This document shows, in pieces, positions 1-64,000 of a stretch of DNA of 64,000 bases; positions within the stretch are counted from its first letter, which is position 1; each line of letters opens with the position of its first letter. The position numbers and the translations under genes were made by a program. The stretch is from Moniliella sp. 'wahieum' (taxonomy: Eukaryota). Under the pieces are notes generated by a model, which worked only from the letters and a program-made list of their open reading frames with translations, searched no databases and was not told where the DNA came from. The stretch lies in NCBI GenBank assembly GCA_003971905.1, contig RSEE01000114.1, positions 62,001 to 126,000 on the forward strand, in the 5' to 3' direction.

Positions 1-599
1 ATGTGGGAGGGGGAGAATTGACTTGATGACACCCACTGGAGGAGCAGGGAGCCGCAAGACTGTACGGCCACTGCGTGCATTTCGTTTTCCTCAATTGGCA
101 CTCACTCAATACGGCGAAGAGACATATGATCAGTGGATGTCATATAGGACACGTGAATGTGATCCAACCTACAAGAATGACTTCGATTGCGAAGCAGACG
201 GAGGAGTGGGGCGGTACAGGGGAGGGCTATATTAGGTGGGAAATACTACACGATGTCCGTGTCAGCAGAAAACGCAGGGCAAAAACTGACATTTTTGGGT
301 GCATGTTTGATATACTCTGCGTTCTTTTTCAATCAGCCTCTGCCCGGCCTGAGCAGTCAATGCAACACATTTTGTCGTGGAGTGAAGAGCTCCGAGGTCG
401 GACCCGCCCCTGTAATTTAGGGGAATAACCCTTTGGACGGTCAATCACTCGGAACCACGCACGGCATTTTGGCCTCAGATCCTGGTCGACCTCACCGGGT
501 GTGGAGGCGAGGGAGAGACTCTTTGCTTAGGATGGCTGCCTTCGGTACTCCTAGGCAACGTGGGTTACTGTTCGTTACCACCCTCAACGTCATGGTAAG

Positions 600-1045
600 G
601 GAAATCATCCGAAGTCCTACCTGAAGATAGCAAGCGCTATACTTGGAGTAACCGCGGCTTCCAGGGTAACTGAGGACGTGAATCGTAAATTCGTAAGCGT
701 AAGGGTGAAGGAGTCAAGGGAGAACTTCGCACTTGTGTCTCCTTCTCACCCATGTCCCTGGTCCTACATAGTATGAGATGCTGCGCACTGCCCAAGATCT
801 GGACTACGCCAGGGAAGAACCAAAGTGTACCCTACCTTTGTCGAAGCCGCGCGCGCCTACCATTTGCTCCATGACGACCGTGTGATTTCTTCGTCAAAGA
901 TTCTCTTGGCCAGTACGGAGGTCCTATAGCCGTCCGCACCGCCATTGTCGCTATCATTATCAACGGCCTCATTATCACCAAGAAGTTACTCACCTCAGTC
1001 CGGAAGAAGTTCAAACAAAAGCAGCTGTCTTTGAGGACTTCTTTT
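600..1045 (+). mobile_element. Degraded Helitron Rep-helicase fragment
   Basis: Manual translation across frameshifts gives ENFAL..LLLTHVPGPT*YEMLRT...KVYPTFVEAARAYHLLHDD...VRTAIVAIIING...LS.EDF. This matches the conserved Helitron segment between Rep and PIF1 helicase (LRLLL.HV.GPTSFE.LRTV.G..Y.TF.EA....GLL.DD...LSED). In-frame TAG at 769-771. No termini found. Confidence 0.75.
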
Positions 1046-1068
1046 ACCAACTGAGATGCCAATTCCCA

Positions 1069-1122
1069 GACGAAGACGAAGACGAAGACGAAGACGAAGA
1101 CGAAGACGAAGACGAAGACGAA
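1069..1122. repeat. (GACGAA)9 microsatellite
   Basis: Nine perfect hexamer units, read directly. Confidence 0.95.
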
Positions 1123-2025
1123 GAGCCTCAGGTGGAGGAGGGTGAAAGGATCCTTTCCTCAGCAGACGCCACCTTCTCGCCTATTCAAAGGCACTCTAGT
1201 AGGAAGGCGACCAGAGTGAAAACCAGAGTGGGAAGAGAGGTTGACCGATAAGCGAAATAACAGGGGGTAAGCAACAGGTGGGCCGATAATAAGGACCAAC
1301 AGAGCTAATAGCAAGCCGTATAGTTGTAGACCGTCGGGCGGCTTATATACAGAAGAGTGTGATCGCCCCATAACAAAACATTTCCAGAGTGTTCACTTGC
1401 ACATCACCTTCCCGCACACTTCCTTGGCCTCTCTCGTTCCCTAAAAGTCTCCCAAAATGCGGAGGTTCATTATATCCACCACGAATCCGTCGAAGCCCCA
1501 GCATGGTTCCATATGTCCCGGGAGTCCTTATGCCTGTGACCATCTAGCCTCGCCGCGTTTCCTTCTCCTTTCCCCAACAAAATCAGGCCGGGTTTCATTT
1601 GAAACACGTGGGTTTCCAGAATGACGAGGGGATAAAGCTGGAGGCCTGAAGCTTGATGATCGACTCGCGCACTGTATGTGCCTCACGGTCACAATTTCGT
1701 ACATTTTTTTAGAAGAGCTCTCGATGCCGTTGGCAGTAGACATGCAGGAGAGAATGAGAAACGCGCCGCATACGGTTAAACGTATAGCTGTATGCCCACC
1801 GGCGTTTACGGCGGATCTTACTGGTTCGTCGTTCCTGCATCCTGAGGGCACAGAGCCGACATTAGTAGGCAAACCAAAACTAAAAACAGCTCACACACCG
1901 AAGTGGAAATGGAAAATTATATCATGAGAGTTCTTCTTCTCAGCGTACTACCTCGGTCGTCTCTCTGTGTGCCCACGGCCGTCCCAGACACTGCTCCCCC
2001 AAACGCAGGAGATAATCACAGAAGC

Positions 2026-2460
2026 GCATGATGCATGATGCACCATGCTGGCGTTGGACGAGGGGCGTTGGACACGGGACGTTGGAAGGGGTTTTGGACG
2101 TTGCGTTTTCGTGTGGACGTTGAATACGTTGAATGTTATTTTGAGAACGCGGCAAGTCGGAACGTGGGCATATGTGACACCATCTTGGTGGAAATCATGT
2201 TTGGGAGTGTGCAGACAAGAGAGAAAGGCGTCTATAATACTGCGAATGATAATCGACATTGTCGATAACGCAAATGATGCGCTCGCGTGTGTGTGATGGT
2301 TGCCATGGCAGTAGAGTGTTGTGGCCACTTGAGTTACTAATAATACTAGTAAAGCGAGTGACTAGTGCTAGTGACATGTGACATGTGACAATAATAGTAG
2401 CAGCCCTGGTCACCGGTCACGCGTCACGCGGTCACGAGGGTCACCTCCGGCGGTCACCCG
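2026..2460. repeat. Cluster of 7-bp-period quasi-palindromic words
   Basis: TGATGCA repeats (about 2026-2042), TTGGACG repeats (2052-2120), TGACTAG/TGACATG (2359-2390), TCACCGG/TCACGCG (2408-2460). Confidence 0.7.
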
Positions 2461-5400
2461 GCCACAGATTGTATAATTGCAAGCCTCTCCTTTTGTCCTT
2501 TTGTCATTATGCGTATGGGGAGACTATCACTTACAGGAGTAGTTGCCTTCACTCTGTTCTCAGCAAACTCCCTCATTGCTCACACTACTCTCAGTGCCTC
2601 AGGCCTCAGAGAAGCGCATGAGCCGTTGAACCTCTCAATCTATAACCACTTTTTGCTTTTGATACAGTCGATCAGACGCAGGTAAAGGCGGGTTGCCCAA
2701 AAGCTGTACCTGAATCATTAAGATCATTCTCGTATAGAGGTAATCCTTCCACAACAGCAAAACCTTTTCGTCAAAAAAGCATATACTCCTTTCCTGCTTC
2801 CGACTCCCGTGCTTTCTGCTACTCACAATAAAACGGAACGGCGTGCTACCCCGCACTGCATATGATGGAATGTTAATCTCTGAGATGTTGCACGCTGGAG
2901 CGGAGGTCTCTGTTGACGATGAAACGGTCGACGGCGTGGACGACCGGGAAAGAGACCTACTGTTGTGGAACGATGGACCAAGGGGGTGAGGGGCATATGG
3001 ATGAACTGTGGCCGTGTTGGGGGAAAACATGGCCGTAGGGGGTCGCCACCAACAAGGGGGAAGGCCATGGGTCGAAGCCCCAGACCTTCAATACAGACGC
3101 ACGATAAAAACATCAGGTACGCAGATCGGGCCGTAGTAGGCCCGGTGGTCCTCTCGTTACGCGTGTTAGGTTTCTTACTAATAGCCGTTGAGATGCATCC
3201 TCACAAAAAGTACAAATTAAACCTGTGAAGCTTGGCGTCGCTATGCGGTGCGCATTGCGAACGATGAAGAGACTCGTCGAGTGTAGCCCCCACATATACA
3301 GGTACATGGCTGCCAAGCCTGCAAAGCGCATGGACACATGGGATCCTCCTCCTTGCCAAGGCGATTACGTTCCGTCTCGCCATTTCGTTCCTCTTCCGCG
3401 CGCCATCATTTTTATTGCATCATCGATATATCATCTCAAGGATGATCGACCACCTCGATCATTGATCATTGATCATCGATCATCTCTCTTGACCATATGG
3501 CTTTTGTGTTCTCTCTCTCAGATCTTAGCACACTTCGTATACTTCGTCCTGTTCCTGTGGTGCCTGACACTTCCCATGGTCGTGATTAAGAAAAAATACC
3601 GTTTGTGGGGTAATATACGACAGTGCCAGTGACCCGCGTGACCACGGTTGTCATATGAGACAGAAGAGGTGTTACATGTTACACCATATAGGTGTGCCAC
3701 AATAATACGCGGCTCCAGAGTGCCCCGAGCTCTCAATCGCGCGGCCTCGAAAGCTGCACTGTGTCGTTCATCTCCATTCTGCATGTATTTTCCGGCATAC
3801 CCCCAGTGTAGCGGCGTTGTCCAGGAGAGTGTTTTCCGCAGAGAATGGCTGCCTCTCTTCTGCGAGTGGCATTTTTGCCAGCGAGAGAGATATAGTAATG
3901 TTGTTGTAGTACAGAGTGCATGTGTGTACTATCACAGCAAAATAATTTCATCTGTGTGCGATATAGTTTTCGTGCCTGAGCCATTAAGCTAGCCGCACGC
4001 CCCAATATAGTTTCCATGCATTAAAATGCTTGAATAGCTTGAGCTTGAGATGTGTGGCAACATCAAAACAGTAATGGCGTGTAACATGTGACAGTTACAG
4101 AGAACTCAGAGGTGGAGAGCCTATGGTGTGGTCGACTGTGTTTCCATCGTCTCGGCATATCTTCTTTCTGGCAAATAACACAGGTTTTATGTGTATGGCA
4201 GGTTTTACTCCTGGAGCACTCTTATTATTGAGACGGAAGCATTCCTAATCGGGAGGGAGATTGCTGTGGTAAAGGGGACGGCGCATGGATGATAGATGTG
4301 ATAGATGTCGATGATGAGAGATATGGTGCTGTCACATAGGCCACACATCACTGATATCAGTCGAACGGGGTTTCTCGCTACAACAGCCCATCCTTACTCG
4401 TTAATGAGATCTGCCAGATAAAAATAAGCCGCCATACCACGTGAAGACAGCGAACAGGTTTCTCAGTGTGCACAGTACTGTTGATGGTGTTGTAATGAGT
4501 CCAAATATGTATAGCACTCATACCTCTCGCCTCGCCCCCGTCCCGCCCCGGTGAACGTGCTACGTGCCTCAGGCCCAGTCAGGCGCCAGGGTCTCACAGG
4601 CGTAAAAAACCACCTCAACATTCATCATCGACGGCTGTCCTTACTGTCCAAATCCAACCCTGCCGAAATCGTGTTGCAGCGCCCAGTCCCACCTCGTAAA
4701 CTCTATATACGCTATCGCGTTAAACCCACGCGTATAGTTGACGTAGTGTTGGGATTTCCCAACATGCCGGCCACGTTGAAGGAGCGCTGAGCCGAGAGAG
4801 AGAGTATAGAGACTCCACTGGGAAACGCCACCTCTTTCGTTCTCGATCCATAGGAACCGGTGCATGGAATCTTTAACCCCTTGAAGTGGTTTTGGGACAC
4901 ATCGTTTCTGTCTTCTCCATTTTGTGTGGGTGCCACGCACGAGTTCGCTATAGCCGCGTGTGGTGTAGTCCTCGTATATCCAGCTAGGAGCGTAGCGTCT
5001 CAGCGCTGATTATGTATAACCGCTCATAGGGGTAGCCTGTAACATGTAACATGTTGCATGAACACAGAGGAGACGCGCCGACGCCACGGACCGTGCTGAC
5101 GGTTATTTTTGGGGTTAAATGATTTCTTACGGGAGGGTTGCAGGATAACATGTAACACTGACTAGTACGAGTATAGACAGTGCAGACCGTTGTGCTGTTG
5201 GTACATAGTATTTGTTCGACTGTCGAACGTTGACCATCATAAGGTAACGCACAACAGCATGCGGGGTCGTTTTATCATCTAAAAGGCCAAGCCGGCTTGA
5301 ACGGCTGTCGACAGCCCACTCTGCCTACCCCCCTCAGGTCAGAGACATTATGCACGTGTATACAGAAGGTGGCAACAGTAGGGGTTAAATACCATGGCCG

Positions 5401-6428
5401 TGGTGCCGGTTGATCACGTGATCGGTACGTTGATCCTAAAATGCATAACGTGCTTATTAACGCGTAACATGTAACACGTCAATAAACTTCTTCTCTTCGG
5501 CTCATCGCGTTCTTTGAGGGTTGTCGAGTTACTAGTTATCTAGTTATCGAAGTTATCTCGATCCCGTATCGATGATGTATCATCGGTCCTCGACTGGACC
5601 ATTAATCGGTATCTGGTAACCGGCAACTCTTGATTACCGTCTCTGCACAACGCGCTGAGGCTCAGCGCTCAGCCGATCGATGATGGGTGGTCGGCATCTC
5701 GTCTGTAAAATCGCCGAGAACACGGCGGAACGAAACAGATTGTTCCTAGCTGTGTGAGTGAGACACGTACTCGGCTGGGCGCTCACCCATCCTGGCTCCG
5801 CTCGATAGGGTGACAGCGAGTATCCGTGTGGTCTCCATATGATATGCTGATGGGGCGTCTGGCCCACCATGGACCAGCCCGGGTAAATGTACGTTGCACG
5901 TATACTTCCACCCTAGATCGTACATATCACATGTCACAATGGATGCTACAGGGAGAGAGCTGTCGATTCCCACACAGGCGTCTACAGACACCGAAGCACG
6001 GTATGCTATCGAGTGCTCGCGCAACTCATCAACAGTAGTGCATGTGGAGAGAAGTGACAGTAACTCTGCACATGCACTAGTAACTTAGTAAATAGTAACC
6101 GCCGGGTTCTAGATTGTGGACTCGGCGGCCCATGTTCGCACATGGTCCACATGAACGTCACGTTGAGAGCGTGATGGGAGCTTGAAGGAGGAATATACTA
6201 CATACGCATCAGTGGCTGATCCAATACAGACAATCACCAGCCTCTTGTGGCGCTTGTGGTGGTGTATACTATGTTGGGTAACGTTGAAGCTGGACACGAC
6301 TCTCAGTTGCCGGGGCAAAGCGTGAATTTCCAATTGTATATAATTCAACCGTATCTGCGTCGTTTGGCCTCGGCTAGGTAACAACAGCAACCGCTCCGCT
6401 CTCCCGCACCTTCCCTTTCTTTCCTACC

Positions 6429-9130
6429 ATGGCCTCGCCCTACGAGAAGGACGATGCCAAGGACGCCATTGACGGCCGGCGGTGCCTGACCTCGCCTCGC
6501 AGCCTCAATACGTGCTTGATCATGAGGCTGCGTTTGGCAACATTGAGGACAACATTCGCCACGAGATTACCGACCATCGTATCAACGACCCCAATCTCGA
6601 CCCCGCCTTGCTACGCGAGGCAGACCACGCCTTGACAAAGGGCGATGAGAAAGCTGAGCTTCGCCTTGAGGATGTAATTGAGGATGACTCGATCTATCCT
6701 GAGGTCCGCGCAGCTGTCAGCAACATCGATGACCCCAACATGAGGGCCAATACTTCCGCGCCTGGTCCATGGGTATGATTGCCTGCACCGTTCTCAGTGG
6801 TATCAACATGTACTTTGCCCCGCAGGTATGTCCTTTTTGCCCAACGATGCAAAAGCAGCAAAACTGACTTCCGTGGTAATGGTCAGTGGCCTACAGTTAC
6901 CTTCCCTTCGATTGCGGTCCAGCTGTTCGCATACCCGATTGGTGTCGCGATGTCTAAGATCCCTTACCCTCGCCACTGGCCTCTCGCGGAATGGATGAAC
7001 CCGGGACCGTTCAATATCAAGGAACACTCTATGATCTCCATCATGTCCACCGTTGGTGTCGGGTCTGCCTACTCGACGGACATTTTCATCACGCAGCACG
7101 CGTACTATCGCCAGCACCTTACCGCCGGCTACATGATCCTTCTCACTCTGTCGACACAACTGATCGGGTTCTCTTTTGCCGGTTTCTGTCGCCAAATTCT
7201 GGTCTGGCCCGCCTCAATGATCTGGCCTAGCAACCTGACCCAGACGGCTTTCCTGTATTCCATGCACGACGGCAAGAGCCAGGCTCGAAGCTTCCGTGGT
7301 TGGTCGCGTTTCAAGATGTTCTCGGTTGTGGCCTGTGTCATGTTTGTGTGGGAAGTCGTCCCCAACTACCTGTTCACTGGCCTGGCCACTTTCTCTTGGC
7401 CAGCTTGGTGTGCACCCAAGAACAAGGGTGTCAACCTCGTGTTTGGCGGCACTGGCGGCATTGGCTTCAACTTCATCTCGCTGGATTGGCTCACCATCAC
7501 CTCGGGGTTGGGCTCGCCGATTTATCAACCTTGGTTCGCCATTGTCAACACTTTCACTGGCTACCTGATCATTTTGCTTTGTGGCTCCAATCATGTGGGC
7601 GACCAACACCAAGTACACGGGTTACTTCACTTTCAGCAGTTCGGGCTTGTACGACCGCTTTGGCCAGTCCTACCAGGTGAGCTACGTGGTGAACGATCGC
7701 TTTGAGTTGGACCAGGCCATGTACGACTCTTACTCGAAAGAGTATCTGTCGGCCACCTTTATTATCAGCTACTGTGTTGGCTTTGGTGCCATTACTAGGT
7801 ACGTGCTATACGTCCTTTCGTTCCTGGTTGCGCCACGAAAATTTGCCACTGACCTTTATTATTGTTCTTGTGGCGCACATCAGCACGCTTGTCCACTGTG
7901 GTTTGTACTACTGGAAGGACATTATGCAGCAAGTCAAGCGTTCGCTCAACGAGGAACCTGACATTCACGCTCGTCTCATGTCGCGCTACGCCGAGGTTCC
8001 GTACTACTGGTACGGCCTCACTTTCCTCGTCTCGTTCGCTCTGGCTGTCCCATCCGTTTACGTGTACCACCGACCTCCCCATCTGGCTACTGATCATTGC
8101 CATCTTGATGAGCGCCGTCTACACCATCCCCATTGGAATCATTACTGCCGTGACCTCCAACGAAGTGGGTCTCAACGTGATCGCTGAAATGATTGTGGGT
8201 TATGCTCTGCCAGGCAAGCCCGTGGCCATGATGATCTTCAAGACCTTTGGCTACATCTCCATGGCTCAGGCCGTCTCCTTTGTCAGTGACCTGAAATTGG
8301 GTCATTACATGAAAGTGCCTCCCCGTGACATGTTCTGGGCTCAGATGGTCTCCACCTTCTGGGCATGTCTCGTGCAAGTCGCCGTCACTGCCTTCCTCTT
8401 TGGCTCGACCCGCAACTTGTGCAAGGCCAACCCGGATGAGAAAGTTAGCCCTGCGCACTTTACCTGCGCTACTCAACACACCTTCTACTCTGGTACGTTT
8501 CTCTCTTTTTCAAACCTACCACATCTAAGAAAGTTGTTTCGCTGACCTTGACGAATCTGTTTGTTGTTCACAGCGAGTATCATTTGGGGTCTCATTGGCC
8601 CTGCCCGCACGTTTGCCGTGGGTGAGACATACGGTGCGTTGAACATCATGTTCTTGATTGGTGCTTTGATCCCAATCCCGACATGGCTGCTGGCCAAGAA
8701 GTACCCCAACTCCTGGGTGCGCCTTATCAACTGGCCCGTCTTCTTCTCCGCGACGGGTATGATGCCGCCTGCGACGGGGATCAACTTCACCTCCTGGTTT
8801 GTTGTCGGCTGGTTCTTCCAGTACTACCTCCGTCGTCACTACTTTGACTTCTGGACCGACTACAACTACATTATCTCTTCCGGTCTCGATGCTGGTAGCG
8901 CCATCATTTCCTTCCTTATCTCGCTCTGCCTGGAGGTGCCCAACACGAACAAGCTTGCTGTGGACAATGTGTTCAACGGCGAAAACCTCTGGTGGGGCAA
9001 CAACGTTGAGAACACCAACTTGCAGGGCGCGTTGAGCTTGACCATGAAGGATATACCTGTCAATGGCTTTGCACCCGCGCCCAACGGCCAGTGGCTGCCC
9101 AACCCCTTTGCCTCGTCTTCGTCGAGTTAA
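6429..9130 (+). CDS. OPT-family oligopeptide transporter (Isp4/Opt-like); introns about 6826-6886, 7799-7883, 8493-8573; frameshifted
   Basis: DSIYPEVRAAVSNIDDP, NPGPFNIKEH, WPASMIWPSNL, DIHARLMSRYAEVP and SDLKLGHYMKVPPR are OPT-family signatures. Introns are GT..AG with CTGAC-type branch sites. Confidence 0.95.
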
Positions 9131-9891
9131 TTCCCTTCTGTTTCCCTGGCCCTTTTGGACCGTAGAGATCAGTATGCCACGTGGTCGTGCGCTACGAGTC
9201 CTGTCTTCCTCTCTTTTCACATCTGTTGATGAACCACGTGTTTATTGCCCTTTCTTATATCCAGTGCTATAGCGACGGACGGAGACTCGATAACAATACT
9301 AAGAGGACAACTCAGTATGAGGGGGATGGCTGGTCTGTTTCACTGTGAACATCTGAATGACATTCCTAGTACAGCAGACTTGAGTGGTATGATAGACCCG
9401 TGACGGTTCATTCGTAGTCAAGGCCCAGATTCTGTTGACAGCAGGAAACATGAGGTGACATGGTGGACACCACTGCACCGCGGCAATATATTTGGTGTGT
9501 GGGAGATATTTGCCTCTTTTGGCTCGGTGATGGAAGTGCAGCCGTCACACTGACGGTGCGAACGCTGGAAATAGGGGTGCGGGCAGTTCATCCTGATGGC
9601 CGGTCCTCCTGCATTCGACGTCCACATGTGGCATAGTGATCGACATGGATGTAGGGAATGACCCCCTCTACCCCCCCGCTCACACTTCCTCTCCACATCT
9701 CAATCCGAAACGCAGCATCACACCTCGTTTCCTGCTCAGCACGGACTTCGTTTAATTGTCCCAAAAGAGAGGCGAAGGTTGATCTCTTGTCTTCATTCGC
9801 ATGTCTTCTCGCCGCCAAACCACATGTTCTCTCCAGTACGAACTCAACTTCCTCTTCCATTGTAGACAGAGCAAATATACATGCCAATTGT

Positions 9892-10093
9892 TTAGTCCAC
9901 CTCGTTGACCTGGCTGCCGCGGGGGTCTCCTTGGCAGGCTCCTCCTCGTCCGAGTCTTCGGCGCCATCACCCAGGTCAGGCATGCCCTCGGCTCCACCAT
10001 GTTCTTGAGCAGCTCTTGGATGTCCATCCCGCCAAGACCTTGGTCGCCACCGCCCATGCACCATGCCACCAAGCCACCCATGCACCCATGCCA

Positions 10094-10127
<34 letters not shown>

Positions 10128-10642
10128 ACCCATGCCACCATCATGGAGGCCATGTCCACTATCAAGTCGAGTCAGTATATCATCCACAGCAAAAAGGGGC
10201 GAGTAACGTACTGCCAGGGGGCATGCCCGCAGTCGGGTCCTCCTGCTCCTCGTCCTGCTCATCTTCGTCGACCCACTTGTCAAAGTCGGTCTTTACGTTG
10301 TGCAAACGGACCTTGTCCTTGGTCAGGCGCGGCCAGAATTCTTCCTTAGCCTCCTTCTTGCGGAGCACAACAAACAAGCTCTTGGCACTGAGGTGCACCT
10401 TGCTCGCCTCCACGTCGACAGGGGAAAAGAAGGAGAGGGAGAAGGCGTAGTGCTTCTCCTCTACACCTTGCCCCGCAGGCACGTCGGCCTTGAACTCAAA
10501 TCCTTCGGGGGTCAGGGCGAAGGTGGTGCCTGCCTGGAAGGGTGGCAGGTTGGGTGCGTTGATCGTCAGGTACCACGTTCTTCTCCGCCTCATCGGCCGA
10601 CGAGCGCTGGGCCCACAGAATCTCAGGAGCGACGGTGGCCAT
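9892..10642 (-). CDS. SBA1: Hsp90 co-chaperone p23 (Sba1/Wos2); intron 10159-10211
   Basis: MATVAPEILWAQRSS...YLTINAP...EEFWPRLTKDKVRLHNVKTDFDKWVDEDEQ, then a Gly-Met-rich acidic tail. Stop inferred across a frameshift (..VNEVD*). Confidence 0.92.
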
Positions 10643-11459
10643 TGTCGGGGACGCGGTCTGGATAGGGGGAGGAAAGGTGGTGGCAAGATGCTGTGAACAA
10701 GCGGGTGGCGGCAGGGGGGGTAGTACGCAGCGCACTAGAAGAACACGTTGGCCGGGGCCGGGGCGTCGCAGCAGTAACACTGCCCCTGTGCCGAAGGAAG
10801 CACCCAGAACCCCGTCGTTTTGAAACGAACAGGCCCGCACGTGGCCGAGGGTGGGGGAACCTATTCGGTGAGTCCTAGGGTTGGGCGTCGAGTGTATTCT
10901 ATTGGGTGCTACTTGCTCCTGCCCCGTATCCCCCGAAGATTCGTTCACATCCCTACCATCATTGGGCCGATCCGAGCGCGCATGCTCGTAGACATGCAGC
11001 CTGAAGGATCACCTGAGGCCTGAGGTATCCATGGCGGGCAGAGCCAGGCGTGGGTTGAACGTTGAACACTGGGCAGAGAATCCGAAGCGCACCGAAAATG
11101 GGACTACGTATTTTTAAACACAAAAAATGGGGTTCCACGCTGTTGGTAAGGCAGCAAACCAGCGCGAAGTAACAGGAACACTGTATCCACTTTCAAGTCG
11201 CAAAGAGTGACAAGAAGCGCTGATAGTCGCGTACGAAATCAATGCGTACACACAGCGGCTCTTGCAGCATAGTAATTGGCGGCTTCCTCTCCACTGTATC
11301 CATCGGGCCTATTACGAGCGTACAGTATCTGGACCTCTCAGAAGTCTCACAGAAACAAGAGATCAGCGGAAAGAGTTGGCTGATTCTAGTGCCTAGGTCC
11401 CATAGCGCCCAGTCAGTGGCCATTCACCTACTACTTGACAAGACGCAAAGGGTATGTGT

Positions 11460-12020
11460 TCATTTCTGGATCTCGTGGTCTGCCAGCAACTGGAAAAAAC
11501 AAAAAGTCAGCATGCCCCCTCTTGTCTCGAGCAAGCATACACGTACCATATTGGGGATTCCATTCATGACGCGGAACACGTGCCCACAATTGGCGCATAC
11601 CATCTCACCCTCGATGATCTGCATCTCCATCAGTACATGATGGAGTGCCTTGAGAGTGGGGGCGCCCTCGATCCGAGACGCATCCATCGCCTCAGCCCAT
11701 AGTTCGTCCTCCTCGGCATCGGGGCTGGAAGCAACAAGCTGCTCGTGGATTTGTTTCTGGAGTGCAGCCGTGTCGGCCTCCTTTTCCAGCTCCTCGTCGC
11801 CAGGGGACTGAGCTGGCAGACTCTCGTCACCAAGGGCGCGGGCGGCGCCAACGAGGGCAGGCCAGTCGAGTTTGGGCACGAGACCGCGGAGGAAAGCAGC
11901 GTTGAGCGGGGCCTCCTGCACCTCGAGCTTGATGTTCTGCAGGCCGAGAGGGAAGTTGGCGGAGGTGTTGACGCAGCCACGTGCCTGGCAGGCCAGGAGG
12001 TTGTGTGTGAGCAGCCGCAT
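11460..12020 (-). CDS. TRM112: Methyltransferase activator subunit Trm112; intron 11490-11546
   Basis: MRLLTHNLLAC...NFPL...LHHVLME..IIEGEMVCANCGHVF.VMNGIPNM|LLADHEI. Confidence 0.95.
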   Translation of the reverse strand: MRLLTHNLLACQARGCVNTSANFPLGLQNIKLEVQEAPLNAAFLRGLVPKLDWPALVGAARALGDESLPAQSPGDEELEKEADTAALQKQIHEQLVASSPDAEEDELWAEAMDASRIEGAPTLKALHHVLMEMQIIEGEMVCANCGHVFRVMNGIPNMVRVCLLETRGGMLTFCFFQLLADHEIQK

Positions 12021-12893
12021 GGCTCCAGGTGGTAGGGGGTGGCGAGTGCGAGTGCGGGGGAGGGAGGCTGGGGAAAAGAAAAATGCAGACCGAGCGGAAT
12101 GCAGGAGGGATGGGCAGTGATTATGATTCCGCCTGCGTGTGGCGACTCAATTTCAAACACGAGGCCCCGGCGCGTCTTGCGGTTGGGAGGCAGTTTGCGG
12201 CGGGGCAGCCCGCCTCCATTCCGTCGGTTGGACTGTGGCAGTGGGCACACGCCAGCACCGCCAGCCGCGCGTCGGGAGTGCTGTCCTGCAGAGCACCGCC
12301 TGCTGGACACGACAGAAGTGCCGCGGCAGAAAAACAATTGCCATCATGACAACGAAGAGGGCGCACCGTGCGATACACATGTCATCCACAGTAGGCCCTC
12401 TCCTGGCGAATGCGGAAGGAGGCTGGGGGCTGGAGGCCATAGCGTGGGGCAGAGGTAGACTGCTGCGGTGCCGGCGGTTCCGCCTTGCTTTCTTGCCGTG
12501 CCTTCGTTCCAGCACGTAGCCCACGCGCGCTGAGCGAGAGGGATGGCTTGCGCAAGAACGCGCTTCGAGGGAGGGCGGCTCGCCACCGCATCACGTGATG
12601 GTTGGAACGCCGCCACTCGGGCGGGTGGTCGTGGTGGAGGCGCGTGCTAGGGTTGGCGTCCTGGCTCAGGGACAGTGCAGCGCATTTGCCCGTGCCCGTC
12701 GGCGCTCGCCTGGGCTCAGGCCGCAGTCACGAACCAGGCGAGCTGTTGGGTGGGTCGTTGCCGCCACCACCACCACCACCACTCCTCCTCCTCCTCCCTC
12801 TCCCCGCCTCCACCGCCGCCACCACTACCACCACCACCGCTGCCCTCCCTCCCCCCCCCCCCTCCACCGCCACAGCCCTTCTCCCGCGCCACG

Positions 12894-15800
12894 ATGGATA
12901 CGCTCCTCGACTTTAGTCGGGAGCTCGACGTTGGCGCCCTCGACCAGGTTGCCGCCGTCATGTACACCGGCACGGGTGCCGACCAGAAACAGGCGCAGGA
13001 TCTGCTGCGCCAGTTCCAAGAACACCCCGACGCATGGCAACGCGTCCCCACCATCATCACCACCAGCTCCCGCAACGAGAGCAAGTACCTTGCCCTCCAG
13101 ATTCTTGACAAACTCATCAGCACCCGCTGGAAGACCGTCCGCCCGAGCAGCAGCAGGGCATTCGCAACTTTGTCGTCCAGACCACCATTGAGCAGTCGTC
13201 GGACGAAGCCAACCTCCGCCGCCAGCGCGTCTACATCAACAAGCTCAACTCCACCCTGGTTGAGGTACGTTGCGGCTTTTGTGGCCTCTGTACCCCCCCC
13301 CCCCCCCCCACTTACTAATGCTCCTTTCCCCTTGTCCCCACCCACAGATCCTGAAGCAGGAGTGGCCCCACGGCTGGCCCAACTTTATTCCTGAAATCGT
13401 CGCTTCCAGCAAGACGTCATGCCCATCTGCGAGAACAACATGCACATTCTGCGTCTTCTCTCGGAGGAGATCTTTGACTTTAGCGCAGGGTCGATGACCT
13501 CGGCCAAGGCGCAGGCTCTGAAGGAGCAGATGGTGTCGGAATTCTCCGAAGTTTCCGTCTCTGCTCGGAGGTGCTGGAGAAGGCACAGAAGCCTTCGTTG
13601 ATCAAGGCCACGCTTGACACCACTCTGCGTTTCATCACCTGGGTCCCGCTCGGCTTCATTTTTGAGACGACATTCATGGACACGCTTCTGAGCCGCGTAC
13701 GTTTGTCTCTGTGTGACGCTTGTATCGTATATTAACCTGTATGCAGTTCCTTGAGCACCCCGACTACCGCAACGTGACGCTCAAGTGTCTATCGGAAATT
13801 ACGCTGGTCAGCCTGCCGGACTATGATCAGCAGCTGCTGATTCTCTTCCAGCTGTCCATGTCGCGATCAACCGGATGCTGCCGCCGTCCGTCGATATTGC
13901 CAAGGGCTATGAAGACGGCTCGGACGAGGACCAGGAACTGATCAACAACCTTGCCATTTTCATCTCCACTTTCCTTACCCATCACCTCAAGCTTATCGAG
14001 ACGGAAGACCACCGCGCCTTGCTCGAGAATGCGCACATGTACCTCATCAAGATTGCCATGGTGCCCGAGAAGGAGATCTTTAAGATCTGTCTCGAGTACT
14101 TTAGCAAGTTGACCCAAGAGTTTTACGAGGAGATGCAAAAGATGCCAGTGTCCAACCCAATCTTGGGCCTCAACTTGGGCGGTGCATTTGGTGGGAACCA
14201 GTCCGAGGCGGCGGCGCTGGTGGCGATGCGCAAGACTATGTATGCCGACATTTGTCCAACCTGCGGATGGTGATGATTGAGCGCATGGTGAAGCCAGAGG
14301 AGTGCTGATCGTGGAGAACGACGAGGGTGAGATTGTTCGTGAAGTATTGAAGGAGTCGGACGCGATGGTCATGTATAAGAGCATGCGCAGCGTGCTTGTG
14401 TACCTCACGCACTCGACCCCGTCGACACGGAAAATATCATGACCGACAAACTCTCGCGCCAGGTCGATGGTTCCGAGTGGGGGTGGAACCCGCTTAATAC
14501 GCTTTGTTGGGCGATCGGATCGATCTCGGGAGCCATGTCGGAAGACTCGGAACGTCGATTCCTCGTGACAGTGATCCGGGATTTGCTGACGCTGTGCGAA
14601 GCCAAGAAGGGCAAGGACAACAAGGCGGTGGTTGCATCAAACATCATGTACATTGTTGGGCAATACCCACGTTTCTTGCGGGCGCATTGGAAGTTCCTCA
14701 AGACGGTGGTCAACAAGAACTTTGAGTTTATGCACGAGACCCATGAGGGTGTGCAAGATATGGCATGTGATACGTTCCTCAAGATTGCGCAGAAATGCCG
14801 GAGGCACTTTATCATCCAGCAGGCCGGCGAGGCCGAGCCGTTTGTTGATGAGATCCTCCATTCGCTCCACTTTACCACCAATGACTTGAGCCCCTCCCAG
14901 GTGCACACCTTTTATGAGGCGGTCGGCTTTATGATCTCGGCACAGACGGACCAAGATCAGCAAGAGCGGTTGATTGCCAAGTTGATGGAGCTACCCAATT
15001 CGGCGTGGAATAACGTATTGGAACAAGCACGAGCCAACGTCGATGTCTTCAGCTCCCCGGAGAACATCAAAGTTTTGGCCAATGTGCTCAAGACCAATGT
15101 GCCGCCTGCACCTCCATTGGCGGCGGCTTTCCTTCCGCAATTGGCCAGATCTACCTCGACATGCTCGAATGTACAAGAGCGTTAGCACCATCATCTCTGC
15201 CAAGGTCGAGGCCGAAGGGTTGATTGCGACCAAGACACCCATCGTACGTGGCTTGCGGACCATCAAAAGGAGATCCTGCGCTTGGTGGAGACCTATGTAG
15301 CGCGCGCGACCGACTTGCAGTACATTTCCACCTCGATGATCCCCACCTTACTTGAAGCGGTTCTGGGCGACTATGCCAACAATGTGCCCGACGCACGGGA
15401 TGCCGAGGTGCTCAACGTGATGGCTGCCATCACCAACAAGCTGGTGCCCTTCTCCTGCCCCAGATTCAACCGACGATCGATGCAGTGTTTGAGCCTACGC
15501 TGGCTATGATCTCGCTCGACTTTAGCGAGTTCCCCGAGCACCGCGTTGGATTCTTCCGTTTGCTGCGTGCCATCACAGAGAACTGCTTTGAGGCACTCCT
15601 CACCCTCCCGCCCGAGAAGTTCCGACTGACGATGGACAGCATCATCTGGGCCATCAAGCACACGATGCGCGATATTGCCGACCAAGGCTTGGTCATCATG
15701 CTCGAGCTGCTGGACAAGATGCGGTTGGCAGATGCCTCGGTAGCCCAAGCGTTTTACCAGACGTACTTGCTTGCCGTTTGCGCGACGTGTTTGCCGTCCT

Positions 15801-16233
15801 GACCGACGCGGACCACAAATCGGGCTTTGGGGGACAGTCGATGTTGCTGGCGAAACTGTTTGAACTGGTAGGCACGGTGCTGTGCTGGTACCGCTCGGTC
15901 CGGAAGTGGAGGCGGGACAGGCGGACAACAAGCTGTATGTGGAGCAGTACACGGCCACTATGCTGCACAATGCGTTCCCCAATATGGATCCGGCTTATGT
16001 GGAGCGGTTTGTGGTGGAGCTATTTTTGCGCGCGGGCCAGGCCGCCGCATACAAACAAGTTCTTCGCGACTTTCTCATCTCTCTCGCGCGAACAGAGTGG
16101 GGTGCGGTCGGACCATGCCGACTTGTACGTTGACGATAAGGAGGCTCAGGTGGCGGCCGAGATGGCCAAGGCGGGCGAAGTGCCGGGCATGCTCAAGCCG
16201 TCGCAGATGAAGGACGAGGACGAGGAACTGTGA
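12894..16233 (+). CDS. CRM1: Exportin-1 (Crm1/Xpo1); introns about 13266-13347 and 13697-13746; frameshifted
   Basis: [98 protein letters not shown], and C-terminal [17 protein letters not shown]. Confidence 0.97.
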
Positions 16234-16379
16234 GCATTCTTGGGTTTGTTTCGTTTGGGCTTAGGCCGCGCCCGCTCGCCCCCTCGCCCGCTCGCCCGCT
16301 CGCCCGCTCGCCCCCTCGTCGCATGTGTGGGTTCGTGTACGAAACGAAAAAAGAAAAGTATACTACAGGTTGGACTACT

Positions 16380-18791
16380 TTAAGCGACCAAGGGCAGGAT
16401 GTAAATAGAGCAAGTAGGATAGGACAAGTAGGCGTTTGGAGTTTGGAATCGGCTACGGTGTGGGGGCAGGGACAGGGGCAGGGGCAGGGTGCGCAGACGA
16501 GGGCGGAGAAGACGGGGCGGTACGCGCCAAGGCCGCTTGGTCTTGCGCGTGGGCGGCACGTCGACGAGCAGCGTACCAGTCGGGGAGGAAGCCCGGCGCA
16601 TCGAGTGTGCCTTGCTCAATCGCATCCAGCTGCTTCATCAGGTCGTAGTTGGTCTCGGCTGGCACTTGGCTGTCGTGCCGATAGGCGGGTGCGCCTGAAT
16701 AAAGTCGCGGATAAACGTCGCGGCCGTCTTGAGCTTGCCGCTGGCGCGATCCGAAACCAGTGCGAGGTACCGCTCCAACTCACACCGCGTCTCCACGTCC
16801 ATCCGCAGACGGTCGAGGTACGAGCGGACGAGCGGCACCAAGCCGGCAAACTCGCCCTGCGCCGCCGTGGGGTCAGCACGACTTGAAGGAAAGGGAAAAG
16901 GAAAGGTTAGGGGGGGGGGGGGGGACGGGACGTACGGTGCCATTGATCAATTCGTCAAGGGTGAACTCAGCGTCTTCATCTTGCGGCGCAGGCTCTGGGT
17001 CAGGCGAGATGGAGCGCGAGTCTGGGCAAGAAGCAAAAGCGGAGCGAGCAAACGAAGGCGGGTCCGAGGGCAACTCCTTCTCCAAACCCTGGGCGCGCGC
17101 ATGCGAGTTGAGCAGCGCGTCTTTACGGAACCCAGGCTTGCTGTTGGAACTAGCACTCGCCGTCGTGGCTGGTGTGGGCGGCGTACTGCATCGTTCCTTC
17201 TCGGCCGTCAGAGCTTCGCTCAACGCGTCCGGGTTGGGACCGGTAGAGGTAGAGGCAGTGGCGGGACGAACGCGCGCGGTGGCGCGAAATGTCTTTGCGG
17301 AAAAAGAAGCGTTGGGTGTGAATCGCATCGCGTTGCTGGGCGCGCTGCATGTTGATGTCCACCTTGGACAGCGGCATGTAAAAGTTCAGTCCAAAACTCA
17401 GGATGGCACGGGTGAGAAGGACGACAAAGATGCTAAACGCAGCATTCTCAAAGTCGGTGATTTGCACTTCCATCGACCGTACCTCGACCCGCCATCCAAT
17501 CTTGCCACCCAGCGGCGGCGGCTTGAAACGCAGCGTCTGCCAGTTGGTGGACTGGATGTTCTCAAAGTGATCCAAGCTCTGCCGGTCGTCCAGGTCAACC
17601 TCTCAATGAAGATGACGAGCGGGTCACGAATAAGAGGTGGGCGAGGTGACGTGCCAAACGATCGTCTAGGCCATGCTCCTTGAGCCGCGCCAGCACACCT
17701 TCGTCCACAGGGAGAGGGTTGTCATTGTAGTAGGCCTTGTTGGCGGCATCGGTAGACAGGTAGGAATCGACAGAATCGTACCGGCTCTTGTTCATGTGCA
17801 TCCGGCCTTTTCCCTCGGTCAATGGCTTGAGCCCTTTCTCCTCGTCTGTCCGGTCGTCCACAGCGGCAGAGATGATGTTCCAACGCGCATCCACGTCGGC
17901 GAGCCAGCCGCGGTACACAGGGCTGGCCGCCGACAGAGCAAGGAGAAGGGGAGCGACCGGGATCAGCTGGTCATAGATCGTGCGCGCCTCCTTGACGGAG
18001 CATGCTTGAAACGTGGCCTGGAGACAGCAGCAGCCCATGCCAAAGCCCATGGCGTCCATGTAAATGTGATCGGGCAAAGCAGAGCCCTCAAACGCTTCGT
18101 TGTCTCCGGGGAAGAGAGAGCGATGGGGGATGGAAGGGTCGTGGAACGGCCGCGGGGTGTTCACGTCGTGGAAGACAGGCACATTGATGGCCACCTTTTT
18201 GCCGCGCCGCTTGCGGATGTTGGCAGTCAAGGTGGGGAAGCGGACGTGCTGGTTGATGACCTGGTCGGGCAGGAACAGACTCTGGCTCGCAGGGCCGTCA
18301 GGGACATGGGCGGGCTCGATAAAGGGTTTGCCGGGACGCGGAGCGCCGAGCATCGGGTAGCTCGTCACAGTCAGCGGCACCTCGTTGGGCCGGAGATGGG
18401 CACGGACAATGAGCCGGCGCAGACGCATGTCGGGTTCGACCTGGCGCAGCGCATTGGGGCTCGCTTCAAACGGCTGCCCCGGTGTGGTTTCCAGCATAAG
18501 CGGCCATACTCGGGGTGGAAGAGAGGGTAGGAGGCGCTGCGTCCCTCGGCCGGCCTCGAGCTCGTGCAGGATCTCGCCCTGGCGGAGACTGAGCGGGGCA
18601 TTGCGCGCCGCATCATCAAAGGCGACCACCACGTACTCGAGCTCATCGCCCCAGAGCATGTGGTCGCCCTGGCGGTCCTTGACGGCGTCCCAGAGATGGA
18701 GGAACTGGGTGATGCCATGCGTGCGCACATGGTCGGCGAGCTTCTGGGCGTCGGGCCAGTCGTAGGGCGTGCCGAGGGAGAGGAGACCCAT
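16380..18791 (-). CDS. GSH1: Glutamate-cysteine ligase catalytic subunit; intron about 16857-16935
   Basis: MGLLSLGTP, LWGDELEY, HIYMDAMGFGMGCCCLQ, DVDARWNIISAAVDDRT, KSRYDS, DHFENIQSTNWQTLRFKPPP, GWRVEVRSMEVQITDFENAAF. Confidence 0.97.
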
Positions 18792-19782
18792 GGGGAGGAC
18801 GGCGGAGGCGAGTGCGGGCGGGAGGAGCGGTGGGAGGGAGCGGTGGAGAGGCGACGGGTGCGGGTGCGGGTGCGGGTGCGGGTGCTGTGATAAAAAAAGA
18901 AACCCCGAAGAAAAGACGGGCCGAACCGATCAGCGCTCAGGACGTTAAATCCGGCAGTAGCACGCTATCGACCATCAGCCACCGCGGGCGTGTCCGACGC
19001 GCACAGCCGGCCGGCGCCCGTCGCCGCCATCGCCCACTAAGTACTACCATCCGCACCGCCGATCGACGCATGGAGCCATGTCGCCCTCCTGCCTGCGTCT
19101 GGGCGGCACGCGGGGATTGGTCTGTAGCGTCATTCATCATGCGTCCACCCATCCATCCCTCCATCCATCCATCCATCCATTCTCGACAGGGGGCAGGAGG
19201 CGTCGGCTAGGCGCGGGTAATTTGCCCCGTGGCAGTCCCGTGTGGGGAGCGCGTTGCCTGGCCAGTGTGCGCTGTGCGAGCAGGGACGCAGTTTCTTTCC
19301 ACACAGAACCTGCGGCTGCCGTCTCCTATCCGGGTAGGCCACGCCGTTGCTTGTTGCGTGGATCCACAGCGCACTCGAGGCCCAGCAAGCTACCGAGCGC
19401 GCTTAACGCTTAACTTAACGCCATACGCTCACCAGCCAACCTTATTGCGCATTTTCGTTTCAGCTCAACGTTCAGTTGAACTTGAACGCTGAACGAACAG
19501 GCGCTGCGCTCTCCCGCCCCGCCTGTGCGCTCACGCACTCCGTACTCAGTACTCATTTCTCCGCCGCCCGCTCGCTAGCACGCCATTCCAGCCCAACCCC
19601 CTGTCCTGCGTCCACCCCACCCACCTTGCCTACCTCCGCACCCACACCCACACTAAAAGATACAAGATGCATTCATCAGGCCACACGCACACCGCCCATA
19701 CACCAGCGCAAAAAAGCTAGCAGCTTTAAGCACGCTGGCTGCCCCCCCCCACCGCCTCGTCTCTCTCGTCCCAACGTCCAAC

Positions 19783-21259
19783 TCACGTCGAGCCAGTGGT
19801 GGCGCCCGGGGCGTACTTTACTTCGGCAGCGGCCTCAGCTACGGCTCCAGCTCCAGCTCCGTCCGCAACACCGAGGGCGAAGCGTGGGGGGAGTCGTGGG
19901 GGAAAGGCGAGTGGGCCGACGGGCCAGGCGAACGGGAAGGTTGTCGTCCGCCGCGTTGGAGCGCCCGGCGAGCCGGCGTGGTGGGTCGCAATGCTTGTCC
20001 GGCCATGGCGAAGGAGACGGCTTCCTGAGCAGGAGGGGGGCCAGGCGCAGGAACATGAACATGAGCGTGAGCATGAGCAGGGGCAGCGGCAGCGGCAGGA
20101 GCAGGCATGAGGACCGCCTGGCTCGGTCTTCGTGCTGGGACCGTGTCGATGGGAGAGTCCGAAACGCGCCGCGCCCACACATTGACAAAGCAGACGTTTG
20201 AGACGGCGGTTGTAGAAGAAGGCATAGGTCGTCCACAGTACTCCACCCCCGGACGAGTCGAGCGCACCGCGCGGGGGCGCATCGTCCCCCGCGTCCGACG
20301 ATGCTTCGGACGGCGGGGACTCGCCCCGAAACCCGCCTGCGTAATCTTCATCAAAGACCAGGTCGTCGTCAGAGGGTTTGCGCTCGTGGTGCTGGTGGAC
20401 CGGGACAAAGGGCGCCGGGTGCGCCTCGTGCGCCCACTCGTCCGGTTCGGAACCGAGATCGTCGTACTCGCTCCCCACGCCCATTGGTGCAGGCTCCATC
20501 TCGTCCGTATCAATCTCGCCTGTTGCATGCGGATCGGCCTCGAGCGAAGGATGGAACGTGAACACCTCACAATCGTTCACGTCCATAATGTCGTCCACGA
20601 CCGAGGCCAACTGTGCGCCGGGGCCAAGCGGGGGAGGAAAGGAGGAGCTGGTGGGGCTGGATGGGCTGCCGAGGAGCGAGGGCAGGGCACCAGGAAGGGC
20701 AGAGAAGGAGCGTGGCGTGCCCGAAACAGCGGACAGGTGGCGCAGGGTGGTGCTGAGGCTCGACAGCACGCCGTGGGGACTGGCTTCGGCGCGGAAATCA
20801 GCGGGATTGACCGCGCTAAAGTCGTGGTCGGGGAAGGCGAGGTTGAGGGCGGTGATGAGGGTGAAGAGGACCTTGCGGGCCTGCGGGTCGTTGAGCGGGC
20901 CAAAGGCCGAGTCGAAGCTGCCTTGGTCGAGACCATCAGGGAGGGAGAGGGAGAGGGAAACGGAATTGGAATGGGAATGGGAATGGGGGGGAGAGGGGCG
21001 GAGAGGTCTGGCTCTGGAGGGACGTGCTGAGCGGGGGCGCGTCTGCGGCGTCGACGGATCGGGAGAGGAGGAGGTGTGCGTCGCGCTGGGCGGCAGCACG
21101 GGCAGTGTAGTGCTGCTCGAGGGCACGGAGCAGACGGCGTTCGCGCGACACGGCCTTGCACGAGTAGGCCTCGAGACGCGTAAAGATGCGCACGTCGGAC
21201 GACTCGAAGGTGAGCGCGCGCGAGAGGAGCTCGAGCTCGGGGTAGTCGAGATACTTCAT
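19783..21259 (-). CDS. MAF1: RNA polymerase III repressor Maf1 (3' end uncertain)
   Basis: MKYLDYPELELLSRAL..RIFTRLEAYSCK, FGPL....RKVLFTLITALNLAFPDHDFS, CEVFTFHP...DP, LWTTYAFFYNRRLKR. Confidence 0.92.
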
Positions 21260-23809
21260 GGGGGCAAAAGCGGGGGGCAGAGGAGGCAGGAGGGCAACAG
21301 CCAAGGCCTGGCCGCAGATGGTGGCTGCGGGCGACGCGGCGTCTGATTTCTGATTGCGCTGACGCGTCGGGGGGGGGGGAGGGGAGAGGGCAGAGGCTGC
21401 GCTGTGCTGCCTCGTGCCCAGCCCCCTCTCACATCTCACGTAAGCCACGGCTAGACACGCGCACGTGCGCTGACACTGCCCCCCTGCTCCACGTGCGCTG
21501 TGCTGGCCCTTGTCCTCCCACGCCCCTGTCTGCTTATCGCGTCTCCATTCCGCCCGGCGCGGGGCCTGCTGGCGGAACACCCCCCCTGACGTCACCTGAC
21601 CCTGGCGCCGCCTCTGCCCACTGGAAAAAGCACAGGCCACCCCCATCTGCATCACCTCACACTACTATTACGGACCCCATTCTGGTACCAGTGATTCCAG
21701 CGTGTCCGACGACGTCCCTCGGAGCCAGAAGGGGCCTGGGGTATCAGCGATATCAGCATGTGCGCATGCGCATGCGCTTCATATCAAAGCGCCGCTCATG
21801 GCCCCATCTCCCACGTCTCAAGAGTACAGTTGTGGCGCTGATGGGTCCAGGATGCGCGCACCTCCCTATGGACTAGCTGACGACTAACGGCTGACACCAA
21901 ACCTATACTCATCCTCATCACGCAATGCCATATGCATTGGATACTCGCATTAATCACTGTCACTGTCCGAAGAGTCGTCGCTGCTGCCCCCTCCTCCGAC
22001 AGCGACCACGGCAAGTGTCTTCTTCTTGTCGTGCGTGCTCCACATGTGCACGGCATCGTTCGTTGCAATCCTCTGGGCCACGTCTTTGTTCAGCGCCTTG
22101 GCGCTCGGTTCGTGGGACTTTCAGCTGATTCTCAAGTCCATATATGTGCACGTGAGACGCCCCCGGGATGAACTACTTTCTCGTTTCGTTCCTCCCCGTC
22201 GTGACTGGGCCCTTCTCGTAGTTGCGCATCAATACTTTCTGGCCGTCTTACTCTATCATGCACTTCTTGGTGCAGACGTGCTGAATACTGTGCCCATACC
22301 TTGACAAAGTCCGCGAGCTGGGAACGGCCCAGATCCTTGTCGGTGAGAGATTGTTGTACCACGCCAATCTGGGTCCTTAGCTGCTCAAACTGCGGCAGGG
22401 ACAGCGCCCGGGCTCATCAAAAAGCCCTTCCTCCACAGATCGTGCGTCTCGAATTGGTTCAGTCCGATGATCCCGGCCCTTGTCTTCGGTAAAGCAATTC
22501 CCTTCAGGGATGAGCGAGTGGTGGATGGGCGGCTTCTCACCATTCTTCTCGAACTTGTTCCTGTCGGCGACACAAGAGAGCAGCACAGCAGGTTGGAGGT
22601 CACAGTCCATATTGTAGCCATCTGACATCTGATCGCCGATAATCTGGGTTGGTTCAAGCACAGCACACTCGAACAAGCCCCGCACAATACAGTCGGGCAG
22701 ATGGTCCCTGCGCATGGCACGCGTTCAGAGGGGCACCAACGTCTTGCCTAAAGGCGAGCAGGGGGAAACCCGATTGAGATCACGGACGACTCGCACCCCG
22801 ATTCGACCCCTTCGGACATCCCCCCACCTAAAAAGGAGTCCAGTGCGTAGTGACTAGGCAAGTGACTTGGGACTAATAGTGAGATGCTAGTGATGCGGGA
22901 CGCACTGTCCCCTTTTGTCCTTCTGGGTCTTGCGTCCCAATTCTAGGCTCTTTTCCCCGCCAAGGTCTCCCATCGTACACCCTGCACCCAGCTCCCCCGC
23001 ACCCATCCAGGGCACTCTGTTCCCCGCTCCCAACTCTCCGCGCTCAAAGTCCAACATTCAACAGCCCTCTCCCTTTTCCCCTTCAAACTTATGCTCTCGA
23101 TATGGGTTGGGGGCACATGGATATATGAACTGCAATTTCTCCGTATGCGTCTCTCATAGGAGGTAATACCTAGTCCCTATACCTCGTGCTGATGTCGATG
23201 ATGTCGATGAAGTTCAAGGTAGAGGTTGAACGGGCAAGCTGTGTCTTACGCGCCAGGATATGCGCCCCTACGCTCTCCCATGCTTCATGCCTCCCATGTC
23301 CCTTCCATCAGGGTTGGACGATCTATCAAGCTTGAAGCTTGAAGCTTAAAGCTTTTGAAGCTTGAAAAGCAAAGGCAGAACCATGCGGAGGATGGTGATG
23401 ACCACATTTCGCATGGACCCCTCACCCTTCGCTTCCCCTGGTTCGATTCGTGCCGCCACAGACACGCTTGTTGCCAGCGAAGCTCCAGTAGGAGGGTACA
23501 TACGCCGGCAGCAGCAGTGTTGCATGAGCTAGTGTTGGTGGGTTCTGCGCCAATTAACGCTGTAGCGCGTAGCCACCATTGAACCTTTCAAATCCGAGTT
23601 GCGGCGCAAGCGCACAGACCAGATCATGCAGACGCATACACTGCCCCCTTGCTTGACGGATGCATGGCATCCGATTGGTGTCGCCCGACACATGCGGACA
23701 CTGTCACAGGTCACATGTCATGCATGTCACGGAGGAAGGGTTCTCCTGTGCGTTGGTCGTTTTCCTGCTCCGCCCATAGGACGCAGGCATAAGCCTCTCC
23801 CCTACGGCC

Positions 23810-23816
23810 TATATAA
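23810..23816 (+). promoter_or_regulatory. TATA box of the metallothionein gene
   Basis: TATATAA about 70 bp upstream of the ATG at 23884, followed by a pyrimidine-rich tract. Confidence 0.55.
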
Positions 23817-23883
23817 CCTGCCCGCCGCACCACCTCTCCTTGGCTCTCTTCCCTCACCCCCACCTTTTCCCCCGCCATTGATC

Positions 23884-24090
23884 ATGTCTGTACGTCCTCC
23901 ACCTCTCTGCCTGCCTAGGCGACCCACCTCCCTTCCGGGCGGGCAACTGACGCTCTACTGGCCTTGGCGCTCGTACATGGACATGATATTTGACAGTGCC
24001 CTGTGGACCAACTCGTCGTGCTCGTGCAGCAGCGCCTCGACGGCCTGCTCGTGTGGCACGACATGCTCGTGTGAGGGGTGCAAGAAGTAA
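23884..24090 (+). CDS. Small fungal metallothionein (about 33 aa); intron 23890-23996
   Basis: ATG TCT|GTACGT...CTGAC...GACAG, then exon 2 encoding TNSSCSCSSASTACSCGTTCSCEGCKK*. The frame joins if two homopolymer bases are restored, giving MSCPCGTN. Confidence 0.85.
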   Translation: MSVRPPPLCLPRRPTSLPGGQLTLYWPWRSYMDMIFDSALWTNSSCSCSSASTACSCGTTCSCEGCKK

Positions 24091-24671
24091 CTCGCTCTTG
24101 TGCCATGGTCCCCCTTGCACGTGCCCCCCTCTCGTGTACTCGTGGAGTGCATGCCTGGTACCAGGGCGACCGCCCATTTGGGTCCCCCCGCTGGGCCACT
24201 CCGGCGTCGAGCGCCCTCTGCTTCCAGCGAACCTAGGTGCGACGCTCCGCAGCAGTATGCGTGGGCTGGACAATCAATGGCGTTGACAGAGAGTTTGGGT
24301 GTGCTGGGTGGTGGCGATGGGATGGATGGATGGGTGGATGGATGGGCGAGGATGGATGGCGGATGGCCGGCAGTCGGTAGCTATGGTCGGTACCAGTACT
24401 TCGTGGCCAGTGGCTAATTGCTTGTGGGCAGTGGCTAGTGGGGTTGGAACATTGAACGTTCAAGTTGATTTGGAACACATGAGGGACCGCCTGACGTAAG
24501 CCTGCTTGGGGGTTAAATTTTACGGTCGGGAACGGACTTGTGCTGTGTGGCCGGTTCGGCTGAGATGTATTTGATGTGAGAAGAGCCCAACCGCCTATGG
24601 GTCTCCCGAGCACACCGGCCCAGCCAGTCCATCCATCCTTCCTTTGCCCTTTGGCTCCCTTGGCACCCACC

Positions 24672-26521
24672 ATGGCCGAGCCCAATGCGCAGACCAATGC
24701 ACAGCCCAGCGCGCCGCCCAGCGCACAACCCATTGCGCCCAAGTTGAAGGCGCGCAAAACGCCGCTCTACTCCCTCGAGTTCTTCCCGCCCAAAACCGCC
24801 ACCGGCAAACAACATCTCTTCTCCCGCATCGCCCGTCTCGCCCATCCCGACCAAGCGCACAACGACCCCCACATCCACACCCAGCCTCCCGCTTGGATCG
24901 ACGTCACCTGGGGCGCCGGCGGCTCCACGGACAAGGACAGTCTTGAGATTGCTGCCCGCATCCAGCGTGGCGACCTGACGGTGGAGCAGGACCCATTTTC
25001 CTCCTCCTCGGACGCACCTGCGCACCCGCAACCGGTGGACGTGTTGCTGCACTTGACCTGTACCAACGTGACGCTCGCCGCGCTGCGTGCGACGTTGCAG
25101 GCGGCGCGGCAGGCGGGGATCCGCAACTTGCTCGCCCTTCGGGGTGATCCCCCGCGCGGGCAAGAGTACTGGGTCGCGGCCGACGACCGGTTCCAACATG
25201 CCGTCGACTTGGTCAAATTTGTTCGTGCGGAGCATGGCGATTGGTTCTGCATTGGCGTCGCGGCTTACCCCGAGGGACATCCGGACGACGAAGAGGGTGA
25301 CAAAGTCGGCCGCGACTTGCAGCACCTCAAGGAAAAGCAAGCGGCCGGCGCCGACTTTGTGGTGACGCAGTTGTTTTACGATGCGGAGGTATTTTTGCGC
25401 TGGGAGCGACGTGCGCGCGCCGAGGGCATCACCATTCCCATTGTGCCTGCATTCATGCCGATTGTCAACTACAATGCCTTTCGGCGGATCAGCACGCTGT
25501 GCAAGATCAATGTGCCGAGCGAGGTGCAACGTGCGGTGGAGGAACGAAAGCACGACGATGTGCGGGTGCGCGAGTACGGGACGCAGTTGACCCAAGACCT
25601 GATGCAGCGGATCTGGGACGATGCAGACTGCTACGTTGGCTGTTTCCACATCTGCACCCTCAACCTTGAGCGCAGCACCGAGTGGATTGTAGCCCAGTCG
25701 CCTTGGTGGACCAGCTCTTCTTCGGTGGCCAAGACGGCGGCGCTGGCACCGGGCGAGTGGGACGAGTTCCCCAATGGTAGATGGGGCGACATTCGTTCCC
25801 CGGCCTATGGCGAGATTGACGGTTACGGCGCTAACATCAAACTGCCACCACGGAAGCGCGTGCGACCTGGGGCGCGCCTAGTAGCGATGCTGAGATTAGC
25901 CAGATTTTCGTCCGCTACCTCGAGGGATCCTTGTCCATCATCCCCTGGTGGGACGGGCCGTTGATGGAGGAAACGGAAACGATTCGAGATGCGCTGCTGC
26001 AACTCAACTCGGCCCAGGGTCAAGGCTGGTGGACAGTGGGCTCCCAGCCGGCGGTGGATGGCGTGCCATCGTCAGACCGTATCTACGGCTTTGGTCCGCC
26101 AGGCGGGTACGTGTACCAAAAGGCCTATGTCGAGCTGTTTGTGTCGGACGCCGACAAGCAACGCCTGACACGCGCCATTGCCAGCTCGCCCTTGGCTGAG
26201 CAAGTGTCGTACTTTGCCTGGCGGCCAGGAAGCGGCAGCGAGGTAGAAACGAATGTTGCCGCGGGAGGGGCCAACTGCGTGACCTGGGCCGTATGGCCAG
26301 GAACCGAGGTGGTACAAGCAACCTTGATTGAACCTGCCTCGTTCCGTGCTTGGGCTGAGGAGGCATTTGCCATCTGGACCCAGTGGGCTGCCCTCTTCCC
26401 CCCGCATTCGCCCGCCCATACTTTCCTCACCACCACGTCCCAGCAGCGCTGGCTCTTGACGCTGGTACACCACGACTATAAGCGTCCCGATGCGCTGTGG
26501 CAGTGGCTCGCCCACGTCTAA
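24672..26521 (+). CDS. MET12: Methylenetetrahydrofolate reductase (Met12-like); one frameshift near 25860
   Basis: YSLEFFPPKT, IDVTWGAGGST, LHLTCTN, NLLALRGDPPRG, IGVAAYPEGH, GADFVVTQLFYD, WDEFPNGRWGDIRSPAYGEIDGYG, WTVGSQPAVDG, GYVYQKAYVE. The MET12 versus MET13 assignment is tentative. Confidence 0.93.
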
Positions 26522-27094
26522 TGCACACATCCTCCCATCCCAGCAGCTGCTTCGAGCGAGGCGGTACATAGTATAGCATCCGCTCTGTCAGCCCACGACT
26601 TGTACACATTGCTCCTGCGCGCCTGAGCGGGCCTGCGGCCCACCTGCCCATGCGGCCCACAGCCTGATCGCGCCAAACACGTTGAAGCTGCAGGACCGGA
26701 TGGAGGGGGAGTTGGAGTTGGAAATGGAGATGGACCGCGTCGGGCTGTGGGAGTGGCGCGTCGGAAGAGGAGCCCCCAGAGGGCAGCGACAGCGCAGTGG
26801 GCAACGATGGGCGCGGGGCTGGCCTGCGCTGGCAAGTTGAACATTGCAAGCACCCACGTCATCGATCATCGACTAGATTGCGGTTATCATGGATCGATGA
26901 TCACCGACCCACTGCCTCGGCCAGGGAAGAGCGCCTGTGTTGTAGTAGGGTTGGGCCAGCCCAGGCAGCCCCAGCGTAACCAGAACCAGCCCCGGCCGCC
27001 TCAGCGCCTCAGCGCACCCCGACGCCCCCGTCTGAGCACCGACGGCCACCCCCCCCTCTCCCCTTCCCTCTTCCCCTGCCCGCCCCCCCATCCC

Positions 27095-28284
27095 ATGATC
27101 CTCCTCCCGCCCGAGAACACCATCATCCAGCATGTGCTGACGCAGCGCTTCGCCTCTCCCGGCGCGGTGGACCAGACGTTCAGCGACTTTGATGGCGTTG
27201 CGTACCACGTCGAGGCGCCCAAGGCCGGTCCGCTGACCCTGTCGATGGACATGCGGTGCTGGCCCCAGCTGGTGGCCCAAGGCGCTGAGCAAGTGCTGGC
27301 GCGCGAGTACGGTGCTTACCTCCTGCCTGCGTCCGAGGTCGAGTCGGGGTACTCTTTGTCGCTCCGGTTCGACTACGGTGCGTTGCCAGAGGGCGAGGCG
27401 CGCACGGCGCTCATCCAGTCCGTCGCCTTGCTCAAGCGCAACGCTATGGCCGCCCCGTTCGAAGCTGCGTTCGCGGTGCACAAGGCACTCGCAGAACAGA
27501 CCAACGTCGTTGAAGGCGCTCACTCGGCAAGCCAGACTGGCGCAGCAGAAACGCTCGTCATCCCCTACCGCGAAGACGAGGCAATTTACATCCTCCCCTC
27601 GGCCGACCGCGTGACCGTCGTGTTTAGTACCGAGTTCAAGGACGAGACCGACACAGTATTCGGTCGCCTGTTCCTCCAGGTTCGTCTTCCTCCCCCCCTC
27701 TTGTGCTGCAGAGTAGAGAAGCCCGAGCCCGCTGCCTGCTGCCTGCTGCGGACCGCTGACCCATCCTACCCCATCCTTCCGCTGGATTAGGAATTTGTCG
27801 ATGCCCGACGTCGGCCCCAGATCCAATCGGCGCCGCAGGTGCTGTATTCCAACAAGGAGCCTCCGTTGGAGATTCGCCACTTGCCCAACCTGGCCCAAGG
27901 AGAGAACCTTGGCTACGTCACCTTTGTTCTCTTCCCGCGCCATTTCCAAACGCCCGAAGTGGCATTTGCCACAGTCAGCACTATCCAGCTCTTCCGCGAT
28001 TACCTCCACTACCACAGTACGTCTTCCTACCCTCTTCCCTCCGGCGTGACACTCTCGTTTGCGCGATGGGACCCCCCCCTTGCGCTTCCCAAAAGGAGCA
28101 CTCAGACAGGACGAAAGCTAAGTGTGCCCCCCCTCTCCACCTAGTCAAATGTTCCAAGGCGTACATGCAGTCGCGCATGCGGCACCGCGTGGCGGAGTTT
28201 ACCAAGGTACTCAACCGGGCCAAGCCCGAACAGGCCGACAAGGAACGCAAAACCGCTTCGGGGCGGACGTTCAAGGCGCGCTAA
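27095..28284 (+). CDS. ARPC2: Arp2/3 complex 34-kDa subunit; introns 27680-27790 and 28017-28144
   Basis: [93 protein letters not shown]...[11 protein letters not shown]. Confidence 0.97.
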
Positions 28285-29552
28285 GTCGTCTGCGCTGCCC
28301 TGGCCTCCTGGCCACTTGGCCACGCGTGCCCATGCCCATGCCCAGGGCTCAGTGCGCGGGCAAGGGCAAGGACAAGGGCAAGGGCAAGGGAAAAAGAACA
28401 ATACGATGCATATGGCTGCTATGGGCGAGCAGTAGGGAATGAGGGGGGTTGGGCGTTCGATGCACCAGGGAAGGATAAATGGCAGTGCAGGATGGGATGA
28501 ATCTGAGGCAGGGTGCCAAGGGGAGGTAGGCAAGAAGGAAAGCAGAGACGAGGGCCACAACGCAAGCCAACCTGGCAAACAAAGGGAAAGGGATGGAGAA
28601 CTGAGCGTTTGTTTGGTCTCGGTGCTTGTCGCTGAGATCGACACTTGGTTGGTACGCTGTCCAAAAGCAAAAAATCGTTCGAGGGGGTGAAGCTCAGTGT
28701 GCGCTGCATGGATAGAGTACACTGTTTTCCTCGCCCCATCCAGGTTGACGCGGCTGGCCAAGCGCCATACTTTCCTGATGCTCTCAACGTTCAACACACT
28801 AGGGACAGAAGCGGAACGAAGATATAGTTGGATTGAGGTGTAGGGTACATGGACCTCCTTAGGCATTGAGAGGGAAAGCGAGCGGACGCCACTGATTCGT
28901 TCCTGCGTCTTGTGCCAGCGTATAGCAGAGCCTACACTACTTCCGGTACTAACCCGGAGATCTGAGAGCAACCTCGCACGTGTGCTGCAGCGGGGGGGGA
29001 AGCCAAGACGAGTGGGTACATGCATTCGTATCTATGGTGATGTGGGCGTGTGGCCAACACATGGTATCCGGTACGCCCCGCTTCTCGATGGGAGTAGCTT
29101 AGGAGGTCTGTATAGGGTCGTGTGGATGTATCGTCAGAAGGACCAAGTGTGGCATCTGAAGCTACTAGTACTCGTTACCAACCCTACTTCGCTCACAGGG
29201 ACTGAAAGCCGATTGAGCATGGCAAGACACTGGCCCAGTGGCGCTGATGGCGTGGTGAGTAGTGACTCCACTACTCGGTGGGTTGCGGCAAAGCTTCAAT
29301 ATGCGTCCCAGTCGGCGAAGCCTAAGCGCCAACCCACGCCCAGTGCCCCACCGCCTGTGTCGGCGATTGTGCATCGTTCGTCCTAACGCATTAATCCCCA
29401 ACCACCCCTGGCTTTCGCCACCCATGCCCTCGCCCAACGCCAACCCCAACGCCATCGACCCCACCCCGCCCTCGCCCCAAGGCAGCAGATCGACGCCCAC
29501 CTTCACCACCACCACCGCCTCCTCCTCCTCCACGTCCCCACACCCCCGAGTC

Positions 29553-30797
29553 ATGCCCCGCTCTCGCCGTCAAAGCAGCACGGCCGTGCCGCCGTCTGAC
29601 CCCAGCCCCCCGAGCAGCCGCCAGGACCCGCTACGGCCCCCACGGAGACGGACGAGCACGAGGGGCCGGTGCAAGGGCCACGTGAATGGCCGCCCAACCC
29701 TGCGCCAGGCGCGTCGCTTGCCCCGCCCAGATCGGATGAGATTGTGATTACCAACGTGCGCCAGGCACCTGTTTGTACGTCTCCTCTCTCGCTTTCCCCC
29801 TCTACTCCTCGTGCCCAGAGGCGGGACATGGCAAGTGGCAAGGGACGCTTGCTGTGGGACCAACGAGTCGAGTTTCCTACGCAGAGTAGAGTAGATAGGA
29901 TGGGATGGGATGTGGGATATGGGATGGAATGGGATTGACTAACACTGCCCTGCGCGCACAGCCAGTCGAGTGGAACATCGGAACGCTGCGCTTGCTGAGC
30001 ATCTCAACGAATTGCAGCGCTTGATCCCAGCGGCTCATCCCTTGCCCTTGCATTTGGCTGCGACCGCGAGGGAGTTACTAAGCCCAATGCCGCGGGTGGA
30101 GCACGAGCAAACCCACTTTTACCATGCGGTGATGAGCTTGGTGCGAACAGGCCAGTTACCGCTGGGCGATCCGGCGGTGCGCAGGATGCTCAGGGACGTA
30201 CGACGGGACTCGATGGGCGCACGACTGCGCGAGGTGGACCGACGGATCCAAGCCTTGCCTCGAGGCAAGTATGTCCGCAAAACTTACAAACCCCATTACA
30301 CCCATGGCAGTGCCGTCGCGCGCCTTTCACAGCCTCCTTGCCCCCACCGCCTGTGGAGGTAGATTTGGTCGACCCGCCACCTCCGAGGGCGGAGACCGAC
30401 TTGCACTGTCCCGCCCAGCTAGCCCGGGAACCGGAACGCGAACGGGAACGGGAACGCGAACGCGAACGAGAGAGGGAGAGGGGAGGGCGTCCCATCCAAT
30501 GAGAGCGAATGTGCCCGTGTGTGCTGGTGCAACTGTGCGCTACGCACAGGGGGGGAGGAAGAGAGTTTTTTCCTCTACTTTTTGCCGTGTGGACATGTGA
30601 TTGATGGGGCGTGTCGCGAGCGCTTGGGTGGCGTGCATGCCAATGCTGCCCTTGCCAACGAAGAGGGTGGGCGAGCGGCGTGGGGTACGCGTAACGGCGG
30701 ATTCGATGTGTTGGTATCGTGTCCGGTCACAGAGTGCGACGAAAAGTGGACGTCTGTGCCGGGCAAACCCAGCTCGGCGACGAGGTTGTATGTCTGA
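29553..30797 (+). CDS. Putative SIM-containing RING-variant protein (Slx5/Rfp-like SUMO-targeted ligase subunit); intron about 29775-29961
   Basis: Across frameshifts: SDEIVITNV and VEVDLVD (SIM-like), YKPHYTH, then PVCA.CNCAL...LYFLPCGHVIDGAC...CPVTEC...RLYV*. Confidence 0.55.
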
Positions 30798-31283
30798 AGG
30801 TGTGGGTTTGATTGCGTGGCCTGGACTGGTCTTACGCATACCCTCCTCTTGGCTTGGTCCATCGGGTGCGGGCTCCTTAGGCGTTGTGGCCCCTTTGGGT
30901 GTGTGCGAGAGAGGGAACATTTTGCATACTGCTACATCAGCATCCCGATTGTACCAAACAATAGAGAAGGCAGCATTGCAATAGGCAAAAGGGAGCCCAG
31001 GTCCTCTGATTTCGGAGGCACAACGTAAGGCTCAATCCTCTGTATAATGTCCACCACTGCTGGCGATGATCAGTGATCACACCGTACATCAATGTGGCTG
31101 CCACGCCTGATTGGATGAACCCTTTTGAGGGTCTAGATCGTGCTTCATGAAACACCATGCACCATGCATCATGGAGCTGCAGGCGCGACCCGAAGGGTCT
31201 GTGCGGAGAGGCAATCGACATTTTTGGACCCCCAAAACGTTAGAGGTTCAAATCATATGAGTAGTGCTGTTCCAACGGTAAAT

Positions 31284-31440
31284 TCCTGTTTTTCCTTGTT
31301 CCGCAGCTTATAATAGCCCCTGGTGGCGACTCACTGTTTGATGTTCCTCTGTAGGCGTTGCTGGTTGGCTTAGACCACCACCGCTACCACTAGTGCGATT
31401 TCATCACCCTCGAGGACCATCTGGACTCCAGATCTCATCA
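31284..31440 (+). repeat. 5' LTR of Ty1/copia element (5'-truncated)
   Basis: About 157 bp, roughly 90% identical by eye to the reverse complement of about 42129-42286. Ends ...GATCTCATCA. Confidence 0.9.
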
Positions 31441-34180
31441 GAGTTACAACTCTTCGCTCATCCAGTGAGCAACGGTGACCCACAATTCCCTTTTCCATCC
31501 CTCACCCTCTCCGTATCCATCCCTTTCCATCGGCGTCTTTTATCAACAATGAGCGCCATTTCACTTCCTACCCCTCAGCTGTCGAACCCGGACTGGGCCG
31601 ACCAGCACCTTCTGTCTCCTTTTCCTAAAGAAGGCATTACCTTCACGCGTGCATCGCAGTTGGCCAACGAACAACTGAGCCAATACCAAGCCCTTTACCA
31701 TATTCTTGAGGATCGCAGACCTTTGGTGGCCAAAAACAATGCGTCTGATTTTCAAACCCGTCTCACATTTATCTCAGGCAAACTATCAGCTCTTGAGCAA
31801 AAGGTCGTGAAAATGGTCGGCGATCCTACTAAGCGACTTCCCAGCGATCCGTCTGTCCAGCCGACTGTCGTGCGTCACTATGACGAGTTGCGTAGTGTGT
31901 TCCACCGCACTTTGATACATTTTTGCGAACCGTTTTGGTTCTCCGCTTCTTCTTCCCAACAATCTTCCGCAACATCGGAACCGGAGGATCCCGTTGCGAC
32001 CCCACGGCCGGTCGCGTCACCTTTGTCTCACGACGAGTTTGTTCATACTCCTGTGGCAACAACGACACATCGCCTCCTCCGATTGACGATGCAATCTTGT
32101 CAAGTTTAAATAATCTTTTCCGTTCAGGCGCATCCCCCGAAGTTCTCGTGAATACAGCCGAGAAACGTTGGGGTACTGACGTGGGCATTGCCGCTGCTAT
32201 GAAGGTTATCGATGATTGCTCGTCCAGAGCACCCACCGGCAATGTTTCGTCCGTGACGCCGCCCCTGCCTTCTAACCCGGAGCCCTTCCCAGCCTTGACC
32301 AAAATTACCGAAGCGTCAACGTTGTGGACAAGTACAAGGTGGGACAAGATTTCTGGCCTTGGGCGGACTTGGTTCTGGGCAGACTTGACGATGCGGTCGC
32401 CGGTGCTCGCGCTTTGATTCAAACTGGAGAAGCTGATCCCCATTACAATCGCTTACTGGATCACAAACTACACGCTCCTCTCTTGGCTCACTTGCACCGC
32501 AATGTTAGCGCGTCTATTCCATATTCTGTTACTAACGGCCTGGCTTCCGTACTTTTCCGTATCCTGTTACAACGTTTCGGTCAATCGTCACCGGCCGAAC
32601 ATTGTGATATTATCCGGCAGCTTCTTGACCTTCGTCTCGGGTCTTCGACAGGATCCACATACGTGGAGCGGCACCGCAGTCTGGTTTACAAACTGGAAGT
32701 GCGTTTGGGTCATCCCTTTCATGATAATGTCCTACGTTCTTTTTTACTCAACGGTCTCCAGGATCCAACGTTTGTGGCATTCACCCCTCACACGAACTAC
32801 GAACAGGTACTGATGTTGGTTTCAAGCCGTCCGGCAGCACGTTCGTCATCGTCTCTTCCGAACAAGCCTTCTGTAACGCAGGGCTCAGGTGGTCGAAAGC
32901 CTTCTCATACCAGTACATCTCAGGGTGGCCGGTCGTCTCGCAAGGGGGGCTCTTCCCAATGGAGTGGGGCACCTGGGTCAGGGTCTGGTCAACGTAGAGG
33001 TGGGACTGTGTCTTAATACGGATCTCAAGGCACCGCCAATTGGACTGCTGCTAACACTGTGGCTCCTGTTCCGGGTTCTTCTGTGGCAGCGTACCCAAAC
33101 GCATCATTTGCCGGAGGACCCCTGCATTTCCCTCCTATTCCTACCAAGGATTCCAGTGCGTCCAGCCTCTCTCCTTCTCAACAGTCTGAATAGGACGGCG
33201 CGGGGAGTACTTCGCCAGCCACCCTCCCTGCGCAACATGATTCGGGCGCGCGCCCGTTTGTCTTCAAGGATAGGAACACATTTACTTCACTACATCGTAG
33301 TCATGCTTCTATAGTCCTTGCAGATGGACGGGTCGTGCAAGACGCTGGCATTGGCACTGTTTCTGTCTATATCCATACCGTAACCCCTGTTCGTTCAACT
33401 CCCTAATTCCTTCTATCCTCCTGTCTCACTTTCCACTCTTGATTTTTACCCACTTTTGTCGACATCTTTTCTCGGTCCCATGCCCAATACTTCCATGATT
33501 ACATGCATGATTCCCGACTCGGACCGCACTCAGCCTCCTCTTGCCCTTGCTCTCGACCACGCGCGAGACGAGGACGCACTCCTTCTTACCACCGATGGTG
33601 TTCCATTGGCGCCCAAGTCCGTGCGGGCTCTCGTCGGCCACCCTGCATTTGATGATGTCCTTGCTGCCTTGCGCGTTGAACTGACGCGTTTCGATTCTCG
33701 CAAGGTGAAGGAGGTGGTGCCCATTCCTCCGGGGGCACGTGTGTTACCCTGTATTTGGGTCCTCAGTACCAAGACGGATGCTGAGGGCCGCTTTGTCAAG
33801 TATCGTGCGCGTTATGTAGTGGGAGGACATCGCCAGCTTCCCGGATCATGGACCAAATCATTTGCTCCCGCGGTTCGCACCTCCGCCGTCAATACTTTGA
33901 TCACCGTCTCAGAGGCGGAAGGGCTCCAGCAGCTCTTTACGGCCGACGTTGAAGCGGCGTACCTGTATGCGGACGTGACCGAAGAAGTCTATGTTCGGCC
34001 GCCTCCCTTTTTCCCAGAAGGGAAAGGCAAGTGTCGTCAGCGGAAACTGAAGAAGAGTCTTTTTATGGTCTCCATCAAAGTGGAGCCAATTTTGGTGACT
34101 GGCTGCGTACTTTCCTTTGTGACCGTCTTAGCTTTAACACTGACGATTTTCTTGTTGCTTGCCGTTCGGGGGACTTACTC
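31284..34180 (+). mobile_element. 5' half of degenerate Ty1/copia LTR retrotransposon (gag, Zn knuckle, protease, N-terminal RT)
   Basis: Gag from ATG 31549 with a UBN2-like segment (ILLQRFG...LLDLRL...LLNGL). Degenerate CCHC knuckle at about 33009-33048. Protease IVLADGRVVQDAGIGTV at 33311-33361. RT CIWV..KTDAEGRFVKYRARYVVGGHRQ..DVEAAYLYA..EEVYVRPP..YGLHQSG..DDFLV. Confidence 0.93.
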
Positions 34181-34669
34181 CCCCCCCTCCCCCTCTGTGT
34201 TCATCACGGTCCCTTCATGTCGGCGGCTCTTCATTTCCAAGTGTTTGGCTCCGTTCTTTCCCTTCTCTCGTACCGAGGATCAGGAAGGACTCCGACTGCC
34301 AACTGAAACTGACAACGTGTACCTCAAACCTACGAACGGAGCCCGTCCTGCGTTCACGCTGGGGGGCACCTGTGCTAGGAGCCCGAGAGAGTCGCAGGCG
34401 ATCTCTGCGCCCAACAGCGCACAACGCTCTGTGTGAGTGCTCCGTCTGAGTGCTCTGTCTGAGGAGGAAAGATGGGATACGGATAACGATGGATGAAAGG
34501 AGGTACACTACTCTCAGGCTGTACTACCCCGGCAGCAGTGACCGTATAGCCATAGCCGCAGTCATAGCAGTAGCAGTGCGAAGGAAGAAAAAACGAGGAA
34601 AAAAAGACGAGGAAATGGAGGAACCAAACATAAACAGGCATTCTCGGGACGTGAACACATTAAAGGAAC

Positions 34670-34900
34670 GGAGGAAGAGGAAGGAGAAGAGGAAGAGAAG
34701 AGGAAGAGGAAGAGGAAGAGGAAGAGGAAGAGGAAGAGGAAGAGGAAGAGGAAGAGGAAGAGGAAGAGGAAGAGGAGGAAGAGGAGAGGAAGAGGAAGAG
34801 GAAGAGGAAGAGGAGAGGAAGAGGAAGAGGAAGAGGAAGAGAAGAGGAAGAGGAAGGAAGGGAAGAGGAAGAGGAAGAGGAAGAGGAAGAGGAAGAGGAA
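34670..34900. repeat. Pure polypurine tract, mostly (GAGGAA)n
   Basis: About 230 nt with only A/G on the + strand. Confidence 0.95.
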
Positions 34901-35808
34901 CACAGAACTAGACCACTTTCGCCTGCGTGGTCCGGGGGAGGAGAGGGGAAGGTAGCGTGGAAGATAGCGTGGAAGATAGGATGGAAGATAGGATATAGAA
35001 GGTAGAGTGGCCAGCGCGAACAGCGAGGCGCGAGGTGCGGCCCGAGGGAGGGGGGAACCATTGCAGGGAGGAACTAACCGTTCGATGGAGTTGGCCAAGC
35101 AAACCAGACCCAACCCCACGCGCACACCGCAACGAAGACTGAGTACTGGCAGTATAGGACGGAGTGGTGGGCCACCCGCCATCCCCGCCATGCACAATAC
35201 AATGCACAACACAATGCAATGCAACGCAACGCAACCCACCAGACACATTACGGCGTCGCAGCCTGCGTGGTCTGAGGTTCGACGTTCGAAGTGAGCTGAG
35301 TCTGAGGTCTGATGTCTGACGGACAGAAAGTACAGGGGAGCAGCATTAACATGCATACGCGGCGAAAGGACAGACAAAGGAAGGAGGGAGGGAGGCGGCG
35401 GAGGAGGGGGACAGAAGGGGCAAAGGGGGACTACGCTGCACGCAGGCGAGAAGGGGATCGTGTGGAGCTAGCTGTACGAAAAGGATTAGAGACAAGTACG
35501 ACAGGCACAAGGAAGGGAAAGGGAAAGGACAGGAAAGGGGGAGAAAGGAGAAGAGGGAGAAAGGTGGGAAAGGGAGGAGAAAGGAGAAGAGGCGAACAAG
35601 CAAAGAAAAAAAGGGAAAGGGGGTAAGGAGAAACGAGAAAGGGGGATATATAGTTGCCATCACAACAGCAACGCGAACCAAGGTCCGAGGCGCACCACCG
35701 CCCCAGGCCCTAAAACCAAAGGTCCAGGTCCAACCCACCAGGCAAAACTGCCCAGGGTAAGTGCAGTAGTGCAATAGTGCAGTCGTGCAAAAGTGCAAAG
35801 TGCCTGGC

Positions 35809-38372
35809 TTAGACCAATGCCTCACCAGGCGGTTCATGCGCAAAGACCGATGATGGTCTTCTTCTTCCAGACAGTGTAGGCGGTACCTTCGTTTGTGGCT
35901 TCCAAGTCGCGGGCGCGCGCATTGCTCACCTCGGACGAGCCAATGGCGTAGGCGTCGTTGGGCAACCACAGTTCCCGCATCGGCGTCGTGACGGCCGGGT
36001 GGTCAAACGTGTTGAGGTCTGCCTCCGGGTCGGCAGGAGCCGAGGAAGACGTCGGTTCCTGCCACGGCCGAACGTTCAACGTACTTTTCGTTCGGCGACA
36101 GGTTGCTTCCGGGCGTCAAGAGCGGCTTGGCTTCCTCCGTGGCCGTTGTCGCGCTAGATCCCTTGACCAGCGCCGTAGGCTCGTCCTTGACAAGCGAGAT
36201 GGCAAGCGAAGTGTACAGCGGCTTGAACGAGTCTTGCATAAAGATGTGGAAGCAATGACAATCACACCCAGCACAACGGTAAATGCCCTCAGGAATAGCA
36301 CCTTGCTTCTGGGACGTGTGGCCGTTGGCGTCAGTGTGGGGATATTGCGACAAGAAGAGAGAGCAGCCAAGAGAATGTGCTCGAGGTACAGCGCGGCAAA
36401 CACTTGGTTGATCGCCTTGGGGAAGAACAGACCGCTGGTCTCCGAAGTGGGCTTGCAGTCCCACACGTAAATCGCGTTGTACTTGTACAGCAACCAGTAG
36501 AGGCAGAACGTCACCCACACAAAGCCAGCCGAGATCGGAGCAATGACAGAGTAGCCAATGCCAATGATGGTGATGAGCGAGGTGGCCGGGAAGAGAGTGC
36601 CAAATCCGGGAGCGCCCATGTCGTTCTCAACATGCCACACTTTCCGCGGCGTGGAGGCAAGCAGGAATTTCTTCACGTAGTACATGACCAGAGTCACAAT
36701 TTGCAACATGCCACTGCCAAACCCAGTCAACCCCGTGAGAAGCAGGTAGGAGAGGAAGAAGAAGTGGAAGCCTTGGGAATCGCATCGGCGATGAGAGTGG
36801 GAAACTTGGCGGGGTTCTGAGAAATGGATTTGGCAAACTGGGTGAGCCAGATGCACTACCCGACACGATCGTCATCAAGAGGAAGTTCTGGAGGAACTGG
36901 AAGAGGAAGAAGCGGTCCATAAGCGAAAGTTCAATGCCGGTAGCGGTTGGAATACCCGAGGGCGAGCAAACATCCGCAAGATGGGAGGGAGTAGCATGTT
37001 GAGCACAGCAAGGGCGATCGTAGGGCCAATCGACTGAATGATACCGGTCACAAACACGATGTGGTTAGCCAGTGGAGCCAGGGCACCTCCACGGACAGAC
37101 CCTTAACATTGGAAACAATACCGGTGAAGCCACAGGAATACACCAGAAGAGGCACAGGGCGATCGTGGCAGCCCAGAAGAGCGCCGTGCGAATCTTCTTT
37201 CGTACGGGTCATCGTCAGGTTGGACCAAATCACGTTCTCAGGAGCCATGTCGGCATAGCGACCGGTCATGCGGTAGGGAAGGTGGTAAGGTTGCTGAGAA
37301 ACAGCAATCGAGCGGCGAGCTGCTGGTGGAAAGAATGAAAGCGCTGTTCTCGGGCTTGTAGGTCTTGCGGGGTGTGGAAGTTGTCGTGAGCTTCGTCAAT
37401 CGCTTCATTAAGGCGCACCAGCTCGTCACGCACCACTGAGTGTGTCGACCTTCTTCCCAAAGAGACCAAGCCAGCCAAGCTTGTGGTGGGGGCGCTCCTT
37501 TCTGAGGTAGCGGTCCAGCACATCGAGGGGGACATTGGTGCTTCAGCATCGGTGCCCGACATCTCAACGCCCTCCACTTTACCCTTCTTGATCTTCTTCA
37601 TCACCTTTGCAATTGCCTTGGCCGTTGCGCCTTCAGCTTGTCAAGCACACAGAGCGCTCCGCTTGCAAATCAGGAAGCTTGTCCACGCCACGGTTGATCC
37701 AAATCTTGGCGACGCCACCAGGGAGGTGGTTGTACATCTTGGTCAGCCGCGAGACGGAGAGGATCTCGTTGGGGATACCGGTGATAAGAACGGTACGGGC
37801 CTGGGGCGTAGACGAATGCTTTCGGAAACGAGGAACTCTTGGCGCAGTTTGACAAAGTTGGACGTCTTGCGACGGATCCAGTACAGGGTCCACAGCACAA
37901 AGATCCACTGAACCAGCAGCGGAGCGATGAGACGCAGCTCGCCGTGGTAGGTCTGGGCATGGTGATTGAAGGTGAACTTTTCGAATCCAGCAAAGTCTTT
38001 GGTGTCATTGAAGCCCGTGCCGTAGACAGGCATGAGCACAACGTAACCCAAAAAGAACACGGGGAGGAAACAGATGACCATCATTTCGAGGTACTCGATG
38101 TACATGAATGCGTCGAGGCCTTGCTTGCGCAGAATGTCGTACTTGTCCCATTGATCGTATCGATGAGCCAGCCAAAGAGCGAGGGGCTCTGGCGGGAGTG
38201 CGTTCCGAGTCAGGGCCAAGGAAGGTTTTGGGCGCATACACCACGGGGAAAACGCGACGGAGCAAAAGAAAGCGACGACTTCGATTCCCACAATGACACC
38301 GTTCATAATGATGGCCGACACGACGGTCGCGGTGGACTCGGAGGTGGTGCTGGCAGCGCTGGCGGCGGGCAT
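35809..38372 (-). CDS. OSCA/TMEM63 (CSC1/Rsn1/Phm7-like) calcium-permeable stress-gated channel; heavily frameshifted
   Basis: GLDAFMYIEYL, ARTVLITGIP, SAFILFHQQLAA, MAPENVIWSNL, FFLFQFLQNFL, GTLFPATSLITIIGIGYSVIAP, ETSGLFFPKAINQVF, FDHPAVT..LWLPNDAYAI, C-terminal EPPGEALV*. Confidence 0.9.
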
Positions 38373-39579
38373 GGCGGCGAGGGCGGCAAGGGCGGCGGTT
38401 GGTATAGAGAAGGGGCGAGCGGCGCATCGTGCGCGCAGGCGCACAAGCGGGAGAGGCACGCATCTTACAATGCGAGCCAGGAGGGGGGGGGGAGGTGGTG
38501 GTGGTGGAGAAGGAAGAGGCAATGGTGGGCAGAGAAGAAGAAGACGGCAGGTGGTGGGGGGGTCTATGAGAGAGGCGAGGCGGGTGCCCTGAAGGCAGGA
38601 GCGCGAGCCGGCTGCAGGCACACCCGCTGTGCGCCTCCGGCCGATACCCCGTAGACGTTGGGCATGCCGAATTCACACAGGGCCCGGCGCGGCGCCAGTG
38701 TGGCTGCCCCGACGTCAATGCACAGCATGCGGCCGCAGGCAGCACACCAGTGTCGGCAGGCCTGGGCGCGCGCAAGCAGTGCCACGGCCTGTGCTGCATG
38801 TGACGGGCATCGCGCGCTACCCGAGGCTGGCGCGCCGTGCGGTGTTCCACGCTGCGTTGGGAAGATCCTGGGGGGGCGGCACAGTGGCGTGTGCTCCATC
38901 ACCAACACGCTCGCAGGCGCACCGCCTGCCACGGGGGGCTGTGTGTGGCCACACCGCTCCCCATCATGGCATCATGCGTCATGTCACACGATCTGGCCTC
39001 TGCAGGAAACCGTCTGCGATGCAGTCGGTCAGTCAGTTTTTCGGCTGCCCACGCGGCACTGGGCCACGGCAGGGATCCAGGTACTGGTCACCGGGTTACT
39101 CCCCAAGGTGGAAATTTGACAGACACCAGAGACACCGTCGGAGTCCTGCAGGACACCGGCTCCAGCCACATTGTCCGCCGGAAGGCACGTCCTCCAGCCT
39201 CCCAGCCCACAGCACGCGTGGGAGAGAGGGGCGCACACGGCGAGGGAGCCTCGGCCGTTGGGTGTCACATGCGTAGCAGCAGCGCAGTGCCCACGGGCGG
39301 TGTGCTGCACGTGCTTGGGGCGACTGGTGGATGCAGGGGGTGCGGCGCAGCAGCGCGCACGGGGGAACGAAGGGTGCTTCCGTGCCCCCAGGGGCTGCGC
39401 TGCTGTGTCCACGTCCCCTCCGAAGCGCCCCGTGCTGCGACACGGCCTGGCGCCTCCTGGCCACCGCTCTGGCCCAACGCCACCCGTGGCCACTGCTATC
39501 ATGCCAACGGTGGCAGGGCGCTGCCGACCTCTGAGGCGCTTACCCCCTTGGTAGGAATGCAGACTCCAACCAGGCGTGT

Positions 39580-41720
39580 CTAGCTAGCGCTCCCCTGCGC
39601 TAGCCTGCGCTAGCCGGTGCACATTCCCCTCTGGGATGTCGAACGCGTCACTTGTGGCGATCATACGTGATGTGAATGTGACTTGTGAATGTGACTAGTG
39701 CTTCCATAGCAATGATGCATGATGCGACGCATGATGGTGTGACGCGTTTGACGCCGCTCTTTCAGATGTGCCCTGGTACTGATGCATGATGCATGATGCA
39801 TGATGTGCCAATCTCGCTGCAAAAGCAAGGTACAGAGCGACCATCGATCACGCATGTACATCATGCATCATGTGTCACGCGTCATTTACGTGCCTTGCGC
39901 TTGAAGCTTGAAGCTCTTGAAGCTTGAAGCTTGACTAGTAGCTTGAAGACTAACGCGCTGAGCTGAAGCCAAGCTCGACCCGGACGCTCAGGCGCTCAGG
40001 TGACGGCCTCGAGCATCGAGCGTGTCCAACGGGGCTCTGACGCAGGCTGGTGCCGGTGCTGGTGCCGGGCGCCAATTTATTCACTACCTTGAAGCTTGAA
40101 GCTTGACTAGCTTGTCTAGTGAGTGACTCACGCACGCGCTGAAATGTGAAAAGACAATGGATGATCGGCGATCGATGATCGCCGTGGGTGCGGGTTGGAC
40201 GTTTGGACGTTTGGACGTTGGTGCGGCAGTCGCTCGGCCGTCCTAGGCAGCCGCTGTGCCGTCTGAAATTTTATACGGACACCAGGCCCAAGCGGGAATG
40301 GATGATGCATGATGATGAGTATTCGGCTTCAAGCGGACAGCTCGGATCGGATGGATGTGGCAGTGGTAGAGCAGGAAGCTTGCAAGTCCATTCGATCGCA
40401 TCCACCCCAGTCAGGCATTGAAATTGTACGTTGGACCGATGTGATGTATGTGACATGGGATGCGGGTGGCTGCAAGGTAAGTGTGATATTCCGTGCTTCC
40501 TGGGGGTGCCAGTGAGCCAACTAGTCAAGCTTCAAGCTAGTGATGTCATAAGCGCGTGATGCACGTGATTCCTGATTGGCCTGATTTTGATTTCACGCTC
40601 CTCGCTCTGGTCCTCGGTCCATATCCATGTTCTCTCCCTGCGGCGTAGCGCCTAGTCCTTGTCCACATTTTAAGCTTTCAGCTTCACTCGGTTGAAATTT
40701 GAAAGGGACACCAGGGCAGTAGCAGGCAGTCACGCTTAGCACTGCCATCCGAGATCCGAGCCCTGTTGGCCTTGCGATGGTGCCGAGGGCCTCGGTTGCG
40801 GCTGTCCGCTCTGTGGCCTACCAAGTTAGACAGCAGACGCACTGCCCCCATCATGCATCATGCATCATGCATCTTTTATGCTACCGACCGCGCCACGCGT
40901 CAGAAGTCACGCATCGATCATCCCAGTGAGCTCGATCCAAACAGATATGAGACCTACCAAGGGGCTCCCATGTGCATGATGCATGATGTATGATGCATGA
41001 CGCGTGATGCGTGGCGCGTTACGCATGGGTGGCTGAACCAACCCGACCGATGCAGAAGCAGTACTCCACAAACCAAAAACCAAAAAGCAAGGGGCATGTG
41101 GCCGTTGGACGTTGGACGCCGGAGTGAGCCAGTGAGCGAGTGAGGATCTGGCTACGAGCAACTGACTCATCCTATGGCAACTGAGTACCCCGAGATAGAT
41201 ACGATGTACGTGTATTTTGCGCACGCCTGCTCCGGCGCCGAAAAGCTCTCGGGGCACAGCACGTCCACAGCACTGCCACAGCGCATTGGACGTTGGCCGC
41301 GGACGACGGAGAATCGGATCGAATAGTGCTAGTGATCTAGTGATCGATGATCACTTGATGATCGAGACGATCGCGGGATCAGCTTTTTTGGCCCCGAGAC
41401 GCGTGAATAATGCGTTAACGCGTCAACGCGCCAAAATGCCAAAACGCCAAAACGCCTCAACGTCCTCAACCTTAAAGGTTTTCTCAATTATAATTATCCG
41501 TCAACGTATCAACGTTCAACGTGTTCAACGCGTCAAGTCGTTAACGTCTCTACATCAACTAAGTACCACAACTCTCCATCTTTTCATATCACCAGCATCT
41601 GGGGTCGTTTGCAGTGCTAAGGCTATTAACGTTTAACCCTCGGCGTGTGGGGTATGGGGCTGACGCTCTGAAGCTTGAGGAGCATGACATGCATGAAGGG
41701 TCAAGTGAACGTTGAACGTC
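39580..41720. repeat. Dense array of TGA-[palindromic 4-mer] heptamer words upstream of the OSCA gene
   Basis: TGATGCA x3 (39780-39805), TGAAGCT runs (39900-39947, 40090-40105), TGGACGT (40195-40220), TGATCGA (41335-41372), TAACGCG and TCAACGT (41410-41530). Confidence 0.8.
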
Positions 41721-42128
41721 ATCAAGAACATGAAAACCACTTTAACTTTATTTTTCCTTTGCTTTCATCGTCTCTACACATAATGATGACGAGACGAGAC
41801 GAGACGAGAGGCGAGAGAGTGGGGTCTGAACCCCGCCCCGGAGGATCATCGACCAGATCTAGAGACCTGTGGGAGGCGAACAAGGCAGGGGAAGAAGTGG
41901 TGGTGATGCAAGCAGGGAAAGGAAGCCCGGAGGCACAACAGAAGGAAGCCCGGAGGCACAACAGAATGGGGGGAAAAAGGGAGGCGGAGAACGGGCCGCA
42001 CAATTTTGTAGTAGTACTATACGACAGACTGAGTATTGAGCCGAGAACAGTCCGTCATTGAGCACCTTCATTATCATTCCCTGAGTGGCGAAAGGTTTGT
42101 TTGTATATCTGTAATGGATCTGGCGCCC

Positions 42129-42370
42129 TGATGAGATCTGGAGTCCAGATGGTCCTCGAGGGTGATGCAATCGCACTAGGGTGGTGGTGGGGGTGGTCTA
42201 AGCCAACCAGCAACGCCTACAGAGGAACATCAAGCAGCGAGTCGCCACCGGGGGCTATAAGCTGCGGAACAAGGAAAAAACAGGAGAGAAAAACAACGGA
42301 ACTCCTATAGGTCTGAGGAGGAAAACTGAAGGGACATTGGCCAAAGCACGAGCCACCTGATGACTCAACA
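42129..42370 (-). repeat. Complete 3' LTR of Ty1/copia element (242 bp, TG...CA)
   Basis: Minus strand reads TGTTGAGTCA...GATCTCATCA, immediately preceded by a G-rich PPT (G7 at 42371-42377). Confidence 0.92.
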
Positions 42371-43378
42371 CCCCCCCGGGCCAAGAGACCAAAGGAAACT
42401 CGTAGGCCAAAACAAGTTAAAAGAAACCAAACGACGAAGAAAGGGGAGCCAATTCGAGAATTGTTGAGATGTGGAAAGGAGTTTGGGAAGACCAACAGGT
42501 TTGGTGAACCAATCAGATAAATGATCCACGCCCGGGACATGATGAATGACAAGCTCGCCACCATGGATGCGTTCTCGCACCTCGTGGTACCACACATCGA
42601 TCTCGCGGATCTTACCCAGGCTGCCAAGCTTCTCGGCAAGAGCCTTTGCTGCAGTGTTGTCCACAAAGAGCTGAATTGGGTGTGCAGCAGAACAAATGCC
42701 CAGCTCAAAAAGAATGTTGCGCACAAAGAGTGCATCGCGCAAACCATCACCCCGGCCACATGGCCAAGTATTCGGAAGCGGCTGTGTTGCTCACCCCTTG
42801 GTTCTGTGTCTTGGTATTCCACGAGACAGGCACACCATATACAAACACAACGTACCCGGAAACAGTAGACCGTGAGCAACGCTTGTCCGAAGCAGAAGAA
42901 GCATCCGTATGCAGTTCAAGGAGGGGTCTTGCGTCGGAGGTGTTAAGCGGAGGGAATGGTCAGCAGTACCCTTCAGGTATCGCAACAAGCCAACGGCAGC
43001 GTCACGGTGAGCACGAGAAGGGCCATCTAAGAAACGAGCCAAAAAGGTGGCGGCAAACAAGGTATCGGGACGAGACATGCGAGCCGATCACATGGCAGAC
43101 CCGCGACCATAGAACGGTAGGCGTGTGGTTCTCGTCGCGTGTGGATCGTGGTTCGTGCTCGGGACGTAGGGAGGAGGGAAGAGTGTGATTGAGGGGAGAG
43201 TCGAGGATGGTCGGGAATCATGTCGGGGTGGCAAGCGTTTCAGCAATGAATTTGGGTTGGCTCACGTAGAGGCGCTCATCAATGCGGTCGTACTGGCATC
43301 CGAGATGGAAACGAAGTGGGCCATTGTACTATTTAGTTTCGATATGGCGGCGAAGCTCAACAAGGAAGGCATCGTAGA
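42129..43378 (-). mobile_element. 3' half of the same Ty1/copia element (C-terminal RT, RNase H, PPT, LTR)
   Basis: YDAFLVELRRHIETK*YNGPLRFHLGCQY..RLYVSQPKFI, SRPDTLFAATFLARF..PSRAHRDAAVGLLRYLKGT, and RNase H LFVDNTAA...IDVWYHEVRE...HVPGVDHLSDWFTKP. Confidence 0.93.
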
Positions 43379-43740
43379 TGTACCGAAAACGAGTATAACC
43401 GGCCTGTTGTGCCTTCAATTGAACCTATACGGCTCGGGCCGGTCCCACCTCGCTGCGATACCCTTTCCGTCTTCGCGTTCTTGCTCAGGCTTTCATCAGG
43501 TTCAGGCCCTCAGGCGGGGCCTAGCTACGTTCTATCTCGACTTGCCTACTGGCTTGCTTTGAACCCATCTGGCAGACCTTCCATGCGTCAAGTCCCGCGG
43601 CTGCTGTACGCACTAGGACCTTTGGTTGAACCATCTGCCCCGCGCCTGCGTCCCCCGACGTTGGCACCCAAGCCAAAGGCGGTTGGGTACTTGCCTCCCT
43701 CTCTGGCTTTTTTTTGTGAACCCACGGGATCCTAACGCCT
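43379..43740 (+). mobile_element. Possible LTR of a second element (starts TGTACCG; end undefined)
   Basis: When the 34181-43376 inversion is undone, AGAGGGGGAGGGGGGGGA lies directly before TG at 43379, a PPT-LTR arrangement. No second copy in the window. Confidence 0.35.
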
Positions 43741-44025
43741 CCTTTCTTTCAGTCCCCACGTGCCTCTCCCACCAGCGCCCCGTATCCCTCCCCCACAACC
43801 ATCAAACCATGCGGAAGCACACTGGCTCGCACGCACGCACGCACCAACACAACAAGATTGGCGATGAGGTCGATAAGATGCAATGAAGAGTACGTACGGC
43901 CCGGGACTTTGTTTGGCAGGGCGAAAAGGAGCGGAAAGCAGAGTGATAGAACTGGTACCGACAAGGCCAAGGCACGACAAGGCAAGGGTGAGAGGGAGGA
44001 GGGGGGAGGGGGTTCACAGGAAGTT

Positions 44026-44099
44026 CCACCCCTGTTACACCACCCTGTTACATCACCCCTGTTACACCACCCCTGTTACACCATCCCTGTTACACCACC
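44026..44099. repeat. Five tandem copies of a roughly 14-bp unit CCACCCCTGTTACA overlapping the UBC2 stop
   Basis: Read directly. The minus-strand unit is TGTAACAGGGGTGG and its first copy supplies the TAA stop. Confidence 0.9.
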
Positions 44100-44835
44100 G
44101 AGTTGGGGTCCATCGTGTTGCCCCCCTCGGCTTGTGGCTCTGCTTCCTCTTCGTCGTCCAGCCAGCTCTGCTCGACCGTCGCCTTGACCCGCCTCACGTA
44201 CTCCCGCATGTTCTCACGGTAGAGCGAGGCAGCTTCCACGTTGGCCGGGCTGTGGGAAGGCAAGGGAAAAAAGGAAGGGAAGAAAAGCGATGGGGTTAGT
44301 TGGTTTCGTCGTCGTGGTTCGGATGTGGCTGCACTGTGCTTGTTGCTACCTCTCATCCTCTTCTGGCCGCTCCCCCGAGCCAAGCCGAGCAAGCACAGGA
44401 AGAGAAGGGAAGGGAAGGGAAGGGGGAGGCAGGCAAGGCCAAGGCCTAGACCAAGGCCTAACAGTCCGTACGCACCTATTAGGATTGGGATCATGCAACA
44501 GCGACTGAATCGAAGTCAAGATGGCCGTCACGTCGTACGTGGGGCTCCAGCGGTTCTGCAAGATGTCGAGGCACAGTTCGCCATTGGCATACACGTTGGG
44601 ATGGAACATCTTGGTGAGAAACTTGACGTGCGGCGGACGCGCAGGGTACGTCTCATCAAACGTCAACACCCAACTTGAACGTGCCATCTTCAAACGGTGT
44701 TGCCGACGGACCAAAGATGACTGCATTCCATACCATCAGGTTGTCCCCAACGGTTGCACCGGAAATTCCCCCCGGCGGATCGGCCGAGAGACGCTTAAAG
44801 TCCCGGATGAGACGCTTGCGCGAGGGTGTGGCCAT
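44090..44835 (-). CDS. UBC2: Ubiquitin-conjugating enzyme E2 Rad6; intron 44250-44475
   Basis: [24 protein letters not shown]...[56 protein letters not shown], acidic tail. Confidence 0.97.
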
Positions 44836-45626
44836 AGGAAAGGGGAGGCAGGTGGATGTGGAGGCGGAGGCGGAGGTGGAGGCGGAGGCGAACGCAAAGG
44901 CAAAGACAGAGGCAAAGGCGAGCGGAGGTGGAGGTGCGGGACACACCGTAGCGGCTGTGAGTGGCAAATGGGGCGCACGAGGCTGGACCAGGCTGGGATG
45001 GCATGCTTGCTGCGTCACTATCACGCTCGGCCTGCGTGCATGAGACGCGTGACGGGTGATGCATGATGGCCATGCGTGGGAGCCAGCAAGAGCAGAGGCA
45101 CGGGGTCGCTCTTGCCGCCCGCGGTCACCTGACCAGAGCGGCGGTGCTTTGCACAAGAGCCTGGCCGCAGCAGTGTCGCCTGTGCTTGCAGTTGCGCTTG
45201 CTTTGCCGTCGCTGCTGCCGCGGCGACGCACAGACAGCCCGGTACGGTGGCCCTACGTTGATTGGTACACGAGTATCATGATCGCTCGCTCCCCTATCCC
45301 CCCTCCCACGCCTGCCATTTCGGCGCGCTCACCTCGCAGCTCAGCCCAACAACGCACCTTGCGCTCTCGGCGTTTCAGAGCAAGTGTATACAGGTGCATA
45401 TTAGGCCTTCGCGCCAGGAGTACTAACCGGCACGTCAGACAAGATGAAAACAGACCAAGACAAGTACAGCATGCGCGGGGGCCATGGGAAGAAAGGGGGA
45501 ATACAAGGGACAGAAGGGAGACCTCGTTTCTCGCCAGCGCAGAGAATCGAACCCGGTGTCACGGACTGGTTGATCCAACGGTGGCAGCCTTGGATCCGCG
45601 GCCCAAACCTTCACGGTACACTACAC

Positions 45627-46682
45627 TCAGAATTCCCGTTTGACCATCGGCTTGGATTCGCTCTTGACAACCGGTTTGGACTCGGATTTGACCATCGGCT
45701 TGGATTCGCGTTTGAAGGCTGGCTTCGACTCGTGCATGGCAGAAGAATGAGAACGCCACCGATGGGAGCCGGAGCCACCACGTCCACCACGTCCGCGCCC
45801 GCTGTCCTCGCCCACGGCCCCTTCCCCATCCACTCCCACTCCCACTCCCACTCCCACTCCCACTCCCACTCCCACTTCCACTTCCACTCCCACCTCCCCA
45901 CTGGTTACCCCCCCGCCTCCGCCTCCAAAGGAGCCATAAGATTGAGCACGCCCGCTGCCATAGGACGACGTGGTTCGCATGGGAGCCAAAGACTGAGTAC
46001 GTGCGCCGCCATACGAAGACGCTCCGCCATACGACCCTCCGCCATACGACCCTCCGCCATACGACCCTCCGCCACCATACGATGACCCACCACCACCATA
46101 CGAAGACCTGCCGCCACCGTACGAACCACCACCGCCATACGAAGACCCACCGCCGCCATACGACGATGCGCCGCGCCCCCAGCTTCCTCGCTGTCGGCCC
46201 ATCCACTCTTCAAACGTTTCGTAATCGTAGGCAGAGGCCTCGAAGTCGTAGTCGTCCTCTGCACTGTCCATAAAGTCGCTCTCGAGGTAATCCAGGCGAT
46301 ACGCGCCGGCGTTGGGGAGCGGCTGGGCACGGGGGAGGTCGGCCGCTGGCTCCGGTTTGGCGGGAACCAGGGCGGATGCGAGTTCTGGTTTCGCAGAAAC
46401 AGGTCCGGTTGTGGGCTCTTGCTTGGCGGGAGGGGGGTTCGGCGCGCGCGTGCTCACAGATACACGCGTAATTTCCACTTCGCTGTCAGAGTCTTCCAGC
46501 GAGTGCGAGACGGGGTGCGACTCGGGTTTGACGTTGGCCTTGGCCTTGGCCTTGGCCTTGTCGTCGGAGTCCGAGTCGGAGTCGGAGTTGAGGGTGATGA
46601 CCTCGGCCTTGGGTGGTACCGGAGCAGGGGCTGAGGCGGAGGATATGAGCGGAGACGAGGTCAGCTCCTGCACGTTGTCCAT
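45627..46682 (-). CDS. Orphan low-complexity protein with SIM-like motifs, SYGG/RGG repeats and tandem psi-KxE motifs
   Basis: 351-codon ORF with ATG preceded by a pyrimidine-rich leader. Contains EVITLNSDSDSD, SDSEVEITRV, (SSYGGGG)n, GRGRGGRGG and a C-terminal 24-nt repeat encoding FKRE/VKSE/VKSE/VKRE. Confidence 0.7.
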   Translation of the reverse strand: MDNVQELTSSPLISSASAPAPVPPKAEVITLNSDSDSDSDDKAKAKAKANVKPESHPVSHSLEDSDSEVEITRVSVSTRAPNPPPAKQEPTTGPVSAKPELASALVPAKPEPAADLPRAQPLPNAGAYRLDYLESDFMDSAEDDYDFEASAYDYETFEEWMGRQRGSWGRGASSYGGGGSSYGGGGSYGGGRSSYGGGGSSYGGGGSYGGGSYGGGSYGGASSYGGARTQSLAPMRTTSSYGSGRAQSYGSFGGGGGGVTSGEVGVEVEVGVGVGVGVGVGVGVDGEGAVGEDSGRGRGGRGGSGSHRWRSHSSAMHESKPAFKRESKPMVKSESKPVVKSESKPMVKREF

Positions 46683-47131
46683 GGTCGGAGCGAGGGAGGG
46701 GAAGAGGGTGGCGGGAAAGGTTGGTGTAGTTGGGTTAATGACCGGAGCGACGCGCCTCGCGGAAGCGCATTTGCCCTGGGCTACGCGAAGGGGGGGCTGC
46801 GTAAGCGCACAGGCGGCACGTGACGTGTGATGCGGCTAGGGCGCGTGTTGCACCGAGTCGCGCGAGCGTCTTGTCGGTGCAACAAGACCGACCCGATCCG
46901 GGCCGAGGTGCGGCACTCGTGCCGTGCCACAGCGCGCGGATGTGGGCGTCGATACCGATAACCGACACACGATGCTCAACAATCGCAGGACAATTGAAAT
47001 TCTTCTCGCACCTGTCGAGGTCTCCAGACTCAACTGCCTCCAGCTCGGCTCTCTTTTTTGCCGGCCTCGCCCCTCTGCCCCGCTTGCCCGCCACCACGCC
47101 CCGCCCCTCCTAGGCCTGTCTCCTCCGAACC

Positions 47132-48022
47132 ATGGCACCGCACCTCGATGGGCCCCGCCGCGAGAGCGCCAACGCGCGCATTGCTGGTTCCGGTGTCAGC
47201 GGCATCGCTGAGCTTTGTCTTCCACCCCGTAGACACCATTGCCAAGCGTCTGATGAGCAACAAGGATGCGTCCAAGTCGCTTTCCCAGGTCATCTTCAAG
47301 GAACAGGCCGCCGCACCCATCGGCACCAAGGCTCTCTCGCTCTTCCCCGGCCTTGGGTACGCGGCTGGGTACAAGGTCCTGCAGCGGGTGTACAAGTTTG
47401 GTGGCCAGCCCTTCATCAACGACTACCTCCGCGCCCACCATGGCCAGGCCTTCACCAACACCTTTGGCGAGCGCAATGGAAAGTCGATGATGCAGGCCAC
47501 CGCCGGCTCTCTTACAGGCATTGGTGAGGTGGTGCTTCTGCCACTGGACGTGCTCAAGATCAAGCGCCAGACCAACCCTGAGGCCTTCCGGTCCCGTGGG
47601 TTCCTCCGCATCGTCAAGGACGAAGGCTTTGCTCTGTACCGCGGCTGGGGCTGGACCATGGCGCGCAACGCGCCTGGCTCGTTTGCTCTCTTTGGTGGGT
47701 CGGCGTTCACCAAGGAATACCTCTTTGGCCTGCAGGACTACAGCTCGGCTACGTGGGGCCAGAACTTTGCTGCCTCGATTGGTGGTGCGGTGGCTTCCAT
47801 TACCGTCTCGGCCCCATTGGACGTGGTCAAGACCCGCATCCAAAACGCCAACTTTGAGTCCAACGTCGGTGGCTTCACCATCATCAAGGACATGATCAAG
47901 AACGAGGGGGTGGGTGCGTTCTTCAAGGGTCTCACGCCTAAGATCTTGGTGGTTGGGCCCAAGCTGGTCTTTAGCTTCACCCTGGCTCAGTCCCTCATCC
48001 CCCTCTTGGCAAATACATGTAA
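47132..48022 (+). CDS. GGC1: Mitochondrial GTP/GDP carrier (Ggc1/Yhm1)
   Basis: ESANAR..GSGVSGIAEL..FHPVDTIAKRLMSN, SLFPGLGYAAGYKVLQRVYKFGGQP, LLPLDVLKIKRQTNPEAF, ARNAPGSFALFGG, FFKGLTPKILVVGPKLVFSF. Confidence 0.95.
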
Positions 48023-48237
48023 TAGCATGCAATTGCCACCTCCCCCTCCCCCCCGAAAAAGCCCTTGCTTGCCTGTCTTGGTGCCTATGGGCGTGTACCT
48101 GTCCTGCTATAGTGGGCGCTGCCCATCATTCCCATGTTTGTTTCACCCCTCTTTCGAGAATCGCTGCTCGATGCCCTTTGATGAGGGTGCCCGAATCGGC
48201 GCAATAGGCAGTGCATTCACTGTAGTGTGTTGGACTC

Positions 48238-49794
48238 TTAGCCGTGTCCTGCCAAAGCAACGCTTGCAACTCCTCCACCCATTTGTCCCATGCCCGGATC
48301 CGTCCCGCTCAGCTGTAGCCTCAGCTGTCCGGCCGCCATCCAGAACAGCAGGACTACTTCTCCAGGCGCCATAGTGAGGGAGATCGCGAGGTCGGTCGGA
48401 CAAGGAGTGAAGCAAGCGCCAGGACCTTGGTCCAGCTCGCCCAGACTTACCACCCATACCCGCCCTGGCTTTGTGAGCAAAGAAACGCTGGTCTTGACTC
48501 CCCAAATGGGCAGCGCTCCCTTGATCATCTCAGCCTCACTGTCGGCAAGTTGGACCGCCATCGCCCGCACCTCACCCCTCGCCGCGGCGTAGACCTGAGG
48601 CACCGTAGCGCACAGTGGCCACACCCGACTGCCGGGCACACGTAGCGGATCGAGCCATTGTCGCGCATTCGACAGCCCCAGGAAAAGGGTTCCTTCGCCC
48701 GCTGCTAGATCCCCTCCGAGATCCGGCTGGGCGACCATCGCGCACGCCGTCACATATACCGCCGCACTCACGCCCTGCTGCTCTGCAGCGGCCAGGATGC
48801 ACGCCGTATCCGACCGAGACAGGGTAAGGCGATGGCACGCGCTCCCAGCCACAGGCGAAGACACTTGCGCCTGCAACACCAACAGAGACGCCATGGCCAT
48901 GTTCGCGTGTTCCACCTGCGCAGGCGAGACAGGACCCACGTCTTCTTCCACCACCGTCTCCCCCGCTGGGGGAAGGCGTCCCACTTCGCCCCCCCACCCT
49001 CGCTCCACAGGAGACACACTCAACCCATCCAGAAACGCCCCCAGTACCACGCTAGTGCCCGACACGCACGGTCTGACTGGTTAGTGCTGCTATACTTTCT
49101 CTCCACCCCCCCCGGCTGAACTCAGCCCGTTCGACCAACAATCCAATCTGCAACGCACCAGGATTGCCCGTCGAGCCAGGCTGGCTTGGCATGCAACTCT
49201 ACCGTGTCCCCGTGGGCAAGGCGCGGTGGACCAGTGCGACCCCCCAAGCGGGCGGGACAAAGGGTTCCCCATTTGGTTCTTGGGAAAAGAGGAGCGTGTC
49301 ATTGAGCCACTGCATGGGCGGGGCCTGTGACTCGTACGTCCATGTCGGTTCGGGATGCTCCTACGTTTGTTGTCCCCGTCATCCGGGGGGTATAATAGCG
49401 ATGATGAGCTGCGTCAGTACTCAGTGTCCGGTTGTTTAACTTGCCACTGCATTGGCGTGTCACATGTCACGCCTTGGACCAAGACGGGCGTGGAACGGCC
49501 TTGAATGGAACCGGGAACGCTCAAAAGGATGGGTGGGCAGAGGAAGGGTGCGTACAAGGTCCAACTGTACCCCGACCGCGGGCAGACGGAAGCGCACATC
49601 GAGCCAGGCGGCGCGAACTTGGTCCATTGAAACACGCTGGGAAAGCGGACAGGTGAGCGTCCACCCGGCGCGTTCGGGAGATGGTCTGTAAAGGTGGCCA
49701 GCCATGCTTCGGCGGGGGAGAGGGGCCGCTGCCACCTCCCATCGGTCGAGTACCACGAAGAGTGGGGCCCAGGAACGACTGTGTCTGTGCACAT
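48238..49794 (-). CDS. Putative CoA-dependent acyltransferase-fold protein (AATase/Tri3-like); frameshifted
   Basis: N-terminal WQRPLSPAEAWL, a possible HxxxDG remnant (..AWLDG at about 49167-49193), and NARQWL and VSLGELD motifs. TATATATA at 49945-49952 upstream. Family call is from motif resemblance only. Confidence 0.45.
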
Positions 49795-50436
49795 GGGACG
49801 AAGCAGACGAAGGAAATCAAGACGGCCTTGCGGTTCAGGATACAGGTGGGGGAGAAGTGTGGGGAATAAACAAGGTAGATGAGAAACGTGTTGTGTGGGG
49901 GCGGGACAAAATCAAACGAAGGAAAATCCGGGTCGTTAAGCCCCTATATATATGCTTCCGTGTGTCAGGTAGCAGGGGGGGGCTGTACTGGTTCAACGCC
50001 ATATATCCATCCACTGTGGGGCTACTCTGGCCAACGTCACCATGCCACCGATATTCACGCGGCCTTTTCACATTCGAGGCATAGACACGGGCATATACGC
50101 GAACGCGCGGCTTTGCGAAGCTGGCGCAGCCGCGCGAAGGATACACAACTACGCGGTCCTCTCCGTACACACTGCTCTTCTAGTATAGGCATCTGCCTCC
50201 AGAGTCAAATATACGTATGGAGGCAAGACGTTGCCGGGTTTCCGAGACAGATGAAGATAAGTCTCTTCAGCCTTCAGCGTGCTGAGGCGGTACTTTCAAG
50301 GGACTTGATGGAAAAGCAAGAGCAAGTCAGGCCAAAGAAGCATCGTCAACACTTCATCAGTTCTCACCAGCTGCGTTAAATGCAGGTGTCTCATGCTAAG
50401 CCTACTGTTTCGTTACTGCAGGCGGAGGTCATCAAT

Positions 50437-50542
50437 GGTCGGATGGTGTAGTTGGTCATCACGTACGCTTCACATTCTGAAGCTCCAGGCCTCAGTATTG
50501 CTGGGACGCGTAAGGTCCCCGGTTCGATCCCGGGTTCGACCA
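50437..50542 (+). tRNA. tRNA-Val(CAC) with 32-nt canonical intron (50475-50506)
   Basis: Acceptor GGTCGGA/TTCGACC, A box TGGTGTAGTTGG, anticodon arm TACGC-TT-CAC-A^C-GCGTA, B box GGTTCGATCCC, oligo-T terminator at 50545. Confidence 0.95.
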
Positions 50543-50766
50543 CATTTTTTGTCATCCCGTTTCCTTTTTTGTCTCCCTACTGCAAGTATATGGTAATAGA
50601 TCCTCTTACAGCGCGAATACCAGCGATCACCTTCTTGTTTCCTTGTACAGATGGCGTTTGCGGGGCCAAAAGCAAAGCCTACTATCGGCCTGTTTGTCCT
50701 TGCTCCATGGCCGGGTTTGGGTATAGCATCGATTGACCAAGCTTTTAGGAACAAAGAAAAAAGAAA

Positions 50767-50838
50767 TGGACGAACAGGGAATTGAACCCCGGACCTCATG
50801 CATGCTAAGCAAGCGCTCTACCCCTGAGCTATCCGCCC
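50767..50838 (-). tRNA. tRNA-Ala(AGC)
   Basis: GGGCGGATAGCTCAGGGGTAGAGCGCTTGCTTAGCATGCATGAGGTCCGGGGTTCAATTCCCTGTTCGTCCA. G3:U70 identity pair present; T-rich terminator follows. Confidence 0.93.
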
Positions 50839-51570
50839 TTGTGTGGCAGAAAGGTGATTGTCAAAAGGCCTACATATCCCGATCGAAGGGTAGGTAGCCG
50901 GCCGAAGTTCGTATGCGATGCTTGCTACCAACCCAGCTCCTTATGTAGATGGGCTGATGGCTGAGCTGAGACTCAGGCCGTAGAGTGCTGTCGTAGCGGG
51001 TCTTATCACCATTTTAAAGGCTTTGAAGTAACCGTAGTATCTGGGCAAGCTGACTCTGAATCTTCCAAATAGAGAGGTAGTAATGGGAAAAAGGCACTGA
51101 CAAACAAAGGAGAAAAGGATCAGAACAAAGGAGGAACGCGCATCGGGTCCGTCATAGTTGCCTTTGTCGGGCACGAATGGTGTCAGAGCTTGCTGGTCAC
51201 TATTAGAGGCGGTGGTCACTAGGTCATTGGCCACTTCCGACATTTATTTTCATAGCCCCGTGCGTATAGACGTAGTGCGCAATTCTCCCATGATGCAGTT
51301 CCGACAGGGTGCAAAACAGGCGTCTGCATGGTTTGTCTGGAAGGGCAGAGAATGGGATGCATGGCCTAGGGCATCCGACCTACATACATCCAATCTATGA
51401 ATCGGACCCAAAAACAAAATGCTGAGGGATGGATTCGAGACCATTGCACACCGAGGCCGCGTGCGCGCCAAGCTCCTGAAACGGTGCTCAATCCGTACTG
51501 GGCCTAGAAAGAAAGCACATGGGAAGGGGGAGATAAGGCACCGAACGGCGGTGGATCCATAGATTTTCAC

Positions 51571-53623
51571 TTAGTACTTGCGGGCAAACGGTGCCACGCT
51601 CTGGCACTCGTTCTCGTCCAAGGTAGTGGAAATGACAGGGCGGTAGTCCAACTTGACCTTCTGCTCTCCCGGCTGGACAAAGTCCACGGCCGTGTCCCAG
51701 GACAGGGTGTGCTTCATCCAGTTCACATCGTCACGGTCGGGGAAGTCCTCACGGGCATGGGCACCACGCGACTCCTTCCGCGCGGCGGCAGCGTGCATCG
51801 TCTGCGTCGCACACGACAAGAGGTTGCGCAGTTCCAGCGTCTCGTACAGATCCGTGTTCCAGATCAGCGAACGGTCCTTGATGCCCACCTGGGGCAAAAT
51901 GTCGGCCACATGGTCAATCTTCTTCTTGCCCTCGTCCAAAGACTCTTGCATTCGGAACACAGCCGCATCGGTCTGCATGACCTTCTGCATGTGCAACCGA
52001 ATGTCCGACGTGTGCTGCGGACCGTTCGAGTTGCGAGCAATGTCCAGGTCGACAATCGCCTTCTTGCCCGCATCACCTTGCAGCGGCTTGTGCGGTGCAC
52101 CGGGCGTCGAGTTCTCCTTAATGTGGTTCGCGCACGCACGGCCAAACACAACAATGTCCAGCAACGAGTTGGCACCCAGCCGGTTCGCTCCGTGCACCGA
52201 CACACATGCCGTCTCACCAGCAGCATACAGACCCTTGACCACCTTGTCCTTGCCATTCTCATGCGTCAGCACCTGACCCTGGTAGTTGGTCGGGATACCA
52301 CCCATGTTGTAGTGCACCGTGGGCAGGACCGGGATCGGCTCCTTGGTCACATCCACACCAGCAAAGATGGCGGCCGTCTCCGAGATACCGGGCAGACGCT
52401 CGTGGAGAAGTTTGGGAGGCAAGTGCGAGAGCTGCAGGTAGCAGTGGTCCTTCTCCGGACCCACACCACGACCGGCACGAATTTCCATCGTCTCCGCACG
52501 CGAAACAACGTCACGCGAAGCCAAGTCCTTGGCCGTGGGCGCGTACCGCTCCATGAACCGCTCTCCCTCCGAGTTGAGCAGGTATCCACCCTCTCCACGC
52601 GAGCCCTCGGTAATCAGGCACCCAGCACCGTAGATACCAGTGGGGTGGAACTGGACAAACTCCAAGTCTTGCAGAGGCAGGCCGGCACGCGAGACCATGG
52701 CCATACCGTCACCGGTGCAGGTGTGGGCCGAAGTGCACGAGAAGAAAGCACGGCCATAGCCACCAGTAGCAAGAACAGTGTTGTGGGCGCGGAAGCGGTG
52801 GATCGTCCCGTCCTCCTGGTTGATAGCCATCACACCCACGCACTCACCGTCCTCCATGATCAGGTCCAGCGCAAAGAACTCGATAAAAGTAGTTCGACTT
52901 GTGCTTGAGCGACTGGCCATAGAGCGTGTGAAGCATAGCGTGGCCCGTGCGGTCCGCAGCAGCGCAGGTACGGTACGCCTGACCACCCTTGCCGAATTGG
53001 AGCGACTGACCACCGAACGCACGCTGGTAGATCTTGCCCTCGGACGTACGCGAGAAAGGAAGACCGTAGTGCTCGAGCTCAATCACGGCGCGGGGAGCCT
53101 CGCGGGCCATGTAGTGGATCGCATCCTGGTCACCAAGCCAGTCCGAGCCCTTGACCGTGTCGTACATGTGCCAGCGCCAGTCATCCTCGGTCATGTTGCC
53201 GAGCGCAGCGTTGATACCACCCTGGGCGGCGACGGTGTGGGAACGGGTGGGGAAGAGCTTGGTGATGCACGCCGTCTTCAGGCCGGCTTCAGCAAGACCC
53301 ATGGTGGCACGCAGACCGGCACCACCAGCACCGACCACGACGGCATCGTACCTGCGGAGGACAAGAGGGTTAGCAGCTGGCTGGCAACGAGGGGAGGCGG
53401 TGGCGGCAGGAGAGCAGGAGGGGGAAGTGGAGACGCACTCATGCTCGATCACCTGGTAGCCCTGGGGCGCATCCAGAGGGGAGGACGTTTCCTTGGCACG
53501 CAGCGGCTGGGACGCAACGACGACGCGGCGGGCAGGCGCACAGGCGGAGAAGGAGCGGGAGGCGAGGGGGGCGCGGAGGGCGGGGACCGCGGTGCGCAGG
53601 GCGGAGCGGCCAAGGGCGAACAT
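51571..53623 (-). CDS. SDH1: Succinate dehydrogenase flavoprotein subunit; intron 53352-53438
   Basis: Arg/Ala/Ser-rich presequence, [80 protein letters not shown]. Confidence 0.98.
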
Positions 53624-56219
53624 GGCGGCGACGCAGCGGTGGTGTGGTGGTCGTCGTCGGTGCGAGAGAACGAAGGGGACGAGCCACCTTCCGTCAGCGC
53701 TGAGCGAGCCTGGCGCCGTGAATGAAGACCGGATGCACCGAACGCGCCCCAGCCAGCGGCGAGCGGGTCGCGACACAGCCCCCGTGCGGCCGCGCCGCCA
53801 GCAATTAATAATTCCGGGCGGGACACAGCCCCCGTGCGGGGCGGCCCACCCGACGGATGGGCCGGTCCGGCCCAGCCCGGCCTGCCCGCCCGCCCGCGCC
53901 CCCCGGGCACAGCGCCACTGTGCGGCGGGGCTGCTGCCCGCTGCCTCGGCCCGTGCGGGTTTTGTCAGCTGGCCTTTGCGGCCTGGACGAGCCGGACGCA
54001 GATTGCCCCACACACAGTGCCATCGCCGCCTCGTCCGCCGCCTCGCTTCATCACCAGCTGCTCAGATCCCACGCGTGCCTCTCTCTTACTTCCCCGACTG
54101 CCAACCGTAGTGGAAAAGAGGCCGTGTGATATACCATTGCTTCTGCTGAACGCAAACGTTGAAGATGGGAGGGCGCGAACTCCTGTTCCGCCAGGCCAAT
54201 GAGGCTCAGCTAAACGACGTGGACTCATCTTGACCCCCAACAACCACACTGTTTACCTTTATGGCACCAAACGATCCGCCATGGCCCTCACACACTCAAA
54301 GGGGGGCACAAGCCATTCGTCTCGCTCCAGATGATCACAGATGGACACGCGTGTCATCTTCGATCATCATGATCTGCCACATCCCTCCCTCGTTCTCGCA
54401 TGCCCTTTCTATTATCGATGAAGCGCCCCTCCTGTGAGCGCTGTGTGAGCGTACACCCTTGGTCTCTCGCTTCAAGATCCATTTGCCAGCTTCAACAGTC
54501 AACTCTGCTGTATTTCAAGAGACGGTCGGAGGAGACATGGACCACAATCGGTGAGTGCAAACCTGCTAGAAAGAAAGTGGGTGGGATACACTCATCTGAG
54601 AGAAGGCACAAAAAGATGTCCCAGTACCCTGCTGGATGCATCCGACAGAGGCCGGGGGGGGGGATGAGACGGCTAATGTGGTGAAAGAGACAGCACTCGG
54701 TGAACAAGAGCATGGCAATTGAATGGCCAATGACGGAGTGAGGTTGGACGGTCGACGAAATCGAAAAGAGAGGCACAACGAAGAAGCAACAATAACTGTA
54801 GTACCCAATTGCGTCACCGTTTCCCCAGCCTCTCTCCCCCCCCCATCAGGTCCACGTGAGATTGAAGGATGGCTTAATGTCGGCCGTTTTTGCAGTTACT
54901 GCATTCACACAAACTGAGAGGAAGTGCTATAACATTTTTCCTGTGAGTGTGGAACATATATGTCCCTCAAACGTACCGCTGCTATGTACTTCTCCGGGTT
55001 GTATGCTAATAGGCCAATATGAACAAGACCCGGTGTAGTAGAGATGAGGGATGATCCCCTGCAGACCACAGGTCTTCGCTGGCTCTGAGACTGAAGGCTT
55101 AAAAGACCTGAAGAAGAGGGCCGTTATAAGAACATCAAATGCTCCAATTGAAGTCTATGTATCAACAAATTGATCAAGCATCCTAAAGTATCCAGCTTTA
55201 ACAACGCATCACAGTCAGCAAAATAGTTGTCCATGGATACAACTGGCGTGCCGTTCATGTTCATCCATGTCGTCCAGCACATTATGTCCGCGTAATGTCC
55301 AACTTGTATGCTTTCCATAGCACATGACATGCAAAGTTCGAAGGTCAGAATTCTGTTATACCCTTTCCGCTTGCTTCCTCTGCTCTATAGCTTCTGTTCT
55401 TATATTTTGGGAGAAGACGGGAGAAGGGAGGCATGAGAGTGGAGAGAGCCCGGGAGGATCTGCTGGCCTTTTCAAGTCCAGATGATCGTTGATCGATAGC
55501 ATAATTAGACAGCGCATAGCAGGGAAAAATGGTCTCGTCGGGGGGACCCGGGTCGAAGGAGAAGAGAGGAAAAGAAAACACAAAACATCGCGCCCGTTGA
55601 AAAAGAGAGAAGCCACAAAAAACCAATGTAATACTCCCAAAGAAGCCCTTCGCTCGGGTGGACCTCCCATGGGACTCTTCGGCATGCTGACCCGTCGGGT
55701 ATAAGCCCAGACATCTGGGGCCTGAGGCTGGATAAGGGCCTGCCTGGTGTTGAGGAGGATGCCAGAAGCTGCCGGTGGAGAAAAGGTGTTTTTGAGCAAT
55801 GCGGTCAAATTACGTTTACTTTTCCCATCTTGGACCTTTTTCGGGTAAGTTATACCTGTTGGAGAGGGCAGTTCTAGTAGGGTTCCCCTGCACGGCCCGT
55901 CGGTGAAACTCGTTTAGCCGGGAGGAAGAGTTCCGCCACAGACTGCGTACCTCCTGCTCGCTCCATCTCCCTCCTCACTCTCCTGTCTACTTCCCTTTTC
56001 GGACGTTGCTTGAAGACTTGTGGCTTACACTACTTTGCCTTCACGCCTTGTCTGAAGGCTGCTTTGCAGCTGATCCATAGGATCGCTTGTGCCCCCAAGT
56101 CGCACTCTAGGAATACCCTCTTTGCAATCAATCACTTTGACGACTGTCCGCCCGGTTTGAAAAAGACGCTGACTCATATGCACTCTCGTGCCCGACCAGC
56201 CTGTCAGGCGTTCTCACAG

Positions 56220-59150
56220 CGTTCAGCAACATGGAACGTTGAACTCAATGTTCAAGACGTTCAAGCTTCAAAAGTTGAACAGCGTATTCCGAAGTCGAAT
56301 TAGCGCGTGTTGCCACTGCGGGGATTTTAGCCCGCTTGAATGTCGTGAACGGCGTAGACATTATATACTGCGTACTTGAACGTTCGAACCACCCTACGTA
56401 TGCCCGCAACCCAGGCGAAACGACATGGACAGCTGAGGCGCTGAGAAGCGCCTCCCGTCAAATTTAAACGCAAAAAAGCAGGGTAACGCGTAACGCCCGT
56501 TTACTAAGGCCGGCGAGCTGAGACTCAGTACTCGTACTCACAGCAGTGCTGCGCGAGGCGCGACCCCTTTTTTTTCTATCCGCATGTGTTTTGCCCTCAG
56601 CGTTCGCAGTTCACAGTTCACACTGAAGTTTAGCCCATTAGATAGCGCCTGAGCGCCTGAACACTCTCTCTTGGCACTCTGCACGCGCCAAAAGTTCAGC
56701 TGAGTAGCTCCAGAACTACCACCCCCACCATCGCTTCCCCCCACTACCAAGGGAGACCTGACCTCTCAGACCCCCCTCAGGCCTCGCTGAGGGCTGAGGC
56801 GCTGAGGATCCTCTGCGCGTTCTAGTGCTCTCTCTTTCAGCTGCAGTAGCACCATTGCCTTGTCCTCTTTTCGAACCCGGGCTGGACGAATAAAACTCAG
56901 TACCCAATGGACTGAGTTGGATATTGAATGCTCAAACATAGAACGGACGTATCGGCTGATGCTGCGAGGGAGGGTGTGAATCTCACTTGGAAGGTTGAGG
57001 TCAACGAATGTCTACAGCTGCCAAAAGGCGGTTGGCGCGAGGGTTTGAGAAGTTGTTTGAAAGAGCACCTCTTTAATCGACCATCTGCCCCCTTCTGTCC
57101 CACCGCCTTCATTTGCATAATGGACGCATGGGTCTGGGCTAGAGGACGAGATAGACATGTCGATATGGCTTGGTCATGATGACCAACCGGTGCCAACAAC
57201 AACGACCGAAGGCCACTGGACGCGCGCGCACGCAGATGGAATATGTGGATGCACGCGCGGGAGCCGTCTTTGCGCTTCGCGCTTAACGATTAACGAGTAA
57301 CGCGTAACGATTAACGTGGGACTAATGATTAATGAGGAATGACATCACATGTCACAGGCAAGCCCCCCAGTCCGCCTGCCTTGCTCGCCAGCCATACACT
57401 GTCGACGGCAGCGCGGGTGGCTTCTCAGCGATCTCGGCACGGAGCGGTCAGCCTGAGTCGGCCGCTGCTGGCAAGCAGGAGGTGTGGATGTGATCGCGTG
57501 GTCATCGAGGTCACCGAGTTGGTGGCCATCGGCATATATCATCCATCATTGATCAGACTTGATCGAATCCCCCGGCCATCCTGCATCCTGCCTGTTCTGT
57601 GTCGCGCGGATCTCAGAAGAGGCACTCAGCTGAGTCAGTACTCAGTACATAGTACTCTACTCACGCACTCAGTACTCACGCCTTAGGGGCCTCTCTGCCA
57701 TTCAGCGCGGCTGAGCGCTGCGGCACTGTCTGCGCCATATAGGGGAGACGGGAGGAGCGGCCGCTCGCTCAGGCTCAGCGCGCAGTCGCTCGCCGGCACC
57801 GGCTCTGTTTTGTGCACTGCGATGGAAGCTACAAGATTGGAGCTTGGACAGGGACTAGACTACGCCTTCGGGACGTTTGGACGGGCAACGTGCAACGGGC
57901 ATCCCAGACTGGAGGCTTGGCTGCCCCTGTGCTGGCTTGGCCTCAGCGCTGAGCACCTCCCGACCGGGAAGCACCAAGTACTCTACCTGTACTTACTACA
58001 CCCGGCGAACCGATGAGGTCAACGTCTTGGACGTTTTGAACGCTCCCCCAGTCCCTTCCCTTGCCTTTTTGTGGTTCGGCCTTGTCTGAGAATGCTGTGG
58101 TGTTTGCGCATCTACAAAAGCCTCGCGGCATCGCTCCTCGGGGGGTCATCCGGTCATCGGTCGTCGGTCCCACCATGCATCATGATGCATGACTGCATGA
58201 CTGGTCAATAGGGCAGTCAACGTCACATCATCGCAATCGACAATCCATAACCGCATCAGGTAACGATAAGCGTTGCAGCTTGTAGGTCGTCGAGGTCGTC
58301 GAGGTCATCACTTACCACCCTCACCACTCCCTCACTAATGACAGCCACTCCTTGACATCGACTATCGAGCCGGTTGGTGTCCATGTCACCCATCTCATGC
58401 ACCGTGCATCATCCGTCGATAATGGAGTCATTGGCTCAGTGCTATAACGCGCTGACGAGGCTCAGCAGCGCTCATCTGCAAATCAGTGTCATGCGTTCTG
58501 AGGGGAAGAGGGGGGGGGGATACGTAGATAGATGATCGAAGGGATGCATCTTTGAAGTTTGAAGCTTGAAGCTTGAATCTCTTGAATCTTGATGGCAATT
58601 GGGGGGAGTCGCTAGCTAAGATCTGAGAGCAACCGTCGATCCGGAAGCCAGCGCCTTCCGACCCTGCTGAGCGCGAGACCCTGACGCGCTGAGAAGCTTG
58701 AGAAGCTTGAGCGCTTGAGCGGCAGGCGGAGAGGGTGCAGGGCAGACGAGACCGGGCAAAGCGACCGTGTGGCCGGGGCGAGTCACTAGTCAAGCTTCAA
58801 GCCTCGCGCATCAAGCTAGTCAGCCTGCTGACAACGGTGGTGGGGGGGCGAGATCACATATGCACATGCCGCACAGGGGCGGACGGCGGGAGGAAGAGTT
58901 TGCCTGGTGTTGTCATGCAATCCATGCGCTGAGCGCTCATCAACGCATCAACATTGGCGCTCAGCCCGAGCGCTGAGCTCATTGATCTCTGATCTCATCG
59001 ATCTCATCGCTCACCTGCTCATCCATCGCACTTGATTCTTGGTACTCAGTGCCGGCAGTAACTCCGCACTCACAGTGAGCGCTGAGTGTACACTCAGCAC
59101 CGAGGCCCTCAGCCGCTCATCATCGATCATCGCCTGTCTATCGCCATCAG
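56220..59150. repeat. Dense heptamer quasi-palindrome words upstream of PMA1
   Basis: TGAACGT/TCAAGCT (56220-56280), TCAGTAC (56520-56540, 57625-57680), TAACGCG (57282-57315), TGAAGCT (58555-58580), TGAGCGC (58925-58980), GATCTCATC/ATCGAT (58980-59010). Confidence 0.75.
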
Positions 59151-59511
59151 GCACATGCGGCTTGTGGCCCAGAAGAAAACCCACAGGCAGACCGAGCGAA
59201 GGGACGCTCGCGCATGGACGTTGCGTTTGCTGGGGCCAACGACTGCCACTGCCCCCGTTCTCTCCACGCGCAGCGCCAGTCTCGTGCACAGATGCCTCCT
59301 TCTTCTTTAAAAGGCCACCGTTCGACCTCTCTCTTTGCCCGCGTCCTCGTCTTGCCAACTCGCCCCTCCGTCACCTCCTCCCCTCCTTCCTCAGCGCGAC
59401 CACCCCCCACCCACCCCACCCCCTTATCCGACCAGTGTTAACGCTTTCGTTACCGTCGCGCGCTTCACTCCCCCCCCCTCTCCCACCCTTCCCACCTCGC
59501 CAGCCGCCGCC

Positions 59512-62500
59512 ATGGCCGACGAAACCTTCCCCAAGGGTTCATATGGGCCCCAGGTCAACGACGAGTACGCCTCGCTCATTGACTTCATCAAGGCCCAGAA
59601 GGCAACCAACGCCGAAGAAGACGAAGGCGGCAACTTCCAGATCGTGCGCAAGCGCGAATTCCTCCGTCCGTGGAAGGTCCATGAGACCCGTGTCAACCAG
59701 GACGGCGAGGCAGAGACTGTGGCTGCCAAGGTCCCGGCCAGTTGGTACGTGCCCCCAACTCCCTCTCCATCTCCCTTCTGAAACGTCCCTTGATTCACGC
59801 ACCCGTACTAACCTGCTTTTGCGCCCCCCAGGCTCGAGACCTCGATGCAGCAGGGTCTGACCGAATCCGACGTGCAAACTCGTCGCGCCCAGTTTGGATA
59901 CAACGAGCTGGAGGCTCCTTCGGAGAACCTCTTCCTCAAGTTCCTCGGTTTCTTCAAGGGTCCTATTCTTTATGTGATGGAGCTGGCCGCTGCCCTGGCT
60001 GGTGGTCTGCGTGACTGGATTGATCTTGGTCATTTGCGGTATTTTGGCCTTGAACGCCTTTGTCGGTTGGTACCAGGAGAAGCAGGCTGGTGACATTGTC
60101 GCCCAACTCAAGGCTGGTATCGCTCTTCGCGCCACGGTCATTCGCAACGGTCAAGAGCTCGAGATTGAGGCTCGTGACGTTGTCCCTGGTGAAATTGTGA
60201 TTGTTCAGGATGGTCAGACGGTGCCGTGCGACGGTCGCCTGCTGGCTGACTACGAAGACAAGGACGGATCTCAGGCTGCCGCGATTCTCGAGAAGGCACG
60301 TGCTACTGCGCACGATGAGGACGACGACGAGGGCGTTGACAAGGGCCCTGCCATCATTGCGTGTGACCAGTCGGCCATCACGGGCGAGTCGCTTGCAGTG
60401 GACAAGCACGTTGGTGACACGGTCTTTACCACCGGTTGCAAGCGTGGGAAGGGCTTTGTGCTCTGCACGGACATTGCCAAGCAGACCTTTGTCGGCCGCA
60501 CCGCAGCTTGTGCTCGGGGCGAGTCGCAGGGTCACTTCCAAAAGGTCATGGACTCGATCGGTACTGCTCTCTTGGTGATTGTCATGGCCTTTATCGTTGG
60601 TTTCTGGATCTCGGGCTTCTTCCGCCACACTGGCATTGCTACGCCCAAGGAGAACAACTTGCTCACCTACACCCTTATCTTCCTCGTCATTGGTGTGCCC
60701 GTCGGTCTGCCCTGTGTTACCACCACCACCATGGCTGTCGGCTGCTTACCTCGCCAAGCGCCAGGCCATCGTCCAGAAGCTTACTGCCATTGAGTCGCTG
60801 GCTGGTGTCGACGTGCTCTGCTCGGACAAGACTGGTACCCTTACTGCCAACAAGCTCTCGATCCACGAGCCCTTCACCTCGGAAGGTGTGGACGTGAACT
60901 TTATGATGGCCGTTGCTGCCCTCGCCTCGTCGCACAACATCAAGTCGCTCGACCCGATTGACAAGGTTACCATCTCGACCTGAAGGACTACCCTGGTGCC
61001 CAAGAGGAGCTCGCCTCGGGCTGGATCACCCACCGCTTCACTCCCTTCGACCCTGTCTCCAAGCGTATTACCGCTGAGGTTGAGAAGGACGGCCAGCAGT
61101 ACATCGCTGCTAAGGGTGCCCCAATGCGATCCTCAAGCTTTGCCAGCCCGACCCCGAGCAGGCTGCCCAGTACCGTAAGGTGGCCGGTGACTTTGCTTCC
61201 CGTGGTTTCCGTTCGCTCGGTGTGGCTATAACGATGGCGAGTGGCACTTGCTTGGTCTCCTGCCCATGTTTGACCCTCCTCGTTCGGACACGGCGGCTAC
61301 GATTGCCGAGGCGCAGAACCTTGGTATCGGTGTCAAGATGCTTACGGGTGACGCTGTTGCTATTGCCAAGGAAACGTGCAAGATGCTTGCGCTTGGTACC
61401 AAGGTGTACGACTCGCAGCGCCTGATTGGCTCGGGCGGTCTGGCTGGCTCGGCGATTCACGACTTTATTGAGGCTGCCGACGGTTTCGCTGAGGTGTTCC
61501 CCGAGCACAAGTACCAGGTCGTCGAGATGCTGCAGCACCGTGGTCACTTGGTTGCATGACGGGTGACGGTGTCAACGACGCTCCCTCGCTCAAGAAGGCT
61601 GACTGTGGTATTGCTGTGGAGGGTGCTTCGGACGCTGCCCGTTCGGCTGCTGACGTCGTGTTCTTGGACGAGGGTCTGTCGACCATCATCACCTCGATCA
61701 AGGTTGCCCGCCAGATTTTCCACCGTATGAAGGCGTACATTCAGTACCGTATCTCGCTCTGTCTTCACCTTGAGATTTACCTCTTGATCTCGATCTGCGT
61801 TCGCGACGAGGTTATCCGTGCCGACCTGATTGTCTTTATTGCTCTCTTTGCCGACTTGGCCACCATTGCCATTGCGTACGACAATGCGCCCGCTGCCAAG
61901 GAGCCCGTCGAGTGGCAGCTGCCCAAGATTTGGGTCATCTCGACCATCTCGGTGCCCTGCTCGCGGCCGGTACTTGGATTGTCCGTGGCACCCTCTTCCT
62001 CCCCGACGGTGGTATCGTGCAGAACTTCGGTAACGTGCAGCTTATCCTCTTCCTTGAGGTTTCGCTCACGGAGAACTGGCTCATCTTTGTCACTCGTCTT
62101 GGCTCGGGTACCTCGGACGAGAACACCATCCCGTCCTGGGAGCTGGTTGGTGCGATTCTGGGTGTCGATGCGTTGGCGACAATCTTCACTCTGTTTGGCT
62201 GGCTCGGCGGCCCCATTGCGCGCTACATCCACTCGCCCCGCTTGCGCCACAACAAGCACAACTGGACCGACGTGGTTACCGTTGTGTGTGTGGGCGTACT
62301 CGATCGGTGTGACGATCATCATTACGGTGGTGTACTATGTGCTGAACAAGCTCGAGTGGATCAACCGCATGGGCCGTCGCGTTCGCTCGACCAAGAACCC
62401 AGTGCTGGAAGACTTCTTCACCAACTTGCAGCGTCTCACGGTCGTCCACGAGAAGTCCGAGGAGGGTGAGCCGGACATCTACTCGTTTGCTACCCGCCTC

Positions 62501-62521
62501 GAGGTGGACGATGAGGAGTAA
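59512..62521 (+). CDS. PMA1: Plasma-membrane P-type IIIA H+-ATPase; intron 59745-59831; frameshifted
   Basis: [103 protein letters not shown]. Confidence 0.98.
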
Positions 62522-63590
62522 GAAGTGGGGGTTCTTTCGTACCCTCCTCTCATTCCCTCTTATAACCGATTCGCTTTGTTCATTCCCCCTCCTCACTTTG
62601 GTTCTTGGCCTCGTTTTAGGTCTCGTTAATCCAACATTCCCCAGGCTCCCATGGCGCCGTTTGTTCAGGCTGTTGAGTTGAATCTTTTCTGCTTTTCAGC
62701 TTGTTGGTGCCCGGCTACCCCCACTGGCCTACCTCCTTTTTGGCCTCTGGATCCCCCGCCCTACGTTTTTTTTTTGCTTCTCGCTCGTTGTTCTTACTTT
62801 CTATGCGCTTTAGAGCTTCTCATGTTTTCCCCCCTGTTCTGCCTTAGCTTTTTGCGCGTGCTGGGCCAAATAAGAACAGCCTATTGATCCCCATCTACTT
62901 TCTCTTGCGTATTATATAGACGGATGCAGATGCACAAACGCGAGGAATATATCGGTTTCCCTCGTTTCTCAGTCTCCTACTGCTCAGTATCCTCCACACG
63001 AACACCACGAACCACGGTGTGCCCTCGACTGGGCTCTGATGTACTTCGTCTTCTCACATCCTTATTCCACCCTCCCCTCTCACGGTTTTATCGAGCGGGG
63101 ATCGCATGCGTCACAAGAGGATTACATTGAGCACGTAGTACGGTGCACGATACACATCAGTGCCCACGGATAAGTACACGGGCACCGTCTAGATGGTTTC
63201 CCTTCCCACAACTCGGGATAGGGCAAGGCAATTACTACCTGAACGGGTGGAGTGCAACGTTCAACGTTCTTCAACTCCGTACATCGTATACATACACCAG
63301 GGCGATCTGCCTGTCGCTCGTCACGGTACCGAGTACCCGCCACTTGTCACTTGTCACTTGTCACTTGTCCCTGGCAACGCGTACGCGCACGCCCAATCAA
63401 GAGAGACCTTACCCACTCTTTACTTTACCGGCCCGAGCGGCCATGGGGAAGGAGTGCGGTGGGGGGTGCCTGGGTGCGATCACGACTGTTGTCGCAAGTC
63501 ACCTACTCATGCACAGGGTACATGGCACAGGGTCGTCGCCTGACCTGAATTGGTCTGGAGGCCTTTGCATTGGGGCGGGGGGAGGGCCAC

Positions 63591-63654
63591 GTGGATCCGG
63601 CTCGACGTGGATCCGGTTCGACGTGGGTCCCGCTCGACGTGGATCCGGCTCGAC
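63591..63654. repeat. Four tandem 16-bp units GTGGATCCGGCTCGAC
   Basis: Read directly; 0-2 substitutions per copy. Confidence 0.9.
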
Positions 63655-64000
63655 ACGAAATCCAGGTCGGATCGAGGTACAGGAGGGACGTAGCGACGCA
63701 CGCTACGATCCTCGAAGGATCAGACCCATTGGGCCTTAGGCCTTAGGGTAGCATCCCAACGCAGACCTACTGGGATCAGAAAGGAGACACTGGGTCCCAC
63801 CTGGAGCCCAAGTGACCTGGTCCACAGACACTGCAATCTCGGGTCAGCATCGCAAGTCATGCATCATGGAACGATTAATGGACGTGGATAGACTAGTGAC
63901 TCTGCACTTGTCATGGAATGTTCCTGCGGGACAGGTCAACGTACTTCTGGCACTGGGACTGCTTCGGCAAGCTGCACAAACGTGTCCAAGCCCACTTGCG

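Follow-up and report, generated by a model that had tools for sequence, protein, structure and literature searches.

What kind of process leaves short tandem runs that differ in sequence from one place to the next while their symmetry and period persist? The question is raised by a block of intergenic DNA at 39713-41719 in the 64-kb stretch analyzed here (the window). The host is a smut-like fungus, and the runs are dotted through its non-coding DNA. An earlier note had read them as TGA or TCA triplets alternating with self-complementary 4-mers at a 7-bp period and had called this block the densest. The block does hold 16 of the 57 in-phase groups in 3.3% of the window.

The heptamer rule in the window

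We counted T[GC]A-N4-T[GC]A across the 64-kb window and compared the counts with block-wise Markov simulations of the same DNA (orders 1, 3 and 5). Palindromic spacers made up 65 of the 139 cases (46.8%, versus 6.25% under uniform use), while the simulations predicted 3.9, 4.6 and 19.2 for the three orders. Non-palindromic spacers were close to chance, at 74 observed versus 64, 54 and 52. There was nothing at other spacer lengths, where 17 of 57 spacers (length 2), 0 of 98 (length 6) and 2 of 73 (length 8) were palindromic. The spacer comparison that the earlier note had suggested, run here on the window, thus shows enrichment limited to palindromic 4-mers at a spacer length of 4.

Exact repeats gave the same picture. 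The window contains 54 exact period-7 runs of at least 14 bp, and 31 of them are symmetric except for the center base; simulated sequence had on average 0.36-0.42 symmetric and 3.4-5.4 non-symmetric runs. The hexamer palindrome has the form A....T in 30 of the 31 symmetric runs, and the spacer base is G or C in 26 and A or T in 5. No palindrome excess was seen among exact runs of period 5, 6, 8 or 9 in the window; it belongs to period 7 alone. The rule can be put more simply as an ANNNNT hexamer palindrome plus one base, repeated. We confirmed that the pattern is real and far above chance expectation; the runs lie where the earlier note had seen them, and both the spacer and the period-7 statistics uphold its rule.

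Is the symmetry of the core all or none? Among loci in which two T-N-A triplets with the same N enclose four bases, both core pairs were complementary at 62 (2.2 expected) and neither pair at 21 (19.7 expected). A single complementary pair occurred 15 and 21 times, depending on the pair, versus 6 expected each. Half-palindromic cores thus exceed expectation, as mutational decay would give.

The cores are many and unevenly used. Thirteen distinct cores occur in the window, led by AGCT (11 loci), TGCA (11) and CATG (9) (chi-square 48, 15 df), and GATC, ATAT and TATA are found at no locus in it. All 11 cores listed in the earlier note are present, joined by a few AATT and TTAA; its TAA/TTA linkers also occur, and its TGG variant lies at 41099-41118. 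The note was right that this is no ordinary microsatellite, since symmetry, period and the T-N-A linker stay constant from locus to locus and the unit does not, and right again that no single fixed transcription factor site is involved.

Direct duplicates and their junctions

The direct form of the word, TGA..TGA plus TCA..TCA, occurs 59 times in the window versus about 2 expected. The inverted form that the earlier note had included in its rule showed no such enrichment: TGA-palindrome-TCA was seen twice (1.0-1.2 expected) and TCA-palindrome-TGA four times (0.8-1.1 expected), 6 versus about 2 in all. The middle base N is identical in both linkers at the 62 palindromic-core loci. Outside tandem runs in the window, neither ANNNNT (183 versus 173) nor NNTSANN (134 versus 121) was enriched. 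Words outside the tandem context are at chance, which suggests that the word itself is under no selection.

Phase is strict. An ANNNNT palindrome is followed by another at exactly 7 bp in 22 cases, and the two cores differ in 9 of these, versus about 1 expected by our estimate; no such neighbor lies at 6 or 8 bp in the window. Mixed-core neighbors are in phase and carry the same N. Among 72 chains, 61 have one core, 9 have two and 2 have three, and no heptamer array exceeds 3.7 copies, in a window whose other repeats run to 10-40. These numbers point to many births and little growth.

Most loci span 10-14 bp, and run lengths peak at exactly 14 and 12 bp. Thirty loci are exact 14-bp heptamer duplicates, and 23 of them contain T-N-A. 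In 10 of these the triplet is centered, at unit positions 3-5 (15% expected, P = 9.5e-4), and in the other 13 it is off-center; four of the 10 centered duplicates have non-palindromic units. The junction falls just before the T in 7 of the 23, and in no exact 14-bp duplicate does it fall inside T-N-A. Run ends concentrate at two points, the edge of the linker and the center of the core, with a sharp fall past the latter. The commonest class, TNAXY-Y'X'-TNAXY, accounts for 13 loci.

Could the runs be products of snap-back synthesis, as the earlier note had offered among its options? Snap-back should yield perfect inverted palindromes (TGA..TCA), which show no enrichment. The signature is a direct 7-bp duplication with a palindromic junction; a mutational footprint is still a live option and the nearest of those the note had listed, but its snap-back form did not hold up.

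Folding offers little help to the note's cruciform or DNA-shape option. The predicted array fold is a 5-bp stem with a T-N-A triloop and G.G or C.C mismatches every 7 nt. Typical arrays fold at -3.4 to -5.3 kcal/mol, no better than dinucleotide shuffles (z of -0.5 to -0.8); only two longer AAGCTT composites stand apart, with z about -2.2 and -2.5.

Location of the arrays and recurrent words

The arrays sit in lower-GC intergenic DNA, and 41 of the 57 in-phase groups fall in three stretches totaling about 9.3 kb. All three are long 5' or divergent intergenic regions upstream of genes. No group overlaps Pfam-aligned coding sequence or the copia reverse transcriptase, in keeping with the rarity in coding and copia sequence that the earlier note had judged by eye. 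Its Helitron was not confirmed: the Pfam scan of the listed window ORFs of at least 110 aa (239 queries, some duplicate, from 249 ORFs) returned no Helitron or helicase family. The block contains no match to known RNA families; the only such matches are two tRNAs near 50.4-50.8 kb, outside it. The main features are as follows, with strand given for the gene.

36119..38672, minus strand: CSC1/RSN1-like channel gene (RSN1_TM, PHM7_cyt, RSN1_7TM); with the block upstream of its 5' end
39712..39725: ATGCAT+G in exactly two copies (a period-7 run of 14 bp)
39780..39805: (TGA.TGCA) x3.7, the longest pure array, with a GTAC core in phase before it
39859..39884: TCA.TGCA x2 (the C-form of the TGA.TGCA unit), then TCA.CGCG-TCA; inverted partner of the array at 39780-39806, 51 nt apart
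39899..39939: AAGCTT+G arrays ending in phase with ACTAGT, with a 16-bp higher-order duplication at 39900-39931; one copy of a recurrent 18-mer
40088..40111: AAGCTT+G x2.7, then ACTAG; second 18-mer copy (1 mismatch)
40302..40314: a lone TGA.TGCA-TGA word whose core is partial (run of 13 bp)
40520..40538: mixed-core chain ACTAGT-C-AAGCTT-C-AAGCT, carrying the third 18-mer copy, inverted
40849..40873: (TCA.TGCA) x3.6
40973..41027: composite one-phase array with linkers TGA/TGG/TTA and cores in the order TGCA, TGCA, TGTA, TGCA, CGCG, TGCG, CGCG, CGCA
41341..41352: TGA.TCGA-TGA word, with CTAG in phase before it
41509..41522: TCA.ACGT x2 among clustered TCAACG words spaced 7-9 bp apart
41706..41719: TGA.ACGT x2
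2026..2430 (outside the block): ATGCAT+G, ACATGT+G x2.9 and an ACCGGT-C-ACGCGT-C mixed chain
23326..23366 (outside the block): AAGCTT+G/A array lying between Maf1 and MTHFR, two divergent genes
58559..58802 (outside the block): AAGCTT+G x2.7 plus the fourth 18-mer copy (ACTAGT-C-AAGCTT-C-AAGC), in the 5 kb separating the SDH1 gene from that of the P-type ATPase

The 18-mer AAGCTT-G-AAGCTT-G-ACTAGT thus occurs at 4 loci versus 0.04 expected, and its copies have nothing in common beyond about 20 nt and no flank homology. Two 10-mers are also found repeatedly in distinct places, TGATGCATGA at 10 loci and TGAAGCTTGA at 9. A related word, TTGGACGT, stands alongside AACGTT-G arrays both in the window and in one metagenome contig (L053).

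Several simple sequence origins were tried and set aside. The block is not a large inverted duplication, because only the arrays align within it (score 50 versus a shuffle maximum of 28, 25-nt match). Nor are the arrays carried by a dispersed repeat or MITE, since self-BLAST gave no shared flanks and the 18-mer copies are unlike beyond the limit given above. Decay of CpG, which could turn CGCG into TGCA or CATG, can be only a minor contributor to the cores: AGCT and CTAG cannot be derived in this way, and CpG observed/expected is 0.85-0.97. Some neighboring cores, such as those at 40973-41027, do suit CpG decay. Finally, a 3-bp target duplication plus four element-end bases fails as the main model; 13 cores would need more than 10 element families, and the predicted 10-bp runs are not those at which lengths peak.

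Is the rule a companion of the TGATGCA repeat wherever that repeat occurs? Our comparison set comprised 405,946 bp around (TGATGCA)3 at 119 metagenome loci. In these flanks, heptamer runs with other cores were symmetric in 19 cases and non-symmetric in 146, or 11.5% of 165, about equal to our calculated figure of roughly 11% for random heptamers. The window had a symmetric share of 49-57% (22 of 45 other-core runs, 31 of 54 of all runs). We conclude that the rule is particular to this genome and absent around the same repeat in the metagenome loci. Three metagenome contigs (L039, L046 and L053) have a few similar two-unit arrays, too few to call. Neither a description of the rule nor the analogy that the earlier note had drawn to Ustilago ATTCACG heptamers was found in the literature covered, which takes in few subscription journals.

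Origin of the arrays and comparison with known systems

The arrays look more like scars of DNA cutting and repair, as in transposon excision, than like a regulatory code or a set of protein-binding words. We think it probable that the heptamer rule is a mutational scar of some kind. A narrower reading is tentative, at a probability of roughly 0.4: the arrays are footprints of staggered breaks or transposon excisions, that is, 7-bp duplications at NN-T-N-A-NN with a hairpin-type palindromic junction. Here we infer the enzyme, the hairpin step and neutrality. A recurrent, site-selective process would duplicate 7 bp with T-N-A at mid-site (NN-T-N-A-NN), and its scars would accumulate, the junction of two copies falling at the center of the four-letter core (XY|Y'X'). 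The most likely source would be a cut-and-paste transposon, or a nuclease akin to one, whose target cut is staggered by 7 bp and which departs in the manner of hAT, Transib and Mutator elements, via hairpins formed on the flanks. If the hairpins opened off-center, bases complementary to the end of the flank would be added, leaving a zero-loop palindrome at the junction. With a symmetric duplicated heptamer, the two opened ends would be cohesive and could be joined without loss. Each scar would double the local number of T-N-A targets, so that repeat visits would lengthen arrays by 7 bp, start in-phase cores at their edges and concentrate scars in a few intergenic regions.

Parts of this scheme have precedents. 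According to passages of PMC5499845, hAT, Transib, MULE and RAG systems excise through flanking-DNA hairpins, and end joining leaves footprints; passages of PMC12730594 describe 7-bp target duplications in Basidiomycota, in hAT7 families (Puccinia, Melampsora) and in Kyakuja (Laccaria). The TNAXY-Y'X'-TNAXY class is the product expected from one retained 2-nt hairpin addition. The palindromic core of the 62 loci and the run ends at its center are compatible with hairpin opening but are no proof of it.

Other observations count against the footprint reading: the skewed core use (chi-square 48), the T-N-A that is centered in only 10 of 23 duplicates, and the virtual absence of products that keep both hairpin additions, since two palindromes between T-N-A at 11-bp spacing were seen once in the window. 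A full 4-bp palindrome that is nearly invariant, when known footprints vary, would need very regular hairpin opening or a strong cohesive-end bias, both hypothetical. The 18-mer at four loci without flank homology hints at sequence-specific constraint. As for a resident cut-and-paste element, Pfam scans of the window gave copia reverse transcriptase only. Terminal inverted repeats with flanking duplications of 3, 5, 7, 8 or 9 bp were about as frequent in the window as estimated for chance (for example, 2 at 7 bp), and no resident copy flanked by a matching target duplication lies in the 64-kb window.

Could the cell's own replication or repair errors suffice? Self-pairing units might stabilize slipped or flap intermediates (for example, hairpin flaps resistant to flap endonuclease), so that symmetric heptamers would be duplicated far more often with no transposon involved. 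Such slippage would explain why the excess is confined to symmetric units that can form a 5-bp stem with a T-N-A triloop, why the arrays are tandem and scarce in coding DNA, and why there are higher-order duplications such as the 16-bp unit. However, the array hairpins are weak, no more stable than those of shuffles, and most loci are first duplications (the 61 one-core chains), although one 7-bp odd palindrome by itself is unable to fold. Slippage also needs flanking microhomology and so predicts runs longer than 14 bp, not peaks at exactly 14 and 12 bp. It leaves unexplained the A..T outer pair in 30 of 31 runs, where G.C-closed stems would be stabler, and the restriction to period 7 with mixed cores in phase. 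Arrays of at most 3.7 copies, in a window where other repeats reach 40, lack a long copy-number tail, strong clustering is unexpected from a uniform error process, and the flanks of the same repeat in the metagenome are unlike the window (11.5% versus 49-57% symmetric). We regard slippage as unlikely. The same weakness of folding bears on a structural signal (small cruciforms, nucleosome exclusion or positioning, or origin marks), which we consider very improbable. In its favor, the runs occupy intergenic DNA of lower GC and are self-complementary over almost their whole length, but typical folds have z of only -0.5 to -0.8, the AAGCTT composites alone reaching about -2.2 to -2.5; loci of 10-14 bp are in our judgement too short to extrude; and perfect palindromes, which would fold better, are unenriched.

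Selection on cis-regulatory arrays is rather unlikely in our view, though several observations speak for it. The arrays would be homotypic site clusters, bound either by several dimeric factors or by a single factor reading T-N-A triplets 7 bp apart, upstream of an OPT transporter, the CSC1-like channel and a P-type ATPase. The three dense regions are upstream of genes, so promoter function fits too; TGATGCATGA and TGAAGCTTGA recur at 10 and 9 loci, the 18-mer composite is present four times without flank homology, core use is skewed, and TTGGACGT accompanies AACGTT-G arrays in both the window and contig L053. But isolated words are unenriched, and real sites normally occur singly too. No protein could check whether an arbitrary spacer is self-complementary, yet between the same T-N-A pairs, spacers that are not palindromic occur exactly at chance. 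Inverted half-sites are at chance as well, 13 different cores are involved, and by our tally G-form and C-form linkers have no orientation bias relative to the flanking genes. The earlier note's dimer on T[G/C]A half-sites 4 bp apart falters on the same chance-level counts of inverted half-sites, non-palindromic spacers and isolated words. A doubtful variant joins duplication to function: a lineage-specific enzyme, such as a domesticated hAT-like nuclease, would repeatedly and on purpose insert palindrome-plus-one heptamers at T-N-A in the long promoters of regulated genes, the arrays being a tunable, orientation-free regulatory or chromatin code readable only by 7-bp phase and local self-complementarity. 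An assembly or base-calling artefact is barely credible, given that the pattern is restricted to non-coding DNA, shows normal mutational decay (half-palindromic cores 15 and 21 versus 6 expected) and involves many different cores; we know of no base-calling error that inserts phased heptamers.

If the footprint reading is true, visits by a transposon or nuclease have left an unusually readable fossil record in this fungus, in which each scar gives the target (NN-T-N-A-NN), the stagger (7 bp) and, through its hairpin-type palindromic junction, the end chemistry. Such scars would seed and extend microsatellite-like arrays that form a noticeable part of the promoter DNA, giving mobile elements a concrete means of reshaping regulatory regions even after departure. 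If instead the arrays prove conserved or functional, they would be a class of cis-element defined by symmetry and phase rather than sequence, of which we found no example in the literature. Either way, the ratio of palindromic to non-palindromic tetramers between identical T-N-A triplets is a simple genome-wide statistic for smut fungi and their relatives.

How do the arrays compare with known systems? Yeast microsatellites and unstable promoter tandem repeats are short tandem units, intergenic or in promoters and depleted in coding sequence, and the arrays share these traits. They differ from microsatellites in that the unit varies by locus, copies number at most 3.7, the period is 7 only, and flanks of the same repeat elsewhere are without the rule. 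The palindromic microsatellite-like repeats of Fusarium mitochondria, linked to indels and proposed to be mobile in passages of PMC7218506, are likewise fungal and palindromic in organization, but those passages describe larger, optional mitochondrial elements with no 7-bp rule of T-N-A plus tetramer.

Tc1/mariner footprints resemble the arrays in being a short, fixed, near-palindromic word per excision site, made of the target duplication and a few bases. The canonical footprint is the target TA, 2-3 end bases and TA; the bases come from the transposon ends, and one family makes one word. The 13 different cores found here speak for a core templated by local flanking sequence rather than by the end of an element. 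The symmetric T/A-flanked center seen here resembles the hAT target pattern, nTnnnnAn, and local hopping of transposons leads to clustering like that of the arrays.

Known footprints of the hAT type vary, whereas the palindromic junction in the window is almost invariant; arrays of 2-4 units and mixed-core chains arising from footprints were not found in the literature covered. As in the arrays, hAT/Transib/Mutator-type excision leaves behind a direct duplication of target-site length, with a palindrome centered on the copy junction (flank hairpins, palindromic "P" additions), in the accounts that passages of PMC5499845 and PMC12730594 give. With basidiomycete hAT7 and Kyakuja, for which the passages of PMC12730594 document no T-N-A preference, the likeness rests on length: the duplication is 7 bp, as it is here.

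A seven-base rule in direct tandem arrays

The earlier note had proposed a shared grammar of tandem heptamers, each a T-N-A linker plus a self-complementary 4-mer core, and had named enrichment of palindromic cores at spacer length 4 as its support. We observed exactly this enrichment in the window. Palindromic spacers made up 65 of the 139 T[GC]A-N_L-T[GC]A words at L=4, 17 of 57 at L=2, 0 of 98 at L=6 and 2 of 73 at L=8; the excess was limited to L=4. Block-wise Markov simulation predicted 3.9 (order 1) or 4.6 (order 3) palindromic spacers at L=4, while the 74 non-palindromic spacers compared with 64 or 54. Likewise, 31 of 54 exact period-7 runs (at least two copies) were symmetric except for the centre base, where simulations gave 0.4 symmetric and 3.4-5.4 non-symmetric runs. 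No symmetric-run excess was found at periods 5, 6, 8 or 9 in the window. The runs were seen both in the raw sequence and in Tandem Repeats Finder output, and we regard an artefact as next to negligible.

If a sequence has an odd period and is its own reverse complement, one symmetry centre lies between two bases and the other on a single base. Hence, "T-S-A plus tetramer palindrome" is identical to "hexamer palindrome plus one base". The hexamer was of the form A....T in 30 of the 31 symmetric runs, and the extra base was G or C in 26. From one ANNNNT palindrome to the next, a distance of exactly 7 bp occurred 22 times and distances of 6 or 8 bp never; hexamers of the classes C..G, G..C and T..A lacked such a 7-bp neighbour peak in the window. 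Different cores occurred in 9 of these 22 neighbour pairs (about 1 by chance, estimated from hexamer density), and the middle base stayed constant along mixed chains (e.g., TCA.CCGG-TCA.CGCG, TCA.CTAG-TCA.AGCT). The unit thus changes while symmetry and period persist, as had been claimed: this is a grammar, not a single repeated word.

Could a dimeric factor read T[G/C]A half-sites, as the earlier note suggested, in inverted arrangement? Direct linkers (TGA..TGA and TCA..TCA) numbered 59 versus about 2 expected, while inverted linkers were not in excess in the window (TGA..TCA 2, TCA..TGA 4, versus about 1 each). With period-7 runs masked, isolated ANNNNT hexamers (183 versus 173) and NNTSANN heptamers (134 versus 121) were at expectation. 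We conclude that the signal exists in tandem context only. The proposal fails, since linkers are direct and both non-palindromic spacers and isolated words are at chance.

Between identical T-N-A pairs 4 bp apart, both core pairs were complementary in 62 cases (2.2 expected), one pair in 15 and 21 (6 expected each) and neither in 21 (19.7 expected). Here, a palindromic core is close to obligatory. Core use by loci was uneven (AGCT 11, TGCA 11, CATG 9; GATC, ATAT and TATA 0; chi-square 48 with 15 df, taking local T-N-A-XY frequencies as background), and certain 10-mers were repeated at 9-10 loci. An 18-mer (AAGCTT-G-AAGCTT-G-ACTAGT minus its first two bases) occurred at four loci, with 0.04 expected.

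Copies of the 18-mer
39922-39939
40094-40111
40520-40537, minus strand
58785-58802, minus strand

Homology among these copies ends at about 20 nt, and we rejected a dispersed repeat as the carrier of the arrays. Another family of words, (T)TGGACGT(T), forms 7- and 8-bp tandem runs (2050-2134, 40195-40219, 41099-41118, 41286-41296) and resembles the T-G-A plus ACGT unit with T-G-G in place of T-G-A. TCAACG(C/T) and CGCCAAAA words cluster at 41412-41545 with variable spacing of 7-9 bp, looser than the strict rule.

As a control, we searched public metagenome contigs for (TGATGCA)3, three copies of the most frequent heptamer, and obtained at least 119 loci (405,946 bp). Among the matches listed, nearby runs with other cores comprised 19 symmetric and 146 non-symmetric (11.5% of 165; about 11% is calculated for random heptamers), versus 22 of 45 symmetric in the window. 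In the same listed matches, identical T-N-A pairs with a non-TGCA core numbered 41 palindromic and 452 non-palindromic, versus 51 and 57 in the window. Hence, the seed repeat is a common microsatellite elsewhere, and what characterises this genome is the shared grammar. Near the seed repeat, three of the loci (L039, L046, L053) hold a small number of ANNNNT+1 arrays of two units with other cores (AGCGCT, AACGTT, ATCGAT); these contigs may come from fungi in which the grammar is weaker. In L053, the (T)TGGACGT(T) word adjoins an AACGTT-G array.

Gene context and distribution of the arrays

The window comes from the nuclear genome of a basidiomycete that stands close to smut fungi. Its SDH1 fragment shares 76-78% identity with proteins from Ustilaginomycotina (Testicularia, Pseudozyma, Violaceomyces, Thecaphora, Ustilago) and 93% with one further public protein; the MTHFR fragment likewise indicates Basidiomycota.

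Genes identified by Pfam scans of long ORFs in the window
6.8-9.1 kb, plus, OPT transporter
minus, Trm112
12.7-16.2 kb, plus, CRM1
minus, glutamate-cysteine ligase
minus, Maf1
plus, MTHFR
plus, Arp2/3 p34
33.4-34.4 kb, copia-type RT
36.1-38.7 kb, minus, CSC1/RSN1-like channel
minus, E2 enzyme
plus, mitochondrial carrier
51.6-54.1 kb, minus, SDH1
about 59-62.5 kb, plus, P-type ATPase

Two tRNA matches lie in the interval that separates the mitochondrial carrier gene from SDH1: 50767-50838 (minus), the only one called by ARAGORN (tRNA-Ala, AGC), and the longer 50437-50542 (plus), which may contain an intron. A long ORF without Pfam match (45630-46835, minus) is made of 15-, 21- and 60-bp tandem repeats (46004-46174; units e.g. 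CCACCATACGA) and may encode a repetitive Pro/Tyr/Gly-rich protein. A 161-bp inverted repeat of 92% identity (31284-31441 and 42128-42285) encloses the copia-like region together with the CSC1-like gene and the block of heptamers; its arms could be fragments of LTRs or of solo LTRs, or the termini of some larger rearrangement. The block as a large inverted duplication was rejected on self-comparison.

Array statistics cover the 64-kb window. The 57 in-phase array groups concentrate in three regions: the block at 39.58-41.72 kb, situated upstream of the CSC1-like gene (16 groups), 1.6-5.9 kb, upstream of OPT (13), and 56.2-59.1 kb, where the SDH1 and ATPase genes diverge (12). The noted rarity of arrays in coding and copia sequence was confirmed: none of the 57 falls inside Pfam-aligned stretches or the copia RT region, and four (26859, 45057, 59076, 59120) lie within long ORFs, outside the aligned parts.

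Origin of the arrays

At palindromic loci, the distribution of run lengths has its maxima at 12 and 14 bp. Run ends, folded to one side, accumulate at the T-N-A edge (40) and at the core centre two bases on (39), with a drop to 8 beyond it. TNAXY-Y'X'-TNAXY, with 13 loci, is the most frequent class; chains hold one core (61), two (9) or three (2). In the 30 exact two-copy duplicates, where phase is unambiguous, T-N-A is present in 23. It occupies unit positions 3-5 in 10 of these (expected 15%, P = 9.5e-4), four of the ten being non-palindromic units, and no junction lies inside T-N-A among the 23. Together, the array features point to a process making direct 7-bp duplications at T-N-A-centred sites, with a zero-loop palindrome at the junction.

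Hairpin-aided slippage could use the predicted fold of pure arrays (a 5-bp stem with a T-N-A triloop, -3.4 to -5.3 kcal/mol), but we think it rather unlikely. The longest heptamer array has 3.7 units, versus 10-40 copies for other repeats in the window, and an array of some 40 (GAGGAA) units (34671-34900, directly downstream from the copia RT fragment) indicates that slippage-type repeats can grow long here, unlike the palindromic heptamers. The suggested cruciform signal is weak: compared with shuffles, pure arrays had z values between -0.5 and -0.8, and no stretches but two AAGCTT composites reached -2.2 and -2.5. A structural signal is very improbable. Snap-back template switching, also suggested, would yield perfect inverted palindromes, and none are in excess. 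CpG decay connects some neighbouring cores, yet CpG is hardly depleted (observed/expected 0.85-0.97). Arrays selected in promoters are an unlikely explanation. Skewed core use and the recurring 10-mers and 18-mer hint at sequence-specific constraint. Our tally of in-phase groups gave no orientation bias of TGA versus TCA linkers relative to neighbour genes.

We favour mutational scars of some kind and, among specific mechanisms, excision footprints. Complementarity has no known generic reader other than base pairing, and the known route from an arbitrary XY to a loop-less palindrome is off-centre opening of a hairpin end that is covalently closed. Cut-and-paste elements of the hAT, Transib and Mutator groups are described as excising via hairpins on flanking DNA, with end joining leaving footprints (PMC5499845), and 7-bp target duplications are described in Basidiomycota for hAT7 families and Kyakuja (PMC12730594). 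An excision footprint would begin with a direct 7-bp duplication at a site centred on T-N-A. One retained 2-nt hairpin addition would give TNAXY-Y'X'-TNAXY; a symmetric target would make the ends cohesive, and their joining would give a clean duplicate of 14 bp. If the duplicated T-N-A were used again, arrays would lengthen by 7 bp and, at an array edge, a new core would begin in phase with the middle base unchanged. Local hopping would produce clusters.

Against this footprint model, T-N-A is centred in only 10 of the 23 duplicates holding it, and the same core skew and recurring words hint at sequence-specific constraint. Known excision footprints vary more than the palindromic junctions of the window do. 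Pfam scans of ORFs and a terminal-inverted-repeat scan found no element of the required kind in the window, nor were products keeping both hairpin additions found there. On these grounds, we put the probability of a mutational scar at about 0.6 and hold hairpin-opening excision, as the specific mechanism, tentatively, at somewhat less than even odds.

No description of the heptamer grammar was found in the literature searched. By class, the finding belongs with footprints or microsatellite-like repeats, and it could become something more unusual if conservation or function were shown.
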